Shown: positions 1 through 64,000, numbered from the stretch's first letter. The stretch is DNA of 64,000 bases from an uncultured Gemmatimonadaceae bacterium (GCA_963716745.1 OY970320.1:2112001-2176000), one strand, 5' to 3'. Notes: generated by a model from the sequence alone, not told the origin. Numbers and translations: made by a program.

Positions 1-525
1 GCGCATCACACTCCGCCCGAAGTCGCGGCCGCACCCGCGCCCGCCGCGAAGCACAGCACCGCCTGGGAGGATTCCGTGACGCTCGCGCGAATGCACGCCG
101 ACGCCGCGGCCGCCGCGGACCGCCGCGCCGCCCTCGAGCGCCAGGCCGCCGCCGACCGCGCATCACTCGAACAGCTCACGTTCTTCCCCTTCAATGTCGC
201 CGCGCTCAACGACTCCGATCGCGCCGTGCTCGACGCCAAGATCCCCGTGCTCCAGGCGAACCCCGGACTCGTCATCCGCATCGCCGGCAATTGTGACGAT
301 CGTGGCTCCGAGGAATACAACGTTGCGCTCGGTGAGCGCCGCGCGGCCGCCGCGAAGCGCTATCTGGTGGACCGCGGCATCGACGCGGCGCGCATCCAGA
401 TCATCAGCTACGGAATGGAGAAGCCCCTCGAACAAGGCGACAACGACAAAGCCTGGGCGATGAACCGCAACGACCAGTTCGTCGTCGTCGCCGGACAGAT
501 CCAGGCGAACACCGCACACAACTAG
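1..525 (+). CDS. OmpA/Pal-family peptidoglycan-associated protein, 5'-truncated by window edge
   Basis: Frame open from base 1; OmpA C-terminal motifs GNCDDRGSEEYNVALGERRA and ISYGMEKP. Confidence 0.9.
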   Translation, partial: AHHTPPEVAAAPAPAAKHSTAWEDSVTLARMHADAAAAADRRAALERQAAADRASLEQLTFFPFNVAALNDSDRAVLDAKIPVLQANPGLVIRIAGNCDDRGSEEYNVALGERRAAAAKRYLVDRGIDAARIQIISYGMEKPLEQGDNDKAWAMNRNDQFVVVAGQIQANTAHN

Positions 526-558
526 CACGAGCGCGGACGGGCGCCGGCGCCACCCGCG

Positions 559-1822
559 CTACGGCGCCCCGTCCGCGGGAGGCTGCAGTTCCCGCAGTTC
601 GCGCAGCTCGGGCCACCACCGCGCGACTCCCGCTACCACGAGCAGCGTAGCGATGCCTCCGCCCACTACGCTGATCACCGGCCCGAACAGCGCGGCGGCC
701 GCGCCCGATTCGAAACCGCCCAGTTGGTTCGACGTGTCGATGAACAGACTGTTCACCGCGCTCACGCGGCCGCGCATCACATCGGGCGTGCGCACCTGCA
801 CCAGTGTCTGGCGGATCACGACGCTCACCATGTCGAACGCGCCGGCGACGATCATCATCACGAGCGACAACGGATACCAGGTCGAGAACCCGAAGATGAT
901 CGTCGTCACGCCGAAGCCCGCCACGGCCCAGAGCACGCTGCGCCCCGCGCGTCGCATCGGCCTCCCATGCGCCAGCACGAACGCGATCGCCACGGCGCCG
1001 AGCGCGGGCGCGGCGCGCAGCCATCCGAATCCCGTCGGGCCGACGTGCAGGATGTCCTTCGCGTAAATGGGCAGCAGCGTCATCGCGCCGCCGAAGAGCA
1101 CGGCCAGAAGATCGAGCGTGATCGCGCCGAAGATCACCGGGTCGTGGCGCACGAAGCGGAATCCGGCGAGCAGGGTCTTGGCCGACATCGCCGCGGCGGC
1201 GCGCGGCGCCGCGCGCCCCCGCAGCACCGCCAAACACACCATGAAGCACAGCATGAGCACGGCATCGCACAGGTACACGGGCCCCGCGCGGTGCGCGAGC
1301 GCGATCACCGCGCCGCCGAGCGCCGGACCGATCACGCTCGCCGCCTGCCACCCCGTGCTTCCCCACGTGACCGCGTTCGCGAAGTGCTCGCTCGGCACGA
1401 GCTGCGGCAGCATCGCGGCCGACGCCGGGCGATGGAACGCGAGCGCCACGCCCACCGCGAAGAGGCACACGAACATCAGCCACACCGGCGCCTGCGTGTA
1501 CGAGATCCATGCGAGCGCCAGCGAAGTGAGGATCAGCATCGCGAGCGACAGCATCACGACCTGGCGCCGGTCGAACCGGTCGGCAGCATGTCCCGCGGGC
1601 AGCACCAACAGGAAGATCGGCACCACCTGCACGAGTCCGACCATGCCGAGCGCGAACGCCGAGCCTGTGCGCTCGTACAGTTCCCAGCCGATCGCGACAT
1701 TGAGCATTCTGCGCGCCGATCACGCTCAGGAACCGCCCGCCCAGGAAGAACCGGTAGTCGCGCGATGCGAGCGCGGCGTACGGCCGCGACGCCGCCTCCC
1801 GCTCTTCAGTGGCTCGCGGCAC
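559..1822 (-). CDS. MFS transporter (EntS/H+ antiporter-like); one frameshift near 1707
   Basis: N-terminus (YAALASRDYRFFLGGRFLS) lies in ORF 404..1822 and the rest in 559..1707; motif A GHAADRFDRR; many hydrophobic helices. Confidence 0.85.
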
Positions 1823-3495
1823 GATACACTGGGCGACCGTCGAAGAGCGTGAGGATGACGCGCGCCTTATGCACTTCGGTGGCCGCGATCGTGTCGAGAT
1901 CGTGGTCGAGCACGATCAGGTCCGCGGCCTTGCCCACGGTGATGGAGCCCGTGGTCCGTTCCTGGAAATTCGCGCGCGCGCCCTGAATGGTGTACGCCTC
2001 GAGCATGACGTCGAGCGTCACGGTCTCATTCGGCAGCCACGGATCTCCTGGCGGCCCGTCGGGGTCGCGCCGGGTCACGCCCACCTGGATCGCTTGCAAC
2101 GGATCCATGGAGCTGACGTTCCAATCGCTGCCGCCCACGATCGTGCCGCCCGCGCGCCGCACCTCTCCCATCGGATACAGTCGCGCCGAACGCTCGGGAC
2201 CGAGCACCGGCTCAGTGAGATCGCGGATGTAACTGTCGCGATAGGCCCACAACGCCTGGAAATTCGCGAGCACACCGAGCTGTGCGAATCGCGGAATGTC
2301 CTTCGCATCGATCATCTCGAGAATGCGCGATCTGATGCCGCGAGTCGCGGGGGCCGTTCGCGGCGCGCGCCGCGGCGAACGCGTCCAGCGCTTCACGCAC
2401 CGCACGATCGCCGATCGCGTGCACGTGCACATGGAAGCCCGCGCGGTCGAGCGCGATCACGATGGAGTCCATCGTGGCCGGCGCGATCTCGGTGGGCCCG
2501 AGGCTCTTGGTACCCACGTACGGCTCCAGCAGGGCCGCGGTGCCCGATTCGATCACGCCATCGGCGAAGATCTTGGCGCTGATCGGCCGCACGTGCGCCG
2601 ATAGATATCGCGCGCGCCATTTCTCCATGTGCTTCACCTGCGCCACGCCGCCCGCGGGGTCCACGAGGATCGCGGCCACCACGCGCACGGTGAGCGCGTG
2701 CTCGCGCTCGAGCGCCGCGTACGTCATGAGGTCCGACGAGTCGACGCTCGCGTCCTGCATGGACGTAATGCCCAGCGAATTCGCGAGCGTCATCGCGGCG
2801 AGCAGCCCGCGCCGGTACTCCGCCGGCGTGCGCGCCGGCAGATGCGCGCTCACGAGCGACACGGCCGCCTCGCGCAACGTGCCGCTCGGCGCGCCCGCCG
2901 CATCACGCTCAATGCGGCCGCGTGGCGGATCGAGCGTCGCGGTCGTGATGCCGGCGATCGCCAGCGCGCGCGAATTGACCCACGCGGAATGCCCGTCGGC
3001 CGCGCGCAGGAACACAGGCCGGCCCGGTACGAGGGAATCGAGCAGCTGACGCGAAGGATTCGCCGCGGTGAAGATCGGCAGCGCCCAGCCACGCCCCCGA
3101 AGCCACCCGTTGCCGGGATGCTCCTTCGCGCACTTCCGGATGCGGGCCTCCAGCATTGCGCGCGTGCTGTCGTCATCGAGCACGCAATCCGCGAGCGCCA
3201 TCCCGCCGCTGATCGGGTGCAGATGGCTGTCCTGGAAGCCAGGCAACAGCGTCTTGCCTGTGAGTTCTACGACGGTCGTGCGCGGCCCGATGAAAGGTGC
3301 GGTGCCGGAATCGTCGCCCACGTAGACGATCTTCGTGCCGGCCACTGCCGCGGCGGTGGCATGTGGGTGCGAGGAATCCGCGGTGTACACCGTGCCACCG
3401 CGGAACACGAAGTCGGCTTCGACCTGCTGCGCGCGCACACACACGGGCGCCGCCGCGAGGCACGCCAACAGGACACGCCGCCATGCGAACGTCAT
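1806..3495 (-). CDS. Secreted amidohydrolase (Amidohydro_3/YtcJ-like); frameshift near 2310
   Basis: Signal peptide MTFAWRRVLL; motifs PGFQDSHLH, HVHAIGDRA and GSDW; C-terminus in ORF 1806..2432. Confidence 0.88.
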
Positions 3496-4019
3496 GGCTC
3501 CCACTCCTTGAGCAATTGATCCACTTGGCTGTCGTAGGAGTACGCGGCCGCCGTGAGCAGCGCGCCTCCGATGAGCATGGCGAAATCCACCGCCGTGAAG
3601 GTGCCGTTCCGCGGCGCGTGCGGCGCGACTTTCTCGTTCACTCGCGCCATCGTGATCTGCACCGGCAGCACCGGCAGCAACAGCGCGACGCCGGTGAACC
3701 ACGCGGGAAGGCCCACGAACAGCGCGATGTGCGCGATGAGGTACACGGCGGCCACGCCGACCGCGCTCCACCCGCGCCAAACGCCGCACTCCGCCGCGCT
3801 CTCCCGCGCGCGCTCGAACAAACGATACGACGCCAACGGCGCGAACAGCACGCGCCACGTGGGACTCACGGCTTCGCCGCGCAGATCGTGCAGCCGGCGC
3901 CAATTCGCCCAGAGCCAGTAGTACTGATACATGCCCAGCGTGCCGACGTTCATCACCACGAACTTCGTGGTCGTCACGGGCCACCAGGGTGCCGGCGCGT
4001 CGGGCGCCTCGCCCGTCAC
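3492..4019 (-). CDS. Hypothetical membrane protein (DUF4234-like)
   Basis: TLGMYQYYWLWANW motif; about 4 TM segments; ATGA overlap with the downstream gene. Confidence 0.65.
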   Translation of the reverse strand: MTGEAPDAPAPWWPVTTTKFVVMNVGTLGMYQYYWLWANWRRLHDLRGEAVSPTWRVLFAPLASYRLFERARESAAECGVWRGWSAVGVAAVYLIAHIALFVGLPAWFTGVALLLPVLPVQITMARVNEKVAPHAPRNGTFTAVDFAMLIGGALLTAAAYSYDSQVDQLLKEWEP

Positions 4020-4020
4020 G

Positions 4021-6036
4021 CTAGCCGAGCTTCTCGAGTTCGTCGCCGAGCTCGGCGGCGGTGGCCGGGCGTTCGTTGCGGTCGCGCGCGATGGTGCGCA
4101 CGATCAGCGCCGAGAGTGCGGCCGGCACTTCCGGGTTCACCTCGATCGGCGGGCGCGGCGGCTCGGAAAGCATCTTGCCGATGAGCACCGTGGCCGAGTC
4201 CGCGACCCATGGGCGTGCGCCGGTGAGACACTCGTAGAGCACGATGCCCGCCGAGTAGATGTCGGCGCGCGCATCGATCTCGTCGCCGAGCAGCTGCTCG
4301 GGCGCCATGTACTCCGGCGTGCCCACCACCATGCCGGTGCGAGTCATTCCCTGTTTGCGTTCGGTGAGACGCGCGATGCCGAAGTCCATCACCTTCAGCA
4401 CGCCGTCGGGCTGCACCACGAGGTTCTGCGGCTTGATATCGCGATGGATCACGCCTTCTTCGTGGGCGACCTGCAGCGCGCGCGCGAGCTGCTTGCCGAT
4501 GGTGATCGTCGCGGCTGGTGGGATCCGCCCTTTCTTCTGAAGGAGATCGGAGAGTGACGTGCCGGCGACGTACTCCATGGTGATATAGTGCGTGCCGTCC
4601 GCCTCGCCGATGTCGTGCGTGCGCACGACGTTCCGGTGCGAGATCTTGCGCGCGAGGCGGATCTCGCTGCGGAAGCGCTCGAGTGCCGTGGCATCGTTGC
4701 TCAGGAAATCCGCTCGCAGCGTCTTGATCGCGATCGGCTCTCCTAGCTGCGTGTCGGTGGCCTTGTACACGGTGCCCATGCCGCCCTGTCCGAGCGTGCT
4801 GACGATCTGATAGCGCCCGGCGAACAGCGCGCCCTGCGTAATGGCCTTGCTCGTCGCGACCGTCGCCGCGTTCGCGAGCGCCTCGGCCTTCTCGCGCGAG
4901 ACCGCGGTTCGCTCGCCGCTCGTCTTGAGGGTCTGCACCAGCGCCTGCTGGTCGCGCAACTCGGAGAGCAGGGCGGTGAACGCGCCGGCGAGCTCGCCGA
5001 TCTCGTCCCGCGATTTGATCGCGGGCGGCGCACTGTAGTCCCCCTGCGCCGCGCGCCGCGCCGCGGCCACGAGCGTGCCGAGCGGACGCGTGATTCCGCG
5101 CGCGAGCAGGATCGAGCAGATGATCGCGAGCAGGATGCCGATGCCCGCCGCCAGCAACAGTCCATTCCGCACTCCCGTGAGCGCCGCTGACTGTTTCGCA
5201 CGGACCCGCAGCGCGGTGAACCCACCGAGCGCGCGTCCGCTCGCCGACAGGAGCGAGTCGTCGCGCGCTAGATACTGCGTGCCGCTGATGGACACGATCC
5301 GTTGATCGTAGGCCGTGTCCGTCGGGAGCCGCGTTTTGATGTGCAGCGCGATGGGCGCGCTGAGTTCGTTGCCGCGTTCCATCGTCGTCGCGGCGACACG
5401 CGCGTTCTTCGCGGAATCGAAGGTGAAGAACACGATCTCGCTGGTGGTGACCGATTTCACCGCGTAGGCGAGCGAGTCGGTCACGTTCTTCGCGGCCATG
5501 AGCGCGCCGATGATCTTGCCGGGTGGCACGATGATCGGCACGGCGACCGCCTGGAACAGGATCGTATCCTGCGAGATGCCGTAGGCGGTCATGTTCTGCC
5601 CTTCCAGCGCGCCCGCGATGAGGGGCGACTGCGCGAGCGATACCATCGGCGCGGCTGGCATGTCGCTGCGCGCCAGGCGCACGCCCGCGCTGTCGGTGAT
5701 CTGCACCCACGTCGCACCCGAGCGGTCCGCGGCCTCACGCGCCTGGTCCGTGAGCGTGCCGGGTTTGGCGTGCAGAACGAGATCGCGGAACACCGGGCTC
5801 TGCACGAAGGTCGTCGCGCCGCGCAGCAGCGTTTGCTGCTGGCCGCTGAGCAGCGTACTCGCCGTGCGCGCGCCCTGCGCCACCGACTGGTCGACCGCCG
5901 CCCGCGCCGCGTTCTCGGCCGAACGATAGCTCAATCGCGTGGACACGCCCATCGCCACGATCACGGCCGCGGCGGTGCCGAGGAATATCTTCCACGCGAT
6001 CGGGAAACTCGCGCGCTGCGTATTCTTGTCGGCCAT
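4021..6036 (-). CDS. Membrane Ser/Thr protein kinase with periplasmic (Cache-like) sensor and HAMP domain
   Basis: TM-sensor-TM, then HAMP (ITRPL...SRDEIGELA), then kinase motifs GQGGMG, AIK, HRDIKPQN, DFG, YMAPE. Confidence 0.93.
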   Translation of the reverse strand: MADKNTQRASFPIAWKIFLGTAAAVIVAMGVSTRLSYRSAENAARAAVDQSVAQGARTASTLLSGQQQTLLRGATTFVQSPVFRDLVLHAKPGTLTDQAREAADRSGATWVQITDSAGVRLARSDMPAAPMVSLAQSPLIAGALEGQNMTAYGISQDTILFQAVAVPIIVPPGKIIGALMAAKNVTDSLAYAVKSVTTSEIVFFTFDSAKNARVAATTMERGNELSAPIALHIKTRLPTDTAYDQRIVSISGTQYLARDDSLLSASGRALGGFTALRVRAKQSAALTGVRNGLLLAAGIGILLAIICSILLARGITRPLGTLVAAARRAAQGDYSAPPAIKSRDEIGELAGAFTALLSELRDQQALVQTLKTSGERTAVSREKAEALANAATVATSKAITQGALFAGRYQIVSTLGQGGMGTVYKATDTQLGEPIAIKTLRADFLSNDATALERFRSEIRLARKISHRNVVRTHDIGEADGTHYITMEYVAGTSLSDLLQKKGRIPPAATITIGKQLARALQVAHEEGVIHRDIKPQNLVVQPDGVLKVMDFGIARLTERKQGMTRTGMVVGTPEYMAPEQLLGDEIDARADIYSAGIVLYECLTGARPWVADSATVLIGKMLSEPPRPPIEVNPEVPAALSALIVRTIARDRNERPATAAELGDELEKLG

Positions 6037-6038
6037 CG

Positions 6039-6722
6039 TTAGTACTTATCCCCTTGGGCTTCGTAGTCCAGCCCCTGCTTGTTCTTGTGCGCCTCGAGCC
6101 GGAAGCCGCGCGCATCGAGTTGGACGTTCTCTCCCGAAAGCCCGGCCGCCGGCACGGTCACCTGCCGGAGCAGCTCGCCGCCGCGCTCGTGCCAGATATG
6201 CAGCGTATACGCACCCGCGGGTACCCCCGCGATCGTGAACGAGCCATCCGATCCAGCCTGCGTATACCATGGCGTCGCCAACACGACGATGACGGCCGAC
6301 ATCTGCTCATGGATGTTGCAATACACGGGATAGACGCCGGGCTTCTTGAGCACCTGCTGGATGGTGCTGCCGCGGTCCGAGAGCCCATAGTCGAACGTGC
6401 CGGCTGCCGTATTGGAGAACGCGTTGTGCTGGAAGGGATCCTGGTTCTGGAACTGGACGGTGCTGCCCTCGGTCACGATGGTGATATGCGGCACGAACTC
6501 GCGCGCGTGCATCGTAATCAGTGCATGCGACGGATGACTCGGTGCGGGCTTGCCGGGCGCGAGCTCCAGATAGACCACAGTGTTCGCGAGGTCGGTCGTG
6601 TTCTTCCCCTTCTTCTCGAGGATCGCGACCTGCCCGCTCACCGCGCCCTGCGCCGGAAGTGCGCCGCGCGCGAACGCGATCGCGCACACCACCGATACCG
6701 CTCGAATTGGGAGGACTGTCAT
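6039..6722 (-). CDS. Secreted cupredoxin-like protein with C-terminal carboxypeptidase-regulatory-like domain
   Basis: Signal peptide; NQDPFQHNAFS and YCNIHEQM give His/Cys/His/Met ligands; GSFTIAGVPAGAYTLHIWH. Confidence 0.8.
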   Translation of the reverse strand: MTVLPIRAVSVVCAIAFARGALPAQGAVSGQVAILEKKGKNTTDLANTVVYLELAPGKPAPSHPSHALITMHAREFVPHITIVTEGSTVQFQNQDPFQHNAFSNTAAGTFDYGLSDRGSTIQQVLKKPGVYPVYCNIHEQMSAVIVVLATPWYTQAGSDGSFTIAGVPAGAYTLHIWHERGGELLRQVTVPAAGLSGENVQLDARGFRLEAHKNKQGLDYEAQGDKY

Positions 6723-6819
6723 GACTCTAAGACTCCGCGCTGCCGGAGGATGTCACCACCGACATTCCGAGTGACGAATGTGCCGTCCGGCGCGCGACGC
6801 CGTCAAGCGGACTTCGCGG

Positions 6820-6978
6820 GGCGCGCGTGGCCACTCGTACCGCTGAAACGGCGCGTATAGCAACCGAGCGTATGGTACTGCAGGGCGAACGTGGGCGCCG
6901 CCCCCGCTCACGCCGAGCCGTACCATACGCTCAGTTGCCAAACGCGCTGTTTCAGCGGTACGAAGGCCTACACGCGCC
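6820..6978. repeat. Intergenic palindromic element (family GTACCGCTGAA/GTACCATACGCTC)
   Basis: GTACCGCTGAAACGGCGCGT...GAGCGTATGGTAC pairs with GTACCATACGCTC...ACGCGCTGTTTCAGCGGTAC; a half copy lies at 38461-38514. Confidence 0.85.
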
Positions 6979-7035
6979 GTTGGCGCACTGTTGAACTAAT
7001 CGCGCCTGCAATTACATTGATTCACAACTGAACCC

Positions 7036-7085
7036 CGCGGCGATTTGTTGCGATTGCGGCCGCGTTAGAAATCCTGCTAAACCGC
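7036..7085 (+). ncRNA. SAM-II (SAM-alpha) riboswitch aptamer upstream of metK
   Basis: CGCGGC-GATTTGTTGCGATTGCG-GCCGCG-TTAGAAATCCTGCTAAACCGC has the P1 stem plus the GAUUU, UUGC, AAAU and GCUAAA hallmarks of SAM-II; lies 5' of SAM synthetase. Confidence 0.8.
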
Positions 7086-7176
7086 TCGCGTGCAGAATGC
7101 ATCTCAGCCCGGGGGCGGTGGTCGCCTGCCGGGCTTCATCACATCCGGCGGGCACTACACTGGAGCCCGTTCCGCC

Positions 7177-8367
7177 ATGACGCATTCCGCCGGCGACTCG
7201 TACGTCTTCTCGAGCGAGTCCGTATCCGAAGGGCACCCCGACAAACTCGCCGACCGCATCAGCGACCGGGTGCTCGATCACTTCCTCTCGCTCGATCCGA
7301 AATCGCGCGTGGCATGCGAGACGCTCGTCACGAAGAACTACGTCTGCATCGCCGGCGAATGGCGCTCCAAAGTGAGCGTGCCCAACGCCGACATCGAACG
7401 CCTCGCGCGCGAGGTGATCCTCGAGACGGGATACGACGGATTCGACGAGCGGTTCGGCCATAAGACCGCGGTGATCGACATCCGCCTCCAGCCGCAAGCG
7501 TTCGAGATCGCGCACGCCGTGGATGAGAAGGCGAGCGCCGAGTTGCAGGGCGCGGGCGATCAGGGTCTCATGTTCGGCTTCGCCTGCGACGACACGCCGT
7601 CGCTCATGCCGGCGCCCATCATGTACGCGCACGCGATCGTCCACGAACTCGCGCGCGCGCGCAAGGCGAAAGAGATCGCGTGGCTGCGCCCCGACGCGAA
7701 ATCGCAGGTGTCGATCCGCTACGAGGGCACGCGCCCGGCCGAAGTCACGCGCGCGGTGGTCTCCACGCAGCACGATCCGTCGGCGACGCAGAAGATGATC
7801 CGCGAGTACGTGATCGAGCAACTGCTGCCGAAAGTGATCCCAGCGGCGCTGCTCACGAAGGGATGGAAGGATCGCGTGCTCGCGAATCCGTCGGACGCGT
7901 TCACCGAAGGCGGCCCAGCCACCGACACCGGGCTCACGGGCCGCAAGATCATCGTCGACAGCTACGGCGGCTTCGCGCGTCATGGCGGCGGCGCGTTCAG
8001 CGGCAAGGATCCCTCCAAAGTGGACCGCTCGGCGGCGTACGCCGCGCGCTGGGTCGCGAAGAACATCGTGGCGGCCGGACTCGCCACCAAATGCGAAGTG
8101 CAGGTTGCGTACGCGATCGGCGTGCGCGAGCCTGTCTCGATCATGGTGGACAGCTTCGGCACCTCAAAGCTGTCGCGCGCGGAACTCGATGCGCGCGTCG
8201 CGGCGGCATTCGACCTCACGCCGTTCGGGATCATCCGCGATCTGCAGCTCGAGCGGCCCATTTATTACTCCACCGCGGCGTATGGGCACTTCGGTCGCGA
8301 GCCGGGGGAAGTGAAGGGTGGGTTCTCGTGGGAGAGTCCGTCGCGGGTGAAGGCGCTGAAGGGCTGA
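7177..8367 (+). CDS. metK: S-adenosylmethionine synthetase
   Basis: SESVSEGHPDK, GAGDQG, GGGAFSGKDPSKVDRSAAY; ATG at 7177 follows TGGAG. Confidence 0.98.
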   Translation: MTHSAGDSYVFSSESVSEGHPDKLADRISDRVLDHFLSLDPKSRVACETLVTKNYVCIAGEWRSKVSVPNADIERLAREVILETGYDGFDERFGHKTAVIDIRLQPQAFEIAHAVDEKASAELQGAGDQGLMFGFACDDTPSLMPAPIMYAHAIVHELARARKAKEIAWLRPDAKSQVSIRYEGTRPAEVTRAVVSTQHDPSATQKMIREYVIEQLLPKVIPAALLTKGWKDRVLANPSDAFTEGGPATDTGLTGRKIIVDSYGGFARHGGGAFSGKDPSKVDRSAAYAARWVAKNIVAAGLATKCEVQVAYAIGVREPVSIMVDSFGTSKLSRAELDARVAAAFDLTPFGIIRDLQLERPIYYSTAAYGHFGREPGEVKGGFSWESPSRVKALKG

Positions 8368-8416
8368 ACGGCGGGCGTGTACTGCGACTACGCGAGCCAC
8401 CAGTGTGCTTTCCGTT

Positions 8417-8594
8417 GCAGAAAACAGGAAACAGTCACGAGTGACTGCCAGTCGACAGTCACCAGTCAACAGTTCACAGAAAACGGATCACGAATGGGCG
8501 GGCGATCTCTCGCTCGCGCACGATCCGTTCTCTGTGACCTGTGAGCTGTTGACTGTCGACTGGCAGTCACTCGTGACTGTTTGCTGTTGACTGC
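8417..8594. repeat. Heptamer-arm palindromic element (ACAGTCA family), about 180 bp
   Basis: AAACAGTCACGAGTGACTGCCAGTCGACAGTCA...CACAGAAAACGGATC pairs with its reverse complement; same family as 48531-48803. Confidence 0.9.
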
Positions 8595-8694
8595 AGCCTT
8601 ACGCGACCTGGTGCTGTCTCCGCGGTCCCGGTCTGCCCCCGCGACGCCAGCCCCTTCTTGTCAGCGGGAGTCGTGCGCGCTAGCGTAGGTCCCA

Positions 8695-9802
8695 ATGGTG
8701 ACCATCGCAGTGCCGTCGGAGACGACGGCCGACGAGGCGCGCGTTGCGCTCGTGCCCGAGAGCGTGGCCAAGCTCGTGAAGGCCGGCGCGCGGGTCATCG
8801 TGCAGCGCGGCGCCGGCGACCGCGCGGGGTTCCCCGATGATGCCTATGTGAAGGCGGGCGCCACGCTCGCCGCCGATGCGGCGGCCGCGTTCGCCGATGC
8901 CGCCGTCGTCGTGCACGTGCGCCGCCCCACAGCACAGGAGGCGGCGCTTCTGCGTGAGGGCACGGTGCTCATCGCGCTGCTGCAGCCATCCGCGAGCGCC
9001 GACCTCTTCGCCGCGCTCGCCGCGCGCAAAGTGAGCGCGCTCGCCCTCGAGCGCGTGCCGCGCATCACGCGCGCGCAGTCGATGGACGTCCTCTCGTCGC
9101 AGAGCACGGCGAGCGGATACAAGGCGGTGCTCATCGGCGCCGCCGCGCTCGGGAAATTCCTGCCGATGCTCACTACCGCCGCCGGCTCGATCCGCCCCGC
9201 CCAAGTATTCATCATCGGCGCCGGCGTCGCCGGACTCCAGGCGATCGCCACCGCGCGACGCCTCGGCGGCGTCGTCTCCGCGTTCGACGTGCGCGCCGCC
9301 GCCGCCGAGCAAGTGAAAAGCCTCGGCGCCACATTCGTCGCGACCGATCTCGTCTCCGCGAGCGCGGAGGACAAGGGCGGCTACGCGAAGGCGCAGGCCG
9401 AGGACGAGCGCGCACGCACGCTCGACGCGATCGGCAAGCACATCGTGTCGCAGGATCTCGTGGTGACGACCGCGCTCATTCCCGGCAAGCCGGCACCGGT
9501 GCTGATCACCGCCGCCATGGTGAAGGGCGATGCGGCCCGGCGCGGTGATCGTGGACCTCGCCGCGGAAGCCGGCGGCAATTGCGAGCTCACCAAGCCCGG
9601 CGAGACCGTCGTCGTGAACGGCGTCACGATCATCGGCGCGATGAACCTCGCGGCCACGGTGCCGCTGCACGCCAGCGAGATGCTGAGCCGCAATGTGCTC
9701 ACGCTGCTTCAGCACTTGATGAAGGAAGGCGCGATCGCGATCGATCCCGCCGAGGAGATCACGAAGGCGATGCTCGTCACGCACGACGGAGCGATCCTGT
9801 GA
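8695..9802 (+). CDS. pntA: NAD(P) transhydrogenase subunit alpha, domain I; frameshift near 9530
   Basis: ERVPRITRAQSMDVLSSQ and GAGVAGLQAIATA; continues as IVDLAAEAGGNC in ORF 9530..9802. Confidence 0.93.
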
Positions 9803-10131
9803 GCCTCACACTTTTGCAGCTCTACGTATTCGTCCTCGCCGCCTTCGTCGGCTTCCTGGTGATCACGCGCGTGCCGCCGCTGCTGCATACGCCGCTCATG
9901 AGCGCGACGAACGCCATCAGCGCGATCAGTCTCGTCGGCTCCCTTGTCGCGGCGGGATCCAACAAGGGCACCGTGTCCACCGTGCTCGGCTTCATTGCGG
10001 TCGCGGCCGCGATGACCAACGTCGTCGGCGGATTCATCATCACCGACCGCATGCTGAAGATGTTCAAGCGCGAGCCAGCGCCCGGGAAATCGACCGCGAG
10101 TCCCGAGTCCCAAGTCCCGAGTAGTAAGTAG
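9799..10131 (+). CDS. pntA: NAD(P) transhydrogenase subunit alpha part 2 (membrane)
   Basis: GTG start overlaps upstream TGA; VPPLLHTPLMSATNAIS and NVVGGFIITDRMLKMF. Confidence 0.92.
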   Translation: MSLTLLQLYVFVLAAFVGFLVITRVPPLLHTPLMSATNAISAISLVGSLVAAGSNKGTVSTVLGFIAVAAAMTNVVGGFIITDRMLKMFKREPAPGKSTASPESQVPSSK

Positions 10132-10132
10132 C

Positions 10133-11511
10133 ATGAGAGAACTCTTCACCCAGGGGAGTTATCTAGCCGCGTCGGTCCTGTTCATCCTGGGACTGAAGAG
10201 CCTCACGCACCCCGACACGGCCCGCCGCGGCATGCAGTTCGCCGCCGTCGGCATGCTGCTCGCGATCGTCGGCACGCTCGTGCAATACGAGATCGTACGC
10301 TACGACTGGATCCTCGCGGGCCTCGCGATCGGCACGGCGATCGGCGATCCCGCTCGGCGTGTACGTCCCGATGACCGCGATGCCGCAGCGGATCGCGATC
10401 TCGCACATGTTCGGCGCGCTCGCCGCGACGCTCGTCGGCATCGCCGAGTATCTGGGTGCACGGTCCGGAGATCGGCCACGCGAAGATGGCCGCGCTCGGG
10501 TTCGAAGTGCTGTTCGGCGCGCTCACGGTGACCGGCAGCTTCATGGCGTTCGGCAAGCTGCAGGAGATCATCACCGGCCGCGCCGTGACCTATCGCGGAC
10601 AGAACGCGGTGAATCTCGCGCTCTTCGGCACCACGCTCGTGATGTTCGGCTATCTCATCGCGAATCCGTACAGTCCGACGATCTTCTTCACGATGATCGG
10701 GCTGAGCCTGTTCATCGGCATCTTCATGGTGCTCCCGATCGGCGGCGCCGACATGCCGGTGGTCATCTCGCTGCTCAACTCCTACGCGGGCCTCGCGAGC
10801 TCGGCCACGGGCTTCGCGATCGGGAACAACGTGCTGATCATCGCCGGCGCGCTCGACGGCGCGAGCGGGTTCATCCTTTCGATCATCATGAGCAAGGCGA
10901 TGAACCGCTCGTTCGGCAACATCATCTTCGGCGCGTTCGGCGCGGCCGCGCCGAAGAGCGAGAAGACGGCTACGGGATTGAGCGTGAGCCCCATCACCGC
11001 CGAGGACGCGGCCGTCCAGCTCGCGTACGCGAAGCTCGTGATCGTGGTGCCCGGCTACGGACTGGCGGTGGCGCAGGCGCAGCACCAGGTGCGCGAGCTC
11101 GCGGAGCTGATCGAGAAGAAGGGCGGCGAAGTGAAGTACGCGATCCACCCCGTGGCCGGCCGCATGCCGGGCCACATGAACGTGCTGCTCGCCGAGGCGA
11201 ACGTGCCGTACGACCGGCTGTACGACATGGACGAGATCAACTCGGAATTCGAGCGCGCCGATGTGTGTCTCGTGATCGGCGCGAACGACGTCGTGAATCC
11301 CGCCGCGCGCAACGACAAGAGCAGCCCGATCTACGGCATGCCGATCCTGAACGCCGACAAGGCGCAGCGCATCATCGTGATGAAGCGCAGCATGAACCCG
11401 GGCTTCGCCGGGATCGAGAACGAGCTGTTCTATAATGAGAAGACTTCAATGTTGTTCGGAGACGCCAAAGCCTCCTTGTCCAAGCTCGTCGCTGAGGTGA
11501 AGCAAGCTTGA
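10133..11511 (+). CDS. pntB: NAD(P) transhydrogenase subunit beta; two frameshifts (about 10350 and 10455)
   Basis: IGGADMPVVISLLNS, VPGYGLAVAQAQ, HPVAGRMPGHMNVLLAEA. Confidence 0.95.
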
Positions 11512-11546
11512 ACTGCAGACTGAGACGTTAGACTGAGACGATAGAC
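11511..11546. repeat. Single arm of AGACTGAGACGTT-family element
   Basis: TGAACTGCAGACTGAGACGTTAGACTGAGACGATAGAC begins at the pntB stop codon. Confidence 0.7.
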
Positions 11547-11588
11547 CGCTCGCGGGAACTGAGTTCCCTGGTCGCGGGTACGCTAGCC

Positions 11589-12476
11589 ATGCGAAATCTG
11601 ATCGGTGCCGCGCTGCTCGCCGGCATGGCCGCACCAGCGGCGGCTCAATACGGGTCACCGTCCGCCACCCGCACGATCGAGACGCACCCGATCAGCGACC
11701 CCGAAGGGTCACTCATGGGGTATTACTCCGCTCTCACGATCTTCGCGCCCGACGGGGCGCCGTCGCCGTCCAGAGCGTGGACGGTGGATATCACCGCGAA
11801 CCTCGGCTATGTGCCGCCGCTCAGCTACGATCAGCGCACCGCGGGGCGCGACAAGCCAGAAGCCACGAACCTCACCACGGTCTTCGGATATCCCAAGGTC
11901 ACGCTCTGGCTGCCGTACGGCCTCGGCGTCGAAGCCGCGTACACGCCGCAGGTGGACGTGAACGGCGCGGTGCCGCACATCTACTCGTTCGCCGCCGACT
12001 GGCACGTGGCCACATGGAAGTCGATCGTCCTCGTGCCGCGACTCACGTACACCGGCGGCTACATCGAGGGACCGATCACCTGCAACGCGAGTCTCGCGAC
12101 GAGCGGCAACGAGAGCTGGGAGTTCTACTGGGAAAAGATCTGCAATAGTCTCGAGAGCCACGACCGCTTCGAGCCGGATCAATGGACGCTCGAGCTGAAC
12201 GGCACCGGTTCCATCATGGGCGGCAAGGTGCTGCCCTTCGCCGGACTCGGCGTGGTGCAGTACAACTCGACGTTCGACATCCAGGTGCAGAACGGCACGG
12301 GCGGCATCGACACAGATCATCCGATCCTCAAGATGAGCGCGACCCGAGGCTACGGAACGATCGGCGCGACGTGGGTCGCGTCGAGTCTGTTCCGCTTCGG
12401 CGGCGCGCTCTTCTGGGCGCCCGGGTCCGTCTTCACGGGCCGGCTCTCTGCAACGCTGAGGCTGAACGACAAATGA
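11589..12476 (+). CDS. Exported hypothetical protein, possible outer-membrane beta-barrel
   Basis: Signal peptide ending AAA|Q; amphipathic aromatic-rich strands. Confidence 0.7.
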   Translation: MRNLIGAALLAGMAAPAAAQYGSPSATRTIETHPISDPEGSLMGYYSALTIFAPDGAPSPSRAWTVDITANLGYVPPLSYDQRTAGRDKPEATNLTTVFGYPKVTLWLPYGLGVEAAYTPQVDVNGAVPHIYSFAADWHVATWKSIVLVPRLTYTGGYIEGPITCNASLATSGNESWEFYWEKICNSLESHDRFEPDQWTLELNGTGSIMGGKVLPFAGLGVVQYNSTFDIQVQNGTGGIDTDHPILKMSATRGYGTIGATWVASSLFRFGGALFWAPGSVFTGRLSATLRLNDK

Positions 12477-12925
12477 GCGCCAGACGATATCTCATCACCG
12501 GCGCGGCGATCGCCGTGATCGCCGCGGCGTTCGCATGCGCGGATTTCAGTTCGCCCGAAGATCCCACCGGCGGCCTGCCCGACGTGCTGATCGCGAACCC
12601 GTCGCTCAACACCGACATCCAGCCGATCTTCACGAAGCGATGCGCGATCGGCGGCTGTCACACCGTCGCCGAGGCGCGCGTGGGCTTGATCCTCACGGCG
12701 GGCCACTCGCGCGACAGCCTGGTGAACATCCCCTCGGTGAACGGCGCGCCACTCAAGCGCGTGGTGCCCGGCGACCATTTCAACAGCTATCTCTGGCGCG
12801 TGCTGCAACCCGATAGCACCCTGCACCCGGGCCTTCCCCGCATGCCCCTGGCCTCCACTCCGCTCACCACGAACCAGATCCAGAACATCGCGAACTGGAT
12901 CGACGAGGGAGCGCCTAACAACTAA
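12473..12925 (+). CDS. Lipoprotein with c-type cytochrome-like domain (CX4CH motif)
   Basis: Lipobox-like AFAC; DIQPIFTKRCAIGGCH, RMP (distal Met) and IANWIDEGA; ATGA overlap. Confidence 0.75.
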   Translation: MSARRYLITGAAIAVIAAAFACADFSSPEDPTGGLPDVLIANPSLNTDIQPIFTKRCAIGGCHTVAEARVGLILTAGHSRDSLVNIPSVNGAPLKRVVPGDHFNSYLWRVLQPDSTLHPGLPRMPLASTPLTTNQIQNIANWIDEGAPNN

Positions 12926-13002
12926 CTGCTAATGGCAGGCTGTCGACTGTCGGCTGTCGCCTACTCCCGCCGGCGACAGCCGACAGCCGACAGTCCGCAG
13001 TT
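12924..13002. repeat. Heptamer-arm palindromic element (GCTGTCG/CGACAGC family)
   Basis: AACTGCTAATGGCAGGCTGTCGACTGTCGGCTGTCGCC...GGCGACAGCCGACAGCCGACAGTCCGCAGTT; starts in a TAA stop. Confidence 0.85.
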
Positions 13003-13011
13003 GATGAACGC

Positions 13012-13044
13012 AAAACGGGCCCGGCAGAATCTGCCGGGCCCGTT
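13012..13044. terminator. Intrinsic terminator hairpin between convergent genes
   Basis: AAAACGGGCCCGGCAG-AAT-CTGCCGGGCCCGTT; U-tract on the minus (pilin) strand. Confidence 0.75.
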
Positions 13045-13066
13045 AAGCGTTCTTAGAGCGTGGAAA

Positions 13067-13444
13067 CTACTGGCACTTGATCACGCCATCGCCGACGCCG
13101 GCGATCGAGTCCGAACCGAAACCGACTTCACACGTGATCGCGGTCGCCGGGTGCGACGTGTTCGCCGCCCAACCCGTGCCCTTCGCATCCGTCACGGTCG
13201 CGATCACCGCCTGCGACGCCGTGAAGTTCATGTTCGCGAGCACCGTGGTGTACGTCTGGTTGTCCGCGAAATACGATTCCTGCGCGGTCGCCATGTTACG
13301 AAGGTCGGACTTCATCGACGCGACGTAGGCCTTCTCCTTCGTGTTGGCGAACTTCGGAATCGCGATCGCGGCCAGAATGCCGATGATGACCACGACGATC
13401 AGAAGCTCGATCAGCGTAAAGCCCTTCTTGGCAGTGGAGCGCAT
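13067..13444 (-). CDS. Type IV pilin (prepilin with class III signal)
   Basis: KKG|FTLIELLIVVVIIGILAAIAIPKF; C-terminal Cys pair. Confidence 0.93.
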   Translation of the reverse strand: MRSTAKKGFTLIELLIVVVIIGILAAIAIPKFANTKEKAYVASMKSDLRNMATAQESYFADNQTYTTVLANMNFTASQAVIATVTDAKGTGWAANTSHPATAITCEVGFGSDSIAGVGDGVIKCQ

Positions 13445-13523
13445 AGCGTGATCCTCCTGGATCATGAGTATGACCGCGGCGGACACGCTCGCGGGTGATG
13501 CGACTGTTCTCGGCCTTTGTTAA

Positions 13524-13539
13524 AGCACGACTGGTGCCG
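13524..13539 (-). promoter_or_regulatory. Sigma-54 (-24/-12) promoter for the pilin gene
   Basis: Minus strand CGGCACCAGTCGTGCT fits GG-N10-GC about 80 nt upstream of the ATG; AT-rich tract upstream. Confidence 0.6.
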
Positions 13540-13705
13540 CGCTTTTTAATGTTCGTAACTCATTATATATCATATAGTTAGCTGCCATCACAACATTAAA
13601 ATGCACTAGTCTCATGCCGCAGTCTGCGAATCCGCGGGGGTAATGCGGCACTTTTCCGGAACCGAAAGCCTCCCGTCCCACCCGCCCCCTGCCACAGATT
13701 GTACC

Positions 13706-15325
13706 ATGGCTCGCACCCGCGCCCGCCCCGCCGCCGCACGCCCGAAATCGGATACTGCACCGGCGGTGGCGCTCGCAGCCCTCGATGCGCTGGACGACGC
13801 CTACATCGTCGTGGATGCGCAATGGCGGATTCTCGCGGCCAACCGCGCGTTCGCACGATTCCGCGGCGACGAGCCCGCCGCGTTCACTGGCCGCGAACTA
13901 TGGGACGTTCTGCCGCCCCTCGCGCGCGAGTATGAATCCGCGCTTGTGCGCTCCACCGCCGCCGACGGACTGCGCCGCTCCTTCCGCGCCGCCGGCTTCA
14001 CCGCGGGAGCGCAGACTGCCTTCGAGATCACGGTCACCGCCATGACGGGCGGTGGCATCTGCGTTCGCATTGCGCCGATCTCGGTCGCGAGCTGGGCGGA
14101 GCGCGAACTCGCCGAACGCAGCGAAGAGAACGCGTCGCTGAGCGAGGTCGCGCGGATCCTCGCGCAGGAGGACGACGTCGGCACTTTGCTCCAGGTACTC
14201 TGCGCGCGCGCGATGCTCATTTGCGACGCGGCCGGCGCGAACGTCGTTGAGATCGACGGCGGCCAAGTGCAGGTCGTGGCCGGCGCCGGATTCGGCGACG
14301 GCATGCGCGGCGCCCGTTTTCCCCTCATCGGTTCGCTCACCGGCCGCGTGGCCGAGGAGCGCTCGCTCGTGCGCACCGACGACTACCACGCCGACTATGG
14401 GCTCGTCTTCCCCGGACGGCCCGGCTTCGAGCCCGCCGTCGCGCTCGGCGCGCCGCTGATCGCGCACGGCGAAGTGCTCGGCGTGCTGCTCGTCCAGCGG
14501 CTCTCGCGCGGCGCCACGTTCACCGAGCGCGAAGAGCGCCGACTGCGCGCGATCGCCGATCACGCCGCGATCGCGCTCTGGAAGACGAAGCTCCTGGAAC
14601 AGGTGCGCGAGGCGAACCGCTCCAAGAGCGAGTTCATGGCCGTGATCTCGCACGAGCTGCGCACGCCGCTCACCGCGCTCACCGGCTACGAGGAACTGCT
14701 GGCCGACGAGGTGTTCGGACCGCTCACCGAGCAGCAGCAGAGCGCGATCGAGCGTATGCGCACCAGCACCGAACTGCTCACGCTGCTCATCGACGAGGTG
14801 CTCACCGTGGCGCGCCTCGAGGCCGGCCGCGAAGTGATGCGCCCGGTGGACACATCGATCCGCGACGTCGTGAGCGCCGCCGTCGCCGTGCTCGAGCCGC
14901 TCGCGCTCGACAAGGGTCTCGCGCTCCGGCTCACCGAGCCCGACGCGCCCATGCCGCTGCACACCGACGGCGAGATGATCCGGCGCATCCTCGTGAACCT
15001 CGGCGCCAACGCCATCAAGTTCACCGATGCGGGGTACGTCGAGATCTCCGCGATCCCGGAGGGCGACCACGTGAACTTCGCCGTGCGCGACACCGGGATC
15101 GGCATCGCCGCGTCCGACGTGCCGCGGCTCTTCCGCCCGTTCACGCAGCTCGATTCGGGCGTCACCCGGCGCTTCGGCGGCACCGGGCTCGGTCTGTACA
15201 TCTCACAACGGCTCGCGCTGCTGCTCGGCGGAGCGCTCTCCGTGGATTCGGTGGTGGGCGAGGGGAGCGTATTCACCCTGCGCATCCCGGCGCGGCCGGC
15301 GGCGCCCGAAGCCCTCCCGTCATAG
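13706..15325 (+). CDS. PAS-GAF sensor histidine kinase (cytoplasmic)
   Basis: H-box SHELRTPL, N-box NAIKFT, DTGIGI, GGTGLGL. Confidence 0.93.
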   Translation: MARTRARPAAARPKSDTAPAVALAALDALDDAYIVVDAQWRILAANRAFARFRGDEPAAFTGRELWDVLPPLAREYESALVRSTAADGLRRSFRAAGFTAGAQTAFEITVTAMTGGGICVRIAPISVASWAERELAERSEENASLSEVARILAQEDDVGTLLQVLCARAMLICDAAGANVVEIDGGQVQVVAGAGFGDGMRGARFPLIGSLTGRVAEERSLVRTDDYHADYGLVFPGRPGFEPAVALGAPLIAHGEVLGVLLVQRLSRGATFTEREERRLRAIADHAAIALWKTKLLEQVREANRSKSEFMAVISHELRTPLTALTGYEELLADEVFGPLTEQQQSAIERMRTSTELLTLLIDEVLTVARLEAGREVMRPVDTSIRDVVSAAVAVLEPLALDKGLALRLTEPDAPMPLHTDGEMIRRILVNLGANAIKFTDAGYVEISAIPEGDHVNFAVRDTGIGIAASDVPRLFRPFTQLDSGVTRRFGGTGLGLYISQRLALLLGGALSVDSVVGEGSVFTLRIPARPAAPEALPS

Positions 15326-15371
15326 CGGGATCGCCTTCATTCGCCATTCCCACTCGCGTTAGATTACAGCC

Positions 15372-18129
15372 ATGAGCCCGAGCCCCATCACGAGCGCGTT
15401 CAACGACGGCTACGTCGCCGAGATGTACGAGCGGTATCCGCCGCGATCCCGCATCGGTCGACGATTCCTGGCGGCAGTATTTCGAAATGGCGCTCTCGCT
15501 CACCGGCGGTGCGGCCCCCGCGGCGGGTGCGGCCGCGCCGCTCGATGCGGCGTACCTCCGCAAAGTTGCCGGCGCATCGTCGTTCGTGCATGCGATACGC
15601 CAGTACGGGCACCTCGAGGTCGCGCTCGATCCGCTCGGCAGTTCGGCGCCCGGCGCTGCCGAGCTGACGCCGGCGTTCCACGGACTCACCGCCGCCGACC
15701 TCGCCACGATCCCCGGCGCCGCGCTCGGATTCGACGAGCTGCGCACCGCGGCCGATGTCGTCGAGCATCTGCGCGCGCTCTACGCGACGCGTATCGGATT
15801 CGAGTTCGAGCACATCGAGGAAGAGAACGAGCGCCTCTGGTTCCGCGAAGAGATCGAGAGCGGCGCGATGCGCCGCACGCTCGGGCCGGACGAGAAGCTC
15901 GCGTTGCTGCGCCGCCTCACGCAGGTCGACGGCCTCGAACGCTTCCTCGGCCGCGCGTATCAGGGGTACAAGCGCTTCTCGATCGAAGGGAGCGACGCGC
16001 TCGTGCCGATGCTCGACGCGGCGATCGATGGCGCGGCGGCGCGCGGTGCGCGCGAGGTAGTGATCGGCATGGCGCACCGCGGACGCATCAACGTGCTCAC
16101 GCATGTTCTGGAAAAGCCGGCGGGCAATGTATTCGCCGAATTCGACGGCAAGCACGGCGCGAACGCGGCGAGCGACACCGGTGACGTGAAATACCATCTC
16201 GGCGCGAGCACGACGCGCGCGCTCGCCGGCGGTGGCACGGTGGAAGTGAAGCTCGTGCCCAATCCGAGTCATCTCGAGTTCGTGAATCCGGTGGTGGAGG
16301 GCACGGCGCGCGCGCTGCAGCGCTCGGCATCCGGCATGGATGACGCGAGCGTGCTGCCCGTGGTGGTGCACGGCGACGCGGCGTTCGCGGGCGAGGGCGT
16401 GGTGGCCGAGACACTGAATCTCTCGAACCTGCGCGCATATCGCACGGGCGGCACGCTGCACATCATTGCGAACAACCAGGTGGGATTCACCACCGATCCG
16501 CGCGACGGACGGTCCACGTACTACGCGAGCGACCTGGCGAAGGGCTTCGAGATGCCGATCGTGCACGTGAACGGCGACGATGCTGAATCGTGCGTCGCGG
16601 CGATCGCGCTCGCACTCGAGTATCGCGCGCGGTACAAGAAGGATTTCTTGATCGATGTGGTGGGCTACCGCCGCTGGGGGCACAACGAGGCGGACGAGCC
16701 CACGTACACGCAGCCGCTGCAGACGGCGCTCATCAAGGCGCACCCCACGCCGCGCCAGGTGTTCGGCGCGAAGCTGGTGAGCGAAGGAGCTGCTCACCGA
16801 ATGCGGCGGTCGCCGCGCTCGATCAGGAGATCCAGCAGAGCTTCGAGAAAGTGCACGAGCAGAGCCGGAAGACGGGCGAGTTCGCGAGCATCGACGCCGA
16901 CGAGAAGGCGACGCCGGCCGCGGCGCCGATCGACACGAGCGTGAAGGGTGAACAGCTCGTGCTGCTGAACGAGCGCATGCTCACGTGGCCGTCGGATTTC
17001 AAGCCGCTGCCCAAGCTCGCGAAGCAGCTCGAACGCCGCCGCGCGGCGCTGGCCGAGAACGGCGAGATCGATTGGGGGCACGCGGAAGCGCTCGCGATCG
17101 CATCGCTCCTGATGGACGGCGTGAACGTGCGGCTCACCGGGCAGGACGCGGAGCGCGGGACGTTCTCGCACCGTCAGGCGGTGCTGCACGATCACGAGAA
17201 CGGGAACACGTACGCGCCGCTCGCGCACATTCCCGGCGCGCCGGGCCGCTTCGATATCCATAACTCGCCGCTCAGCGAAGTAGCGGTGCTCGGCTTCGAG
17301 TACGGCTACAGCGTGGCCGCGCCCGACTCGCTCGTGATGTGGGAAGCGCAGTTCGGCGATTTCGCGAACGTCGCGCAGCCGGTGATCGATCAGTTCATCG
17401 TGAGCGATCACGCGAAGTGGGGGCAAGACTCCGGGATCGCGCTGCTGCTGCCGCACGGGTACGAGGGGCAGGGCCCCGAGCACTCGAGCGCACGGCTCGA
17501 GCGCTTCCTGCAAATGGCGGCGGAGAACAACATGCGCGTGGCGTATCCGAGCACGCCGGCGCAGTACTTCCACGTACTCCGGCGTCAGGCGCGGTTGGCG
17601 CCGCGGCGGCCGCTCGTGCTCATGCAGCCCAAGAGTCTCCTGCGTTTGCCCGCGGCGGCGAGCCGGCTGGCCGATCTCACCGGCGGATCGTTCAAGCCGG
17701 TGATCGACGCGCCGGCGCCGGCGGGCGGCCGCGCCGATGTGAAGCGTCTGGTGTTCTGCAGCGGAAAGGTCTATTACGATCTCGCGGCCGGCGCGAATGG
17801 CGGCGAGGTCGCGATCGTACGCGTGGAAGAGCTGTACCCCTGGCCGCACGAGGCGATCGCCCAAGTGCTCGACCAGTACCCGAACATCGAGGATGTCGTG
17901 TGGGCACAGGAAGAGCCGAAGAACATGGGCGCATGGACCTTCGTGTCGCCGCGCCTGCGCGCGGCCGTCGGCAACGCGACGCCGATCCGCTACGTGGGAC
18001 GCCCCGAGCGGGCGAGTCCGGCCGAAGGATTCCTCTCGGCGCACACGGAGCAGCAGGCAGCGATCGTCGCCGAGGCGTTGAAGGTGCCGGCATCGGGCAT
18101 CGCGCATTCGACCATCGGCAAAGCGCTAA
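15372..18129 (+). CDS. sucA: 2-oxoglutarate dehydrogenase E1; several frameshifts (about 15440, 16795, 18100)
   Basis: GMAHRGRINVL, GDVKYHLG, HGDAAFAGEG, RLTGQD, WEAQFGDF, GQGPEHSSAR; TAATG at 18127-18131 marks the probable junction with the next gene. Confidence 0.92.
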
Positions 18130-20777
18130 TGCACCACTCGCGCATGTCGATGTCGCCGCACGATGCTCGATGGTCCTTGCGGCCTGCGCATTACTGCCTT
18201 GCTCCCGCGAGCGTCGCGGCTCAGGAGCGCGGCGCGAATGCGCTCGGCGACGCGATCGCCGGACTCGGCGTCAACGTGCGCGTGCTCGTGATCGCCGCGC
18301 ATCCCGATGACGAGGACACGCGGCTCATCACGTGGCTGCACGAAGGGACATCGCGCCGAAGTCGCGTACCTGTCCCTCACGCGCGGCGACGGCGGGCAGA
18401 ATCTCATCGGCAACGAACTCGGCGACGCGCTCGGCGTGATCCGCACGCAGGAGCTGCTCGCGGCGCGGCGCGCTGGACGGCGCGCACCAGTATTTCACGC
18501 GCGCGTACGATTTCGGATTCTCGAAGAGCGCGGCGGAAACGTACAAGCACTGGCCGCACGACTCGCTGCTCAAGGACGTGATCACGGTCGTGCGCGCGTT
18601 CCGGCCGCAGGTGATCGTCACCGTGTTCACGGGCACGCCGCGGACGGTCACGGGCACCATCAGGTGTCGGCGATCCTCGGACGCGAGGCGTACGATCTTG
18701 CGGGCGACAGCGTGCGGTTCCCGGCGAAGAGCACGCAGGGTCTTGCGCCGTGGACCGTGAGCAAGTTCTACCGCGGGCGGTCGTACTTCGGGCCGCCGTA
18801 TCTCGTATTCGTACAATGCGGGCGAGTACGATCCGCTGTTGGGGATGAGCTACGCCGAGCTCGCGGCGATCAGCCGGTCGCAGCACAGGAGCCAGGGCAC
18901 CGGCGCGCTGCCGCGGAAGGGCGCGTCAGCCTGGGTATCTCATGCGCGAAGCGACGCGCGTGAACGCGGGAACGGACTCGGCAGAGAGGAGAATGGGATC
19001 TTCGATGGGATCGATACGACGCTCCTGGGCCGGCATAGGGGAGCGATGGAGTGCTGAGCGTCGCCCGCAGGCTTGGTGGATTCCATGTCCGGCGCAGCTA
19101 CGATCCGTGGCGCGCCAGCCGTAGATCCGTGGCGGCCGCTGGAGACAGCGTGGCGCAGGCGGTGCTGAGATGCTTCGGCCCGCTCAACGCCGCGCCGAGG
19201 ACGCGCGCGTTCCGCGCCGCGAACTGCGAGTGGCGCCAATGCATGCTGCGCGCGAAGGCGCTGCTGTTGTCGCACGGTATTGTCGTCGAGGCGACTGTGG
19301 ATCGCGAGGGATCGTCGCGGTCGGCGACACCATCCCTGTCACCGTGAGCGATCTACAATCGCGGACCGGCGACTGTGAGCCTGAGCGTCAGCCTCCCTTG
19401 GATAGTGCGGAGGATCGTCGCGGCGCGACGGGCGTGACTCGCTCAGTCGCGACGGAATCCCGGTCGCGCCCGACAGCGCGTTTCGCGATACTCTTCTCGT
19501 GACCGGCGTCGAGCACCGTCGCGCCGTGGTGGCTATCGCGACGCCCGAAATGGCGACATGTTCTCCGTCCGGTCTCGACTACGGTCGCTGAGGATCGAGC
19601 GAGAGCCAGCGGTAGCGTGCGGCATTGACCTGCTGCATCGTCGGCGGTCACGTGGATCTAGGTCGAACTTGCTCCCGATCGTTCACCGGTACGCCGACCA
19701 GTGAAGGGCGGGATCGAGCACCCACTCGCCGTCGCGCCCGCGGTGACGCTCACGCTGGACACGCAGGACGAGTACGTCCCCGCGAACGCCGCGATCGATC
19801 GCGCGATCCACGTATGGCTCCGCTCGGCGTCCACGGCCGCGCGCACCGTGAAGGTCACGATCAAGATCGCCGAAGGGGACTCACGCTCGACTCGCATGGC
19901 GCGCACGGTCACAGCTCCCTGCGCTCGGCGCCGCCACGGTGGAGTTTCCGCATGCGCGGCTCGCTTCCCGTAGGCGCGTACACGCTCGACGCGGTCGCCG
20001 AGAGCAACGGGCAGAAGTTCACGACCGGATACCAGCGCATCGAGTACGATCACATTCGTCCGCAGACGCTGTACCGCGACGCGACGGTCACGCTCGAGGC
20101 GGTGGACGTCGCGATCCCGCCGGGCGCGAACATCGCGTACATCCAGGGCGTCGGCGACAATTCCGCGCCGGCGCTGCAGCAGCTCGGCGTGCCGGTCACG
20201 ATCATCGATCCCGGCGAATCTCGCGAGCGCCGATCTCTCGCCGTACACCGCGGTGGTCATCGGCACGCGCGCCTACGACGCGCATCCCGGAGCTGGTCGC
20301 GAACAATGCGAAGCTGCTCGACTGGGTGAAGCGCGGCGGCACGATGGTCGTGCAGTACGGTCAGTACGAGATGACTGCAGCCGGGGATCATGCCGTACCC
20401 GATCACCCTCGCGACGTCCCGCGGCGCGCGTCACCGAGGAGAACGCGCCGGTCACGGTGCTGCTGCCGAACAATCCGGTGCTCAAGTACCCGAACGCGAT
20501 CAGCGCCGAACGATTGGAACGGCTGGGTGCAGGACTGCGCGCTGTACATGCCGACGACGTTCGACTCGGCGTACGTAGCGCCGCTCTCAGATGCACGACA
20601 CGGGCGAATCGCCGAACCAGGGCGGGTTGCTCGTCGCGCCGCTACGGCCGAGGCACCTACGTGTATGTGACGCTCGCGATGTTCCGTCAGCTGCCGGCGG
20701 GCGTGCCCGGCGCGGCGCGCATCATGGTGAACCTGCTCGGCGCGCGTCAGGCCGACGCGCCGAAGGTCTCGCCGTAG
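18129..20777 (+). CDS. PIG-L/LmbE family deacetylase with C-terminal extension; heavily frameshifted
   Basis: AHPDDED, TRGDGGQN, RTQEL, GHGHHQ, YDHIRPQT, YIQGVGD and FRQLPAGVPGAAR are spread across frames. Confidence 0.75.
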
Positions 20778-21803
20778 TGCGTTCGGCTTTCGCGGCGCTG
20801 GCGGCCGCGACGCTGCTCGCCGCGTGCGGCGGCGGCGACAAGCGCACCGTGCTCACCGTGTACTCGTCCGCACGCGAAGGATCTGCTCTCGTACTACGAG
20901 CAGGAATTCGAGCGCGCGCATCCCGAGATCGATGTCCAGTGGGTGGACATGGGCTCGCAGGACGTGATCGACCGGTTGCGCAGCGAGAAGGAGAATCCGC
21001 AGGCCGACGTTTGGTTCGGCGCGCCGGCCGACATCTTCGCACGCGCGGCGGCGGAGAGTCTGCTCACCGCGTACAAGCCGACGTGGGCCGCGGCCGTGGA
21101 CACGAGCGCGCGCGACGCGAACGACTACTGGTACGGCACGTACCGGACGCCGGAAGTGATCGCGTACAATTCCGACGTCGTGACCGCGGCGGACGCGCCG
21201 ACACGATTGGGACGAGGTGCTCGCGCCCAAGTGGAAAGGGAAAGGTGCTGATCCGCGATCCGCTGGGCAGCGGCAGCATGCGCGCGATCTTCGCGGCGCA
21301 GATCGTGCGAGGATGGAAGTCTTCGAACGGACCGGATTCCGGATACGCGTGGCTTGCGGAAGCTGGACGCGAGCACGAAGGAATACGTCGCGAATCCGGC
21401 GCTGCTGTACCAGAAGCTCGGGCGGCGAGAGGGACTCATCTCGTTGTACAACATGCCGGATATCGCGGCGCTGAAGGCGAAAGGCATCCCGGTCGCGTAC
21501 TCGATCCCGAAGTCGGGGACGCCGTTGCTCGTGGACGCGATCGCGGTGGTGCGCGGCGCGAAACATCCGGACGCGGCGAGACTTTACTATGAATTCGTCA
21601 CGTCGCCGGCGGCTTTGACGGCGGCGGCGAATAAGTTTTGGAGAATACCGGCTCGCAACGACTTGAAGACAGATTCCTTGCCGGCTTGGGTGAGAGAGGC
21701 GCTCACGGAGATCAAGGTGATTCCGCTGGATCGATCGCTCATGGAAGCGCACTTGGATGAATGGATGAAATATTGGGATGCGAATATACGGCGGAGGAAC
21801 TGA
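20777..21803 (+). CDS. ABC transporter substrate-binding lipoprotein (Fe3+/FbpA-like family); frameshifted
   Basis: Lipobox LAAC; MGSQDVIDRLRSEKENPQADVWFG; AARLYYEFV. Confidence 0.85.
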
Positions 21804-22362
21804 ACTACCGGGAACCGATTACCGGGAACCGGTGTGGCATAACAACTCATTCCGTAACTGCTCCCCGCGAGAGGCTCGCGATGAGCCGGGTGAGCATCTG
21901 GCGGACGCGAATAGCGAGGGTCGACGCGCTCGAGAGCTCGGAGCCGCTGAGAAAGCCCAGGCGTTTCGTGCTCTCGAGGTGAGTGACCACCTCCGCAAGT
22001 GATCCGCGCGCGATCGCGAGAAAGTGGAGGTACTCGCGCCGGTGTGACCTCGCATTTCCTTCGGCAATGTTGGCGGGAATCGAGGATGCCGCGCGCCGCA
22101 GCTGATCAGCGAGGCGAGTGCGCTCGTAGTCGGGTAGGCGTGCCGCCAATCGGTATACCTCGACCATGAGGTCCATCGCGCGTTGCCAGACCTCCAATTC
22201 CTCGCAAGGCGCCGCCATAGCCCCTCCGTCGGCATCCACGATGATCGAAAGAAACGCCGCCGGCGTAACTCTTTCATTCCGCAGAGCACCATCCTGCCGC
22301 GCGCAGTAACACCATGCTTTGTCATGCCTCACCGGTTCCCGGTAACCGGTTCCCGGTAGTTC
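21802..22362. mobile_element. Inverted-repeat-bounded cassette carrying a four-helix-bundle gene
   Basis: 44-bp arms at 21802-21845 and 22319-22362 match at 41/44 as inverted repeats; interrupts an ABC operon. Confidence 0.8.
21847..22218 (-). CDS. Four-helix-bundle protein (TIGR02436 / 23S rRNA IVP-like)
   Basis: LEVWQRAMDL, LADQLRRAASSIPANIAEG, FLAIARGSLAE; RBS GGAGGGG. Confidence 0.93.
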   Translation of the reverse strand: MAAPCEELEVWQRAMDLMVEVYRLAARLPDYERTRLADQLRRAASSIPANIAEGNARSHRREYLHFLAIARGSLAEVVTHLESTKRLGFLSGSELSSASTLAIRVRQMLTRLIASLSRGAVTE

Positions 22363-22410
22363 CTCCGTGCCGCGGTCGCGCAGACAGCTTCCTCGTGTCA
22401 CCTTTCCCCA

Positions 22411-23451
22411 ATGCCGAGCTCTCTCACTCTCGACTCCCTGACCCGCCGTTTCGGCGATAAGGCTGTCGTCGATTCGCTGAGCCTCGCGGTCGAAGCCGGC
22501 ACTCTGCTCGCTCTCGTCGGCGCCAGCGGTAGTGGGAAAACAACAACGCTAAGGATGGTCGCCGGCTACGACACGCCCGACGCCGGCAAAGTCCTCATCG
22601 ACGGCAAGGACATCACGAACGAGCCCGTCGCCAGTCGTGAGTTCGGCATGGTCTTCCAGCACTACGCCCTATTCCCGCACTTAAGAGTCGGCGAGAACGT
22701 CGCCTTCGGTCTCGAAGCGCGCGGCGTGAACAAGTCCGATCGCGAGAAACGCGCGACGGCCACGCTGACTACCGTCGGACTCGGCGGGGCAGGGAACCGC
22801 ACCGTTCAGTCCCTCAGCGGCGGCGAACAGCAGCGCGTCGCACTCGCGCGCGCCCTCGTGATCGAGCCCCGCGTATTGCTCCTCGATGAGCCCCTGTCGA
22901 ACCTCGATCCCACTCTGCGCCGCTCCATGCGCGATGAGCTCCGCTCGATGCTTCGTCGATTGAGCGTCACCGCTCTCTTCGTCACGCACGATCAAGAGGA
23001 CGCCTTCGCCGTCGCCGATCGCGTCGCGCTCCTCGCACACGGCAAACTCCTCCAGGTGGGTGCGCCCGAGGAGCTCTACGATGCCCCCGCGAATCGCGCG
23101 GTCGCCGAATTCATCGGCCGCGCCGCCCTCGTGCCCGCTACTTTCGATGGCGCGCGCGCCACGATCTCCATCGCCGGCGTGTCGTACAACTTCGCGGCGC
23201 GCGGTTCCGTTCGCGGCGACGCGCTCGCTGTCCTTCGTCCCGACGCCCTCATGCTCGCGCCCGAAGGCACCGCCCGCGCCTGGTTCGGTACGGTCACGTC
23301 GCGCCGTTTCGCCGGCGGTCATGTCGCCTACCATGTGAAGCTCAGCGACACCGTGGAAGTCGAAGTCATGAGCGCCGATCGCGACGTGCGCGAAGGATCC
23401 CGCATCGGCGTCACGATCGGCCACAAACCGATCGCGGTGGTCGCGCCGTGA
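22411..23451 (+). CDS. ABC transporter ATP-binding protein (PotA/FbpC-like, TOBE domain)
   Basis: GASGSGKTT, LSGGEQQRVALARAL, LLLDEP. Confidence 0.95.
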   Translation: MPSSLTLDSLTRRFGDKAVVDSLSLAVEAGTLLALVGASGSGKTTTLRMVAGYDTPDAGKVLIDGKDITNEPVASREFGMVFQHYALFPHLRVGENVAFGLEARGVNKSDREKRATATLTTVGLGGAGNRTVQSLSGGEQQRVALARALVIEPRVLLLDEPLSNLDPTLRRSMRDELRSMLRRLSVTALFVTHDQEDAFAVADRVALLAHGKLLQVGAPEELYDAPANRAVAEFIGRAALVPATFDGARATISIAGVSYNFAARGSVRGDALAVLRPDALMLAPEGTARAWFGTVTSRRFAGGHVAYHVKLSDTVEVEVMSADRDVREGSRIGVTIGHKPIAVVAP

Positions 23452-25124
23452 GCACCCCGCGCAGCCGCGGCACTTGGCTGCTCGCCGCGCCCGTGCTGGC
23501 GATCCTCGCCTGGGCGGTCGTCTACCCGAACGCCAACGTCATCGCCGGATCCTTCGCGCACGGGCTCGGCTACTGGCGCGAATTCGCCGGCAATCCGGGC
23601 GACCTCGAGGCGCTGCGCACCACGCTGCTCATCTCGATCGGTTCGGTGATCCTCGCCACGCTCATCGGCGTGCCGCTCGCCTTCCTCCTCACGCGCGTCG
23701 AATTCCCCGGCCGGCGCACGCTCGGCGCGGTCGCCACGATCCCCGCGGCGCTGCCGCCGCTCGTCGGCGTGATCGCCTTCCTCTTCCTGTACGGCGAGAG
23801 CGGCGTGGTCACGCGCGTCGTGCAGCGCATGCTCGGCCTCGAGAACCCGCCGTGGACGTTCACCGGTGTGTGGCCCATTCTCGTGGTGCACGCGTACGCG
23901 ATGTACGTGTATGTCTATCTCTTCGTCGCCGCGGGTCTCGAGCGCTACGACACGTCGCTCGACGAAGCGGCCTCCGGACTCGGCGCGAGCCGCGCGCTCC
24001 GCCTGCGCCGCATCACGCTGCCGCTGCTCACGCCGAGTTTGGCGGGCGCGATGCTGCTGGTGTTCATGAGCGCGCTCGGGAGTTTCTCCGCGCCGTACGT
24101 GTTCGGCGGCGGCCTTCGCGTGATGAGCACGCAGATCCTCGCGAGCAAGCTCAATGGCGCGATGGGGCTCGCCTACGTCGAGACCACGGTGCTCGCGCTG
24201 ACCGCGATCGCGGCGCTGGTGCTGCTGCGCTGGTTCGAGCGGCGGCGCACGTACGCGATGACGGGGAAGGGACGCGTCACGCGCACGGCGATCCCATCGC
24301 GCGCGGGGCGCGCGGTCGCGTTGGCCGGTGCGGCGGTGCTCGTGTTCATTCTCATTCTGCCGCATGCGATGCTCGTGCTCATCGCCTTCGCGCGCGATGG
24401 CGCGTGGACCACGCAGCTCCTGCCTCCCGAGTACACGCTGGAGAATTTCTCGCGGCTGTTGCACGACGCGGACCTCTGGACGCCGATCCGGAATTCGCTG
24501 CTCATGGGCGCGATCGCCGTCGCGGCGAATGCCGTCTTCTGTTTCGTCGCGGCCTATCTCATCGTGCTGCGCAAGTTCCGCGGACGCCGGGCGCTCGAGC
24601 TGCTGTCGGCGCTCCCTTGGGCGATCCCGGCGACGGCGATCGCGATCGGGCTCGCATCCACGTTCAACCGCAACGATCTCCTTTCTGCGCGCGTGCTCCT
24701 CGTGGGGACGTTCTGGATCTTGCCGCTCGCGTATTTCATCCGTGGCATCCCGCTCGTCTCGAACGCGGTGCAGGGCTCACTCGCGCAAATGGACCCGTCG
24801 CTCGAAGACGCCGCGCGCGGACTCGGCGCTTCGTGGTGGCTCACGATCAAGCGCGTGGTGCTGCCCGCGGCGCGGCCCGGTCTCGTGGCGGGCACGATGC
24901 TCGCCGCGGTGATGGCCGTCGGCGAATTCGTCGCGAGCATCGTGCTCTACACGCACTCCAACCGCCCGATCGCCGTCGAGATCCTCGCGCAGATCCGCGA
25001 TCTCGCGTTCGGCACCGGCGCCGCGTACAGCGTGCTGCTCATCATTCTCGTGCTCGCGATCACGCTCGGCGCGCGTTGGAGTGAATCGCGGCTGATCGCC
25101 GCGGAGACCGCGGCGCTGTCATGA
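23448..25124 (+). CDS. ABC transporter permease (FbpB-like, two TM modules)
   Basis: Two EAA loops, LDEAASGLGAS and LEDAARGLGAS. Confidence 0.93.
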   Translation: MSTPRSRGTWLLAAPVLAILAWAVVYPNANVIAGSFAHGLGYWREFAGNPGDLEALRTTLLISIGSVILATLIGVPLAFLLTRVEFPGRRTLGAVATIPAALPPLVGVIAFLFLYGESGVVTRVVQRMLGLENPPWTFTGVWPILVVHAYAMYVYVYLFVAAGLERYDTSLDEAASGLGASRALRLRRITLPLLTPSLAGAMLLVFMSALGSFSAPYVFGGGLRVMSTQILASKLNGAMGLAYVETTVLALTAIAALVLLRWFERRRTYAMTGKGRVTRTAIPSRAGRAVALAGAAVLVFILILPHAMLVLIAFARDGAWTTQLLPPEYTLENFSRLLHDADLWTPIRNSLLMGAIAVAANAVFCFVAAYLIVLRKFRGRRALELLSALPWAIPATAIAIGLASTFNRNDLLSARVLLVGTFWILPLAYFIRGIPLVSNAVQGSLAQMDPSLEDAARGLGASWWLTIKRVVLPAARPGLVAGTMLAAVMAVGEFVASIVLYTHSNRPIAVEILAQIRDLAFGTGAAYSVLLIILVLAITLGARWSESRLIAAETAALS

Positions 25125-26411
25125 CCGGCGAGAAGCTCCCGCGTGTGGTGATCGTCGGCGGCGGCTTCGCCGGGATCTACGCCGCGAAGGCGCTCGCGCG
25201 TGAGAAGATCGAACTCACCGTGCTCGACCGGAACAACCACAACACCTTCGCACCGCTGCTCTATCAGGTGGCGATGGCGGTGCTGGCGCCAAGCGAGATC
25301 GCGTCGCCCATCAGGTGGCTGCTGAAGAAGCAGAAGAACACCAGCGTGCTGCTCGCGGACGTGGAGCGCATCGATGTCGCGCGGCGCGTGGTGATCGCGG
25401 ATGGCGGGAAGACCGAAGTGCCGTACGACTACTTGATCGTCGCCACCGGCAGCCGGCACTCATACTTCGGCCACCCTGAGTGGGAGTCGCTCGCACCCGG
25501 GCTCAAGACCGTGGACGACGCGCGCGAGATCCGCCGGCGTTTCCTGCTCGCTTACGAGTTGGCCGAGAAGGCGCCGACCGAGCGCGAACGCGACGAGCTG
25601 ATGACGTTCGTCATCGTAGGCGGCGGCCCCACCGGCGTGGAATTGGCGGGGATCCTGCCGGAAGTGGGGAAGCGCGGGATCATGGGTGAATTTCGCCGAG
25701 CGGACACGACGCGCACGCGCACCATACTGCTCGAAGGCGGGCCGCGCATTCTGCCCGCATTCAATGAGGAGATCTCAGCGGAAGCCCGGCGCGAGCTCAC
25801 CGGGCTCGGCGTGGAGGTACGCACCGGCGCGCTCGTGACGCGCATTGAAAGAGATGCCGTATACGTTGGCGACGAGCGGATCCCGTGCCGCACAGTCTTC
25901 TGGGCGGCGGGGAACCAGGCGTCACCGCTCGCGAAGACGCTCGGCGTGCCGCTCGATAAAGTGGGACGCGTGAAAGTATCGCCCGATCTCAGCGTGCCCG
26001 GTCATCCGGAGATCTTCGTGACGGGCGATCTCGCGGCGGTGGAGCAGGACGGCGCGCTGGTGCCCGGCGTGGCGCAGGGGGCGATCCAGGGCGGCCGGCG
26101 CGCCGCGAAGAACATCCGCCTCTTGCTGCGCGGCGAACCGACGCAGCCGTTCCGCTATTTCGACAAGGGCAATCTTGCGACCATCGGAAGGCACAAGGCG
26201 GTCGCGCAATTCGGCGACTTCGGCGTCACCGGCGCGCCGGCGTGGTTCCTGTGGCTGTTCATTCACATCCTCTATCTCGCCGGCTTCCGAAATCGCATCA
26301 TCGTCGCGATCGAGTGGGGCTACTGCCTACTTCACGTATCAGCGGGGTGCGAGGGTGCTGTCGGAGGAACAAACAGCTGCGGGAAGCGGGAAGCGGGAAG
26401 CGCCGCGATGA
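25121..26411 (+). CDS. ndh: Type II NADH dehydrogenase; frameshift near 26325
   Basis: GGGFAG, GGGPTGVELAG, GNLATIGR; the C-terminus AYFTYQRGAR... is in ORF 26175..26411. Confidence 0.92.
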
Positions 26412-26482
26412 GCGACAACTGCGCGTTCACACAACGCGCAGTTCGCGTCCATCGCGGCGCTTCCCGCTTCCCGCTTCCCGCG
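26379..26482. repeat. Heptamer-arm palindromic element (GCGGGAA family)
   Basis: (GCGGGAA)3GCGCCGCGATG...CATCGCGGCGC(TTCCCGC)3; same family as 55432-55539. Confidence 0.9.
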
Positions 26483-26486
26483 CCGT

Positions 26487-27587
26487 CTATTGCACCACGA
26501 ACGTCGTGAACATCCCGCGCTTGATGTCGGACCGGCGGTCGGTGCCGTTGGTCACGAAGCTCGCGAGCACGTAAGTGCCGGGGGAGAGCGTTGCCGGGAA
26601 CTGCACCGTGCTTCCCGTCTCGATGCCGCCGGAGCCGCCCACGACGATCCCGGGCATCCTCGTACCGAGGTCCGCGGCCCAGGCCTTGAAGTCCTTTTCC
26701 GTCTTGTCGGGACTCAGCTTGAAGAGCACGACCTCGTGCGGGAACTTGCCCGTCAGGTTCGCCTGGAACACGCGCGGACCCGCCGCAACCGGGCCGGACA
26801 TCTTGATCGTGTACTCGTTCACCGTGGCCGTCACGTCGGGCGTCGGCATGGTGGCCTGCGGCGCGCTGTTCGCCGTCACCGTGAACGGCACGATCGTGCC
26901 CTGCTCGATGTACGGGGCATGCTCCGGGAAATCCCTGAGACCGATGATCGCGTAATTTCCAGCGGACAGGTCGATGGTCGCCATGGACGTCGCGCCCGCC
27001 ATCGACGCATTCGGTCCGCCGGCGAGCAGCACCCACTGCGGAAGCTTCGAGTTCTCCTTCATCGCCTGCTCGAGCTCGGCTTCGGTCTTCCCGTTCACGA
27101 GCTTCACGATCTGGATGTGCTGCAGCTTCGGACCATTGTTGACCAAGCTGACCGTCGTGAGGCCGGCCGGCACCGTCGCGGGCGCCGTGAGCATGTGAGC
27201 GTTCGAATGGATGACGAGCGCGTTGGGCTGCGGGCCATGATTCGCTGGCGCAGGCGCGGCAGGTGGCGCAGCCGCCATCGCTGGCGCGGCCGCGGGTGCA
27301 GGAGCGGGAGCGGCCATGGGAGCCGGCGCCGGCGGATTGGTCGCGGCGGCAGTGGCGGCGGTGGCGGCAGCGGCCTTGGCGGCGGGCTTCGTGTCAGACT
27401 TCTTCGCCATTGGCGCAGCGGCCGGCGTCGAGTCCGCGGCGGGCGCAGGAGTCGCGGCGACCGCAGCGGCGGGCGCGTTCTGCGGGATCGTGTCGAACGA
27501 TGGCTTGGAGTCGCCCTTACACGCCGCGAGCGACGCGAACGCGAGCAGTGCGGCGGAGCCAATGCGCGAATGAATGGAGCTGGTCAT
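26487..27587 (-). CDS. Lipoprotein with Ala/Pro-rich linker and two cupredoxin-like repeats
   Basis: Lipobox LAAC; long AP linker; repeated units PAGLTTVSLVNNG..H / AAGPRVFQANLTG..H. Confidence 0.75.
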   Translation of the reverse strand: MTSSIHSRIGSAALLAFASLAACKGDSKPSFDTIPQNAPAAAVAATPAPAADSTPAAAPMAKKSDTKPAAKAAAATAATAAATNPPAPAPMAAPAPAPAAAPAMAAAPPAAPAPANHGPQPNALVIHSNAHMLTAPATVPAGLTTVSLVNNGPKLQHIQIVKLVNGKTEAELEQAMKENSKLPQWVLLAGGPNASMAGATSMATIDLSAGNYAIIGLRDFPEHAPYIEQGTIVPFTVTANSAPQATMPTPDVTATVNEYTIKMSGPVAAGPRVFQANLTGKFPHEVVLFKLSPDKTEKDFKAWAADLGTRMPGIVVGGSGGIETGSTVQFPATLSPGTYVLASFVTNGTDRRSDIKRGMFTTFVVQ

Positions 27588-27674
27588 GCATCCCCCGGGG
27601 TGTACGGTGACGCGGTCCGCCGTCTCGGTGGCCGCTTGAGACCGTAGACCATACCGCGCCTGGGGGCGGGGTGC

Positions 27675-27789
27675 AACTACGCGGGATTCGGGACTCGGGA
27701 CTCGCCGCGGGACTCGCGAACTGCGCGTTGGCTCATCGCGCAGTATTCGATTCCCGCGGCGAGTCCCGAGTCCCGAATCCCGCGTAGTT
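27675..27789. repeat. Heptamer-arm palindromic element (CGGGACT family)
   Basis: AACTACGCGGGATTCGGGACTCGGGACTCGCCGCGGGA...TCCCGCGGCGAGTCCCGAGTCCCGAATCCCGCGTAGTT. Confidence 0.9.
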
Positions 27790-29093
27790 CAGCGTCTCTC
27801 CTCCGCCAGCGCCACCGGTTCCTCCGCGGTGTCCTGCCGCGCGATCTCTTCGGATTGCCCCGAGTATCGGTTCAATCCGAAGCCGAGCCAAATGGTGCTC
27901 GCGACGAGAATGGCTGACGTCCCGAAGGGGACGATCGGCTTGAACGAATCCCACGCGAATCCGGCGTACAACGGATACAGGAAGCGCGCGATGCCGGCGT
28001 ACGTCTGCTGAACGCCCATATACAATCCGCGTTCGTGCTCTCCCACGACGCGTGACAACAGCCCCGTGGTCGCGGGGAAATTGAACGCAGTGCCCAATGG
28101 AATGAGCGCGGTCGCCAGCGCGAGCGGCACGTACGCCGCGAGACCCGGCAGCATCGATTTGTGCACCAGCGCCACACTGAGGATGCCAAGTGCCAACAAC
28201 GCGGTCCCGAAGCGCGCGGTGCGCACTTCGCCGAACTTGTCCACGACCGGCCCCACGAGGAACACGCGCACGAGCACGCTGATCGCGCCAATGTACGCGA
28301 AGAAGTAGCCGATGGTCAGCGCGGTGACGCCCCAGTAATCCTTGAGATAGAGCGACAGCACCGGATTGATCCCGTAGAACGCGCCCATGCAGATGGCATA
28401 CATCCAAATGAGCCGCGACGCCGGCTCGCCCGGATGCTCGAATACGCGAAGCACCACGGTCCAAGGCGACCGCGCGGTCCTGCTCTTCTCTCGCGCCTTG
28501 GCGGTCTGCCGCTCGGTGAGGTACCTGATCGCGAACCAGATGTTGATCATGCAGAGCAGTGCGGCGACCAGCCCGGGTCCATGCTCGCCGATGCGGAACA
28601 CCGCCTGCCCGCCGAGCACGGGGCCGAGCACCACGCCGAGATTGGTCGCGCTCGAGAGCCATCCGAGCCCGCGCGCCCGATTCTTGGGTTCCACCGCATC
28701 CGCGACATACGCCTGGATGACGCCGGTGGTCCCGCCGCCCGCGCCCTGGATCAGCCGGCACACGAAGAGCAATGCGTACGAGTTCGCGTACGCGAATACC
28801 ACGTAGGAGATTGCGGAACCGGTGAGCCCCGCGATGAGCGCCGGCTTTCGTCCGTAGCGGTCGGAGACGCGCCCCCAGAACGGCGCGCTGAGCAACTGCA
28901 TCGCCGCGAACGCCGAGATCAGCATGCTCACCTGGAACCCGTTCGCGCCGAACTTCGAGGCGTAGAACGGGAAGAGCGGGAATACCATCAGCCCGCCCAC
29001 CATATCGATGAAGGCGGTGGTCATCAGGATGCCGAGCTTCCCGACGTCACCGCCCCCCAGGGACTTCAATTGGTCTTCGAATGGCATCTTCAC
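27789..29093 (-). CDS. MFS transporter (TetA/DHA1-like)
   Basis: WGRVSDRYGRKP; about 12 hydrophobic segments. Confidence 0.9.
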   Translation of the reverse strand: MKMPFEDQLKSLGGGDVGKLGILMTTAFIDMVGGLMVFPLFPFYASKFGANGFQVSMLISAFAAMQLLSAPFWGRVSDRYGRKPALIAGLTGSAISYVVFAYANSYALLFVCRLIQGAGGGTTGVIQAYVADAVEPKNRARGLGWLSSATNLGVVLGPVLGGQAVFRIGEHGPGLVAALLCMINIWFAIRYLTERQTAKAREKSRTARSPWTVVLRVFEHPGEPASRLIWMYAICMGAFYGINPVLSLYLKDYWGVTALTIGYFFAYIGAISVLVRVFLVGPVVDKFGEVRTARFGTALLALGILSVALVHKSMLPGLAAYVPLALATALIPLGTAFNFPATTGLLSRVVGEHERGLYMGVQQTYAGIARFLYPLYAGFAWDSFKPIVPFGTSAILVASTIWLGFGLNRYSGQSEEIARQDTAEEPVALAEERR

Positions 29094-29102
29094 GCGCGCA
29101 AT

Positions 29103-29949
29103 CTACTCCGCTTTACCGAGTGACGCGGGTGGGACCGCTTTCTTCACCACCCCCGCGAGCGCGACGATGGTCAGCACATACGGGATCATCTGGATGAACT
29201 GCGACGGGATGAATTGCGTTCCCTGCAGCTGGATCTGCAACGTTTCCGCCGCCGCGAAGAAGAGACACGCCACGGCCGCGCGCATCGGGTCCCATCGCCC
29301 GAAGATCACCGCCGCGAGCGCGATGAAGCCGCGCCCCGCGGTCATCTCGCTCGGTGAACTGGTGCTGGTCGAGCGCGAGATATACCCCGCCCAGCGACGC
29401 GAGTGCCCCCGAGAGCGCCACGGCGATGAGACGCACGCGCGGCACCCGCACACCCAACGTCTCCGCCGCCTGCGGATGCTCGCCCGCCGCGCGCACGCGC
29501 AGCCCCCACGGCGTGCGGTACAGGAGCCACGCCAGCGCCATCGGCGCCGACGAGTCCGATCGCGATCAACGGGTCGACGCTCGAAGCCCGGCACGCGCGG
29601 CGAGTTCGATGAACTGTCGAACATCAACTTGAGCAGGAACCGCGTGAGCCCGATCACCAGCAAATTGATCGCGATGCCGCTCACCACCTGGTCCGCGCGG
29701 AACCGGAGCGACACGAGCGCGTGCACGAGCGCGAACAGCACGCCGCCGCCGATCCCGCAAAGAACCCCAATGGCCGGGCTCCCGCTGTAGTAGCTCCCCA
29801 CCGCGCCCGCGAACGCGCCGCTGAGCATGTAGCCCTCGAGCCCGAGGCTGATCACGCCCGCAGCGCTCGGCGATCACGCCCCCCGCCGCCGCGAAGAGGT
29901 ACGGGATCGCGATGCGCACGGTCTGCGCGAGGAACGCGAGCGCGCTCAT
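29103..29949 (-). CDS. Nucleoside ABC transporter permease 2; frameshifted
   Basis: LGLEGYML, GEHPQAAETLG, GRGFIALAAVIFGRW. Confidence 0.88.
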
Positions 29950-31019
29950 GGCTCGGTGCTCCGCCGTGCCGACATGCATCGCGCGCCGCACCTCGGGCAC
30001 GCGACGCCGCGACCGCGAGGATGACGATGCCCTGCAGCACCTCCACGAGCTGCTTGGGCACCATCGCGTTCACCGCGAGCCCGCCCTGCGACAGCGTCGC
30101 GAAGAAGAGCGCGGCCAGCACGACGCCGACCGGATGATTGCGTCCCACCAGCGCGACGGCGATGCCGAGGAAACCCGCGCCGCCGGCGAAGCCTTCCTCG
30201 TAGTAGTGCTTGTAGCCGAGCACGAAGTTGATGCCGCCGAGCCCCGCGAGCATGCCCGAGAGCATCATCGCGCGCATCCACGTGCGGCCGCGCGCACGCC
30301 GCCGTATTCGGCGGCGTCCGGCTGCAGCCCCACCGCGCGCAGCTCGTAGCCGCTGCGCGTGCGGAAGAGGAACCACCATGCCGCCACCGCGGTCGCGAGC
30401 ACGATCAGGATCGCCCACGTTCGCCGCCGAGCCGTGGAACACGTCCCGAATGTCGGAGAAACGCGTGAGCGCGCCGGCGTGGATCTCGGGCGTGTGCAGC
30501 GTCTCCGGGACGTGCAGGTGCGCGACGATGATCCAGTTGAGCAGCGCGAGCACGATGAAGTTGAGCATGATCGTCGTGATCACTTCGTGCGCGCCGAACT
30601 TCGCGCGGAGCGCACCGGGCACCCACCCGACGGCGCGCGCCGCCGGCCATGGCCGCCATCACGCAGAGCGTCCACGCGGCGAACACGCCGGCGTGCCAGC
30701 GGGGAGGATGATCCCCATGAGCGCCGCGGCGAATCCGCCCGCGGCCAGCTGGCCCTCGGCGCCGATGTTGAACAGTCCGGCGCGCAGGCCCGATCGACAC
30801 GGCGAGGCCGGTGGCGATGAGCGTGGTGGTCTTGTAGAGCACCTGGCCGAAGCCGTACCAATTACCCCACGTGCCCTCGAGCAGCAGCCGGTACACCGCC
30901 GCGGGCGATTGGCCCACGGCGAGGATGAGCAGATCGCCGGCCACGAGCGCGACGAGCAGCGCCACCAGTGGCGGCAGCAGCGCCGCTTCAGCGCGCTCCC
31001 TCAATTCGGCGCGCGTCAT
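29946..31019 (-). CDS. Nucleoside ABC transporter permease 1; frameshifted
   Basis: FNIGAEGQ, HEVITTIMLNF, GFLGIAVALVGRNHP. Confidence 0.88.
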
Positions 31020-32548
31020 GCGGCGCTCGCTCCCGCGCCCGTCATGAGCGGCCCGAGCGATGCCTCGCTCGCGTGCGCGCGGGGCATGACGCCCACGATG
31101 CGCCCGCCGTACATCACGGCCACGCGATCCGCGAGCGCGAGGATCTCCTGCAGCTCCGCGCACACGAGCAGCACCGCCTTCCCGTCGGCACGCGCGCGGC
31201 GCAGCTGCGCGTGGATGAACTCGATCGCGCCGACGTCCACGCCGCGCGTCGGCTGCGCGGCCAGCAGCACGCGGTACTCGCCGCCCATCTCGCGCGCGAT
31301 CACGATCTTCTGCTGGTTCCCGCCGGAGAGCGCGCGAGCGGGCAGGGAAGCATCCGGCGGCCGGATGTCGAAGCGCTCGACCGCCGCGCGCGCGTTGCGC
31401 TCGATGTGCCCGCGGTCGAGTCCCGCGAAGCTCGCGAACCGGTCCTGCCGGCCGAGGATGAGATTGTCGGCCACCGAGTAGTCGAGGATCAGCCCGCGGC
31501 GGTGGCGGTCCTCGGGGATGTGCGCGAGGCCGATCAGTCCGCGCTCGCGCACGGAGAGCGCGGTGATGTCGGCGTCGCCGAGCAGCACCGCGCCGGAGGC
31601 GACGGGACGGAGTCCGGCGATCGCATCGAGCAGCGCGCTCTGGCCGTTGCCCTCGACGCCCGCGATGCCGAGGATCTCGCCGGGCGCTACGGTGAAGGAG
31701 ACGCCATCCACTTCGCGCGGGCGCCGCGCGCCGGCGACGACGAGATCACGCACCGTGAGCGCCGCGCTCGCGCCCGCGGGCACCGCGCTCGCGACGAACG
31801 ATGCCGCGCCGGCGAGCGCCACTTCGCGCCCCACCATCGCGACCGCGATCGACGCGGGCGTCGTCTGCGCGGTCACCATGCGCGCCACGGTCTCGCCGCG
31901 GCGCATCACCGTGATGCGATCCGACACCTGCATGACCTCATCCAGCTTGTGCGTGATGAGCACGATCGTGCCGCCGCCCGCCTTCAGCGCGCGCAGCACT
32001 TTCCAGAGATCCTGCACCTCGGGCGGCGAGAGCACGGCCGTCGGCTCGTCGAGGATCAGGATCTTCGCGCCGCGGAAGAGCGCCTTCAGGATCTCCACGC
32101 GCTGCGCTTCGCCTACGCTCAACTCGCTCACACGCCGCTCGGCTTCAACGCGCAGTCCGTAGCGCGCGGCCACGTCTCTCACTTCGGCCACCGCGCGCGC
32201 GATGTCGAGTTGCGGGCCGCGGTGCGGCTCGCGGCCCAGCACCACGTTCTCGGCAACCGTGAGCGTGGGCACGAGCATGAAGTGCTGGTGCACCATGCCC
32301 ACGCCGGCGGCGATCGCGTCGGACGTGCGCCAGCCGGTCACGTCGCGGCCGTCCACTTTGGCCGTGCCCGCGTCGGGCGCGATGAGCCCGGCGAGGATGC
32401 GCATGAGCGTCGATTTCCCGGCGCCGTTCTCTCCTACCAGCGCGTGGATCTCGCCGTGCGCCACCGAGAGCGACGCGCCGGCGTTCGCGCGCACCGCGCC
32501 GAAGCGCTTCTCGATGCCGGTGAGTTCGATCGCGAGTGCGTCGTTCAT
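31016..32548 (-). CDS. Nucleoside/sugar ABC transporter ATP-binding protein (two NBDs)
   Basis: GENGAGKST, LSVGEAQRVE, LSGGNQQK, QPTRGVD. Confidence 0.95.
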   Translation of the reverse strand: MNDALAIELTGIEKRFGAVRANAGASLSVAHGEIHALVGENGAGKSTLMRILAGLIAPDAGTAKVDGRDVTGWRTSDAIAAGVGMVHQHFMLVPTLTVAENVVLGREPHRGPQLDIARAVAEVRDVAARYGLRVEAERRVSELSVGEAQRVEILKALFRGAKILILDEPTAVLSPPEVQDLWKVLRALKAGGGTIVLITHKLDEVMQVSDRITVMRRGETVARMVTAQTTPASIAVAMVGREVALAGAASFVASAVPAGASAALTVRDLVVAGARRPREVDGVSFTVAPGEILGIAGVEGNGQSALLDAIAGLRPVASGAVLLGDADITALSVRERGLIGLAHIPEDRHRRGLILDYSVADNLILGRQDRFASFAGLDRGHIERNARAAVERFDIRPPDASLPARALSGGNQQKIVIAREMGGEYRVLLAAQPTRGVDVGAIEFIHAQLRRARADGKAVLLVCAELQEILALADRVAVMYGGRIVGVMPRAHASEASLGPLMTGAGASAA

Positions 32549-33584
32549 CGCGTGCTCGGCACGATGATCTTCCCCGACGATGATCTCGCGCGCAGCGAAT
32601 CGAGTCTCGCCTTCACGCTGTCGGGGATCAGCGCCTTGTTGTGTTCGTCGTAGATCCAGCCGACGCCATTCTCGGCGAGGCCGTACTCGTAGATGCCGCC
32701 GTGGAAGGTACCGGCGCGCACGCGGCCGATCTGATCGTAGACCACCGCGTCCACGCCCTTCACCATCGACGTGAGGATGAACCCCGGCGCCTCGCTGTAC
32801 TGATCCGCGTCCACACCGATCGCGAGCTTGTGCATCTCGCGCGCCGCTTCGAACACGCCGAGCCCCGTGGAGCCGCTCGCGTGGAAGATGATGTTCACGC
32901 CCTGCTCGTACTGGCTGAGCGCGAGCTCCTTGCCTTTGCTCGGATTCCGGAACGCTTCCGGCGTGACGCCCGCGTACTGCACGAGCACCGTGCAGTCGGC
33001 GCAGACGTACTTCACGCCGGCGCGATAGCCGGCTTCGAACTTGTGGATGAGCGGGATGTCCATGCCGCCCACGAAGCCGACTTTCTTCGAGCCGCCCACC
33101 ATCGCCGCGAGCGCGCCCACGAGGAACGATCCCTGCTCCTCGCGGAATTTGAGCGCCGCGAGATTCGGCGGCGGCATGATGACTCTTGCCCGCGGAATCC
33201 ACCGAGAGCGCGTAATCCACGCCGGCGAAGCGCACGTCGGGATATTCCTTCGCGAGCGCATCGAGATCGTCGGTGAAGATGAAGCCGACGCCGATCACGA
33301 GACTCATCCTCTCCGCGGCGAGCAGCCGCAGCCCCGCCTCGCGGTCGGCGCCGTCGCCCGGCTCGATGAAGTGCACGCGCGCGCCGTAGTCGCGCATGGC
33401 CTTCTCGGCGCCCTTGTACGCGCCGTCGTTGAACGACTTGTCGCCGCGGCCGCCGACGTCGAACACCACGCCGATGTCGAGCGCGCCCTTCACCGGCGGC
33501 GCCACCGCGCCGGCGGGGTGGACTGAACGACAATGCCAGATGCGCGACCAGCAGCCCGCCGATCACGAGGAAGATCGTGCGCAT
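32545..33584 (-). CDS. BMP-family substrate-binding protein; frameshifted
   Basis: GGRGDKSFND, FREEQGSFLVG, AIGVDADQ, TSMVKGVD. Confidence 0.9.
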
Positions 33585-33590
33585 CGAGCT

Positions 33591-36482
33591 CTATTGTGTG
33601 CCGATCTTAATGCGTGGCGCGTTCTCGCCGCCGAGGCGCTTGAGTGCCTCGTGTGAAGCTTTGACGTACGGTTGGAAGGCGGAGTCGGCGAACTGCCACG
33701 CCTCGGCAATGTAGAGATAGCTATCCACGGCGACCGCGCGGTCACCCAGGCGCTCGGCCACACGGGCGCGCTCGAAGATGAGCAGTGTGACGAACGTGCT
33801 GTTGTCGACGCCGTTCTTGTCGAGCACGTCCATCGCCTCACGATCGCGGCCCTTCGCCTCCAACAATTGAGCCAGCGTCAGATCGGAGTACCCGCACGAA
33901 TGGCAGATCGAATCCGGAAGCGTCTGCAACAGCCGCAGCGCGTCGACACTGTCCCGGCGTGCGAGTTGCAGGTTGGCCAGGAACAGCTGCCGGTAGAAGG
34001 GCGCGACTTGGCGGAACTCCGGATCCTTCCCCGATCGCGCGTATTCCTCCAACTGTCTTGTCATCTCTAGCAGGAACGTCGTGTCGTTGCGGGAGGCGAA
34101 GAAATCGAGCCAGCAGGGGACGCAGTCATTCTTCGCGATGAGCCGCGCCCTGATCGCGGTGATCGACTCGGCGGGATAGCCGCCCACGAGTGCGTAAACC
34201 GGTCTCTGCCAGCCGTGCGCCCTCGACGTCGCGAACGCCTCGCGCGCACGCCCGCGAACGAGCAGCTGGCTAGCGAGGCGCCGCCGCTCCCGCAGCGTGT
34301 CCGACAGGACGATCCACCCGCTGCGGCGCGACGGGGAGAGGAGGCTCGCCAGCCGTACGCCGGTCTGCGCAGAATCGGGATACCCAAGCATGGCGGCCGC
34401 GCCAAAGGTGAGTACATCGTTGCTCGCCGTGTCGAGCATCCGCATCGTCTCCGCGCTCGTGGCGGTCTTCGGGTCGGTGAGCCGCGCGACGACGCGCATC
34501 GCATCGGCTTCGCGGTCCGTGGGATTCTGCGCGAGGTACGCCTTCAGGTAGCGCTGGCCCGCCTCGAGTCCGCCCAGCCGGAATGCGAGCGCGATCGCAT
34601 GAAGGTATACCGGCGACACCGACGAATCCGCCGCGATCGCCCGGTCGAAGCTCGCCATGATCCTCTCGGGCGGCAGCCCGACCACGGGCCCCCATGCCCA
34701 GTGGAATTGCGCGTCGGCCTTCGCGTACAGAATGCCCGGGTCGCCCGGATAACGCCGGGCGGCAAGGTCCAGCGTTGCGAAGAGCCGCTGGAGCGTGCGC
34801 AGGTCTTGCCTGTCCTGCGCGCCCCACGCGAGTGTCTCGATCGAATCGGCGGCGATGAGCAGACTGTCGCGCGTCGAGAGGCCATGATTGAAGCGCCCGG
34901 CGCGCCGCTGGTAGACGATCGTGACACTGTCCTCTCCGCCGCGCGCCCAGCCGTTCGCCATGGCGACTCCGCGACTGGCGAGCGCAAAGGTGCTGTCGAG
35001 CGCGAGCGCGCGGGCGTAGGCCGCGAGGGCCGAGTCCCACGACGACTGCCGGTAGAACTGCTCCCCCTGCAAGAACGCCTTGAGCGCCGGAAGGGACGTC
35101 GTGCCAATGGACGAGAGGCGCTCCGCGCCCGGGGTCGTGCGGTTGAGCGCGCGCACCAGGCCGAAGGTGATCGAATCGGCGAGGCGGTCCACGCGTGCGC
35201 GCTGGTCCTTCCTCTCGATGCCATCGCCGATCGTCCGCGAGGTCCGCACGTCCACCACGGACACCGACGTGCGCACCGTATCGCCGCCGGCCGTGAGTCC
35301 GCCGTAGACCACATATCGCGCGCCCGTCGCGTTGCCCAGCTCGATGGCGGAATTGCGATCCGCGTGTCCGCTCCATTTGCGGATCACGATGCTCGGCGCC
35401 ACGGTGCGCAGCTGCCCCGCGCCGTCGAGGTTGCGCGAGAGCACGTCCACCATGCCGTCCTTCCACAATTGCATGTCCGCGTCGATCGCGTCGAACGGCG
35501 CGATGGCGAGCAGGTTGTCGTCCAGCGCGGGGCGCGAGCGCCACGTGGCGAACAGCGCGCCGGCGGCGAGCACCAGCGCGGCGGCCGCGCCGATCCAAAT
35601 GCGCTTGCGGCCGCCGCGTAGCGGGCGGTAGCGCGGCGCCGAGCGCATCGCGGAATTCCTCGGCCGTGCGGTAACGCTCGTCGGGCGTCTTCGCGAGCGC
35701 CTTCTGCGATGGCGGTGCTCACGTTGGCGGGCACATCGGGGCGCGCCTTGTTCACCGGTGGCGGCGGCGTGGTGAGATGCGCCGCGAGCATCGCCTGCGC
35801 GCTCGGTGCGCTGAACGGGAGCTGCCCCGCGAGCATCTCGTAGCCGACGATCGCGAGCGCGTAGAGATCGGCGCGCGCATCAATGTGCCGCTCACCGCTC
35901 GCCTGTTCGGGCGCCATGTAAGTGGGCGTGCCCACCGACATGCCGGTGCCGGTCACACGCGGCATGCCCGCGCCGCTGCGGGCCTCGTCGATCGCGCGCG
36001 CGACGCCGAAATCGGCGAGCACCGCGTGGCCATCTTCGAGCAGGATGTTCTCCGGCTTGATGTCGCGGTGGACGATCCCTTTGCGATGCGCGTATCCGAG
36101 CGCATCCGCGACCTCGCGCAGGATCCGCGTCGCCTCGTCCACGGGCATCTTGGGATGTTGCTCGAGATGCTGCCGGAGTGACTCGCCCGTGACGAACGGC
36201 ATCACGTAGTACAGCAGGTCGTCCTTGCGAGCCCGCGGCGAGGATCGGCAGGATGTGCGGATGCTGCAGATGCGCCGCGAGCTCGATCTCCTTCTTGAAG
36301 CGCGCCGCGCTCACGTCGCTCGCCAGCTCGGGCGGGAGCACCTTGATGACGACGCGCCGATTGAGCGATGCCTCCAGGGCCACGAACAGCCGGCTCATCC
36401 CACCGCCCGGGAGTTCGCGCTCCAGGCGGTACGCATCGCCCATCGCGGTCTGCAGGCGGGTCGCTAGAAAGACATCATTCAA
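33591..36482 (-). CDS. Ser/Thr protein kinase with TM, TolB-N-like and TPR region; frameshifts about 36225 and 35700
   Basis: GGGMS, VIK, HRDIKPEN, DFG, YMAPE; LAIAPF after a TM; helical repeats. Confidence 0.88.
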
Positions 36483-36556
36483 CTTCGGGGGGCCTTGGGA
36501 AGGGACGCAGAAACTTACGATTCGCGCGACTAGCGGTCGAGGGGGGAATCCTAGAT

Positions 36557-36789
36557 GGCGTGAGTATCGAGTCGTGCGTGTTGGACCACTGAAGGCGTGA
36601 GTGCCGAGTCGTGCGTGTTGGACCACTGAAGGCGTGCGTACCGAGTCGTGCGTGTTGGACCACTAAAGGCGTGAGTATCGAGTCGTGAGGGTTCGCACGA
36701 CTCAGTACGCACGCAGTTGGTGGTCGAACACGCACGACTCGGTACTCACGAGGTTGGTGGTCGAACACGCACGACTCGGTACTCACGCC
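36557..36789. repeat. 37-bp tandem repeat array followed by inverted copies (one large hairpin)
   Basis: Unit GGCGTGAGTAYCGAGTCGTGCGTGTTGGACCACTRAA at 36557, 36594, 36631 and (partial) 36668; inverted units at 36717 and 36754. Confidence 0.93.
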
Positions 36790-36836
36790 GTTGACCCCGC
36801 ATTGACGCCCTCATTCGGATTTCATACCCTCTCCTC

Positions 36837-37535
36837 ATGCGCTACCGCGAACTCAGCAGTGCCGAGATCCTCTCTACCATCGAAACCCTCGAGCGCCGCG
36901 TGGGCGAACGGTTCCCAGATTCCGGACTCCGCAAACTCTGCCTCGAGCTGCAATCGGTCGCGCGCGATGCCCAGCGCCGCGTGGAGACGATCGCCGAACC
37001 CAACCGCCCGCTGCGCATCGGCGTCGGCCTGCTCATTACGGCGGTCCTTGCGATCGTCTTCTCGGCGCTGCTCTCGCTGCACCTGCCCGCCACGGTGAAC
37101 GATTTCGGCAGCTTCGCGCAGGCGCTCAATGCCGGCATCAACGATGTGATCTTCCTCGGCATCGCGATCTTCTTCCTCGTGAGCCTCGAGCGTCGCATCA
37201 AGCGGCGGCGCGCCCTTCGCGCCCTGCACGAGCTGCGCAGCCTCGCGCACATCGTGGACATGCATCAACTCACGAAAGGGCCCGAGCGCGCAAGCATCAC
37301 CGCGGCCGAGGGCGATACGCCCAGCTCGCCCAAGCGCACGCTCACGCCCTTCGAACTCAGCCGCTACCTCGACTATTGCAGCGAGCTGCTCTCCCTCGTG
37401 AGCAAGATCGCCGCGCTCTACGTGCAGCGCTTCGAAGACGAAGTCGTGCTGAGCGCCGTGAACGACCTCGAGTCGCTCACCAGCGGATTATCCAGGAAGA
37501 TCTGGCAGAAGATCATGATCCTGGATGTCACCTGA
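36837..37535 (+). CDS. Conserved hypothetical membrane protein
   Basis: 232-aa ORF, 2 TM segments, motif LHELRSLAHIVDMHQLTK. Confidence 0.75.
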   Translation: MRYRELSSAEILSTIETLERRVGERFPDSGLRKLCLELQSVARDAQRRVETIAEPNRPLRIGVGLLITAVLAIVFSALLSLHLPATVNDFGSFAQALNAGINDVIFLGIAIFFLVSLERRIKRRRALRALHELRSLAHIVDMHQLTKGPERASITAAEGDTPSSPKRTLTPFELSRYLDYCSELLSLVSKIAALYVQRFEDEVVLSAVNDLESLTSGLSRKIWQKIMILDVT

Positions 37536-37539
37536 AGCA

Positions 37540-37600
37540 GGTGTTAGGTACTCGGCGCTAGCGGACGCACGCTAGCGCCTAACGCCGAGCGCCTAACGCC
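37540..37600. repeat. Small heptamer palindromic element (GCCTAAC/GCCGAGC family)
   Basis: GGTGTTAGGTACTCGGCGCTAG...GCCTAACGCCGAGCGCCTAACGCC just after a stop codon. Confidence 0.65.
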
Positions 37601-37622
37601 CCTCGCTCGTATCTTCCACCCC

Positions 37623-38288
37623 ATGCCCCTCGCCCAATTCATCGCCGCCGCACTCGTCCTCGGCGCGCTGCACTCGTTCGGCCCCGACCATCTCGCGGCG
37701 GTCAGCGTGTTCGTGAGCCGGCGGCCGGACTGGCGCCACGCGGCCGGCCTCGGCGCGCGCTGGGGAATGGGCCACTCGGCCGCCATCCTGCTTCTGGGCG
37801 GCGCGGTGGTGCTGTCGGGCATTCGCCTGCCCGAGCGGTTCGGCGCGGCCGCCGAGCGCGTGATCGGCGTCGTGTTGATCGCGATCGGGATCTCGGCGAT
37901 GTGGCGCGCGAAGAAACTCCACGCGCATGTGCACACGCACGAAGGCAGCACCCACTGGCACGTGCACTCGCACGCGAGCAGCCCGTCGCATGACCACGGT
38001 CACCGCGCGCTCTTCGGGATCGGCATGCTGCATGGACTCGCGGGCACCGGCGTGCTCGTCGCTGCGCTTCCGCTGGCGATCGAAGGATCGAAGGCGAGCG
38101 GACTGCTCTATCTCGCCGCTTTCGGTGTTGGGACGATCTGCTCGATGGCGCTCTTCGCGGGCGCCGCGGGCCACCTGCTCACCGTCACGTCGGCCGGGCG
38201 CGCGTCCTTCCAGCGCAACGCGCTCGGACTGGCGGGCATCGCGAGCGCCGTCGTGGGCATCTGGTGGCTGGCTTCCGGTGGCAACTAA
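37623..38288 (+). CDS. Nickel/cobalt transporter-like membrane protein (UreH/HoxN-like)
   Basis: LHSFGPDHLAAV, WGMGHS, His-rich loop, GMLHGLAG. Confidence 0.82.
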   Translation: MPLAQFIAAALVLGALHSFGPDHLAAVSVFVSRRPDWRHAAGLGARWGMGHSAAILLLGGAVVLSGIRLPERFGAAAERVIGVVLIAIGISAMWRAKKLHAHVHTHEGSTHWHVHSHASSPSHDHGHRALFGIGMLHGLAGTGVLVAALPLAIEGSKASGLLYLAAFGVGTICSMALFAGAAGHLLTVTSAGRASFQRNALGLAGIASAVVGIWWLASGGN

Positions 38289-38406
38289 GCGCGAGCCCCC
38301 CGCGACGCCGCCGTGCGACATTTGCGGAGGGCCCACGTGGTGGCGCAATTGCAAGCTGATCTGCAAGCGTTGCGGCGCGATCCTGATGACGTGCGGCGAT
38401 CTCTAA
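38278..38406 (+). CDS. Small Cys-rich zinc-ribbon microprotein (42 aa)
   Basis: GTG start overlapping the upstream gene; CDICG...CKLICKRCG...C. Confidence 0.6.
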   Translation: MATKREPPATPPCDICGGPTWWRNCKLICKRCGAILMTCGDL

Positions 38407-38514
38407 CTACAGACTCAGACTGTAGACTGAGACGTTAGAAGCCCGACTCGCGCCTGGCCAGTACCATACGCTCAGGCTGCCAGTACGCGCCCCTTCAGCG
38501 GTACTAAGGCCTAC
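38405..38514. repeat. Composite of an AGACTGAGACGTT-family arm and a half copy of the 6820-6978 element
   Basis: AACTACAGACTCAGACTGTAGACTGAGACGTTAG, then GTACCATACGCTCAG...TTCAGCGGTACTAAGGCCTAC. Confidence 0.75.
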
Positions 38515-38522
38515 TCCCGCGT

Positions 38523-39606
38523 CTAGTACGTCGACCAGTCGTCGAGCCACACATTACTCAGCGGCACCAACCCTCCGAACTTCCCGAGCGCCTTCGACAC
38601 CGAGCACGAGTTGTACTGGAAGGTCTTGTTGCCGTTTCCGACGCTCCCCACGCCGACGGAGTCCACGTTGGCGCCGCTGCCAAGCTTGTCATCCAACCCG
38701 GTCACGACGGTGCCGGTGACCGTATTGTTGCCGTTCGAGACCAGGTTGTTCCCCACCAGAATGATGCCGTCCCAGTTGACGTTGCCGTTCAGCGTCAGCT
38801 TGCCGGTCACGATCAACGTGCCGTGGCCGCTGCCCGGCAGCGCCAGATCGCCGTTCACGAAGATCACCGGGTAGGCATTCGGGTCGCTGAAGCTGGGCCA
38901 CGCCTGCGAGGGGTACGACACATCCGGAGTGATCGCCGTACCCGCTCGAGATGCCGTTCCAGTCGATCTTCGTCGCGGCCTCGGCCTGCGACTGCGTGCC
39001 AAGGCTCAGGATCGGCGGACTGCCGGTCGGCACCGACGCGCCGCCGTTCTGCGTGTAGCCGGGGTTGGTCGGGTACCGCGACGCCAGCGACGGACGGCGC
39101 CGCCGCACGCGTCCACGCCGCTCAGCACGCCCGAGCCGCCGTTCTTGTGCAGGCCGCTCAGACTGGTCCACGCCGCACCCGTGCCGATCGTCGCGCTCTT
39201 CCATAGCGCGTACTCGGCAACGCTGCCGCTCGGCCGACACCATGCCGGACACGAACTTCTGCGTGCGCACGCCGTGCGACCGGATGACGTAGATGGGCGA
39301 CGAGTTGCCCACCGCCGGGCGCACCTGCGTGAGCACCACGTCCGCGTAGCCATGCGCGAACACGACGCGCGTCGACTCGCTCGCCGCCGGCACGCCCGAG
39401 AACCCGTAAGTAGTGCGGCCCGTGAGGAATCGCTCGAGCCCGCTCTCGGCGATCGCCGTCGCATCCGTCGCCGAACGCGAGTCGTCCGTCACCTTGCGCT
39501 CCGTGGAGATGAGCGTGAATGCGCCGGTGAGCATGACGAGCAACACGATGCTGACGAGCATCGCCATCGGGATCGTGAATCCGGGTCGCTGCTGGAGACG
39601 CGGCAT
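38523..39606 (-). CDS. PilX-like type IV pilus assembly protein; frameshifted
   Basis: RPG|FTIPMAMLV, AIAESGLE; Gly/Asn-rich C-terminus in ORF 38523..39002. Confidence 0.75.
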
Positions 39607-39620
39607 GGAGTACTCTGGGG

Positions 39621-40467
39621 TTAGTTGAGGCGGTTGCGGAAGAAGACTGCGGTGTTGACCGTGGTCGTGATCGGACCGCTCGACCCGACCGGCGTATTGA
39701 TGCTGCGCGCGGCGAGCACGAACTCGAACCCGCGAATGTTGGAAAGAGGCGACGGCACGGCCACCTGGGACGTGTCGCGATTCAGCACGAAGAACTTGAA
39801 GGCGGCGCTGCTCGTGAACGGGCTCACCAATTCGTCGGTGGCGCCCGTGCTCACGACTGTGCGCCAGAGGCCGATCGCGCCCGGCACGGCCGTGGACGCC
39901 TTGAACTCGTACGTGAGCTGCTCCTCGAAGAACATGAAGGAACCGACTACCGCGCCCGCCGGCATCGCCGGCGTGACCGCGATCACCTTGCCCTTCGTCA
40001 TCGTGGTGATGCTGTTGGTCGTGCACACCGACGCAGTGCCGCTGGCCACAGTGACGCCGGTCTCTTGGTATGTGTACACGCCGAGCGTATCGCGCCACGC
40101 GTAGCCCTTGAGGCCCGCGTTGGCCCACTCAGTAGAGTCCACTGGGGCGACACTCACCGTAGTCACGCCACCACTCGTGCCGCATACCACGCCCACCGCG
40201 TACGGCGACCGTACGGTCAGCTGCGGTGGAAGAGGCCGAGACCACACCGTTCGTGGCTTCCACCATGCGCAGATCGGAGTCGATCATGTTCATCGCGCTG
40301 CGCGTCACGCTGCGCGTGCCGCGTTGCGCGGCCGCCTTCTGGAAGAGATGCGCCTGCGTCACCAGGAGCCGTGTCATCGCGGCGCCAAGGATGGCGATGA
40401 TGATGACCGCGATGATCATCTCGGCCATTGTGAATCCGCGGCGCGCGGCCAGGCGCATGGTCTTCAT
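39621..40467 (-). CDS. PilW-like minor pilin; frameshift about 40230
   Basis: RRG|FTMAEMIIAVII; C-terminal VFFRN. Confidence 0.8.
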
Positions 40468-40889
40468 TGTGTGTTGAACGGGTTGACGCCCGACGCCGAC
40501 GTGCGCTGGACGATCACCGTGTCGGGACGCGCCGTCGTGCCCGTGAGCGTCCGGATGATCGTCACCTGCTTCACGCCGGAACTCGGCGTCGTGACCGTCG
40601 CGCACGCCTTGTTCGGCGTGGGTCCGGTGGTCACCGTCACGCATCCGGCGTGCGCGTCGAGCGAGTCGTAGTTGAGCGCCACGAAGCGATTCACCTGACG
40701 CAGCATGGTCGCGTTCCCGTACGAGAGGCGCGCGACATCCAGCGTGCGGCGCATCACGTTGTAATCGAGGCGCGCGACCGAGATGATCGCGATGGAGATG
40801 AGCGTCATCCCGACGAGCGTCTCGACGAGCGAGAACCCGCGGCGGTTTGGCCGCCGCGCGGAGCGGGTACCTGCGCGGAGTGTCATCAT
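40464..40889 (-). CDS. PilV-like minor pilin
   Basis: RRG|FSLVETLVGM. Confidence 0.8.
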   Translation of the reverse strand: MMTLRAGTRSARRPNRRGFSLVETLVGMTLISIAIISVARLDYNVMRRTLDVARLSYGNATMLRQVNRFVALNYDSLDAHAGCVTVTTGPTPNKACATVTTPSSGVKQVTIIRTLTGTTARPDTVIVQRTSASGVNPFNTQ

Positions 40890-41329
40890 GGGACCAGCCG
40901 CACCTGGGCGGCCCGGCTCATTGTGATCTGGCGGTTGTAACCGCCCAGCCCGAACGTGATCGTCACGGCCTGCGAGACCGTGCCATTCGGGAAAAGGTCG
41001 AATTGGTTTACGGAGCCGCTGAGCGTCGTGAGGTGGTATTCCGACGTCAGTCCGAAGAGCTTCTTGGAGAGCTGCGTGCCGGCGGCGCGGTCGGTGACCG
41101 TGAGCGTGAACAGCGTCGGGTCGATCGTCACCCGCACCGGCTTGCGCTCCCGGTCGGCGAGCGAGGATGCCATCTCCAGGTCGCCCGAGATCACGGATGA
41201 GGCGGCCATGACGCGCGAGTGATTCACCTGCCGCGTGAATTGCGGGAAAGCCATCAGGCCAGCGATCGCCGAAATGACGATCACTACCATTAGCTCTATC
41301 AGTGTGAATCCCGCTCGGGTCGTGCGCAT
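40886..41329 (-). CDS. FimT/GspH-like minor pilin
   Basis: RAG|FTLIELMVVIVI; FPNGT motif. Confidence 0.85.
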   Translation of the reverse strand: MRTTRAGFTLIELMVVIVISAIAGLMAFPQFTRQVNHSRVMAASSVISGDLEMASSLADRERKPVRVTIDPTLFTLTVTDRAAGTQLSKKLFGLTSEYHLTTLSGSVNQFDLFPNGTVSQAVTITFGLGGYNRQITMSRAAQVRLVP

Positions 41330-41351
41330 AAAAAAATCCCTCCGGATCTCC

Positions 41352-41442
41352 GTTCGGTGGCTCGACCGGCCTGGCGACCTTTCGATCGCGTTAGCCTCGT
41401 AGCTTTGCGTCCCCGACTTTCGGCGGGTTTGCCTTTTTCCCG
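41352..41442 (-). ncRNA. c-di-GMP-I (GEMM) riboswitch
   Basis: Minus strand AAGGCAAACCCGCCGAAAGTCGGGGACGCAAAGCTACGAGGCTAA...GAGCCACCGAA matches the GGCAAA / GAAA loop / GGGACGCAAAGC / CUAA / RCCGAA pattern. Confidence 0.9.
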
Positions 41443-41583
41443 GGCCCAGAGGGCCTTCGTCTATTCTGCATCTATAACTACGGACACAATCTCTGCACCT
41501 ATGACGAGCCTAAGCAAGTGCGGCAACGCCGAGCGCGTGATAGTAACGGCCGCAGGAATGACGCGCTCGTTTCCGGACCTGGA

Positions 41584-43610
41584 TCACGATCCGCCGGGGC
41601 CCTTTCCCGAGCCCGCCTCCAGCTGCTGAGCGAGCTCCCTGGCGGCCGTGACCGGCATGTCGCACGAATAATTCCGGCACACGTAGGCCGTGGCGACGCC
41701 GCCGAGCATTAGGCGGTCCTTAAGGAGCGCCGTTACCGGCGGATCACTCGGCGCTGCGCACGCCAGTACGAGTGACGGCAGGTAGTGTTGGGATACCTGT
41801 TCGAGCAGCGCGCGCGTGTCCGCCGCATTCGGGTCCCCCACGATCGCGATCTCGAGCGCGCCGTTGAGTGAAAGCTCGGCCGCGCCCAACAGGTGCCCGA
41901 ACGCCGGCCCGTATCGCGCCATCGGCTCGGCCAGCGTGTCGAGCACCCACGCCGCGCGGCGCCGGTAGTCGCGGCGGTCGTCCACTTCCGCGATCCTGAG
42001 GAGCAGCTCGACGGCGAGCGACGTGCCCGACGGCACCGCGTTGTCGGTCACCTCGCGTGGGCGTGTGATCAGACGTTTCGGCATCGCGCGCGGTGTCGAA
42101 GAACGCTCCCGCCGCCTCGTCCCAGAACCACTCGTTCATCGACTCTGCGATGTCCCGCGCGCGCGTGAGCCAGACGGGATCGAACGTGAGTTCGTACAAG
42201 GCGAGCGCGGCGAGGCCCACCGCCGCGTAGTCCTCCAGGAAGCCGCCGATCGCGGTGGTGCCGTCAGTACGTACGCGCATCACGCGGTGGTCTCGCACCA
42301 TCTCCCTGAACAGGAATTCCCCGTTCTGCACGGCCAGCGCGCGGTAGTCCGCGCGCCCGAAGATCCGCGCGCAGTCGGCGACGGCGCGCAACATGAGGCC
42401 GTTCCACGCGGCGAGTACCTTTTCGTCACGGCCGGGGCGCACGCGGTTCGCACGCGCGGCGAGCAGCGCGGCGCGGGCACGGACCACGGTCGCATTCGCC
42501 GCGGGCTGGCCGGCCACGAACAGGATGTTCTCGCCCTCGAAATTCCCGCCGGACGTGACTCCGAAGTGCGCTTTCATCGCCAGCGCATCGGCGCCGAGTG
42601 CCGCGTCGATCTCGCGCTCGCTCCACACGTAGAACTTGCCTTCGTGTCCTTCGCTGTCGGCGTCGAGGCTCGAGTAGAACCCGCCTTCGGATGACAGCAT
42701 CTCGCGGCGCACCCACTCGATGGTCTCCTGGGCCGCGGCGAGACATTCGGCGTCGCCCGTGGCCTGCCAGAGATGCGCGCCGAGGCGCGCGTAGAGCGCG
42801 TTGTCGTACAGCATCTTCTCGAAGTGCGGCACCAGCCAGATCGCATCGACCGTGTAGCGGTGGATGCCGCCGCCGAGCTGGTCCGTGATGCCGCCGCGCG
42901 CCATGGCGAGAAACGACTGGCGCGCGATCTCGAGCGCGTGCGCATCGCCGGTTCGCCGCCAGCGGCGCAGCGCGGCGTCGAGCGACATCGTTTGCGGGAA
43001 TTTCGGCGCGCCTTCGAAGCCGCCGTGTTTCGCATCGTAACGCTCGGCGATCGAGGTCCACGCGCGGTCGAGCGTCGCGGCGGTGAGCGGGCCGGTGGAC
43101 TGCGCGGGATCGGCGGCGTGGGTGTAGAGATCGCGCACGCGCTGCGTGGTGGCGTCCACGTCGCCGCGTCGTTCGCGGTAGGCGTCGGACACCGACTTCA
43201 GCACGCGCGTGAAGCTCGGCATGCCGTGGCGGTCCTCAGGCGGATAGTACGTGCCGCCGAAGAAGGGCACGCCATCCGGCGTGAGGAACACCGTCATCGG
43301 CCAGCCACCGTGGCCGGTCATGGCTTGGACAGCGGTCATGTAGATCGCGTCAAGATCAGGGCGCTCTTCGCGGTCCACTTTGATGTTGACGAATCGTTCG
43401 TTCATGAGCGCGGCGGTCGCTTCGTTCTCGAAGGACTCGTGCGCCATGACGTGGCACCAGTGGCACGCTGCAATAGCCAATACTCAAGAGTATCGGCTTG
43501 TCGGATTCCTTCGCGCGTGCCAAGGCCTCCGCGCTCCATTCGTTCCAATGGACCGGGTTCCCGGCGTGTTGGCGGAGATAGGGGCTGCTACTCTGCCCAA
43601 GCTTGTTCAC
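41584..43610 (-). CDS. Thioredoxin-domain protein YyaL/SSP411; two frameshifts
   Basis: [47 protein letters not shown]. Confidence 0.92.
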
Positions 43611-43678
43611 GTTCGGGATTCGGGGCTCGGGACTCGCTGGGGAGTAGTGAGTGCGCTCATCAATCGGTAAGTTGCTCC

Positions 43679-44056
43679 ATGCTCTTCGGGATCGCAGTGG
43701 GCGGCGCGGCGGGGACGCTGGCGCGCTGGTGGTTGGGCGGGCTCGCGCAGCGATACAGCATCGCGTTCCCCTATGGGACGCTCACGATCAATGTAACCGG
43801 GTCGCTGCTGCTGGGGTTCCTCGTGCGCTACATGCTCGCGACGCCGGCGAGTCCCGAGTTGCGCGCCGCGCTCACGATCGGATTCTGCGGCGGGTACACC
43901 ACCTTCTCGACATTCAGCTATGAGGCGGCGGCGCTGCTCGAGAGCGGCAGCTATGCGCGCGCCTTCACGTACATGGCGGCGAGCGTTCTCCTTTCGCTGG
44001 CCGCGACATTCGCGGGGTTCGCGATCGCGCGCGCGGTGCTCGCGCCGCGCGGCTGA
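43679..44056 (+). CDS. crcB: Fluoride efflux channel CrcB/FluC
   Basis: [31 protein letters not shown]. Confidence 0.95.
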
Positions 44057-44073
44057 CCCCAGGGAGACGACCC

Positions 44074-44418
44074 ATGCACGGACTGTCCGGAGAGCGCGTG
44101 CTCATGCGCATCCATATCGGCGAATCGGACCGCTGGAAAGGGAAGCCGCTCGAAGAGGCGATCGTGAACGTGCTGCGCGAGCGCGGGCTCGCGGGCGCGA
44201 CGGTGTTCCGCGGGATCCTGGGCTTCGGCGCCACGGCGCGCGTGCACACCGAGAAGATCCTGCGGTTGTCCGTGGACCTGCCGGTGGTCGTGGAGTGCGT
44301 CGACACGAAGGAGCAGATCGACGCCATCCTGCCGGTGCTCGATGAGATGATCGGCGGCGGGCTGATCACGCTGGAGAAGGTGCAGGTGATCGCGTACCGG
44401 CCGGGCGAGAAGAAGTGA
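44074..44418 (+). CDS. DUF190 (PII-like) protein
   Basis: RIHIGESD, GATVFRGILGFG, DLPVVVE; usual crcB neighbour. Confidence 0.9.
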   Translation: MHGLSGERVLMRIHIGESDRWKGKPLEEAIVNVLRERGLAGATVFRGILGFGATARVHTEKILRLSVDLPVVVECVDTKEQIDAILPVLDEMIGGGLITLEKVQVIAYRPGEKK

Positions 44419-45647
44419 CCTGGCCGGCACTCCGGCCGTTGCGCCGGTGGGCGTGGCCGGCGGCTGTTTCCGCGCTGCTTCTGCTCATGTGGCCATTCGC
44501 CCGATATCCGCTCGCGGGCGCCGGGCCATACGATGCGCAGCTCGTTCGGCCTGCGCTCTACGTGATCCTCGCCCCGATGAGCAATGTGCTGGACGCTCTC
44601 TCGTTGCTGTCGGTGCCGCAGCTCATCGCGTTGGGCGTGTCGCTCATCGCGTGGTATACGGTGTGGCGCGTCGCGCGATGGCGGATCTCGGGCACGAATG
44701 CGTGGTGCGAGTTCTGCGTCGGCGTGCGCGCGCTGCTGCTCCTCATACTCACGGTGCTCCTCGCCGCCGTAATGCCCAGGCCCATGGCGCGCCTCGCGAT
44801 GCTGAACCGCGACGACCTTGTGCTCGACGTCCATAGTCACACGAACTTCTCGCACGACGCGCGCGCGTCGTTCACGGTGCAAGACAATCGCGCGTGGCAC
44901 CGCGCCGCCGGGTTCGACGTCGCGTACATCACCGACCACCGCTGCTTCGATGGCGCTGCCGAGGGGCTGCGCGGCAATCCGAAACTCGCCGGCGACGGCA
45001 CGGTGCTCCTCAGCGGCATCGAACTGCCGCCCGATGAGTCGCATCTCGTCGTACTCGAACCACCAAACGCGGCGGCGCCGGCTGCGCTCTTCGACCCATG
45101 GTGCGTGCGCGCCACGGCCGGCCGCGCGCTCGCAACCTGGCCGGTGCGCATCCAGACGATCCCCGAAGATTTCACGAGGCTACGACTCGCGCTGGCGGCC
45201 TCGGACACCAGCGTCACCGGCATCGAGATGTCGGATGGCGCGCCGCGAGGGATCGCGCAGGCTCAACGCGATCGCGTCGAGATCCTAGGCTATGCGCACA
45301 CGTATCACCTCGCGCTCCTCGCAGGCTCTAACAATCACGGCTGGGGCCGGACCGCCGTCGCATGGACTGTGATGCGCATCCCGGGATGGCGCGCGCTCAC
45401 TCCCGATTCCCTCGGCGCCACGATCGAGCGGAAGATCCGCACGCAGCGCGATCTCGCGTCGCACGTGATCGAACGCCGCGCAGTGTACGGCCCGCCCGAG
45501 CCGTCGGCGTGGCTGCTCATGGCGCCGGAAGTGGCGCTCAACATGGGCATCACGATCACGCCCTGGGAGCGCGTCTCGTGGATCGTGTGGGCTTGGTCGA
45601 TCGCTCTCATCGCAGCCGTCGTGCCGCGCAGGGAGTGGAAGACGTGA
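44415..45647 (+). CDS. Membrane-anchored PHP-domain phosphoesterase
   Basis: DVHSHTNFSHD, ITDH, GSNNHG. Confidence 0.78.
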   Translation: MTWPALRPLRRWAWPAAVSALLLLMWPFARYPLAGAGPYDAQLVRPALYVILAPMSNVLDALSLLSVPQLIALGVSLIAWYTVWRVARWRISGTNAWCEFCVGVRALLLLILTVLLAAVMPRPMARLAMLNRDDLVLDVHSHTNFSHDARASFTVQDNRAWHRAAGFDVAYITDHRCFDGAAEGLRGNPKLAGDGTVLLSGIELPPDESHLVVLEPPNAAAPAALFDPWCVRATAGRALATWPVRIQTIPEDFTRLRLALAASDTSVTGIEMSDGAPRGIAQAQRDRVEILGYAHTYHLALLAGSNNHGWGRTAVAWTVMRIPGWRALTPDSLGATIERKIRTQRDLASHVIERRAVYGPPEPSAWLLMAPEVALNMGITITPWERVSWIVWAWSIALIAAVVPRREWKT

Positions 45648-47155
45648 CACCCGGCAATCGCTCCTCGCCCATCACGATCGCGATCGGCGTCGCTGTCGCG
45701 GCGTTCGGCCTCCGCCTCGCGATGGCCGCGATCATCACGCCGTTCCCCGACGAGACCTACTATTGGGAGTGGTCGCGCCGCCTGGCCGGCGGATTCTTCG
45801 ATCACCCGCCCGGCATCGCGGTCGCCATCCGCGCGGGCACGGCGATTTTCGGCAATACCGCGTTCGGCATTCGGGTGGTCCCGGTGCTGCTAGGGCTCAT
45901 CGCGGTGCTCTCGGTGATCGAGCTGGCGCGCCGGCTAGCCGGCGACGACGGAGCGCTGCGCGCCTCGATCGTGCTCGCCTGTCTCCCGCTCGCGGGCGCC
46001 GGCCTCGTGCTCGCCACGCCCGATGCGCCATTGCTTTGCTTCAGCGCGCTCGCGCTCCTCTGCATCGAGCGCGCTGTGAGCGATGAGACGGCGCCCCGCT
46101 CCGCACTCGCGTGGTGGGCGCTCGCCGGCCTCGCCTGCGGCGCGGCGATGGCCTCGAAATACACCGGCGTGCTGCTCCCAGTGTTCACGCTCATCGCCAT
46201 CGTCGCGATCCCATCGCTGCGCCGCCAGCTCGCGACACCCGGACCGTACCTCGCCGTCGCGCTCGCGTCGCTCGTCATGATCCCCGTGCTCCGGTGGAAC
46301 GCGCACCACGACTGGATATCGTTCCGCTTCCAGCTCGCACACGGCCTCGGCCCCGTCCGCGGCACGGGGATCAAGCGCGAGGGCGATCTGCTCGGCGGAC
46401 AACTCGGACTCGTCACGCCGATTCTATTCGCGATGATGGCAGTTGCGGTGGGCCGTGCGCTCAAGCCGATGCACGATGCACGAAGAACAATGTTCGCATC
46501 GATCTCAACACTCACGTTCCTGTTCTTCGTCTATAGTGCGTGGCGCCGTCCCGCCGAAGCGAATTGGCCGGCGCCCGCGTACATCCCGGCACTCGCGTTG
46601 CTCGCGGCATACCCCGAGTCGAGCACGTGGAAGAAATGGCTCACCGCGGGTTGCGTGCTCGGCGCGATCATCGTGATCGCGACTTACATCCAAGCCGTTG
46701 CGCCCGTCTTCCCGATCGCAGCGCGCAAGGATCCCATGGCGCGCGCCGCCGGGTTCAACGAGCTCGGTACGCGTGTCGCGACACTGCGAGATTCTGTCGC
46801 ACGCGGTGGCACGCCGGCGCTCGTCGCCGCGCAGAAATACCAGGATGCGTCTGAACTCGCCTGGTGGATGCCCGGTCATCCTGATATCCTCTCCATCAAC
46901 ACCGGCTATCGCGCGAATCAGTACGATCTGTGGCCGCAGTTGCGCGATCGCGCGGAGAGCGGCAGCGCACTCATTGTCGTGGGGCCGGCGGACGGCGCCG
47001 ATTCGCTGATCGCGATGAATCCCGGTCTCACGGCGCTCGCGCTGCACTACAAGCAGGTCACGCTGCTCGGCATTTTCGATCTCGGCCGCGGCGGCTCGGT
47101 CCGGGAACGGAAACGCATCTGGCTGCTCGATCCTCTCACCAGTCCATTGCCATGA
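45644..47155 (+). CDS. ArnT/PMT-family (GT-C) glycosyltransferase
   Basis: PDETYYWEWS, FDHPP, TPDAPL, SKY. Confidence 0.88.
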   Translation: MTPGNRSSPITIAIGVAVAAFGLRLAMAAIITPFPDETYYWEWSRRLAGGFFDHPPGIAVAIRAGTAIFGNTAFGIRVVPVLLGLIAVLSVIELARRLAGDDGALRASIVLACLPLAGAGLVLATPDAPLLCFSALALLCIERAVSDETAPRSALAWWALAGLACGAAMASKYTGVLLPVFTLIAIVAIPSLRRQLATPGPYLAVALASLVMIPVLRWNAHHDWISFRFQLAHGLGPVRGTGIKREGDLLGGQLGLVTPILFAMMAVAVGRALKPMHDARRTMFASISTLTFLFFVYSAWRRPAEANWPAPAYIPALALLAAYPESSTWKKWLTAGCVLGAIIVIATYIQAVAPVFPIAARKDPMARAAGFNELGTRVATLRDSVARGGTPALVAAQKYQDASELAWWMPGHPDILSINTGYRANQYDLWPQLRDRAESGSALIVVGPADGADSLIAMNPGLTALALHYKQVTLLGIFDLGRGGSVRERKRIWLLDPLTSPLP

Positions 47156-48531
47156 CGTCACAACTCGCCCCCGATCTCGAAGCGTTCCTCGCGAAGAACG
47201 ACAAGAAGTCGCACGAGGAACTGTTCGAGCTGCTGCGCATCCCGAGCGTCAGCGCGCGCTCGGAGCACACGCCCGACATCAGGAAATGCGCCGAGTGGGT
47301 GAAGGCGGCGATCAAGACGGCGGGCATGAAAGCCGAGATCATGGAGACGGGCGGCCATCCCGTGGTGCTGGGCGAATGGCGCGGGGCGGGGGAGAAGGCG
47401 CCCACCGTGCTCGTGTACGGTCACTACGACGTACAGCCCGCGGAGCCGCTCGACCTGTGGACGACGCCGCCCTTCGAGCCGGTGATCCGCGACGGACGCA
47501 TCTACGCGCGCGGCTCGGTGGACGACAAAGGGCAGCTATTCCTGCACATCAAGGCGATCCAGGCGCATTTGACCGCGCGCGGCAAGCTGCCGGTGAACAT
47601 GATCCTGCTGGCCGAGGGCGAAGAGGAAGTGGGCAGCGAGAATCTCGAGAAGTTCATCGAGAAGCATTCCGAGCGTTTGGCGTGCGACTATGTGGTGATC
47701 TCGGACTCGTCGATGTTCGCGCCGGGACTGCCGAGCATTCTGAGTTCGCTGCGCGGGCTCGCGTACTTCCAGATCGACGTGCAGGGCGCGGAAGGCGATC
47801 TGCATTCGGGGAGTTACGGCGGCGCCGTGGGGAATCCGGCCACCGCGCTCGCGCGGATCATCGCGAGCTTCCACGACGCCGACGGTCACATCGCGATCGC
47901 GGGATTCTATGACAAGGTGCGCGCCTGGGACGCCGCGTCGCGCGAGGCGCTGCGCAAGCTGCCGTTCAGCGAGAAGACCTTCCTGGAGGAAGCGACCGCG
48001 CCGAGTGCCGTGGGAGAGAAGGGGTACTCGACGCTCGAGCGCGTGTGGTCGCGTCCGACGTGCGAGGTGAACGGATTATTGAGCGGCTACACGGGCGAGG
48101 GCGCGAAGACCGTGCTCCCGGCGAAAGCGATGGCGAAGGTGAGCTGCCGTTTGGTGCCCGATCAGTCGCCCACCGAGATCGAGCAATTGATGAAGGCGCA
48201 CATCAAGCGCGTGACCCCGCCCGGCGTGAGCGTGAGCGTGCAGCATTTGCACGGCGGCCGTCCGTGGCGCGCGGAATTGAACGGTCCGCTCTTCGACGCC
48301 GCACGCCGCGCGCTCAAGACGGCGTTCGCGAAGGAGCCGGTGATCGTCGGCGAGGGTGGATCGATCCCTGTTGTCGGCGATTTCCAGCGCGTGCTCGGGG
48401 CGCCGGTATTACTCGTAGGATTCGGCTTGCCCGGGGAGAATGCGCATGCGCCGAATGAGTGGATGAGTGATGAGAATTTTGTGAAGGGGATGAGGGCGAT
48501 CGCGGCGTTGTGGGATGAACTCACGGCGTGA
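47152..48531 (+). CDS. M20 family dipeptidase
   Basis: YGHYDVQP, RGSVDDKG, EGEEEVGS, HAPNE. Confidence 0.93.
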   Translation: MTSQLAPDLEAFLAKNDKKSHEELFELLRIPSVSARSEHTPDIRKCAEWVKAAIKTAGMKAEIMETGGHPVVLGEWRGAGEKAPTVLVYGHYDVQPAEPLDLWTTPPFEPVIRDGRIYARGSVDDKGQLFLHIKAIQAHLTARGKLPVNMILLAEGEEEVGSENLEKFIEKHSERLACDYVVISDSSMFAPGLPSILSSLRGLAYFQIDVQGAEGDLHSGSYGGAVGNPATALARIIASFHDADGHIAIAGFYDKVRAWDAASREALRKLPFSEKTFLEEATAPSAVGEKGYSTLERVWSRPTCEVNGLLSGYTGEGAKTVLPAKAMAKVSCRLVPDQSPTEIEQLMKAHIKRVTPPGVSVSVQHLHGGRPWRAELNGPLFDAARRALKTAFAKEPVIVGEGGSIPVVGDFQRVLGAPVLLVGFGLPGENAHAPNEWMSDENFVKGMRAIAALWDELTA

Positions 48532-48803
48532 ACTGCTAACTACTGTCACCTGCACGCTTCACGTCGCAGTCAACAGCAAACAGTCACGAGTGACTGCCAG
48601 TCTACAGTCAACAGCTCACAGTTCACAGAAAACACTTCAATGCGACAGCGGGCCTCTCGATCCTGAATCGGAATCGAGAGGCCCGCTCGCTACATGATCC
48701 GTTTTCTGTGACCTGTTGACTGGTGACTGTCGACTGGCAGGTACTCGTGACTGTTTGCTGTTGACTGCAATGTTAAGCGTGCAAGTGACAGTAGTTAGTA
48801 GTT
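48531..48803. repeat. 273-bp palindromic element (ACAGTCA family) filling a convergent intergenic gap
   Basis: AACTGCTAACTACTGTCAC...GTGACAGTAGTTAGTAGTT; ends overlap both stop codons. Confidence 0.92.
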
Positions 48804-50336
48804 AGAGCCCCGAGAGAAGCGCATCATTATTCGTCGTCGCCCCGATTCTCTTGATCAACCACTCCATCGCCGCCTGCGGCGGCATTTGCCCCAATCCGCG
48901 ACGCAACGTATACACCGCATCGATCTGATCGGGCCGGAAAAGCTTTTCTTCCTTCCGCGTACCAGAAGTCGCAATATCGATCGCAGGATAGATCCGCTTC
49001 TCCGCGAGCGAGCGATCGAGCTTGATCTCGCAATTGCCCGTACCCTTGAATTCCTCGAAGATCACGTCGTCCATGCGCGAACCGGTCTCCACGAGCGCGG
49101 TGGCGATGATCGTGAGCGAGCCGCCGCCGTTCTCCGGCGCCACGCAGCGCGCCGATCCGAAGAAGGCTTTGGGCTTGGCCATCGCCGTCGCATCGAGCCC
49201 GCCCGACAGCGTGCGGCCCGTGCCGCGCTCCACGGAGTTGTACGCGCGCGCCATGCGCGTGAGCGAGTCGAGCACGATCACCACATCGCGCCCGCTCTCC
49301 ACCAGCCGCCGCGCGCGCTCCAGCACCATCTCCGTCACCTCGGTGTGCCGCTCGGCCGGCTGATCGAAGCTCGACGCGATCACTTCGCCGCGTCCCCACG
49401 AGATCATCTCGCTCACTTCTTCGGGCCGCTCGTCCACGAGCAGCACCAGCAGCGCCGCCTCGGGATGATTCAGCGCCACGCCCTCGGTGATCGCCTGCAG
49501 CAGCATCGTCTTGCCGGCGCGCGCGGGCGCCACGATCAGCGCGCGCTGGCCGTAGCCGATCGGGGCGATGAGATCGATCGCGCGCCGTGTGAGCTCCGGG
49601 CCGCCCTTCGCGGGCCGTCCGGTCTCGAGCGTCAATTTGCGGTCAGGATACGAGGCGATGAGCGCGGTGAAATCGGCGCGCTTGAGCGCCAGCGCTGGAT
49701 CGCCTTCGTTGATCGTGAGGATCTCGGCGACCACGGTGCGGCCGCGATGATCGTGCCCGGTGCTCGCTTCGATCAGGTCGCCGCGGCGCAGCGCGAACTG
49801 CCGCACCACATGCAGCGGAACGAACGCGTCGTCGGCGTCGGGAGGTAACTCTCGGCGGCGCGGCGAATGTATCCGCCGTCGCGGCCGGCATCGAACCAAC
49901 CCACCGTGGCGCCATCCGCGACGATCGGCACCGGGGGGCCAGAAGGCACGTGCTGCTGATTCTGATTCTGCTGCTGATCAGGGCGGGGTCCGCCGCGCCC
50001 GCGTCCGCGCCGTCCGCGGCGCCCGTTATTGCGTTCGTTGTGCTGCGGTCGATGCTGGTGGCGCGGCTGCTGCTGGCCGCCCGTATTCATCTCTCCACCG
50101 CCGCCGCCTCCCCCTCCACTCTCCGAAGGCCCCGCGCCCTCGCCGCCGCCCGTCGCATCGGGAGCGCCTTGCTCCGTTTTCACGACGAATGGGCCGCCGC
50201 CGCTCTCGTTGGACGGAGTAGGCTGGTCGTCGCGGTACGGACTCGATTCCATGTTCGGATCACGGTTAGGGTCGCGATTCGGCCGGTGCGGTCTATTCCC
50301 GCGGCCGCGCCGTGGCGGGCGTCTGCGTTCGTTCAT
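48802..50336 (-). CDS. rho: Transcription termination factor Rho with N-terminal low-complexity region; frameshift about 49845
   Basis: PIGYGQRALIVAPARAGKT, DERPEEV, LDSLTR, IFEEFKGTGN, SGTRKEE. Confidence 0.95.
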
Positions 50337-50695
50337 GCTTCGTGGCTGTCTGCTGGAAGGTGTGCGTCGCGCAGCGCCGCGCCGTCCCGATTGGACGGAT
50401 GCCGGCCGCGCCTCGTACTTCGATGTGTTGCTGCGATGTGGTGCACGGACTAAGGAACTGTGGGCCCGCGGGGCGCGGACACTACACGCGCGCTCCGGGT
50501 TGCGACCAGCCTTGGTGCATTGCGCGACGCTCACTTTGCGAGCGCCAGGCGGCACCTACTGGGCCCTGCGAATCTGACTGGGATGGCCGACGGTCACCAG
50601 CTCCGCGGCCCCCTCAATTCTCGCCACTCTCGCGCGATTCCGCAACACCCAACCGGTTCGAGCCCTCTCACCGAACAGGCACCGGAAAGCACGCA

Positions 50696-50956
50696 CTACC
50701 TTGGTATCTTCTCTCCCACCGCCCGCTCGAGATCGCGCACCAGCCCGATGATGCGGCGCATGATGTCGATCATGCGATCCACCGCCGCGCCCTGCTCGGG
50801 ACCCAGTCCCGGCTCGGTGCGCAGTAACTGCGCCTCGGCCAAGAGCGCGGCCAGCGGATTGTTGAGCTGATGCTGCACGAGCGCCGTCAGCCGTTGCAAC
50901 TCAGGCGACGAGAGCGGCTCCTTCCCATCGGACGAGGCTTCTTTGGACGGCGTCAC
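50696..50956 (-). CDS. Stand-alone HisKA/DHp-domain protein (86 aa)
   Basis: RBS AGGAGG plus GTG; H-box VQHQLNNPLAALL; no ATPase domain. Confidence 0.72.
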   Translation of the reverse strand: MTPSKEASSDGKEPLSSPELQRLTALVQHQLNNPLAALLAEAQLLRTEPGLGPEQGAAVDRMIDIMRRIIGLVRDLERAVGEKIPR

Positions 50957-51001
50957 GCGCGGTGCCTCCTCACGGGTCAGTACTATATCTTCAGGACACT
51001 C

Positions 51002-51602
51002 ATGGGTTCCCCGAGGATACCGGGCGGCACGGCCGCCGAGATCGCGCGCGCTGTCGAGAGCTACCGCGAGACGAACGATTTCTCCGTGCTGCTCGACGAA
51101 TTGCTCGCCATCTCCGCGGATGCCGACCTCGACGAACTCATCGCAGCGGTGGAGCCGTATCGCACCATTCCGGAGATCGCGGGCCCCGTGTACGAACGCG
51201 TGGTCGCCGAGCGGCCCAACGATGCGCGCGCGCTCGTGACGCTCGCGAACTCGTACTGGCTGAGCGGCCGCGGCGCGGAGGCGACGGGTGAGCTTGCTGC
51301 GCGCGCGATGGCCGCCGATCCGGAGAATCGTGCCGCGTGGCATTCTGTGGGCCCTCACTGAGCCGGAGCCGCGCGAACGCATGATGCGCTGGAAACAAGT
51401 GACGGAACGATTCCCCACCGACGATCTCGCGCGCGCGACGCTCGCCGATGCCGCCGCGAGCGTCGCCGGCGCCGAGCGCGATCGCGAAGCGCTGCAACTC
51501 GCGATCCGTTCGTACGATCAGCTGCTTCGAACCGCCGGCGCCCCGGAACAGAAGGCGGCCCTTGAGTCGGCACTCACTACTCTGCGGGCGTGGAATCTCT
51601 GA
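51002..51602 (+). CDS. TPR-like hypothetical protein; frameshift about 51345
   Basis: RPNDARALVTLANSYWL...ADPENRAAW; continues in ORF 51288..51602. Confidence 0.7.
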
Positions 51603-51691
51603 ACGACAGACTGAGACGTTAGACCTAGACGCTAGCATGCGACGATAGAACGCAGTCTAACGTCTAAGTCTGACGTCTCAGTCTGTAGTAT
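51602..51691. repeat. Palindromic element (AGACTGAGACGTT family) between convergent stops
   Basis: ACAGACTGAGACGTTAGACCTAGACG...CGTCTAAGTCTGACGTCTCAGTCTGT. Confidence 0.85.
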
Positions 51692-52474
51692 TCAGTGAAA
51701 GTGGAACATGAACGGCATTTGCACCCACTGCTGCACGGGACAGCCGCCGGAGAGCGCCGGTGTCCAACGATATTGTGCGACCGCCGCGATCACGGCGTCA
51801 ACGTATTCCTTGTGTTTCCCCTCTACCGCGCGAACGCTGTCCATCACCGGGCGCCCGTCGCGATCGACGAGCACTTGCACCACCACGTCATCCTCGACGC
51901 GCGCGTCCTCCAGTTTCTTTGGCCACTTGGGATAGATGTTCGTCGCGATGATGTGCGCCGGCCGGTCGATGGGGTTGAGCGGGCGCAGCGCGATGAGCCG
52001 CATCGGATAGAACCCGAGCGACGGATCGAGCGAGAGTTGGATGCGCATCTGCACGGTATCGCGCCCATCGGTGGAGTAGAAGCTCACTTTGTCCGCGCCC
52101 ATCGCGGCGGCAGCGTTGAGCAGCGCCGAGTCCAACCGGGCGTCCGCGGTCGTGAGCTTGAGATACACGCGGTCGGTGCGGCCGTCCGCGCTCTCGGTGA
52201 ATCGCACTTCGCCGAGCATCGGCATGAAGCCGCCCGTCGCGCCGCCGCGCAATTTCACCATGGTCGCGGCGGCCGCCTCCATGGAGCTCAGGTCCATCGG
52301 CTGGATGAACCGCGCGACGTACTCCTGGAGAAGCGAACCGCGGATCCGCCGCAGATCGGCGCGCTCCGTCGTATCCTGCGGGATCGACGCGTAGACGGCC
52401 ATGAGGGAACTCACGCCGTGCGGCTTTCCGTCTGGGCCGCACTGCGCCGGAGCCGCAGTGCTGCCCAGGCTCAT
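51692..52474 (-). CDS. TonB C-terminal domain protein
   Basis: YPKWP...VVVQVLVDRDGR...WTPA...VQMPFMF; start uncertain. Confidence 0.75.
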   Translation of the reverse strand: MSLGSTAAPAQCGPDGKPHGVSSLMAVYASIPQDTTERADLRRIRGSLLQEYVARFIQPMDLSSMEAAAATMVKLRGGATGGFMPMLGEVRFTESADGRTDRVYLKLTTADARLDSALLNAAAAMGADKVSFYSTDGRDTVQMRIQLSLDPSLGFYPMRLIALRPLNPIDRPAHIIATNIYPKWPKKLEDARVEDDVVVQVLVDRDGRPVMDSVRAVEGKHKEYVDAVIAAVAQYRWTPALSGGCPVQQWVQMPFMFHFH

Positions 52475-52498
52475 CGCGCCAAGCGCGATCAGAGTCGG

Positions 52499-52611
52499 AA
52501 CTACAGACCTAGACGTTAGACCTAGACGTTAGAAGGCGGACGCTAGACGTGAGATACTAGATGTGTTCGCAGTTGTATTCTAAGTCTAGGTCTAGCGTCT
52601 AGGTCTGCACT
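52499..52611. repeat. Palindromic element (AGACCTAGACGTT variant)
   Basis: AACTACAGACCTAGACGTTAGACCTAGACGTTAGAA...TTCTAAGTCTAGGTCTAGCGTCTAGGTCTGCACT. Confidence 0.85.
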
Positions 52612-53003
52612 TAAGCTCGTGCCCTTCGCAGCGCCATGTCCTCCAGGACACCGAGGAGCGCCGCCAGATCGAACGGCTTCGCGACCAGCACGCACCCGCA
52701 CGCATCGATCAGGTCCATCGCGTGATCGCTCGCGTCGCCCGTCGTGAATACCGTGCGGCCGCGCAATTGGGGTTGCAGGCTCGACGCCAGCTCGAACAGC
52801 ACGTCGCCGCGCATGTCGGGCACCCGCAGGTCCACGACCATGAAATCGAAATGCTCGCTGCGCAGCAGGGAGAGCGCTACCTCGCCGCTCTCGACCGCGC
52901 GCACATCGTACCCGCCGCGCGTGAATGCGATCGTCAGTGCACGGCAGATGGACGGTTCGTCGTCCACCACCAGGATCCGCGCACGCTCATTGTACAGCCT
53001 CAT
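52611..53003 (-). CDS. Single-domain response regulator (receiver)
   Basis: ILVVDDE, VVDLRVPDMRG, TTG, KPF. Confidence 0.9.
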   Translation of the reverse strand: MRLYNERARILVVDDEPSICRALTIAFTRGGYDVRAVESGEVALSLLRSEHFDFMVVDLRVPDMRGDVLFELASSLQPQLRGRTVFTTGDASDHAMDLIDACGCVLVAKPFDLAALLGVLEDMALRRARA

Positions 53004-53787
53004 CGTCCTTCGCTCCGTGACGGCGCATCATCGCCGTTAGCACTTCCATGAACCGATCGGGCGGCAACCGCTCCCGAAGGGTCGACGGGGAGTGGCCCGT
53101 CGTCGCCCGCACTTGCCGCGAGAACACGCGCGGCGAGGCATACCCCAACTTCCTCGTGATGTCTTCCAGCAGGAACCCTTTCTCGCCCAGGTAGTGGTAC
53201 GCCTGCGCCAGCCGAGCGGTGAAGATCAATACTCTCGCGGATGCGAGTTCCTGCTTCACCAGCCACCGGTCGAGATTCCGGCGCGTCATGCCCGCCGCGT
53301 GGGCGAGCGATTCGACGCCTTCGATCAGGTGCGGCGATTCGTACATGCGCATGAGCGCCCGTTGCAGCAGCGGCATCGCGCCTTCCAGCCGGTCCATGAT
53401 CGACTCGAGCGCTTCGCCACCCAGCCTTCGCGCGGGCAAACGCTCGAGCAGATCCTTCAATCGCCGCGGTTCATCATCGAATCCACGGAGCACCACGTGA
53501 CGCACGCCGCGCTGCGCGAGTGTCACGGTCGTCCGCAGCGTTTCCGCCGCGAGCGACGTGTAGACCACCACCGGCAACGTCGGATATCGCTCCATCAACT
53601 CGTACAGCGGCTCGATCTCCGTGCTGCCATCGACCCGAGGGTCGACGACGAGCACATCCACCGGCGACCGTCGCACGAGAGTGATGAGCTCGGTCCAACC
53701 GATGACACCGGTCAGACCATGCTCATCGCCCAGCACGCGGCGGAGATAGACGAGGACGGGAGGAGAGAGGCGGGCGGCGACTTCCAC
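52987..53787 (-). CDS. AraC-family regulator with N-terminal receiver-like domain
   Basis: VDVLVVDP...PVVVYT; C-terminal double HTH LAHAAGMTRRNLDR / LGYASPRVFSRQVRATTGHSPS. Confidence 0.88.
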   Translation of the reverse strand: MEVAARLSPPVLVYLRRVLGDEHGLTGVIGWTELITLVRRSPVDVLVVDPRVDGSTEIEPLYELMERYPTLPVVVYTSLAAETLRTTVTLAQRGVRHVVLRGFDDEPRRLKDLLERLPARRLGGEALESIMDRLEGAMPLLQRALMRMYESPHLIEGVESLAHAAGMTRRNLDRWLVKQELASARVLIFTARLAQAYHYLGEKGFLLEDITRKLGYASPRVFSRQVRATTGHSPSTLRERLPPDRFMEVLTAMMRRHGAKDDEAVQ

Positions 53788-53803
53788 GGGGGGACACTAA
53801 GGT

Positions 53804-53874
53804 TGTCCTAAAAAGGCACCTTACTGTCCGAAAATGCGTGTTTGCCCCGCCGAATGCCACGGTACCTTGCGCTC
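53804..53874 (+). promoter_or_regulatory. Putative activator-dependent promoter of the peptide gene
   Basis: TGTCCTAAAA (53804) and TGTCCGAAAA (53825) are 21 bp apart; TACCTTGCGCTC at 53863. Confidence 0.6.
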
Positions 53875-53912
53875 GAGTGGAATTCCGGTCCCAACCCTCG
53901 CGCGAGGCTATC

Positions 53913-54047
53913 ATGATCCGTCGCCTGTTCGCCCTTCTCGTTCTCGTCGCCGTCGCGTCCACCGCTTCGGCCTGCACTTCACCCACCGCGCCCCACGCGG
54001 ACTGTGCCGTGACGGGCGGAAGTGGGAACTGCTCGGTCAGTCGCTGA
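53913..54047 (+). CDS. 44-aa secreted lipopeptide precursor
   Basis: RBS GAGG; MIRRLFALLVLVAVASTASA|CTSPTAPHADCAVTGGSGNCSVSR; followed by a hairpin. Confidence 0.72.
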   Translation: MIRRLFALLVLVAVASTASACTSPTAPHADCAVTGGSGNCSVSR

Positions 54048-54068
54048 CCCTCACTCCATAGCACGACT

Positions 54069-54102
54069 CGAAGGGCCGCGGGTGCCAACCCGCGGCCCTT
54101 CG
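54069..54102. terminator. Hairpin between convergent peptide and TPR genes
   Basis: CGAAGGGCCGCGGGT-GCCA-ACCCGCGGCCCTTCG, a perfect 15-bp stem. Confidence 0.75.
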
Positions 54103-54110
54103 TGCATCGC

Positions 54111-55355
54111 TCACGCTCTGATCCCGGCCAGTTCCCTCAGTTTCTGGACGCCGGCCGCCGCTTCCTCCACCATCGCCGACGCGGGCGCCGGCACCGGCGC
54201 GCTGATCGGCACGCCGTCCTTCAAGTCCCCCAGCGCCTGCTCGGCGTGGAAGACGATCTGATTCAAGTGATGCTGCTGCGCGATCTCAAGCGCGCGCTCG
54301 AACGCCACGCGCGCTTGCTCCGGGCGGTCGAACATGCGGCAGCCCTGGCCCGCGTAGAAGAAATACCACGCTGAGAGCACCGGCGGCATCGGCGCGGTTG
54401 ACAGTTCACGGCGATACTGCTCGAAAACGGGCTCGAAGCGATCCGCGGCCGCGAGCTCCATGAGATTGATCGTCGCCTGCCATCGCGTGAATTGCTCCTG
54501 CGCCGTGGCCGCGAGCACGAGATTCGCATCGCGCGCCGCCGTGCGCAGTCCGATCTCGAAGAAGCTTGCCGCGAGGTCGGCCAGCACGCGGTCGCGTGAC
54601 GCGTCGCTGCGCACATCCTGCAGCGCCATGTATTGCATCGCGATCGCGGCGTCGTAGTCGCCGCGACGGTGCGCGGTGTGCGCGCGGTCCTGCAGCGCCA
54701 TCGCGCGAATCTCCATCATCCCGAGTTGCTCGGCGTCGAGGATCGTCTGGTCGAGGATCGACTCAGCCTCGGGGAGGTTGCCGCGGTCGGTGAGCACGTT
54801 CGCTTCGCCCATGCGCGCCTTGAGCATGCTCATGATGTCGCCGGTGAGCGCCGCCACTTCGCCGGCGCTGCCGTAGGCGGCCCACGCGTCGTCCCACCGC
54901 GCGAGCGTGCGCGAGCACGCGGCGATCATGAGATTCGCGTGGATCACTGAGTCGGCGTCGTTGAGCGGATGCGCGTGCGCGAGCACCGTGCGGTAGACAT
55001 CCGCGGCGAGCGCCCATTCGCCGTCCAGCTGCAGCGCGCGCGCGTACGCCATGAGGCGCGGCGTGACGATGCGCACGCTCGCGAACGCGCCGTCGGGATC
55101 CATCGCCTCGAGCACCTTGGCGAGCAGCGCGCGCCCGGTGGTGCCGGGCTCCATGGCGTCGACGGCCTCGCGTACCGCGCGCATGCCCCATGCGTCGGCC
55201 GCCGCGACGTCGGGCCCTTCCATCACCCAGGCATCGACGAGACGCAGCGTGACGAGTCCCGCGCTCACGGCGCGGAACGATGGGCTGCCCTCCTCGAGTT
55301 CGGCGAGGCGCTCGAAGTAGGGGAGATGAGAGAGCGGGATCCCGGAACGATTCAT
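54111..55355 (-). CDS. Cytoplasmic tetratricopeptide-repeat protein
   Basis: Helical repeats (GEWALAADVY, RGNLPEAESIL, RGDYDAAIA, RVAFERALEIA); no signal peptide or HTH seen; start at 55355 inferred. Confidence 0.8.
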   Translation of the reverse strand: MNRSGIPLSHLPYFERLAELEEGSPSFRAVSAGLVTLRLVDAWVMEGPDVAAADAWGMRAVREAVDAMEPGTTGRALLAKVLEAMDPDGAFASVRIVTPRLMAYARALQLDGEWALAADVYRTVLAHAHPLNDADSVIHANLMIAACSRTLARWDDAWAAYGSAGEVAALTGDIMSMLKARMGEANVLTDRGNLPEAESILDQTILDAEQLGMMEIRAMALQDRAHTAHRRGDYDAAIAMQYMALQDVRSDASRDRVLADLAASFFEIGLRTAARDANLVLAATAQEQFTRWQATINLMELAAADRFEPVFEQYRRELSTAPMPPVLSAWYFFYAGQGCRMFDRPEQARVAFERALEIAQQHHLNQIVFHAEQALGDLKDGVPISAPVPAPASAMVEEAAAGVQKLRELAGIRA

Positions 55356-55356
55356 G

Positions 55357-55428
55357 GAGCGCAAGCTTGGCACGGGCGACATCGCCATCAAGCTCGAATC
55401 AGGACATCCGGGGGACGAATTAGGACAT
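55357..55428 (-). promoter_or_regulatory. Putative activator-dependent promoter of the TPR gene
   Basis: Minus strand ATGTCCTAATTCG and ATGTCCTGATTCG are 21 bp apart; AAGCTTGCGCTC directly precedes C-ATG. Confidence 0.6.
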
Positions 55429-55431
55429 TTT

Positions 55432-55539
55432 AACTACGCGGGAAGCGGGAAGAGGGAAGCGCCGCGATGAGCGAGAACGAACGTCAACCCCACGCATCCC
55501 GCGCTCTCATCGCGGCGCTTCCCGCTTCCCGCTTCCCGC
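55432..55539. repeat. Heptamer-arm palindromic element (GCGGGAA family)
   Basis: AACTACGCGGGAAGCGGGAAGAGGGAAGCGCCGCGATGAG...CTCATCGCGGCGC(TTCCCGC)3. Confidence 0.9.
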
Positions 55540-56448
55540 ACTCACGTAGCGATCGCCTTTCTTATCCAGCTTGATCGATCTCCTTCTCAAGTTCATTCGC
55601 CCACACTTCCACGCGCGTGATGGAGTGCGGATCCCATTTCGGATCGAAGGGCGAGCTTGCGCGGGGCCACCGGCGACTTCGAGCACGGCGGCATAGTCGT
55701 ACGCGAGCACCTTGCCCGTCTTCGGGTTCTTCCATTCGCCCTTCCAGGCGAGCGACCGGTTCTTGGGCCAGGAGCCGAGGGGCAGGCAGAAGGTGAGCAC
55801 CTTGTTTCCAGGCACGGCCGAATCGATCGCGAGCTGGCCGCGCGCGATCTGCTCCTGCACCACCGCGTCGGAATATTTCCCGAGCTGCGCGTGCCAGAGG
55901 GTGTGATTGCACAACTCGAATCCGTGGTCGTACAGCCAACGCACCTTCTTGAATCGCCACGATGACTTCTGTCCTTCGACGCCGGTGTAGCCGAAGAAAT
56001 TGTGGCCGGCGTTCGCGCCGCTCAGCAGGCAGAAGGTGGCCTTGTTCCCCCAGTCAGGATGCGTCTTCTGGAACTCGATCCAGATGCCGATGGCGCTGGT
56101 GGAATCGATGACGAGCTCGCCATTGCGCTCGATGTACCGGAACTGCGATGGCGATGCATCGTCGAACGTGAAGACGACGGGCGAGAGTCCCGCCGGGAGG
56201 TCGATCTTCTTCGCGAGCAGGTCGGAGACGTTCACCGGCCGATACCCGCGATCGTACATGAACTGGAGATCGCGCTTGAAATGTTCGCGCGACACGGTGA
56301 ATCGGGCTTCGTAGGTGCCGATAACGTGGTACTCGAGGATCGGGATTCTTCCCATCTCATTCGGCGGGAGCTTCTGAACGGCGGGCTGTCGGCTGTCGGC
56401 TGTCGCGAGCACTACTACCAACGCTGCAGCAATGGACTTCCAGATCAC
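55507..56448 (-). CDS. Secreted polysaccharide deacetylase (CE4); compensating frameshifts near the C-terminus
   Basis: PILEYH, VFTFDD, NHTLWH; GTG start at 56448 inferred. Confidence 0.85.
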   Translation of the reverse strand: MIWKSIAAALVVVLATADSRQPAVQKLPPNEMGRIPILEYHVIGTYEARFTVSREHFKRDLQFMYDRGYRPVNVSDLLAKKIDLPAGLSPVVFTFDDASPSQFRYIERNGELVIDSTSAIGIWIEFQKTHPDWGNKATFCLLSGANAGHNFFGYTGVEGQKSSWRFKKVRWLYDHGFELCNHTLWHAQLGKYSDAVVQEQIARGQLAIDSAVPGNKVLTFCLPLGSWPKNRSLAWKGEWKNPKTGKVLAYDYAAVLEVAGGPAQARPSIRNGIRTPSRAWKCGRMNLRRRSIKLDKKGDRYVSAGSGKREAPR

Positions 56449-56549
56449 GTTCGGCTCCGAAATGAGATGAGGGCAGGGAATGTTCCCCGCCCTCAAATCT
56501 AAGCCGTTCGCCCGCGACAGCCGACAGCCGACAGTCCGCCGTTAGCAGT
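56377..56549. repeat. GCTGTCG-family inverted arms enclosing the deacetylase start
   Basis: AACGGCGGGCTGTCGGCTGTCGGCTGTCGCG pairs with CGCGACAGCCGACAGCCGACAGTCCGCCGTT. Confidence 0.85.
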
Positions 56550-57779
56550 CTACACGATGCCGACAGGCACTGGCGTGTAATCCGGGAACACCGTCGGGAG
56601 CGGAGTGGCGCCGAGGTGCCCGGTGAGCAGTTCATAGAACACCGAACGAAAATCCGTCGTGAGCGCGAGGTCTCGCCCCTCGTACAACTGCTCCTTCGCG
56701 AGCCCGGGCCACTTTCCGTGCACTTTGTGCCCCTTCACGTGGCCGCCCACGACGAACAACGCGCCGGCGTGGCCGTGATCGGTGCCGCCGTTCCCGTTCT
56801 GCCGCGCCATGCGGCCGAACTCGGACATCGACACGATCACAACGTCATCCATCTTGTCGCCAAGGTCGGCGACGAGCGCCGCGATCGCCTGCGCGAAATC
56901 GGTGAGCCGCCCGGCGAGCTGTCCCGTCGCCGCGCCCTGGTTCACATGCGTGTCCCACCCGCCCACATCGGCGAACGCGATCTCGAGCCCAACGTTGCTC
57001 TTGATGAGCTGCGCGATCTGCCGGAGGTTCTGCCCGAACGGCGACTTCGGATATTCCGCGCCGTGCTCGGGTGCGTAGCGCTGCGGATCCGCCGAGCGGA
57101 GCATCTTCACCGCGTCGAACGTCTCGGTGCCGGTGCCGTGGATGAGATCGGCGGAGCCGGTACGATAGAGCGCCTCGAGACGCTGCGCATCGTCGCCGGT
57201 AGCGCGCACGGTGAAATCGCTCACGCTCGACATCGCGATCGTGGCCGCGGGCCCTTGGAGGATGCGCGGCGTCTGTGGCGAGAAGGCCACCGCGCGGAAT
57301 GGCGACGTGTTCACCGCGCATTCCGCGCACGTGCCCTTGGCCGCGAGATACCGGTTGAGCCATCCGTCGCTCGTCGCTTTCACATCGGGCGTGCCCGTCT
57401 CCATGTAATCCTGCGCGTCGAAATGCGAGCGCGTATTGCTCGGACTGCCCACGGCGGTGACGGGCGCGAGCATGCCGTTCGCCCACAGCGGCTGCAGCGG
57501 CGCGAGTGCCGGGTGCAATCCAAAGAAGCCATCGAGATCGATCGTGGCGTTCGCCGCGATGCCGATGTTGGGCCGCAGCGCGTAGTACTCGCGCTCGCCA
57601 TGCGGTACGAGGATGTTCAGTCCGTCGGCGGCGCCGCGCTGGAAGAGACAGATCAGCACTTTGCCTTTCTTCGCTCCGCTGATCCCCTGCGCGAACACCG
57701 CACGACGGAGGAACGTCGGCGACAAGCCCATCGTCACGAGCGCGAGCGCGCCCGACCGCAAGAATACCCGTCGCCGCAT
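56550..57779 (-). CDS. DUF1501 protein with Tat-like signal
   Basis: MRRRVFLR, RGAADGL, RSHFDAQ, GGWDTH, SEFGR, GTDHG. Confidence 0.9.
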   Translation of the reverse strand: MRRRVFLRSGALALVTMGLSPTFLRRAVFAQGISGAKKGKVLICLFQRGAADGLNILVPHGEREYYALRPNIGIAANATIDLDGFFGLHPALAPLQPLWANGMLAPVTAVGSPSNTRSHFDAQDYMETGTPDVKATSDGWLNRYLAAKGTCAECAVNTSPFRAVAFSPQTPRILQGPAATIAMSSVSDFTVRATGDDAQRLEALYRTGSADLIHGTGTETFDAVKMLRSADPQRYAPEHGAEYPKSPFGQNLRQIAQLIKSNVGLEIAFADVGGWDTHVNQGAATGQLAGRLTDFAQAIAALVADLGDKMDDVVIVSMSEFGRMARQNGNGGTDHGHAGALFVVGGHVKGHKVHGKWPGLAKEQLYEGRDLALTTDFRSVFYELLTGHLGATPLPTVFPDYTPVPVGIV

Positions 57780-57790
57780 GATGCCCTCCT

Positions 57791-59837
57791 TCAGTATCGC
57801 TGGAATTCCGGCGCGCCGAGTGCGAGGCCGACGATCTGCGCGAACCCGGTGAGGTCCACCGGTCTCGCGAGCGGATCGCGGCCGCGTCCGACGCCCGTTT
57901 TCATCAACCCACCGCCGCCGCCCTTCGCGCCGGGTGCGCCCATGTCATCGCCGTTCCCCGCCGGCGCGGCCGCCATGCCATCGCCGGTCGACTGCGCGCC
58001 CATGCCGCGCATCGACGCGTCGACATCGGCGAGCGCTGCCAGCGAATCGGCGAGCGCCTCGGACACGCTATCGTGTTTCGGCGCACTCGCGAGCATCGGG
58101 TTCACGCCATTCATCAGGATGCCGCGGGTCTCGGGACCCGCTTCGCCCTGCAAAATGAGCGCGATCACGCCCTCCACCTGCTGCTCGTGCGACTCGCGCA
58201 TGAGCGCTTCACCCGGCGGCCAGTTCGCGAGCACGGCGCCCGGCACATGGCCGGCCGCGACGGCCAGGCCGAAATTGATGCGATTCAAGATCGCGCCCGT
58301 GTTGATCCAGCTGTCGCCCACGAGCGGGTATCCGTCGGGCGCTTGATGCAGATAGAGCGGCTCGCCCAGCCGCGCGATGATCTGCGCGGTGCGCGGCGTC
58401 GGATCGGGTGCGGCATCCACGGCGCGCAGCGCGCTCGCCACGAGCCGCAGCGGCGACTTCACCTTGGTGTGGTACGCCGCGCGCGAATAGAACTCGGGAC
58501 TCGTGAGGATCACGCGCAGCGTCTCACGGATGTCTCCGCCCGTCTCGGTGAACTTAGCCGCCGCGGCCTCCACCAACGCGGGCGGCGGCGTGTCGCTCAC
58601 GAACCGGATCGCCATTTCCCGCGCGATGTGCGTCGCGGTGTGCGGATCGTTGGCGAGGATGTCGAGCACATGCTCGCCATCCTCGAGCCCTTTGCCCGCC
58701 GGCAGATAGTGGCCGAGCACGACCTTCGATCCCGCATCGTGCCAATCGGGATGGAAGACGAACACGCCGACCTTCTGCGGCTTGTCGATCGACCATCCGG
58801 TGAATGCGCGCGCGACCTCGATCACATCTTCCTGCGTGTATCCGCCGTCCACGCCCAGCGTGTGAAGCTCCAGCAGCTCGCGCGCGTAGTTCTCATTGAG
58901 ACCGCGCGCCGGCGCCGCGCCGGGTGCGAATCGGCGCCGCGCGCGGCCGCGGGCGGCCGCGCCTGCGCACCGCCGCCGCGCTGACCGCCACCCATCCCGC
59001 CGCGCTGTCCGCCGCCCGCGCCGCCCGGGTAGGCGCCGCCGGCGCCGGGATGACCGCCTCCGGTACTGCGCCGCCTCCGCCCCCCGCCGCCGGCGCCGCC
59101 GCGAGGGTCGGTTCGTTCGCGTTCGCCCGGCTCTCCCAATTATCCAGATAGAAGAGCATGGCCGGACTCTGCGCCACCGCGCCGAGGAGACTGCGGAACT
59201 TGCCCAACGCATATGGACGGATCGCCATCCGCTCGTAGGCGGGCAGGTAGTACCGCTCCGGCCCCTTGCCCGCGAACACGTTGAAATGATTGAACCAGAA
59301 ATCCACCATCACTTCGTCCAGCTGCCGCTCGCTGATCAACGCTCGGCCGACCTTCGCCGCTTGCAGGTCGGTGAGCAGTTTGCGCGAGCGCTCCGCTTCC
59401 TTCTTCATCGCGGCCGAATCGGCGGCCGTCGGAGCGGCGCCCGCAGCCTTCTTCTCCTGGCCGGGCGTCGGGATCTCCGACAGCAGCGACGGGATGCTCG
59501 TAGTGAGCAGCGGGAATTGCGCGACGAACTGGTCGGCGGCCGGGTCATGGATGCGCGCGGGCTCGAGCTGCCGATACACCCAGCGGTCCACGCCCATCGC
59601 GCGCACAGTGTCGTACAGCCCCGGCCGCGGCCCCCACGTGAGCCGCTCGATCGCCTGCTTCACTTGCTCGTCGGCGTTGAGTTCGCGCGCCGCGATCTGG
59701 TCGGCCGACGGCAGCGCCACATGCACCGCCGCCTCCTCAGGCGCCGGCAATTCCGGCGCCGAAGCACTTTCCGGCGGCGGCGCGCTTGAGCAAGCGCCGA
59801 GCAAGGCCAATGCCGCGATTCCGAGGCGTGTCATCAT
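57791..59837 (-). CDS. DUF1800 lipoprotein; frameshift about 58900
   Basis: Lipobox LGAC; FWFNHFNV, MLFYLDN, NENYARELLELHTLG; paired with DUF1501. Confidence 0.9.
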
Positions 59838-59875
59838 CAGGTAAGACGAACGGGGAAGGAGTTCGTTAAGGACAG

Positions 59876-60225
59876 AACGGCGTGAGTCGTGAGCCGTGCG
59901 TCGTGAATGGCATGAAAACAAATGGCCGGCTGCAGGGAGGTAGATACCCCGCACCCGGCCATAGGTTGTTATGCCAGAAGGCCATAACGGCGTGAGTCGT
60001 GAGTCGTGCGTCGTGAAACGAATGACAACAAATGGCCGGCTGCAGGGAGGTAGATCCCCCGCACCCGGCCATTTGTTGTTATGCCAGAAGGCCATAACAG
60101 CGTGAGTCGTGAGTCGTGCGTCGTGAGAGGAATGAAAACAAATGGCCGGCTGCAGGGAGGTAGATCCCCCGCACCCGGCCATTTGTTGTTATGCAATTCA
60201 CGACGCACGACTCACGACTCACGCC
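59876..60225. repeat. Three tandem 110-bp units of a GTCGTGA-family palindromic element
   Basis: Units start at 59876, 59986 and 60096; only the last carries the closing arm TCACGACGCACGACTCACGACTCACGCC. Confidence 0.93.
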
Positions 60226-60228
60226 CTT

Positions 60229-60924
60229 TTATTCGTCCACTGTGTACCCCACTCCCCTGACAGTCTTAATCAGCGGCTGCCCCTTCGACTCCCCGAGTTT
60301 CTTTCGCAGATAATTGATGTACACATCCACGACATTCGTGAGTGGATCGAGCCGGTGCTTCCACACGTGCTCGCCGATCATCTCGCGCGACACCGCGCGG
60401 CCCGCGTTCCGAATCAGATACTCCAGCAGCAAGTACTCCTTCTGCGTGAGCGCGATCTCCTTGCCGCCGCGCTCCACGCGGCGCGTGATCGGATCGAGCG
60501 ATACGTCGCGCACGGTGAGTCGCGCGCTCGCGGTCGCGATCTGCGAGCGGCGCAGCAGCGCCTTCACGCGCGCGATCAGCTCCGCATGCTCGAACGGTTT
60601 GGGCAGATAGTCGTCGGCGCCGGCGTCCAGGCCGCTCACGCGGTCGGTGACGGTCCCGCGCGCCGTGAGCATCAGCATCGGCGCGAGGAATCCGCGGGCG
60701 CGCAGATCGCGTGCGACCGCGTGGCCGTCCTTGCCCGGCAGTCCGACGTCGAGGATCACGAGCTGCGGCGCGAAGTCCAGCGCCGTGGCCACGCCCTGCT
60801 CGCCGTCCTCGGCGCGGAGCACACGATAGCCCTCGGCTTCCAGGATGCGGCGGAGCACCGATTGCAGGTCGGTGTCATCTTCGACTACGAGTATGGCGGC
60901 GGCGCGCGCGGTGACTGGCGTCAT
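60229..60924 (-). CDS. OmpR/CusR-family response regulator
   Basis: ILVVEDD, LDVGLPG, GADDYLPKPF, NVVDVYINYLRKK, TVRGVGY. Confidence 0.93.
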   Translation of the reverse strand: MTPVTARAAAILVVEDDTDLQSVLRRILEAEGYRVLRAEDGEQGVATALDFAPQLVILDVGLPGKDGHAVARDLRARGFLAPMLMLTARGTVTDRVSGLDAGADDYLPKPFEHAELIARVKALLRRSQIATASARLTVRDVSLDPITRRVERGGKEIALTQKEYLLLEYLIRNAGRAVSREMIGEHVWKHRLDPLTNVVDVYINYLRKKLGESKGQPLIKTVRGVGYTVDE

Positions 60925-61002
60925 CGCGCATAACGATACGCCCCGTGAGCGCCACGGCAAGTCGGCCGTTGCGCCGCGAAGTGCCTCCGCTAGACTACGG
61001 GC

Positions 61003-61449
61003 GTGATCCGCCAGACGATCCGCGACGGAGCGAGAGCCGGCGCCGTGGCAGCCGCGGCGATCGCCGGCGCGCTCATCGCGCTCGGCCGCGCGCATGGCGC
61101 CGCGATGCAGCCCATGAATGCGATGTCGCACATCGCCGCCGGGAGCCGCGCCTACTATATGGAGCGGTTCGGTGCGCTCACGCTGGTGGCCATCCTCATA
61201 TTCGTCGCCGCGGTGATGGCGTGGGCGATCGCGCTCTCGTGGCTCACGCGCACACTGCGTGGACGCGCGCTGTTCGCAGCGGCGCTCGCGTTCGCCGGAG
61301 CGACGTGGTTCATCGACACGCAGTTCGCGTCGGAGAAGATCAGGCCCGGATTCGAAATGGCGCTGTCCGGCGCGGAGATCGCGTTCGTCTTCCTCATGCT
61401 GGGCGCGACCACGGGCTGGGCGCTCGATCGCGAGCGGAACAAAACGTGA
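61003..61449 (+). CDS. Hypothetical membrane protein
   Basis: 148-aa ORF with 4 hydrophobic segments. Confidence 0.6.
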   Translation: MIRQTIRDGARAGAVAAAAIAGALIALGRAHGAAMQPMNAMSHIAAGSRAYYMERFGALTLVAILIFVAAVMAWAIALSWLTRTLRGRALFAAALAFAGATWFIDTQFASEKIRPGFEMALSGAEIAFVFLMLGATTGWALDRERNKT

Positions 61450-61548
61450 CGCTTGCTCGCGACCTGCATAGGATTGGCACTTTGCGATTGGAACTCGGGA
61501 ACTAAGTTCACCGTCATGCATTCCAGTGGTGGACGCGCGCGATCCGTC

Positions 61549-61564
61549 TGGCACCGGACTTGCT
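61549..61564 (+). promoter_or_regulatory. Sigma-54 promoter
   Basis: TGGCACCGGACTTGCT matches TGGCAC-N5-TTGCW exactly, about 67 nt before ATG 61631. Confidence 0.75.
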
Positions 61565-61630
61565 CTTGAATGGAGCGACCGCGGTCGAGCCTCACTGAAC
61601 GAATGCGCCGCGTTAACAAGGAGGGTGTGA

Positions 61631-62146
61631 ATGGACTTTCTTGTCATGCTGGAGGACCCCGTGGAGAGCGCGCCGCTCGCGCGGGTGGATTCGGTTCCCG
61701 AAGGTGAAGCCTCGTCGTCGCCGGTACGGGACGTGGTGACACTGTACGGGACGCCAAGAGTAGAATCGCTGGCGCTCGCGCTGGCGGCCGCGGTGGAGAG
61801 TCACCGCGTTGACAACGCGAGCAGTTCGGCGATGCATTTGGGGCTATGGCCGGAGCGGGGCGCAGTGGGCGACACGGCGTTCCGCGACAGCACCACCGGC
61901 GAGCTGGTCACGCGGGATCTCTTGATCCCGTTGGACGTGCTCACGGCGACGGCCGATCAGTTGCTCGTGGAGTTCGGGGCGTTGCTGCGAAAGCTCGTCG
62001 CCGGGCTCGCGATGCCGGACTGGCCCGAGGGAGCGTGGCGTGCGATCTCCCTCACCCTTCCGCGACCGGTGTTGGCCGGCGCAGAAGTCGCACTCGATGA
62101 TATGCGGCAGGCAGACCAGTTCACCTTTGAATACGAGGACGACTAG
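61631..62146 (+). CDS. Hypothetical acidic protein
   Basis: RBS AAGGAGG, sigma-54 promoter and terminator frame a 171-aa ORF. Confidence 0.7.
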   Translation: MDFLVMLEDPVESAPLARVDSVPEGEASSSPVRDVVTLYGTPRVESLALALAAAVESHRVDNASSSAMHLGLWPERGAVGDTAFRDSTTGELVTRDLLIPLDVLTATADQLLVEFGALLRKLVAGLAMPDWPEGAWRAISLTLPRPVLAGAEVALDDMRQADQFTFEYEDD

Positions 62147-62182
62147 CGAGTCATTCCGCGTCAGAGTGTGTCATGTAGTGTC

Positions 62183-62217
62183 CGCGGGGGGCGTCGAGAC
62201 TGACGCCCCCCGCGTTT
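62183..62217 (+). terminator. Intrinsic terminator
   Basis: CGCGGGGGGCGTC-GAGACT-GACGCCCCCCGCG-TTT. Confidence 0.75.
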
Positions 62218-62220
62218 CAT

Positions 62221-62325
62221 CTGAACTACCGGGAACCGGTTGCCGGGAACCGGTATGGCATGAAAACGCATGACATGTGTTGTCATGCCTCACCGGTTCC
62301 CGGTAATCGGTTCCCGGTGGTTCAG
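62221..62325. mobile_element. Empty (MITE-like) copy of the four-helix-bundle cassette
   Basis: Arms near-identical to 21800-21846 and 22319-22362, separated by only about 11 nt. Confidence 0.8.
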
Positions 62326-62402
62326 GAGGACTGTGCAATTGCCCACGTGCCGGTCGTCAAATGAGAACGCAGTGAATCGCGCATTCTCGCAGTAACTCGG
62401 AG

Positions 62403-63110
62403 GTGTTCATGTTCCGCCACGCACTCGCAGCACTCCTGTTCGCCGGCGCGGTCTCCGCGCAGGCCGCGACTCCCACTGTGATCAGCGTCGGCAGTCGTGC
62501 CGAGGTGCGCATCCCGGCGGACCACGCGACGCTGGTGGTCGCCGTCGAGACGCGCGCCGCCACCGCGGCCGCCGCGGGGAGTGAGAATGCGCGCATCAGC
62601 AATGCCGTGCTCGCGGCGCTCAAGGGCGGGGGGGTGGAACAATCGCAGATCGGCAGCGCCGGCTACATCGTGCGACAGAACTGGCGCTACAGCTCCACCG
62701 ATCGCCAGCAGAAACTCGACGGCTATATCGCCGAGAACTCGATCCGCATCGAGATCACCAAGCTCGACCGCATTGGCTCGTACATCGACAGTTCACTTGC
62801 CGCGGGCGCGACGCGCGCGAGTGATCTGACTTTCAGCGCGACCGCGAGCGAACAGGCGCGTCACACTGCACTCGCGAATGCGATGGCGATCGCGCGCGGC
62901 GACGCCGCCGTGATGGCGAAGTCGGCGGGAGGCTCGCTCGGAAAGCTCCTCAATGCGAGCAGCCAAACGATGACCCCGATGCCCCAGATGCGCATGTCGA
63001 TGGCCGCGGCCGCACCAATGCAGGAGCAGAGCGAATCCACTCCGATCCTGCCCCGCGAGATCCTCGTGACCGCGACGGTATCGACCCGCTGGCAGGTCGA
63101 TTTCCCGTAG
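62403..63110 (+). CDS. SIMPL/DUF541 domain protein
   Basis: Signal peptide; ISVGSRAEVRIPAD, GYIAENSI, VTATVSTRW. Confidence 0.85.
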   Translation: MFMFRHALAALLFAGAVSAQAATPTVISVGSRAEVRIPADHATLVVAVETRAATAAAAGSENARISNAVLAALKGGGVEQSQIGSAGYIVRQNWRYSSTDRQQKLDGYIAENSIRIEITKLDRIGSYIDSSLAAGATRASDLTFSATASEQARHTALANAMAIARGDAAVMAKSAGGSLGKLLNASSQTMTPMPQMRMSMAAAAPMQEQSESTPILPREILVTATVSTRWQVDFP

Positions 63111-63143
63111 TTGTCGTCGGCCCCGCGCGAAAAACGGGTTGAG

Positions 63144-63303
63144 AGGTAGTTCACGGAGCCGAAGGAGCGGCGCGGTGGCCGGCGCCGCCGCGCTCAGCGA
63201 GAAGCGAGAGACTCGCGCGCAGTTCGCGCGAGGCTCGAAGCGGTTCGAGCGAAAGCGGCGAAGCCGGCTGCCGCGCCGCGACGATCGCCCCGCGGAACTA
63301 CCT
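63144..63303. repeat. 160-bp imperfect palindrome between convergent genes
   Basis: AGGTAGTTC...GCGGCGCGGTGGCCGGC pairs with GCCGGCTGCCGCGCCGC...GAACTACCT. Confidence 0.65.
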
Positions 63304-63308
63304 ACTCA

Positions 63309-64000
63309 CTACTCCCGCCAACGCGCGCCCATGCGCGAGATGAACTCATTCGCGATCTCCGGCCCCCAACTCCCCGCCTTGTAGTTCGGGAAGTGGTCCG
63401 GATTCTTGTGCGCCCAGTACTCGATGATGGGATCCACCGCGCTCCACGCGGCCTCCACTTCGTCGCTGCGCGTGAACCGCGTCGCGTCGCCCAGCATCGC
63501 GTCGAGCAGCAGCGTCTCGTACGCGTCGTGACTCAATGACCCGAACGCCTCGTCGTAGCCGAAGTCCATGAGCACGCTCGCCGGCCGCATCCCCGGGCCC
63601 GGCGTCTTCACTTCGAAGCTGATCCCGATCTTCTCCTCGGGCTGAACGCTGATCGCGAGCACGTTCGGCGCGATCTCCTCGCCGTCGGCCAATGGGAACA
63701 TGAGATGCGGCGGCTGGCGGAACTGGATCGCGATCTCGGTCGTGCGCCGCGCCAGCCGTTTGCCCGACCGCAGGTAGAACGGCACGCCCTGCCAGCGCCA
63801 ATTGTCCACCATGAAGCGCACCGCGGCATACGTCGACGTCCCCGATGTCGGACTCACCCCCGGTTCTTGCCGGTACCCCTCGTACTGCCCGCGCACGACG
63901 TACTCGTGCATCTCGTCAGCGCTCGGACTGCGCAGCGCGCGCAGCACTTTCACTTTCTCGTCGCGCACGGCGTCGGCGCTGAACGTCACCGGCGGCTCCA
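63309..64000 (-). CDS. zwf: Glucose-6-phosphate 1-dehydrogenase, C-terminal part (truncated by window edge)
   Basis: VRDEKVKVL, RWQGVPFYLRSGKRL, AYETLLLDAMLGD, YKAGSWGP. Confidence 0.96.
   Translation of the reverse strand, partial: EPPVTFSADAVRDEKVKVLRALRSPSADEMHEYVVRGQYEGYRQEPGVSPTSGTSTYAAVRFMVDNWRWQGVPFYLRSGKRLARRTTEIAIQFRQPPHLMFPLADGEEIAPNVLAISVQPEEKIGISFEVKTPGPGMRPASVLMDFGYDEAFGSLSHDAYETLLLDAMLGDATRFTRSDEVEAAWSAVDPIIEYWAHKNPDHFPNYKAGSWGPEIANEFISRMGARWRE

Follow-up and report, generated by a model that had tools for sequence, protein, structure and literature searches.

In RRNPP quorum sensing, exemplified by Rap/Phr and PlcR/PapR, a TPR receptor is paired with a gene for a small exported peptide. 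The mature peptides, linear and 5–10 residues long, are imported by way of Opp and bind the TPR domain inside the cell; the receptors, among them Rap, NprR, PlcR, PrgX, Rgg and AimR, carry an output domain of their own, either an HTH or the Rap helix bundle. Genetically encoded peptide signalling through TPR receptors in the cytoplasm is generally ascribed to Firmicutes and to their mobile elements. Spo0F and ComA are gated by Rap proteins, the peptide and receptor genes of prgQ/prgX are convergently transcribed, and the enterococcal pheromones stem from lipoprotein precursors. TPR chaperones of the IpgC and SicA kind, of about 160 aa, co-activate MxiE and InvF, coupling transcription to type III secretion, and response regulators that join a receiver to an AraC-type domain are known as the YesN type. 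A large RRNPP survey screened Firmicutes and viruses only, and defines the signature by five criteria: a small propeptide (10–100 aa), a Sec tag, a receptor of 250–500 aa, TPRs and direct neighbourhood of the two genes, with a Sec/SPII propeptide tag admitted only at a 'relaxed' level (Bernard et al. 2023, PMC10075063).

The locus described here lies in a window of 64,000 nucleotides (the whole stretch of DNA analysed) from an uncultured Gemmatimonadaceae bacterium. A polysaccharide deacetylase gene is followed by a gene for a TPR protein (414 aa), which converges on a lipopeptide gene (44 aa); the latter is divergent from a gene for a receiver-like AraC protein, behind which lies a single receiver (Table 1). 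The four genes from TPR to receiver are where the initial annotation had placed them. The TPR/lipopeptide pair shows all five features, at the 'relaxed' Sec/SPII level. The initial annotation had read the block as a candidate peptide-signalling circuit, an interpretation that gains partial support from these five features together with the linkage, the duplicated cassettes and the tandem C-terminal peptide units described below.

Table 1. Features of the cassette and its surroundings, in window coordinates
Feature	Position	Strand	Remarks
Single-domain receiver, 130 aa	52611-53003	-	Pfam Response_reg 1.5e-15; canonical phospho-acceptor pocket
AraC-type regulator, 266 aa	52987-53787	-	HTH_18 1.5e-12; overlaps receiver gene by 17 nt
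Two direct repeats, TGTCCTAAAAAGGCAC / TGTCCGAAAATGCGTG	53804-53840	+	Start-to-start 21 bp; putative AraC operator
-10-like element TACCTT	53863-53868	+	Family pattern TAnnTT / CAnnTTG; fixed distance from proximal repeat
Shine-Dalgarno GAGG	53904-53907	+	5 nt before peptide ATG
Lipopeptide precursor	53913-54047	+	44 aa; signal peptide with lipobox, residues 1-20; mature C21-R44
Hairpin between convergent stop codons	54069-54102	.	Perfect 15-bp stem; likely two-way terminator, lineage-specific
Cytoplasmic all-TPR protein, 414 aa	54111-55355	-	TPR_12 2e-10; ORF open up to 55391
Exported polysaccharide deacetylase	55507-56496	-	Polysacc_deac_1 9.5e-11; upstream of TPR gene, same strand

We compared related loci in which a TPR homologue has an AraC gene 150–900 bp downstream. 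A small ORF with a signal peptide and lipobox lies between the two genes in 18/18 first-batch and 45/45 second-batch loci (42 of the latter found by automatic search and 3 by eye), always in the same orientation as in the window, a recurrence of 63/63 that overstates independence because the loci are kin. The predicted linkage of TPR homologues with a lipobox ORF of <70 aa and this AraC protein is thereby borne out. The same order is found in L025, from the unpublished genome G012, which brings the first batch to 19/19. TPR and peptide genes are direct neighbours in 63/63 loci, with a median stop-to-stop distance of 34 nt and, in many loci, overlapping stop codons. A same-strand control, in which the lipobox ORF was sought on the strand opposite to the peptide gene, gave 0/60, and none of 10 TPR paralogues without an adjacent AraC gene has such a small lipobox ORF. 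The TPR–lipopeptide–AraC arrangement is far beyond chance, and it spans two families of the order and some more distant lineages. The receiver is usually linked to the set as well: its gene comes next after AraC in 17/20 first-batch loci and in most second-batch primary copies; it is absent beside secondary cassette copies, and some genomes lack it. The cassette has no conserved histidine kinase.

The cassette occurs in 143 of 301 sampled Gemmatimonadota genomes, roughly half (52/69 in family f1 and 73/125 in family f2; the tallies include the unpublished genomes G012, G086, G204 and G125), and has so far been seen only in this little-studied phylum of soil bacteria. TPR, peptide and AraC genes have been duplicated as a unit, with different peptides and operators, and a receiver lies beside just one copy per genome (G112, G300, G298 and G241). 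Because these three genes are copied together and the receiver accompanies one copy only, the pattern suggests that the TPR protein has a partner specific to its cassette; co-duplication of TPR and peptide is compatible just as well with direct recognition of the peptide.

The mature window peptide has 24 residues, with the head C-T-S-P-T-A-P and a loop C31...C40, and is preceded by the lipobox A-S-A-C (residues 18–21, counting the Cys). A20 and C21 are nearly invariant among 44 precursor sequences, and an n-region, h-region and lipobox of Sec/SPII type were recognised in 63/63 loci by our own pattern and by reading by eye. Mature peptides of the 63 homologues span 18–39 residues. Their head follows C-x-x-P-T-A-P, or more broadly C-x2-5-T/S-A/G-P, and was found in 56 of the 63, whereas the tails diverge; the conserved part is the mature head plus a tail motif, the signal peptide being kept only in general character. 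Two tails are repetitive, with three tandem copies of a 7-residue unit in L045 and two copies of a 6-residue unit in L046. Further Cys residues in the mature peptide number none in 24/63 and two in 39/63, never one or three, and on the TPR tree (62 rows) this state has changed at least nine times, with seven changes forced by well-supported branches. In the window's genus there are few peptide substitutions, mostly non-synonymous (the mature parts of the window peptide and L021 differ by 0.3 synonymous and 2.7 non-synonymous changes). TPR identity drops there from 97 to 69% while the peptides differ little, so no pherotype-like switching is seen in that genus. The window peptide matches no Pfam family, and among 44 homologues at most 2 match any one family at E ≤ 1. 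The genome encodes the lipoprotein pathway, with one copy of Lgt (2.1e-40) and two of Lsp. With a lipobox that carries an invariant Cys and these enzymes at hand, the precursor has the sequence attributes of a bacterial lipoprotein, that is, of an Lgt/Lsp substrate; lipidation is predicted, and the peptide is likely to be lipidated and exported.

The regulator had been annotated simply as an AraC protein. This holds for its C-terminal double HTH (HTH_18, 48 bits against a cut-off of 33.6), which places it in the AraC/XylS family, but an N-terminal domain with a receiver fold of its own had been missed. Response_reg scores only 0.0017 in this protein, below the Pfam cut-off. An AF2 model (pLDDT 88.4) gives a (beta-alpha)5 N-domain and helices at 139–254 for the HTH part, and Foldseek superposes the N-domain on the HupR receiver (rmsd 2.6 Å over 116 columns) and on Spo0F (2.6 Å over 117). 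D49-P50 and Y76 are invariant in the N-domain alignment, where beta1 lacks the acidic pair and a conserved Lys is missing. Because the acid pocket is incomplete, with only D49 kept, we file the modelled domain as an atypical or pseudo-receiver; given the invariant Asp, it may itself be phosphorylated. The protein lacks the usual ligand-binding domain. The separate receiver is of the CheY-like (beta-alpha)5 kind with a D-D-D-T/S-K pocket: D14, D15, D58 and K109 are invariant among 12 homologues, and T88 is present in at least 90%.

Between the divergent AraC and peptide genes lies the pair of direct repeats. Self-matching favours a spacing of 21 bp, which scores best in 38.2 of 63 loci (next spacing, 4.6), and the best spacing differs from 21 bp in 25/63. 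The repeat sequence varies with lineage, and paralogous cassettes of one genome carry different repeats (L063–L066). In the 3.29-Mb genome the tandem site occurs once at ≤2 mismatches, and at nine other spacings it gave no match. The proximal A-tract lies a median of 85 nt before the ATG. A TAnnnT element follows it by 31–33 nt in 19/39 loci, no other offset occurring more than once, and from this fixed offset we infer that the proximal repeat sits over the -35 region. The -10-like motif on which the promoter reading rests differs from the sigma-70 consensus, and a sigma-70 consensus scan of the peptide promoter found nothing. This architecture points to the peptide gene as the target of the AraC protein, an idea absent from the initial annotation. 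The peptide gene is the only recognisable transcriptional target of the regulator at the sequence level, and the AraC protein is likely to activate it.

The hairpin between the convergent genes folds with a minimum free energy of -37.8 kcal/mol (z = -5.1), and 0/200 shuffles fold as well. Its description as an element shared by the TPR and lipopeptide genes fits the window but not the family, since a stem of ≥8 bp is present in only 28/63 loci. The palindromes reported at both borders likewise exist (52499–52612 and 55438–55539); they do not delimit the block, because they are members of genome-wide repeat families whose cores are present in 27 and 100 copies. The polysaccharide deacetylase gene adjoins the TPR gene on its upstream side in L010 and in 9/19 first-batch loci (tblastn), and also in L092, in family f1 only. 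Annotated family f2 loci have a REC+HD_5 regulator at this place in three cases and an HD-only match in one, and in L083 (f2) no such gene was seen.

Homologues of the TPR protein are 413–415 aa long, so its start is most likely at 55355, in line with the size of about 414 aa first given for it. The AF2 model is all-helical, with 21 helices (pLDDT 92.5, pTM 0.84), and matches LGN/Pins as well as NprR and Rap in fold; the likeness may not be specific to RRNPP receptors. No Rap protein stands among its best 60 PDB profile matches, a search that showed no relation to Rap at the sequence level, and Pfam finds no HTH. The TPRs are preceded by about 90 helical residues at the N-terminus, which open with a strongly conserved H-x-P-F-F-E; no N-terminal hydrophobic segment or export signal was seen in the sequence.

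We propose, at roughly even chances, that these genes form a dedicated regulatory cassette in which the AraC protein drives the lipopeptide gene while the TPR protein and the receiver gate AraC. The receiver-fold AraC would bind both repeats, activate the peptide promoter from over the -35 region and also influence the divergent promoter of its own gene. Translational coupling presumably ties the single receiver, with its canonical pocket, to AraC; through this receiver, phosphorylation by a kinase encoded elsewhere would reach the circuit. The TPR solenoid would act in the cytoplasm as the partner specific to each cassette, gating AraC and receiver; it probably binds AraC, the receiver or both. 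Lgt and Lsp would lipidate and cleave the peptide, two-Cys peptides would close a disulfide loop, and the product would be the output of the circuit, acting in the envelope or extracellularly, either as a self-signal or as an envelope-active effector. Feedback of the peptide on its own cassette, by any route, has somewhat less than an even chance; if the peptide is sensed, the signal would return through the receiver and not by entry into the TPR groove.

The small ORF might not be a functional gene, its conservation being that of an intergenic promoter or terminator between the TPR and AraC genes. High-GC genomes are rich in spurious ORFs, a loose lipobox pattern has 802 matches in this genome, and the GC content of third codon positions does not settle the matter over the 132 nt of the peptide ORF. 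However, the start codon, Shine–Dalgarno sequence, n- and h-regions, lipobox Cys and short tail are kept in 63/63 loci despite precursor identities to the window down to 25–50% (GAGG or GGAG lies ≤14 nt from the start in 18/19 first-batch peptide genes, read by eye with L025 left out), the extra Cys are always paired, and mature-part pN/pS is about 0.1–0.3 in three of the more diverged ungapped pairs. A strict whole-genome scan returned only 9 ORFs of <80 aa, among which, on reading, the window peptide is the sole clear tiny lipoprotein. Together with the empty same-strand control (0/60), this makes the non-coding explanation extremely improbable and close to refuted. Control coupled to secretion is another explanation, which we consider improbable: the TPR protein would be a cytoplasmic chaperone of the very short pre-lipopeptide and a co-activator of AraC, so that efficient export of the precursor would free it to join AraC and raise transcription. 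The adjacency of TPR and AraC-family activator in 63/63 loci, the missing ligand-binding domain and the joint duplication of TPR, peptide and AraC all agree with this, and because the whole interaction would be cytoplasmic, the topology problem disappears. Against it, the mature head and tail are conserved whereas the signal peptide is not beyond its general character, the TPR protein at 414 aa is far larger than known TPR chaperones of this kind, and the phosphorylatable receiver would be left with no role.

Genuine quorum sensing of RRNPP type, its receptor split in two, is a live minority reading, though an unlikely one. The precursor would be exported, a protease would cut after the conserved head, and the variable tail would be freed and re-imported. 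The tail would settle in the concave TPR groove and cause the TPR protein to release or activate AraC, as the DNA-binding half, and/or the receiver, and AraC would then induce more peptide, giving autoinduction. The RRNPP features of the pair argue for it. A conserved head with a variable tail is the pattern of a processing part plus a message, the tandem repeats at the C-termini of L045 and L046 are what the release of short terminal units would predict, duplicated cassettes comprise TPR, peptide and AraC with peptides that differ, and the regulator has no evident target besides the peptide gene. By contrast, the predicted lipid anchor and the diderm outer membrane separate the peptide from a cytoplasmic receptor, the cassette has no permease or protease gene, and the genome's only OppA-type SBP_bac_5 locus carries two in-frame stops. 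The tails, at 10–30 residues and often disulfide-looped, are larger than RRNPP peptides, the TPR protein shows no HTH in Pfam, and pherotype-like switching is not seen in the window's genus.

In the preferred reading of a dedicated cassette, with AraC driving the lipopeptide gene under the gating of TPR protein and receiver, an AraC regulator with a single target works together with a TPR protein and a receiver, a clean instance of such a partnership. Whether the peptide is a signal or an effector, about a thousand proteins that carry the labels 'hypothetical' or 'TPR repeat protein' gain a role, and Gemmatimonadota genomes an unannotated small gene. If the peptide is an effector, it represents a new family of tightly regulated lipopeptides of 20–40 residues; if it is a signal, peptide communication in diderms is open to direct test with a defined four-gene unit. 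It is doubtful that this is a peptide-pheromone system of the RRNPP kind, which would be the first for a diderm phylum. In that case a lipoprotein-type precursor would yield nothing but a short, often disulfide-looped pheromone, and the receptor would consist of two proteins, TPR and receiver-like AraC, wired to a Spo0F-like single receiver, the system having diversified into several insulated channels per genome.

Among known systems, colicin lysis proteins, entericidins and DUF4223 resemble the peptide in having precursors of 40–55 aa with a lipobox and mature parts of 20–35 residues rich in G, S and T. Language-model similarity to these look-alikes was 0.82–0.84, under the 0.9 level that counts. 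Identity with colicin lysis proteins or entericidins was rejected, as 0/44 peptides match the Lysis_col, entericidin or DUF4223 families at E ≤ 1. The head motif and paired-Cys loop are specific to this peptide family, and the context is not that of a colicin operon; tight dedicated regulation would suit a membrane-active product, as for tiny lipoproteins. Like the YesN type, the AraC protein places a receiver fold ahead of two AraC-type HTH motifs, but it lacks the acidic pair and Lys of the phospho-acceptor pocket, has a separate canonical receiver immediately downstream and no cognate kinase gene adjacent. IpgC–MxiE and SicA–InvF likewise combine an AraC-family activator that lacks a classical ligand domain with a TPR protein, here a possible co-activator, and link them to an exported product. 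They differ in the size of the TPR protein (about 160 rather than 414 aa); here, moreover, the cassette contains no secretion-system genes, the product is a 24-residue lipopeptide and a phosphorylatable receiver belongs to the unit.

PlcR–PapR, NprR–NprX and PrgX–PrgQ share with this locus a TPR sensor, a DNA-binding function and a neighbouring propeptide gene that is autoinduced (here as proposed), and the convergent transcription of prgQ/prgX resembles the arrangement of the peptide and TPR genes. Unlike in PlcR, NprR and PrgX, HTH and TPRs reside here in separate proteins, and the HTH is of AraC/XylS type. The enterococcal pheromone is the signal peptide of a lipoprotein of normal size, whereas here the mature peptide is conserved and the precursor encodes nothing else. 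From Rap–Phr the cassette is set apart by its diderm host phylum, a propeptide with a lipobox (SPII) and not an SPI site, a peptide gene convergent with the TPR gene instead of co-transcribed downstream, longer and often disulfide-looped tails, and an AraC-type transcription factor with a degenerate receiver. With the Rap–Phr systems of Bacillus it nevertheless shares an all-TPR cytoplasmic protein of about 380–420 aa encoded beside a short propeptide with a Sec signal, the likely targeting of a single-domain receiver and of a transcription factor of response-regulator type, as with Spo0F and ComA, and the duplication of cassettes whose peptides have diverged.

The linkage of the TPR gene to a small lipopeptide ORF that is convergent on it, a divergent AraC-type gene and a single receiver gene is striking, and the observation behind the initial annotation is confirmed. 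All four genes lie where that annotation had placed them, in window 52611–55391, and the 24-residue mature product that we predict from the lipopeptide precursor, which has a basic n-region, a hydrophobic core and A-S-A-C, is exactly the one it had given. The receiver gene overlaps the end of the AraC gene by 17 nt. The TPR protein lacks an N-terminal hydrophobic segment, and its start is most likely at 55355, because its homologues are 413–415 aa long. Searching NCBIfam returned nothing specific.

Features of the cassette and its surroundings (window coordinates)
Feature	Position	Strand	Match or remark
All-TPR protein	54111-55391	-	Pfam TPR_12 2e-10
AraC-type HTH protein, 266 aa	52987-53787	-	HTH_18 1.5e-12
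Single receiver, 130 aa	52611-53003	-	Response_reg 1.5e-15
Lipopeptide ORF, 44 codons	53913-54047	+	GAGG 5 nt 5' of ATG; in TPR-AraC gap
Hairpin	54069-54102		Between convergent stop codons of lipopeptide and TPR genes
Border palindromes	52499-52612 and 55438-55539		Dispersed repeats
TPR_19-like gene	50870-51602	+	Split over two frames, 50870-51361 and 51288-51602
ORF with HisKA match	50696-51418	-	Mini-ORF ~50696-50980; Pfam HisKA 1.7e-9

The hairpin between the convergent genes has a perfect 15-bp stem (MFE −37.8 kcal/mol, z = −5.1), and an equally good fold was found in 0 of 200 shuffles; an intrinsic-terminator scan of 53700–54200 returned no sites. Measured from stop codon to stop codon, the peptide and TPR genes lie a median of 34 nt apart across loci, and in eight loci the value is −4, so that the two transcripts presumably often overlap, making antisense effects possible. 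The palindromes that had been described as bordering both ends of the block are both real, but they do not mark the limits of a module: their cores, the 16-nt AGACCTAGACGTTAGA and the 15-nt GCGGGAAGCGGGAAG, occur 27 and 100 times, respectively, in the 3.29-Mb genome, and the palindromes therefore belong to ordinary dispersed repeat families.

The nearest public contigs to the window come from Gemmatimonadaceae MAGs. Among 8000 candidates scored, 999 TPR homologues were found at E ≤ 0.001, and the named sources of the top homologues were all Gemmatimonadaceae or Gemmatimonadota. Using a TPR profile (A1) of 30 homologues and a genome match cut-off of E ≤ 1e-10, we detected matches in 143 of the 301 genomes that were sampled across the phylum, including 52 of 69 in family f1 and 73 of 125 in family f2, with few or weak matches elsewhere; these three tallies take in the unpublished genomes G012, G086, G204 and G125. 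Plasmid and phage collections held no TPR homologue, and thus gave no sign of mobility.

Co-occurrence of TPR homologues with a small lipobox ORF and an AraC gene, the check proposed by the initial annotation, was assessed at 20 loci round TPR homologues of relatives and 60 more across the phylum. Between the TPR and AraC genes, divergent from the latter and convergent on the former, a small lipobox ORF was present in 19 of 19 first-batch loci with homologues of both (18 of 18 without the unpublished G012). The second batch contained 45 TPR genes with an AraC gene 150–900 bp downstream; an automatic filter recovered the ORF in 42 of them, and inspection revealed a small lipobox ORF in the remaining three (L069, L073 and L075). 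As a control, the filter was run over these intervals on the strand of the TPR gene, and gave 0 of 60. The proposed linkage thus holds in 18 of 18 and 45 of 45 loci, counts drawn from about 54 related genomes and hence not independent trials; the linked loci span protein identities down to around 25–30%.

Where no AraC gene lay downstream of the TPR gene, 10 of 13 loci also lacked a small lipobox ORF. In two f4 loci, L043 and L044, the AraC gene instead lies upstream of TPR, and an f5 locus, L048, has a receiver only, without AraC; in all three the convergent small lipoprotein gene is still there. At L049 and L050 the TPR and AraC genes, in that order, are separated by 52 bp, and the peptide ORF is absent. 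Another arrangement occurs at L097 (G104:C96:27593-37055), in the order AraC–TPR–TPR–peptide–AraC–receiver; its first TPR copy stands directly after an AraC gene, as in L043 and L044, and lacks its own peptide gene.

On sequence grounds, we regard the small ORF as a real gene. Of the 19 first-batch peptide genes, 18 have GAGG or GGAG no more than 14 nt from the start, and L036 has only AAGGGA. A loose lipobox pattern gave 802 genome-wide matches and was replaced by a strict one. Among 63 peptides, the mature part is 18–39 residues long (median 24) and begins with C-x(1-5)-T/S-A/G-P in 56. We considered and rejected this head, C-x-x-P-T-A-P in its stricter form, as a general lipoprotein or sorting feature of the organism: it is present in only 1 of the 73 large predicted lipoproteins of the genome, and is therefore a trait of the family. 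The variable tail carries no further cysteine in 24 peptides and two in 39, and never one or three. Mapped on a FastTree phylogeny of 62 TPR proteins, the cysteine state changed at least nine times, at least seven of these changes being forced by well-supported branches, against an average of 19.3 changes when the labels were shuffled on the same tree. The cysteines are thus gained and lost two at a time, which fits a disulfide loop that forms outside the cytoplasm. The genome encodes Lgt and two Lsp proteins, and we infer that the peptide is lipidated and exported.

In the mature part, three ungapped pairs among the more diverged ones have a pN/pS of around 0.1–0.3. Near-identical peptide pairs in the window's genus have very few changes, mostly non-synonymous, and the L022/L024 pair gives a ratio near 0.9; the numbers are small. 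Pfam has no family for the window peptide, and any one family matches at most 2 of the 44 homologues at E ≤ 1. Coverage by four sets of soil or rhizosphere contigs was fragmentary. In a soil-metagenome contig (run X4, record 20), both flanks match at 85% or more and window 53957–54067 is replaced by 110 unlike letters. Because the tail-coding stretch and the spacer are replaced between matching flanks, the tail appears to be a local hot spot of divergence.

The region between the AraC and peptide start codons contains the direct repeats TGTCCTAAAAAGGCAC and TGTCCGAAAATGCGTG, with a start-to-start spacing of 21 bp. When spacings of 12–32 bp were scored by the best 14-mer self-match in the AraC–peptide intergenic regions of 63 loci, 21 bp was the best spacing in 38.2 loci and the next spacing in 4.6. 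The repeats take different forms by lineage (TGTCC, TGGCAC, TGTCGC, TGCCGC or ATAGGAAA, each then followed by an A-tract), and their sequence also differs between paralogous cassettes within one genome. The proximal A-tract lies a median of 85 nt 5' of the ATG (interquartile range 82–91), and a TAnnnT element follows it at 31–33 nt in 19 of 39 loci, with any other offset seen at most once; in f2, inspection revealed CAnnTTG at the same place. A sigma-70 promoter scan of 53700–54200 returned no sites. Taking the TAnnnT element as the −10 would place the proximal repeat over the −35 region, the usual position for an activator of the AraC/XylS type.

The window's genome has a single tandem site at up to two mismatches and none at nine other spacings; the exact half-site is present three times in total. 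Because the tandem operator is unique there, the AraC regulator looks dedicated to one promoter pair. Two other genomes, G154 (L103:2443-2473) and G075 (L104:2480-2510), each have one further one-mismatch tandem site elsewhere, that of G075 lying 31–61 nt upstream of the gene for a secreted 297-aa protein; these sites adjoin unrelated genes and are not convincing as regulon members.

The modelled AraC protein (pLDDT 88.4) has an N-terminal (beta-alpha)5 domain that superposes on HupR (2.6 Å over 116 columns) and on Spo0F (2.6 Å over 117). Across 17 homologues its pocket retains D49-P50 and Y76 alone, with neither the acidic pair nor the Lys. In the single receiver, D14, D15, D58 and K109 are present in all 12 homologues compared, and T88 is present in at least 90%; with these residues kept, the receiver is expected to be open to phosphorylation. 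The cassette contains no conserved kinase gene.

The neighbourhood differs by family. A secreted polysaccharide deacetylase gene precedes the TPR gene in f1, and is absent beside the cassette in the f2 loci L060, L084, L087 and L089. The five annotated f2 loci, which include these four, all have a LemA gene after the receiver; three (L060, L087 and L089) have a MerR-like gene there, and three have a REC + HD_5 regulator upstream of the TPR gene. This regulator comprises a receiver and HD_5 (HD-GYP-type) in L060 and L084, and the matching upstream ORF holds the receiver part only in L087 and an HD domain only in L089. In an f7 genome, a Peptidase_S13 (PBP4) + LysM gene (L046:5604-7196) adjoins the cassette. 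The TPR_19-like gene that is split in the window reads through in a single frame in L021, L101 and others; the split reflects either a frameshift or an indel in the assembly. The nearby HisKA match falls on a mini-ORF with only a HisKA/DHp-like H-box. We dropped the idea of a wrong-frame artefact because the mini-ORF is conserved: tblastn found it in 15 fetched loci, comprising 14 f1 cassette loci and, weakly, L053 (G142, f2). In f1 it lies around 1–2 kb from the receiver, mostly beside the TPR_19-like gene, and outside f1 it is not part of the cassette. By analogy, a DHp-only protein encoded near a single receiver may act as a phosphotransferase of the Spo0B type.

Several genomes hold two to six TPR matches, and the TPR tree places the paralogue lineages as older than genera. 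In G112, G300, G298 and G241 the extra copies consist of TPR, peptide and AraC genes, with different peptides and repeats, and the receiver adjoins only one copy per genome. The joint copying of TPR, peptide and AraC indicates that these three must remain matched to each other, and the receiver seems to be an input shared by the cassettes of one genome. This pattern argues that the TPR protein recognizes something specific to its cassette: its own AraC protein, its own peptide, or both.

In the best-supported mechanism, to which we give about an even chance of being right, the receiver-like AraC protein would drive the lipopeptide gene from the tandem operator and would itself be gated in the cytoplasm by the phosphorylatable receiver and the TPR protein, and the lipopeptide would be the exported output of the circuit. 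In a predicted complex of AraC, receiver and TPR proteins, the TPR protein scored 0.77, against 0.73 in a control with AraC replaced, so the score is not AraC-specific and speaks neither for binding nor against it. A secretion-coupled arrangement, in which the TPR protein would act as both chaperone and co-activator, seems to us quite improbable. That the peptide is instead an effector is only a lead, suggested by its general likeness to other tiny lipoproteins (ESM Atlas scores 0.82–0.84), all lipopeptide matches in that atlas being below 0.9.

Literature searches on Gemmatimonadota, RRNPP in Gram-negatives and Gemmatimonas peptide quorum sensing turned up no description of such a cassette. 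The initial annotation had read it as RRNPP-type sensing, in which a cytoplasmic TPR receptor is paired with a small exported peptide, as in Rap/Phr and PlcR/PapR; recast as a split TPR/AraC receptor, this reading is unlikely, although less so than secretion coupling. The TPR model (pLDDT 92.5, pTM 0.84, 21 helices) matched LGN/Pins first in Foldseek (E ~5e-7). The suggested comparison with RRNPP structures did return RapJ, NprR, a phage Rap and RapH–Spo0F, but at ranks 30–49 and with no RRNPP-specific signal beyond generic TPR matches; in a PDB profile search, LGN matched at 1e-12 and no RRNPP receptor was among the best 60. A role of the peptide as a message is favoured by its conserved head and variable tail, by the tandem tail units of two distant cassettes (three copies of a 7-residue unit in L045:2673-2822 and two of a 6-residue unit in L046:4226-4360), and by the peptide gene being the sole evident target of the circuit; the peptide–TPR pair also agrees with the five RRNPP criteria set out in PMC10075063. 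Direct cytoplasmic sensing is harder to reconcile with the little peptide change within the window's genus and with the two in-frame stops in the genome's sole SBP_bac_5 (OppA/DppA-type) locus (G000:C1:2692530-2693232). If true, RRNPP-type sensing would be the more important result, yet a lipid anchor and an outer membrane would stand between this peptide and a cytoplasmic receptor, and the size of its tail and its loop are unlike those of known RRNPP peptides.
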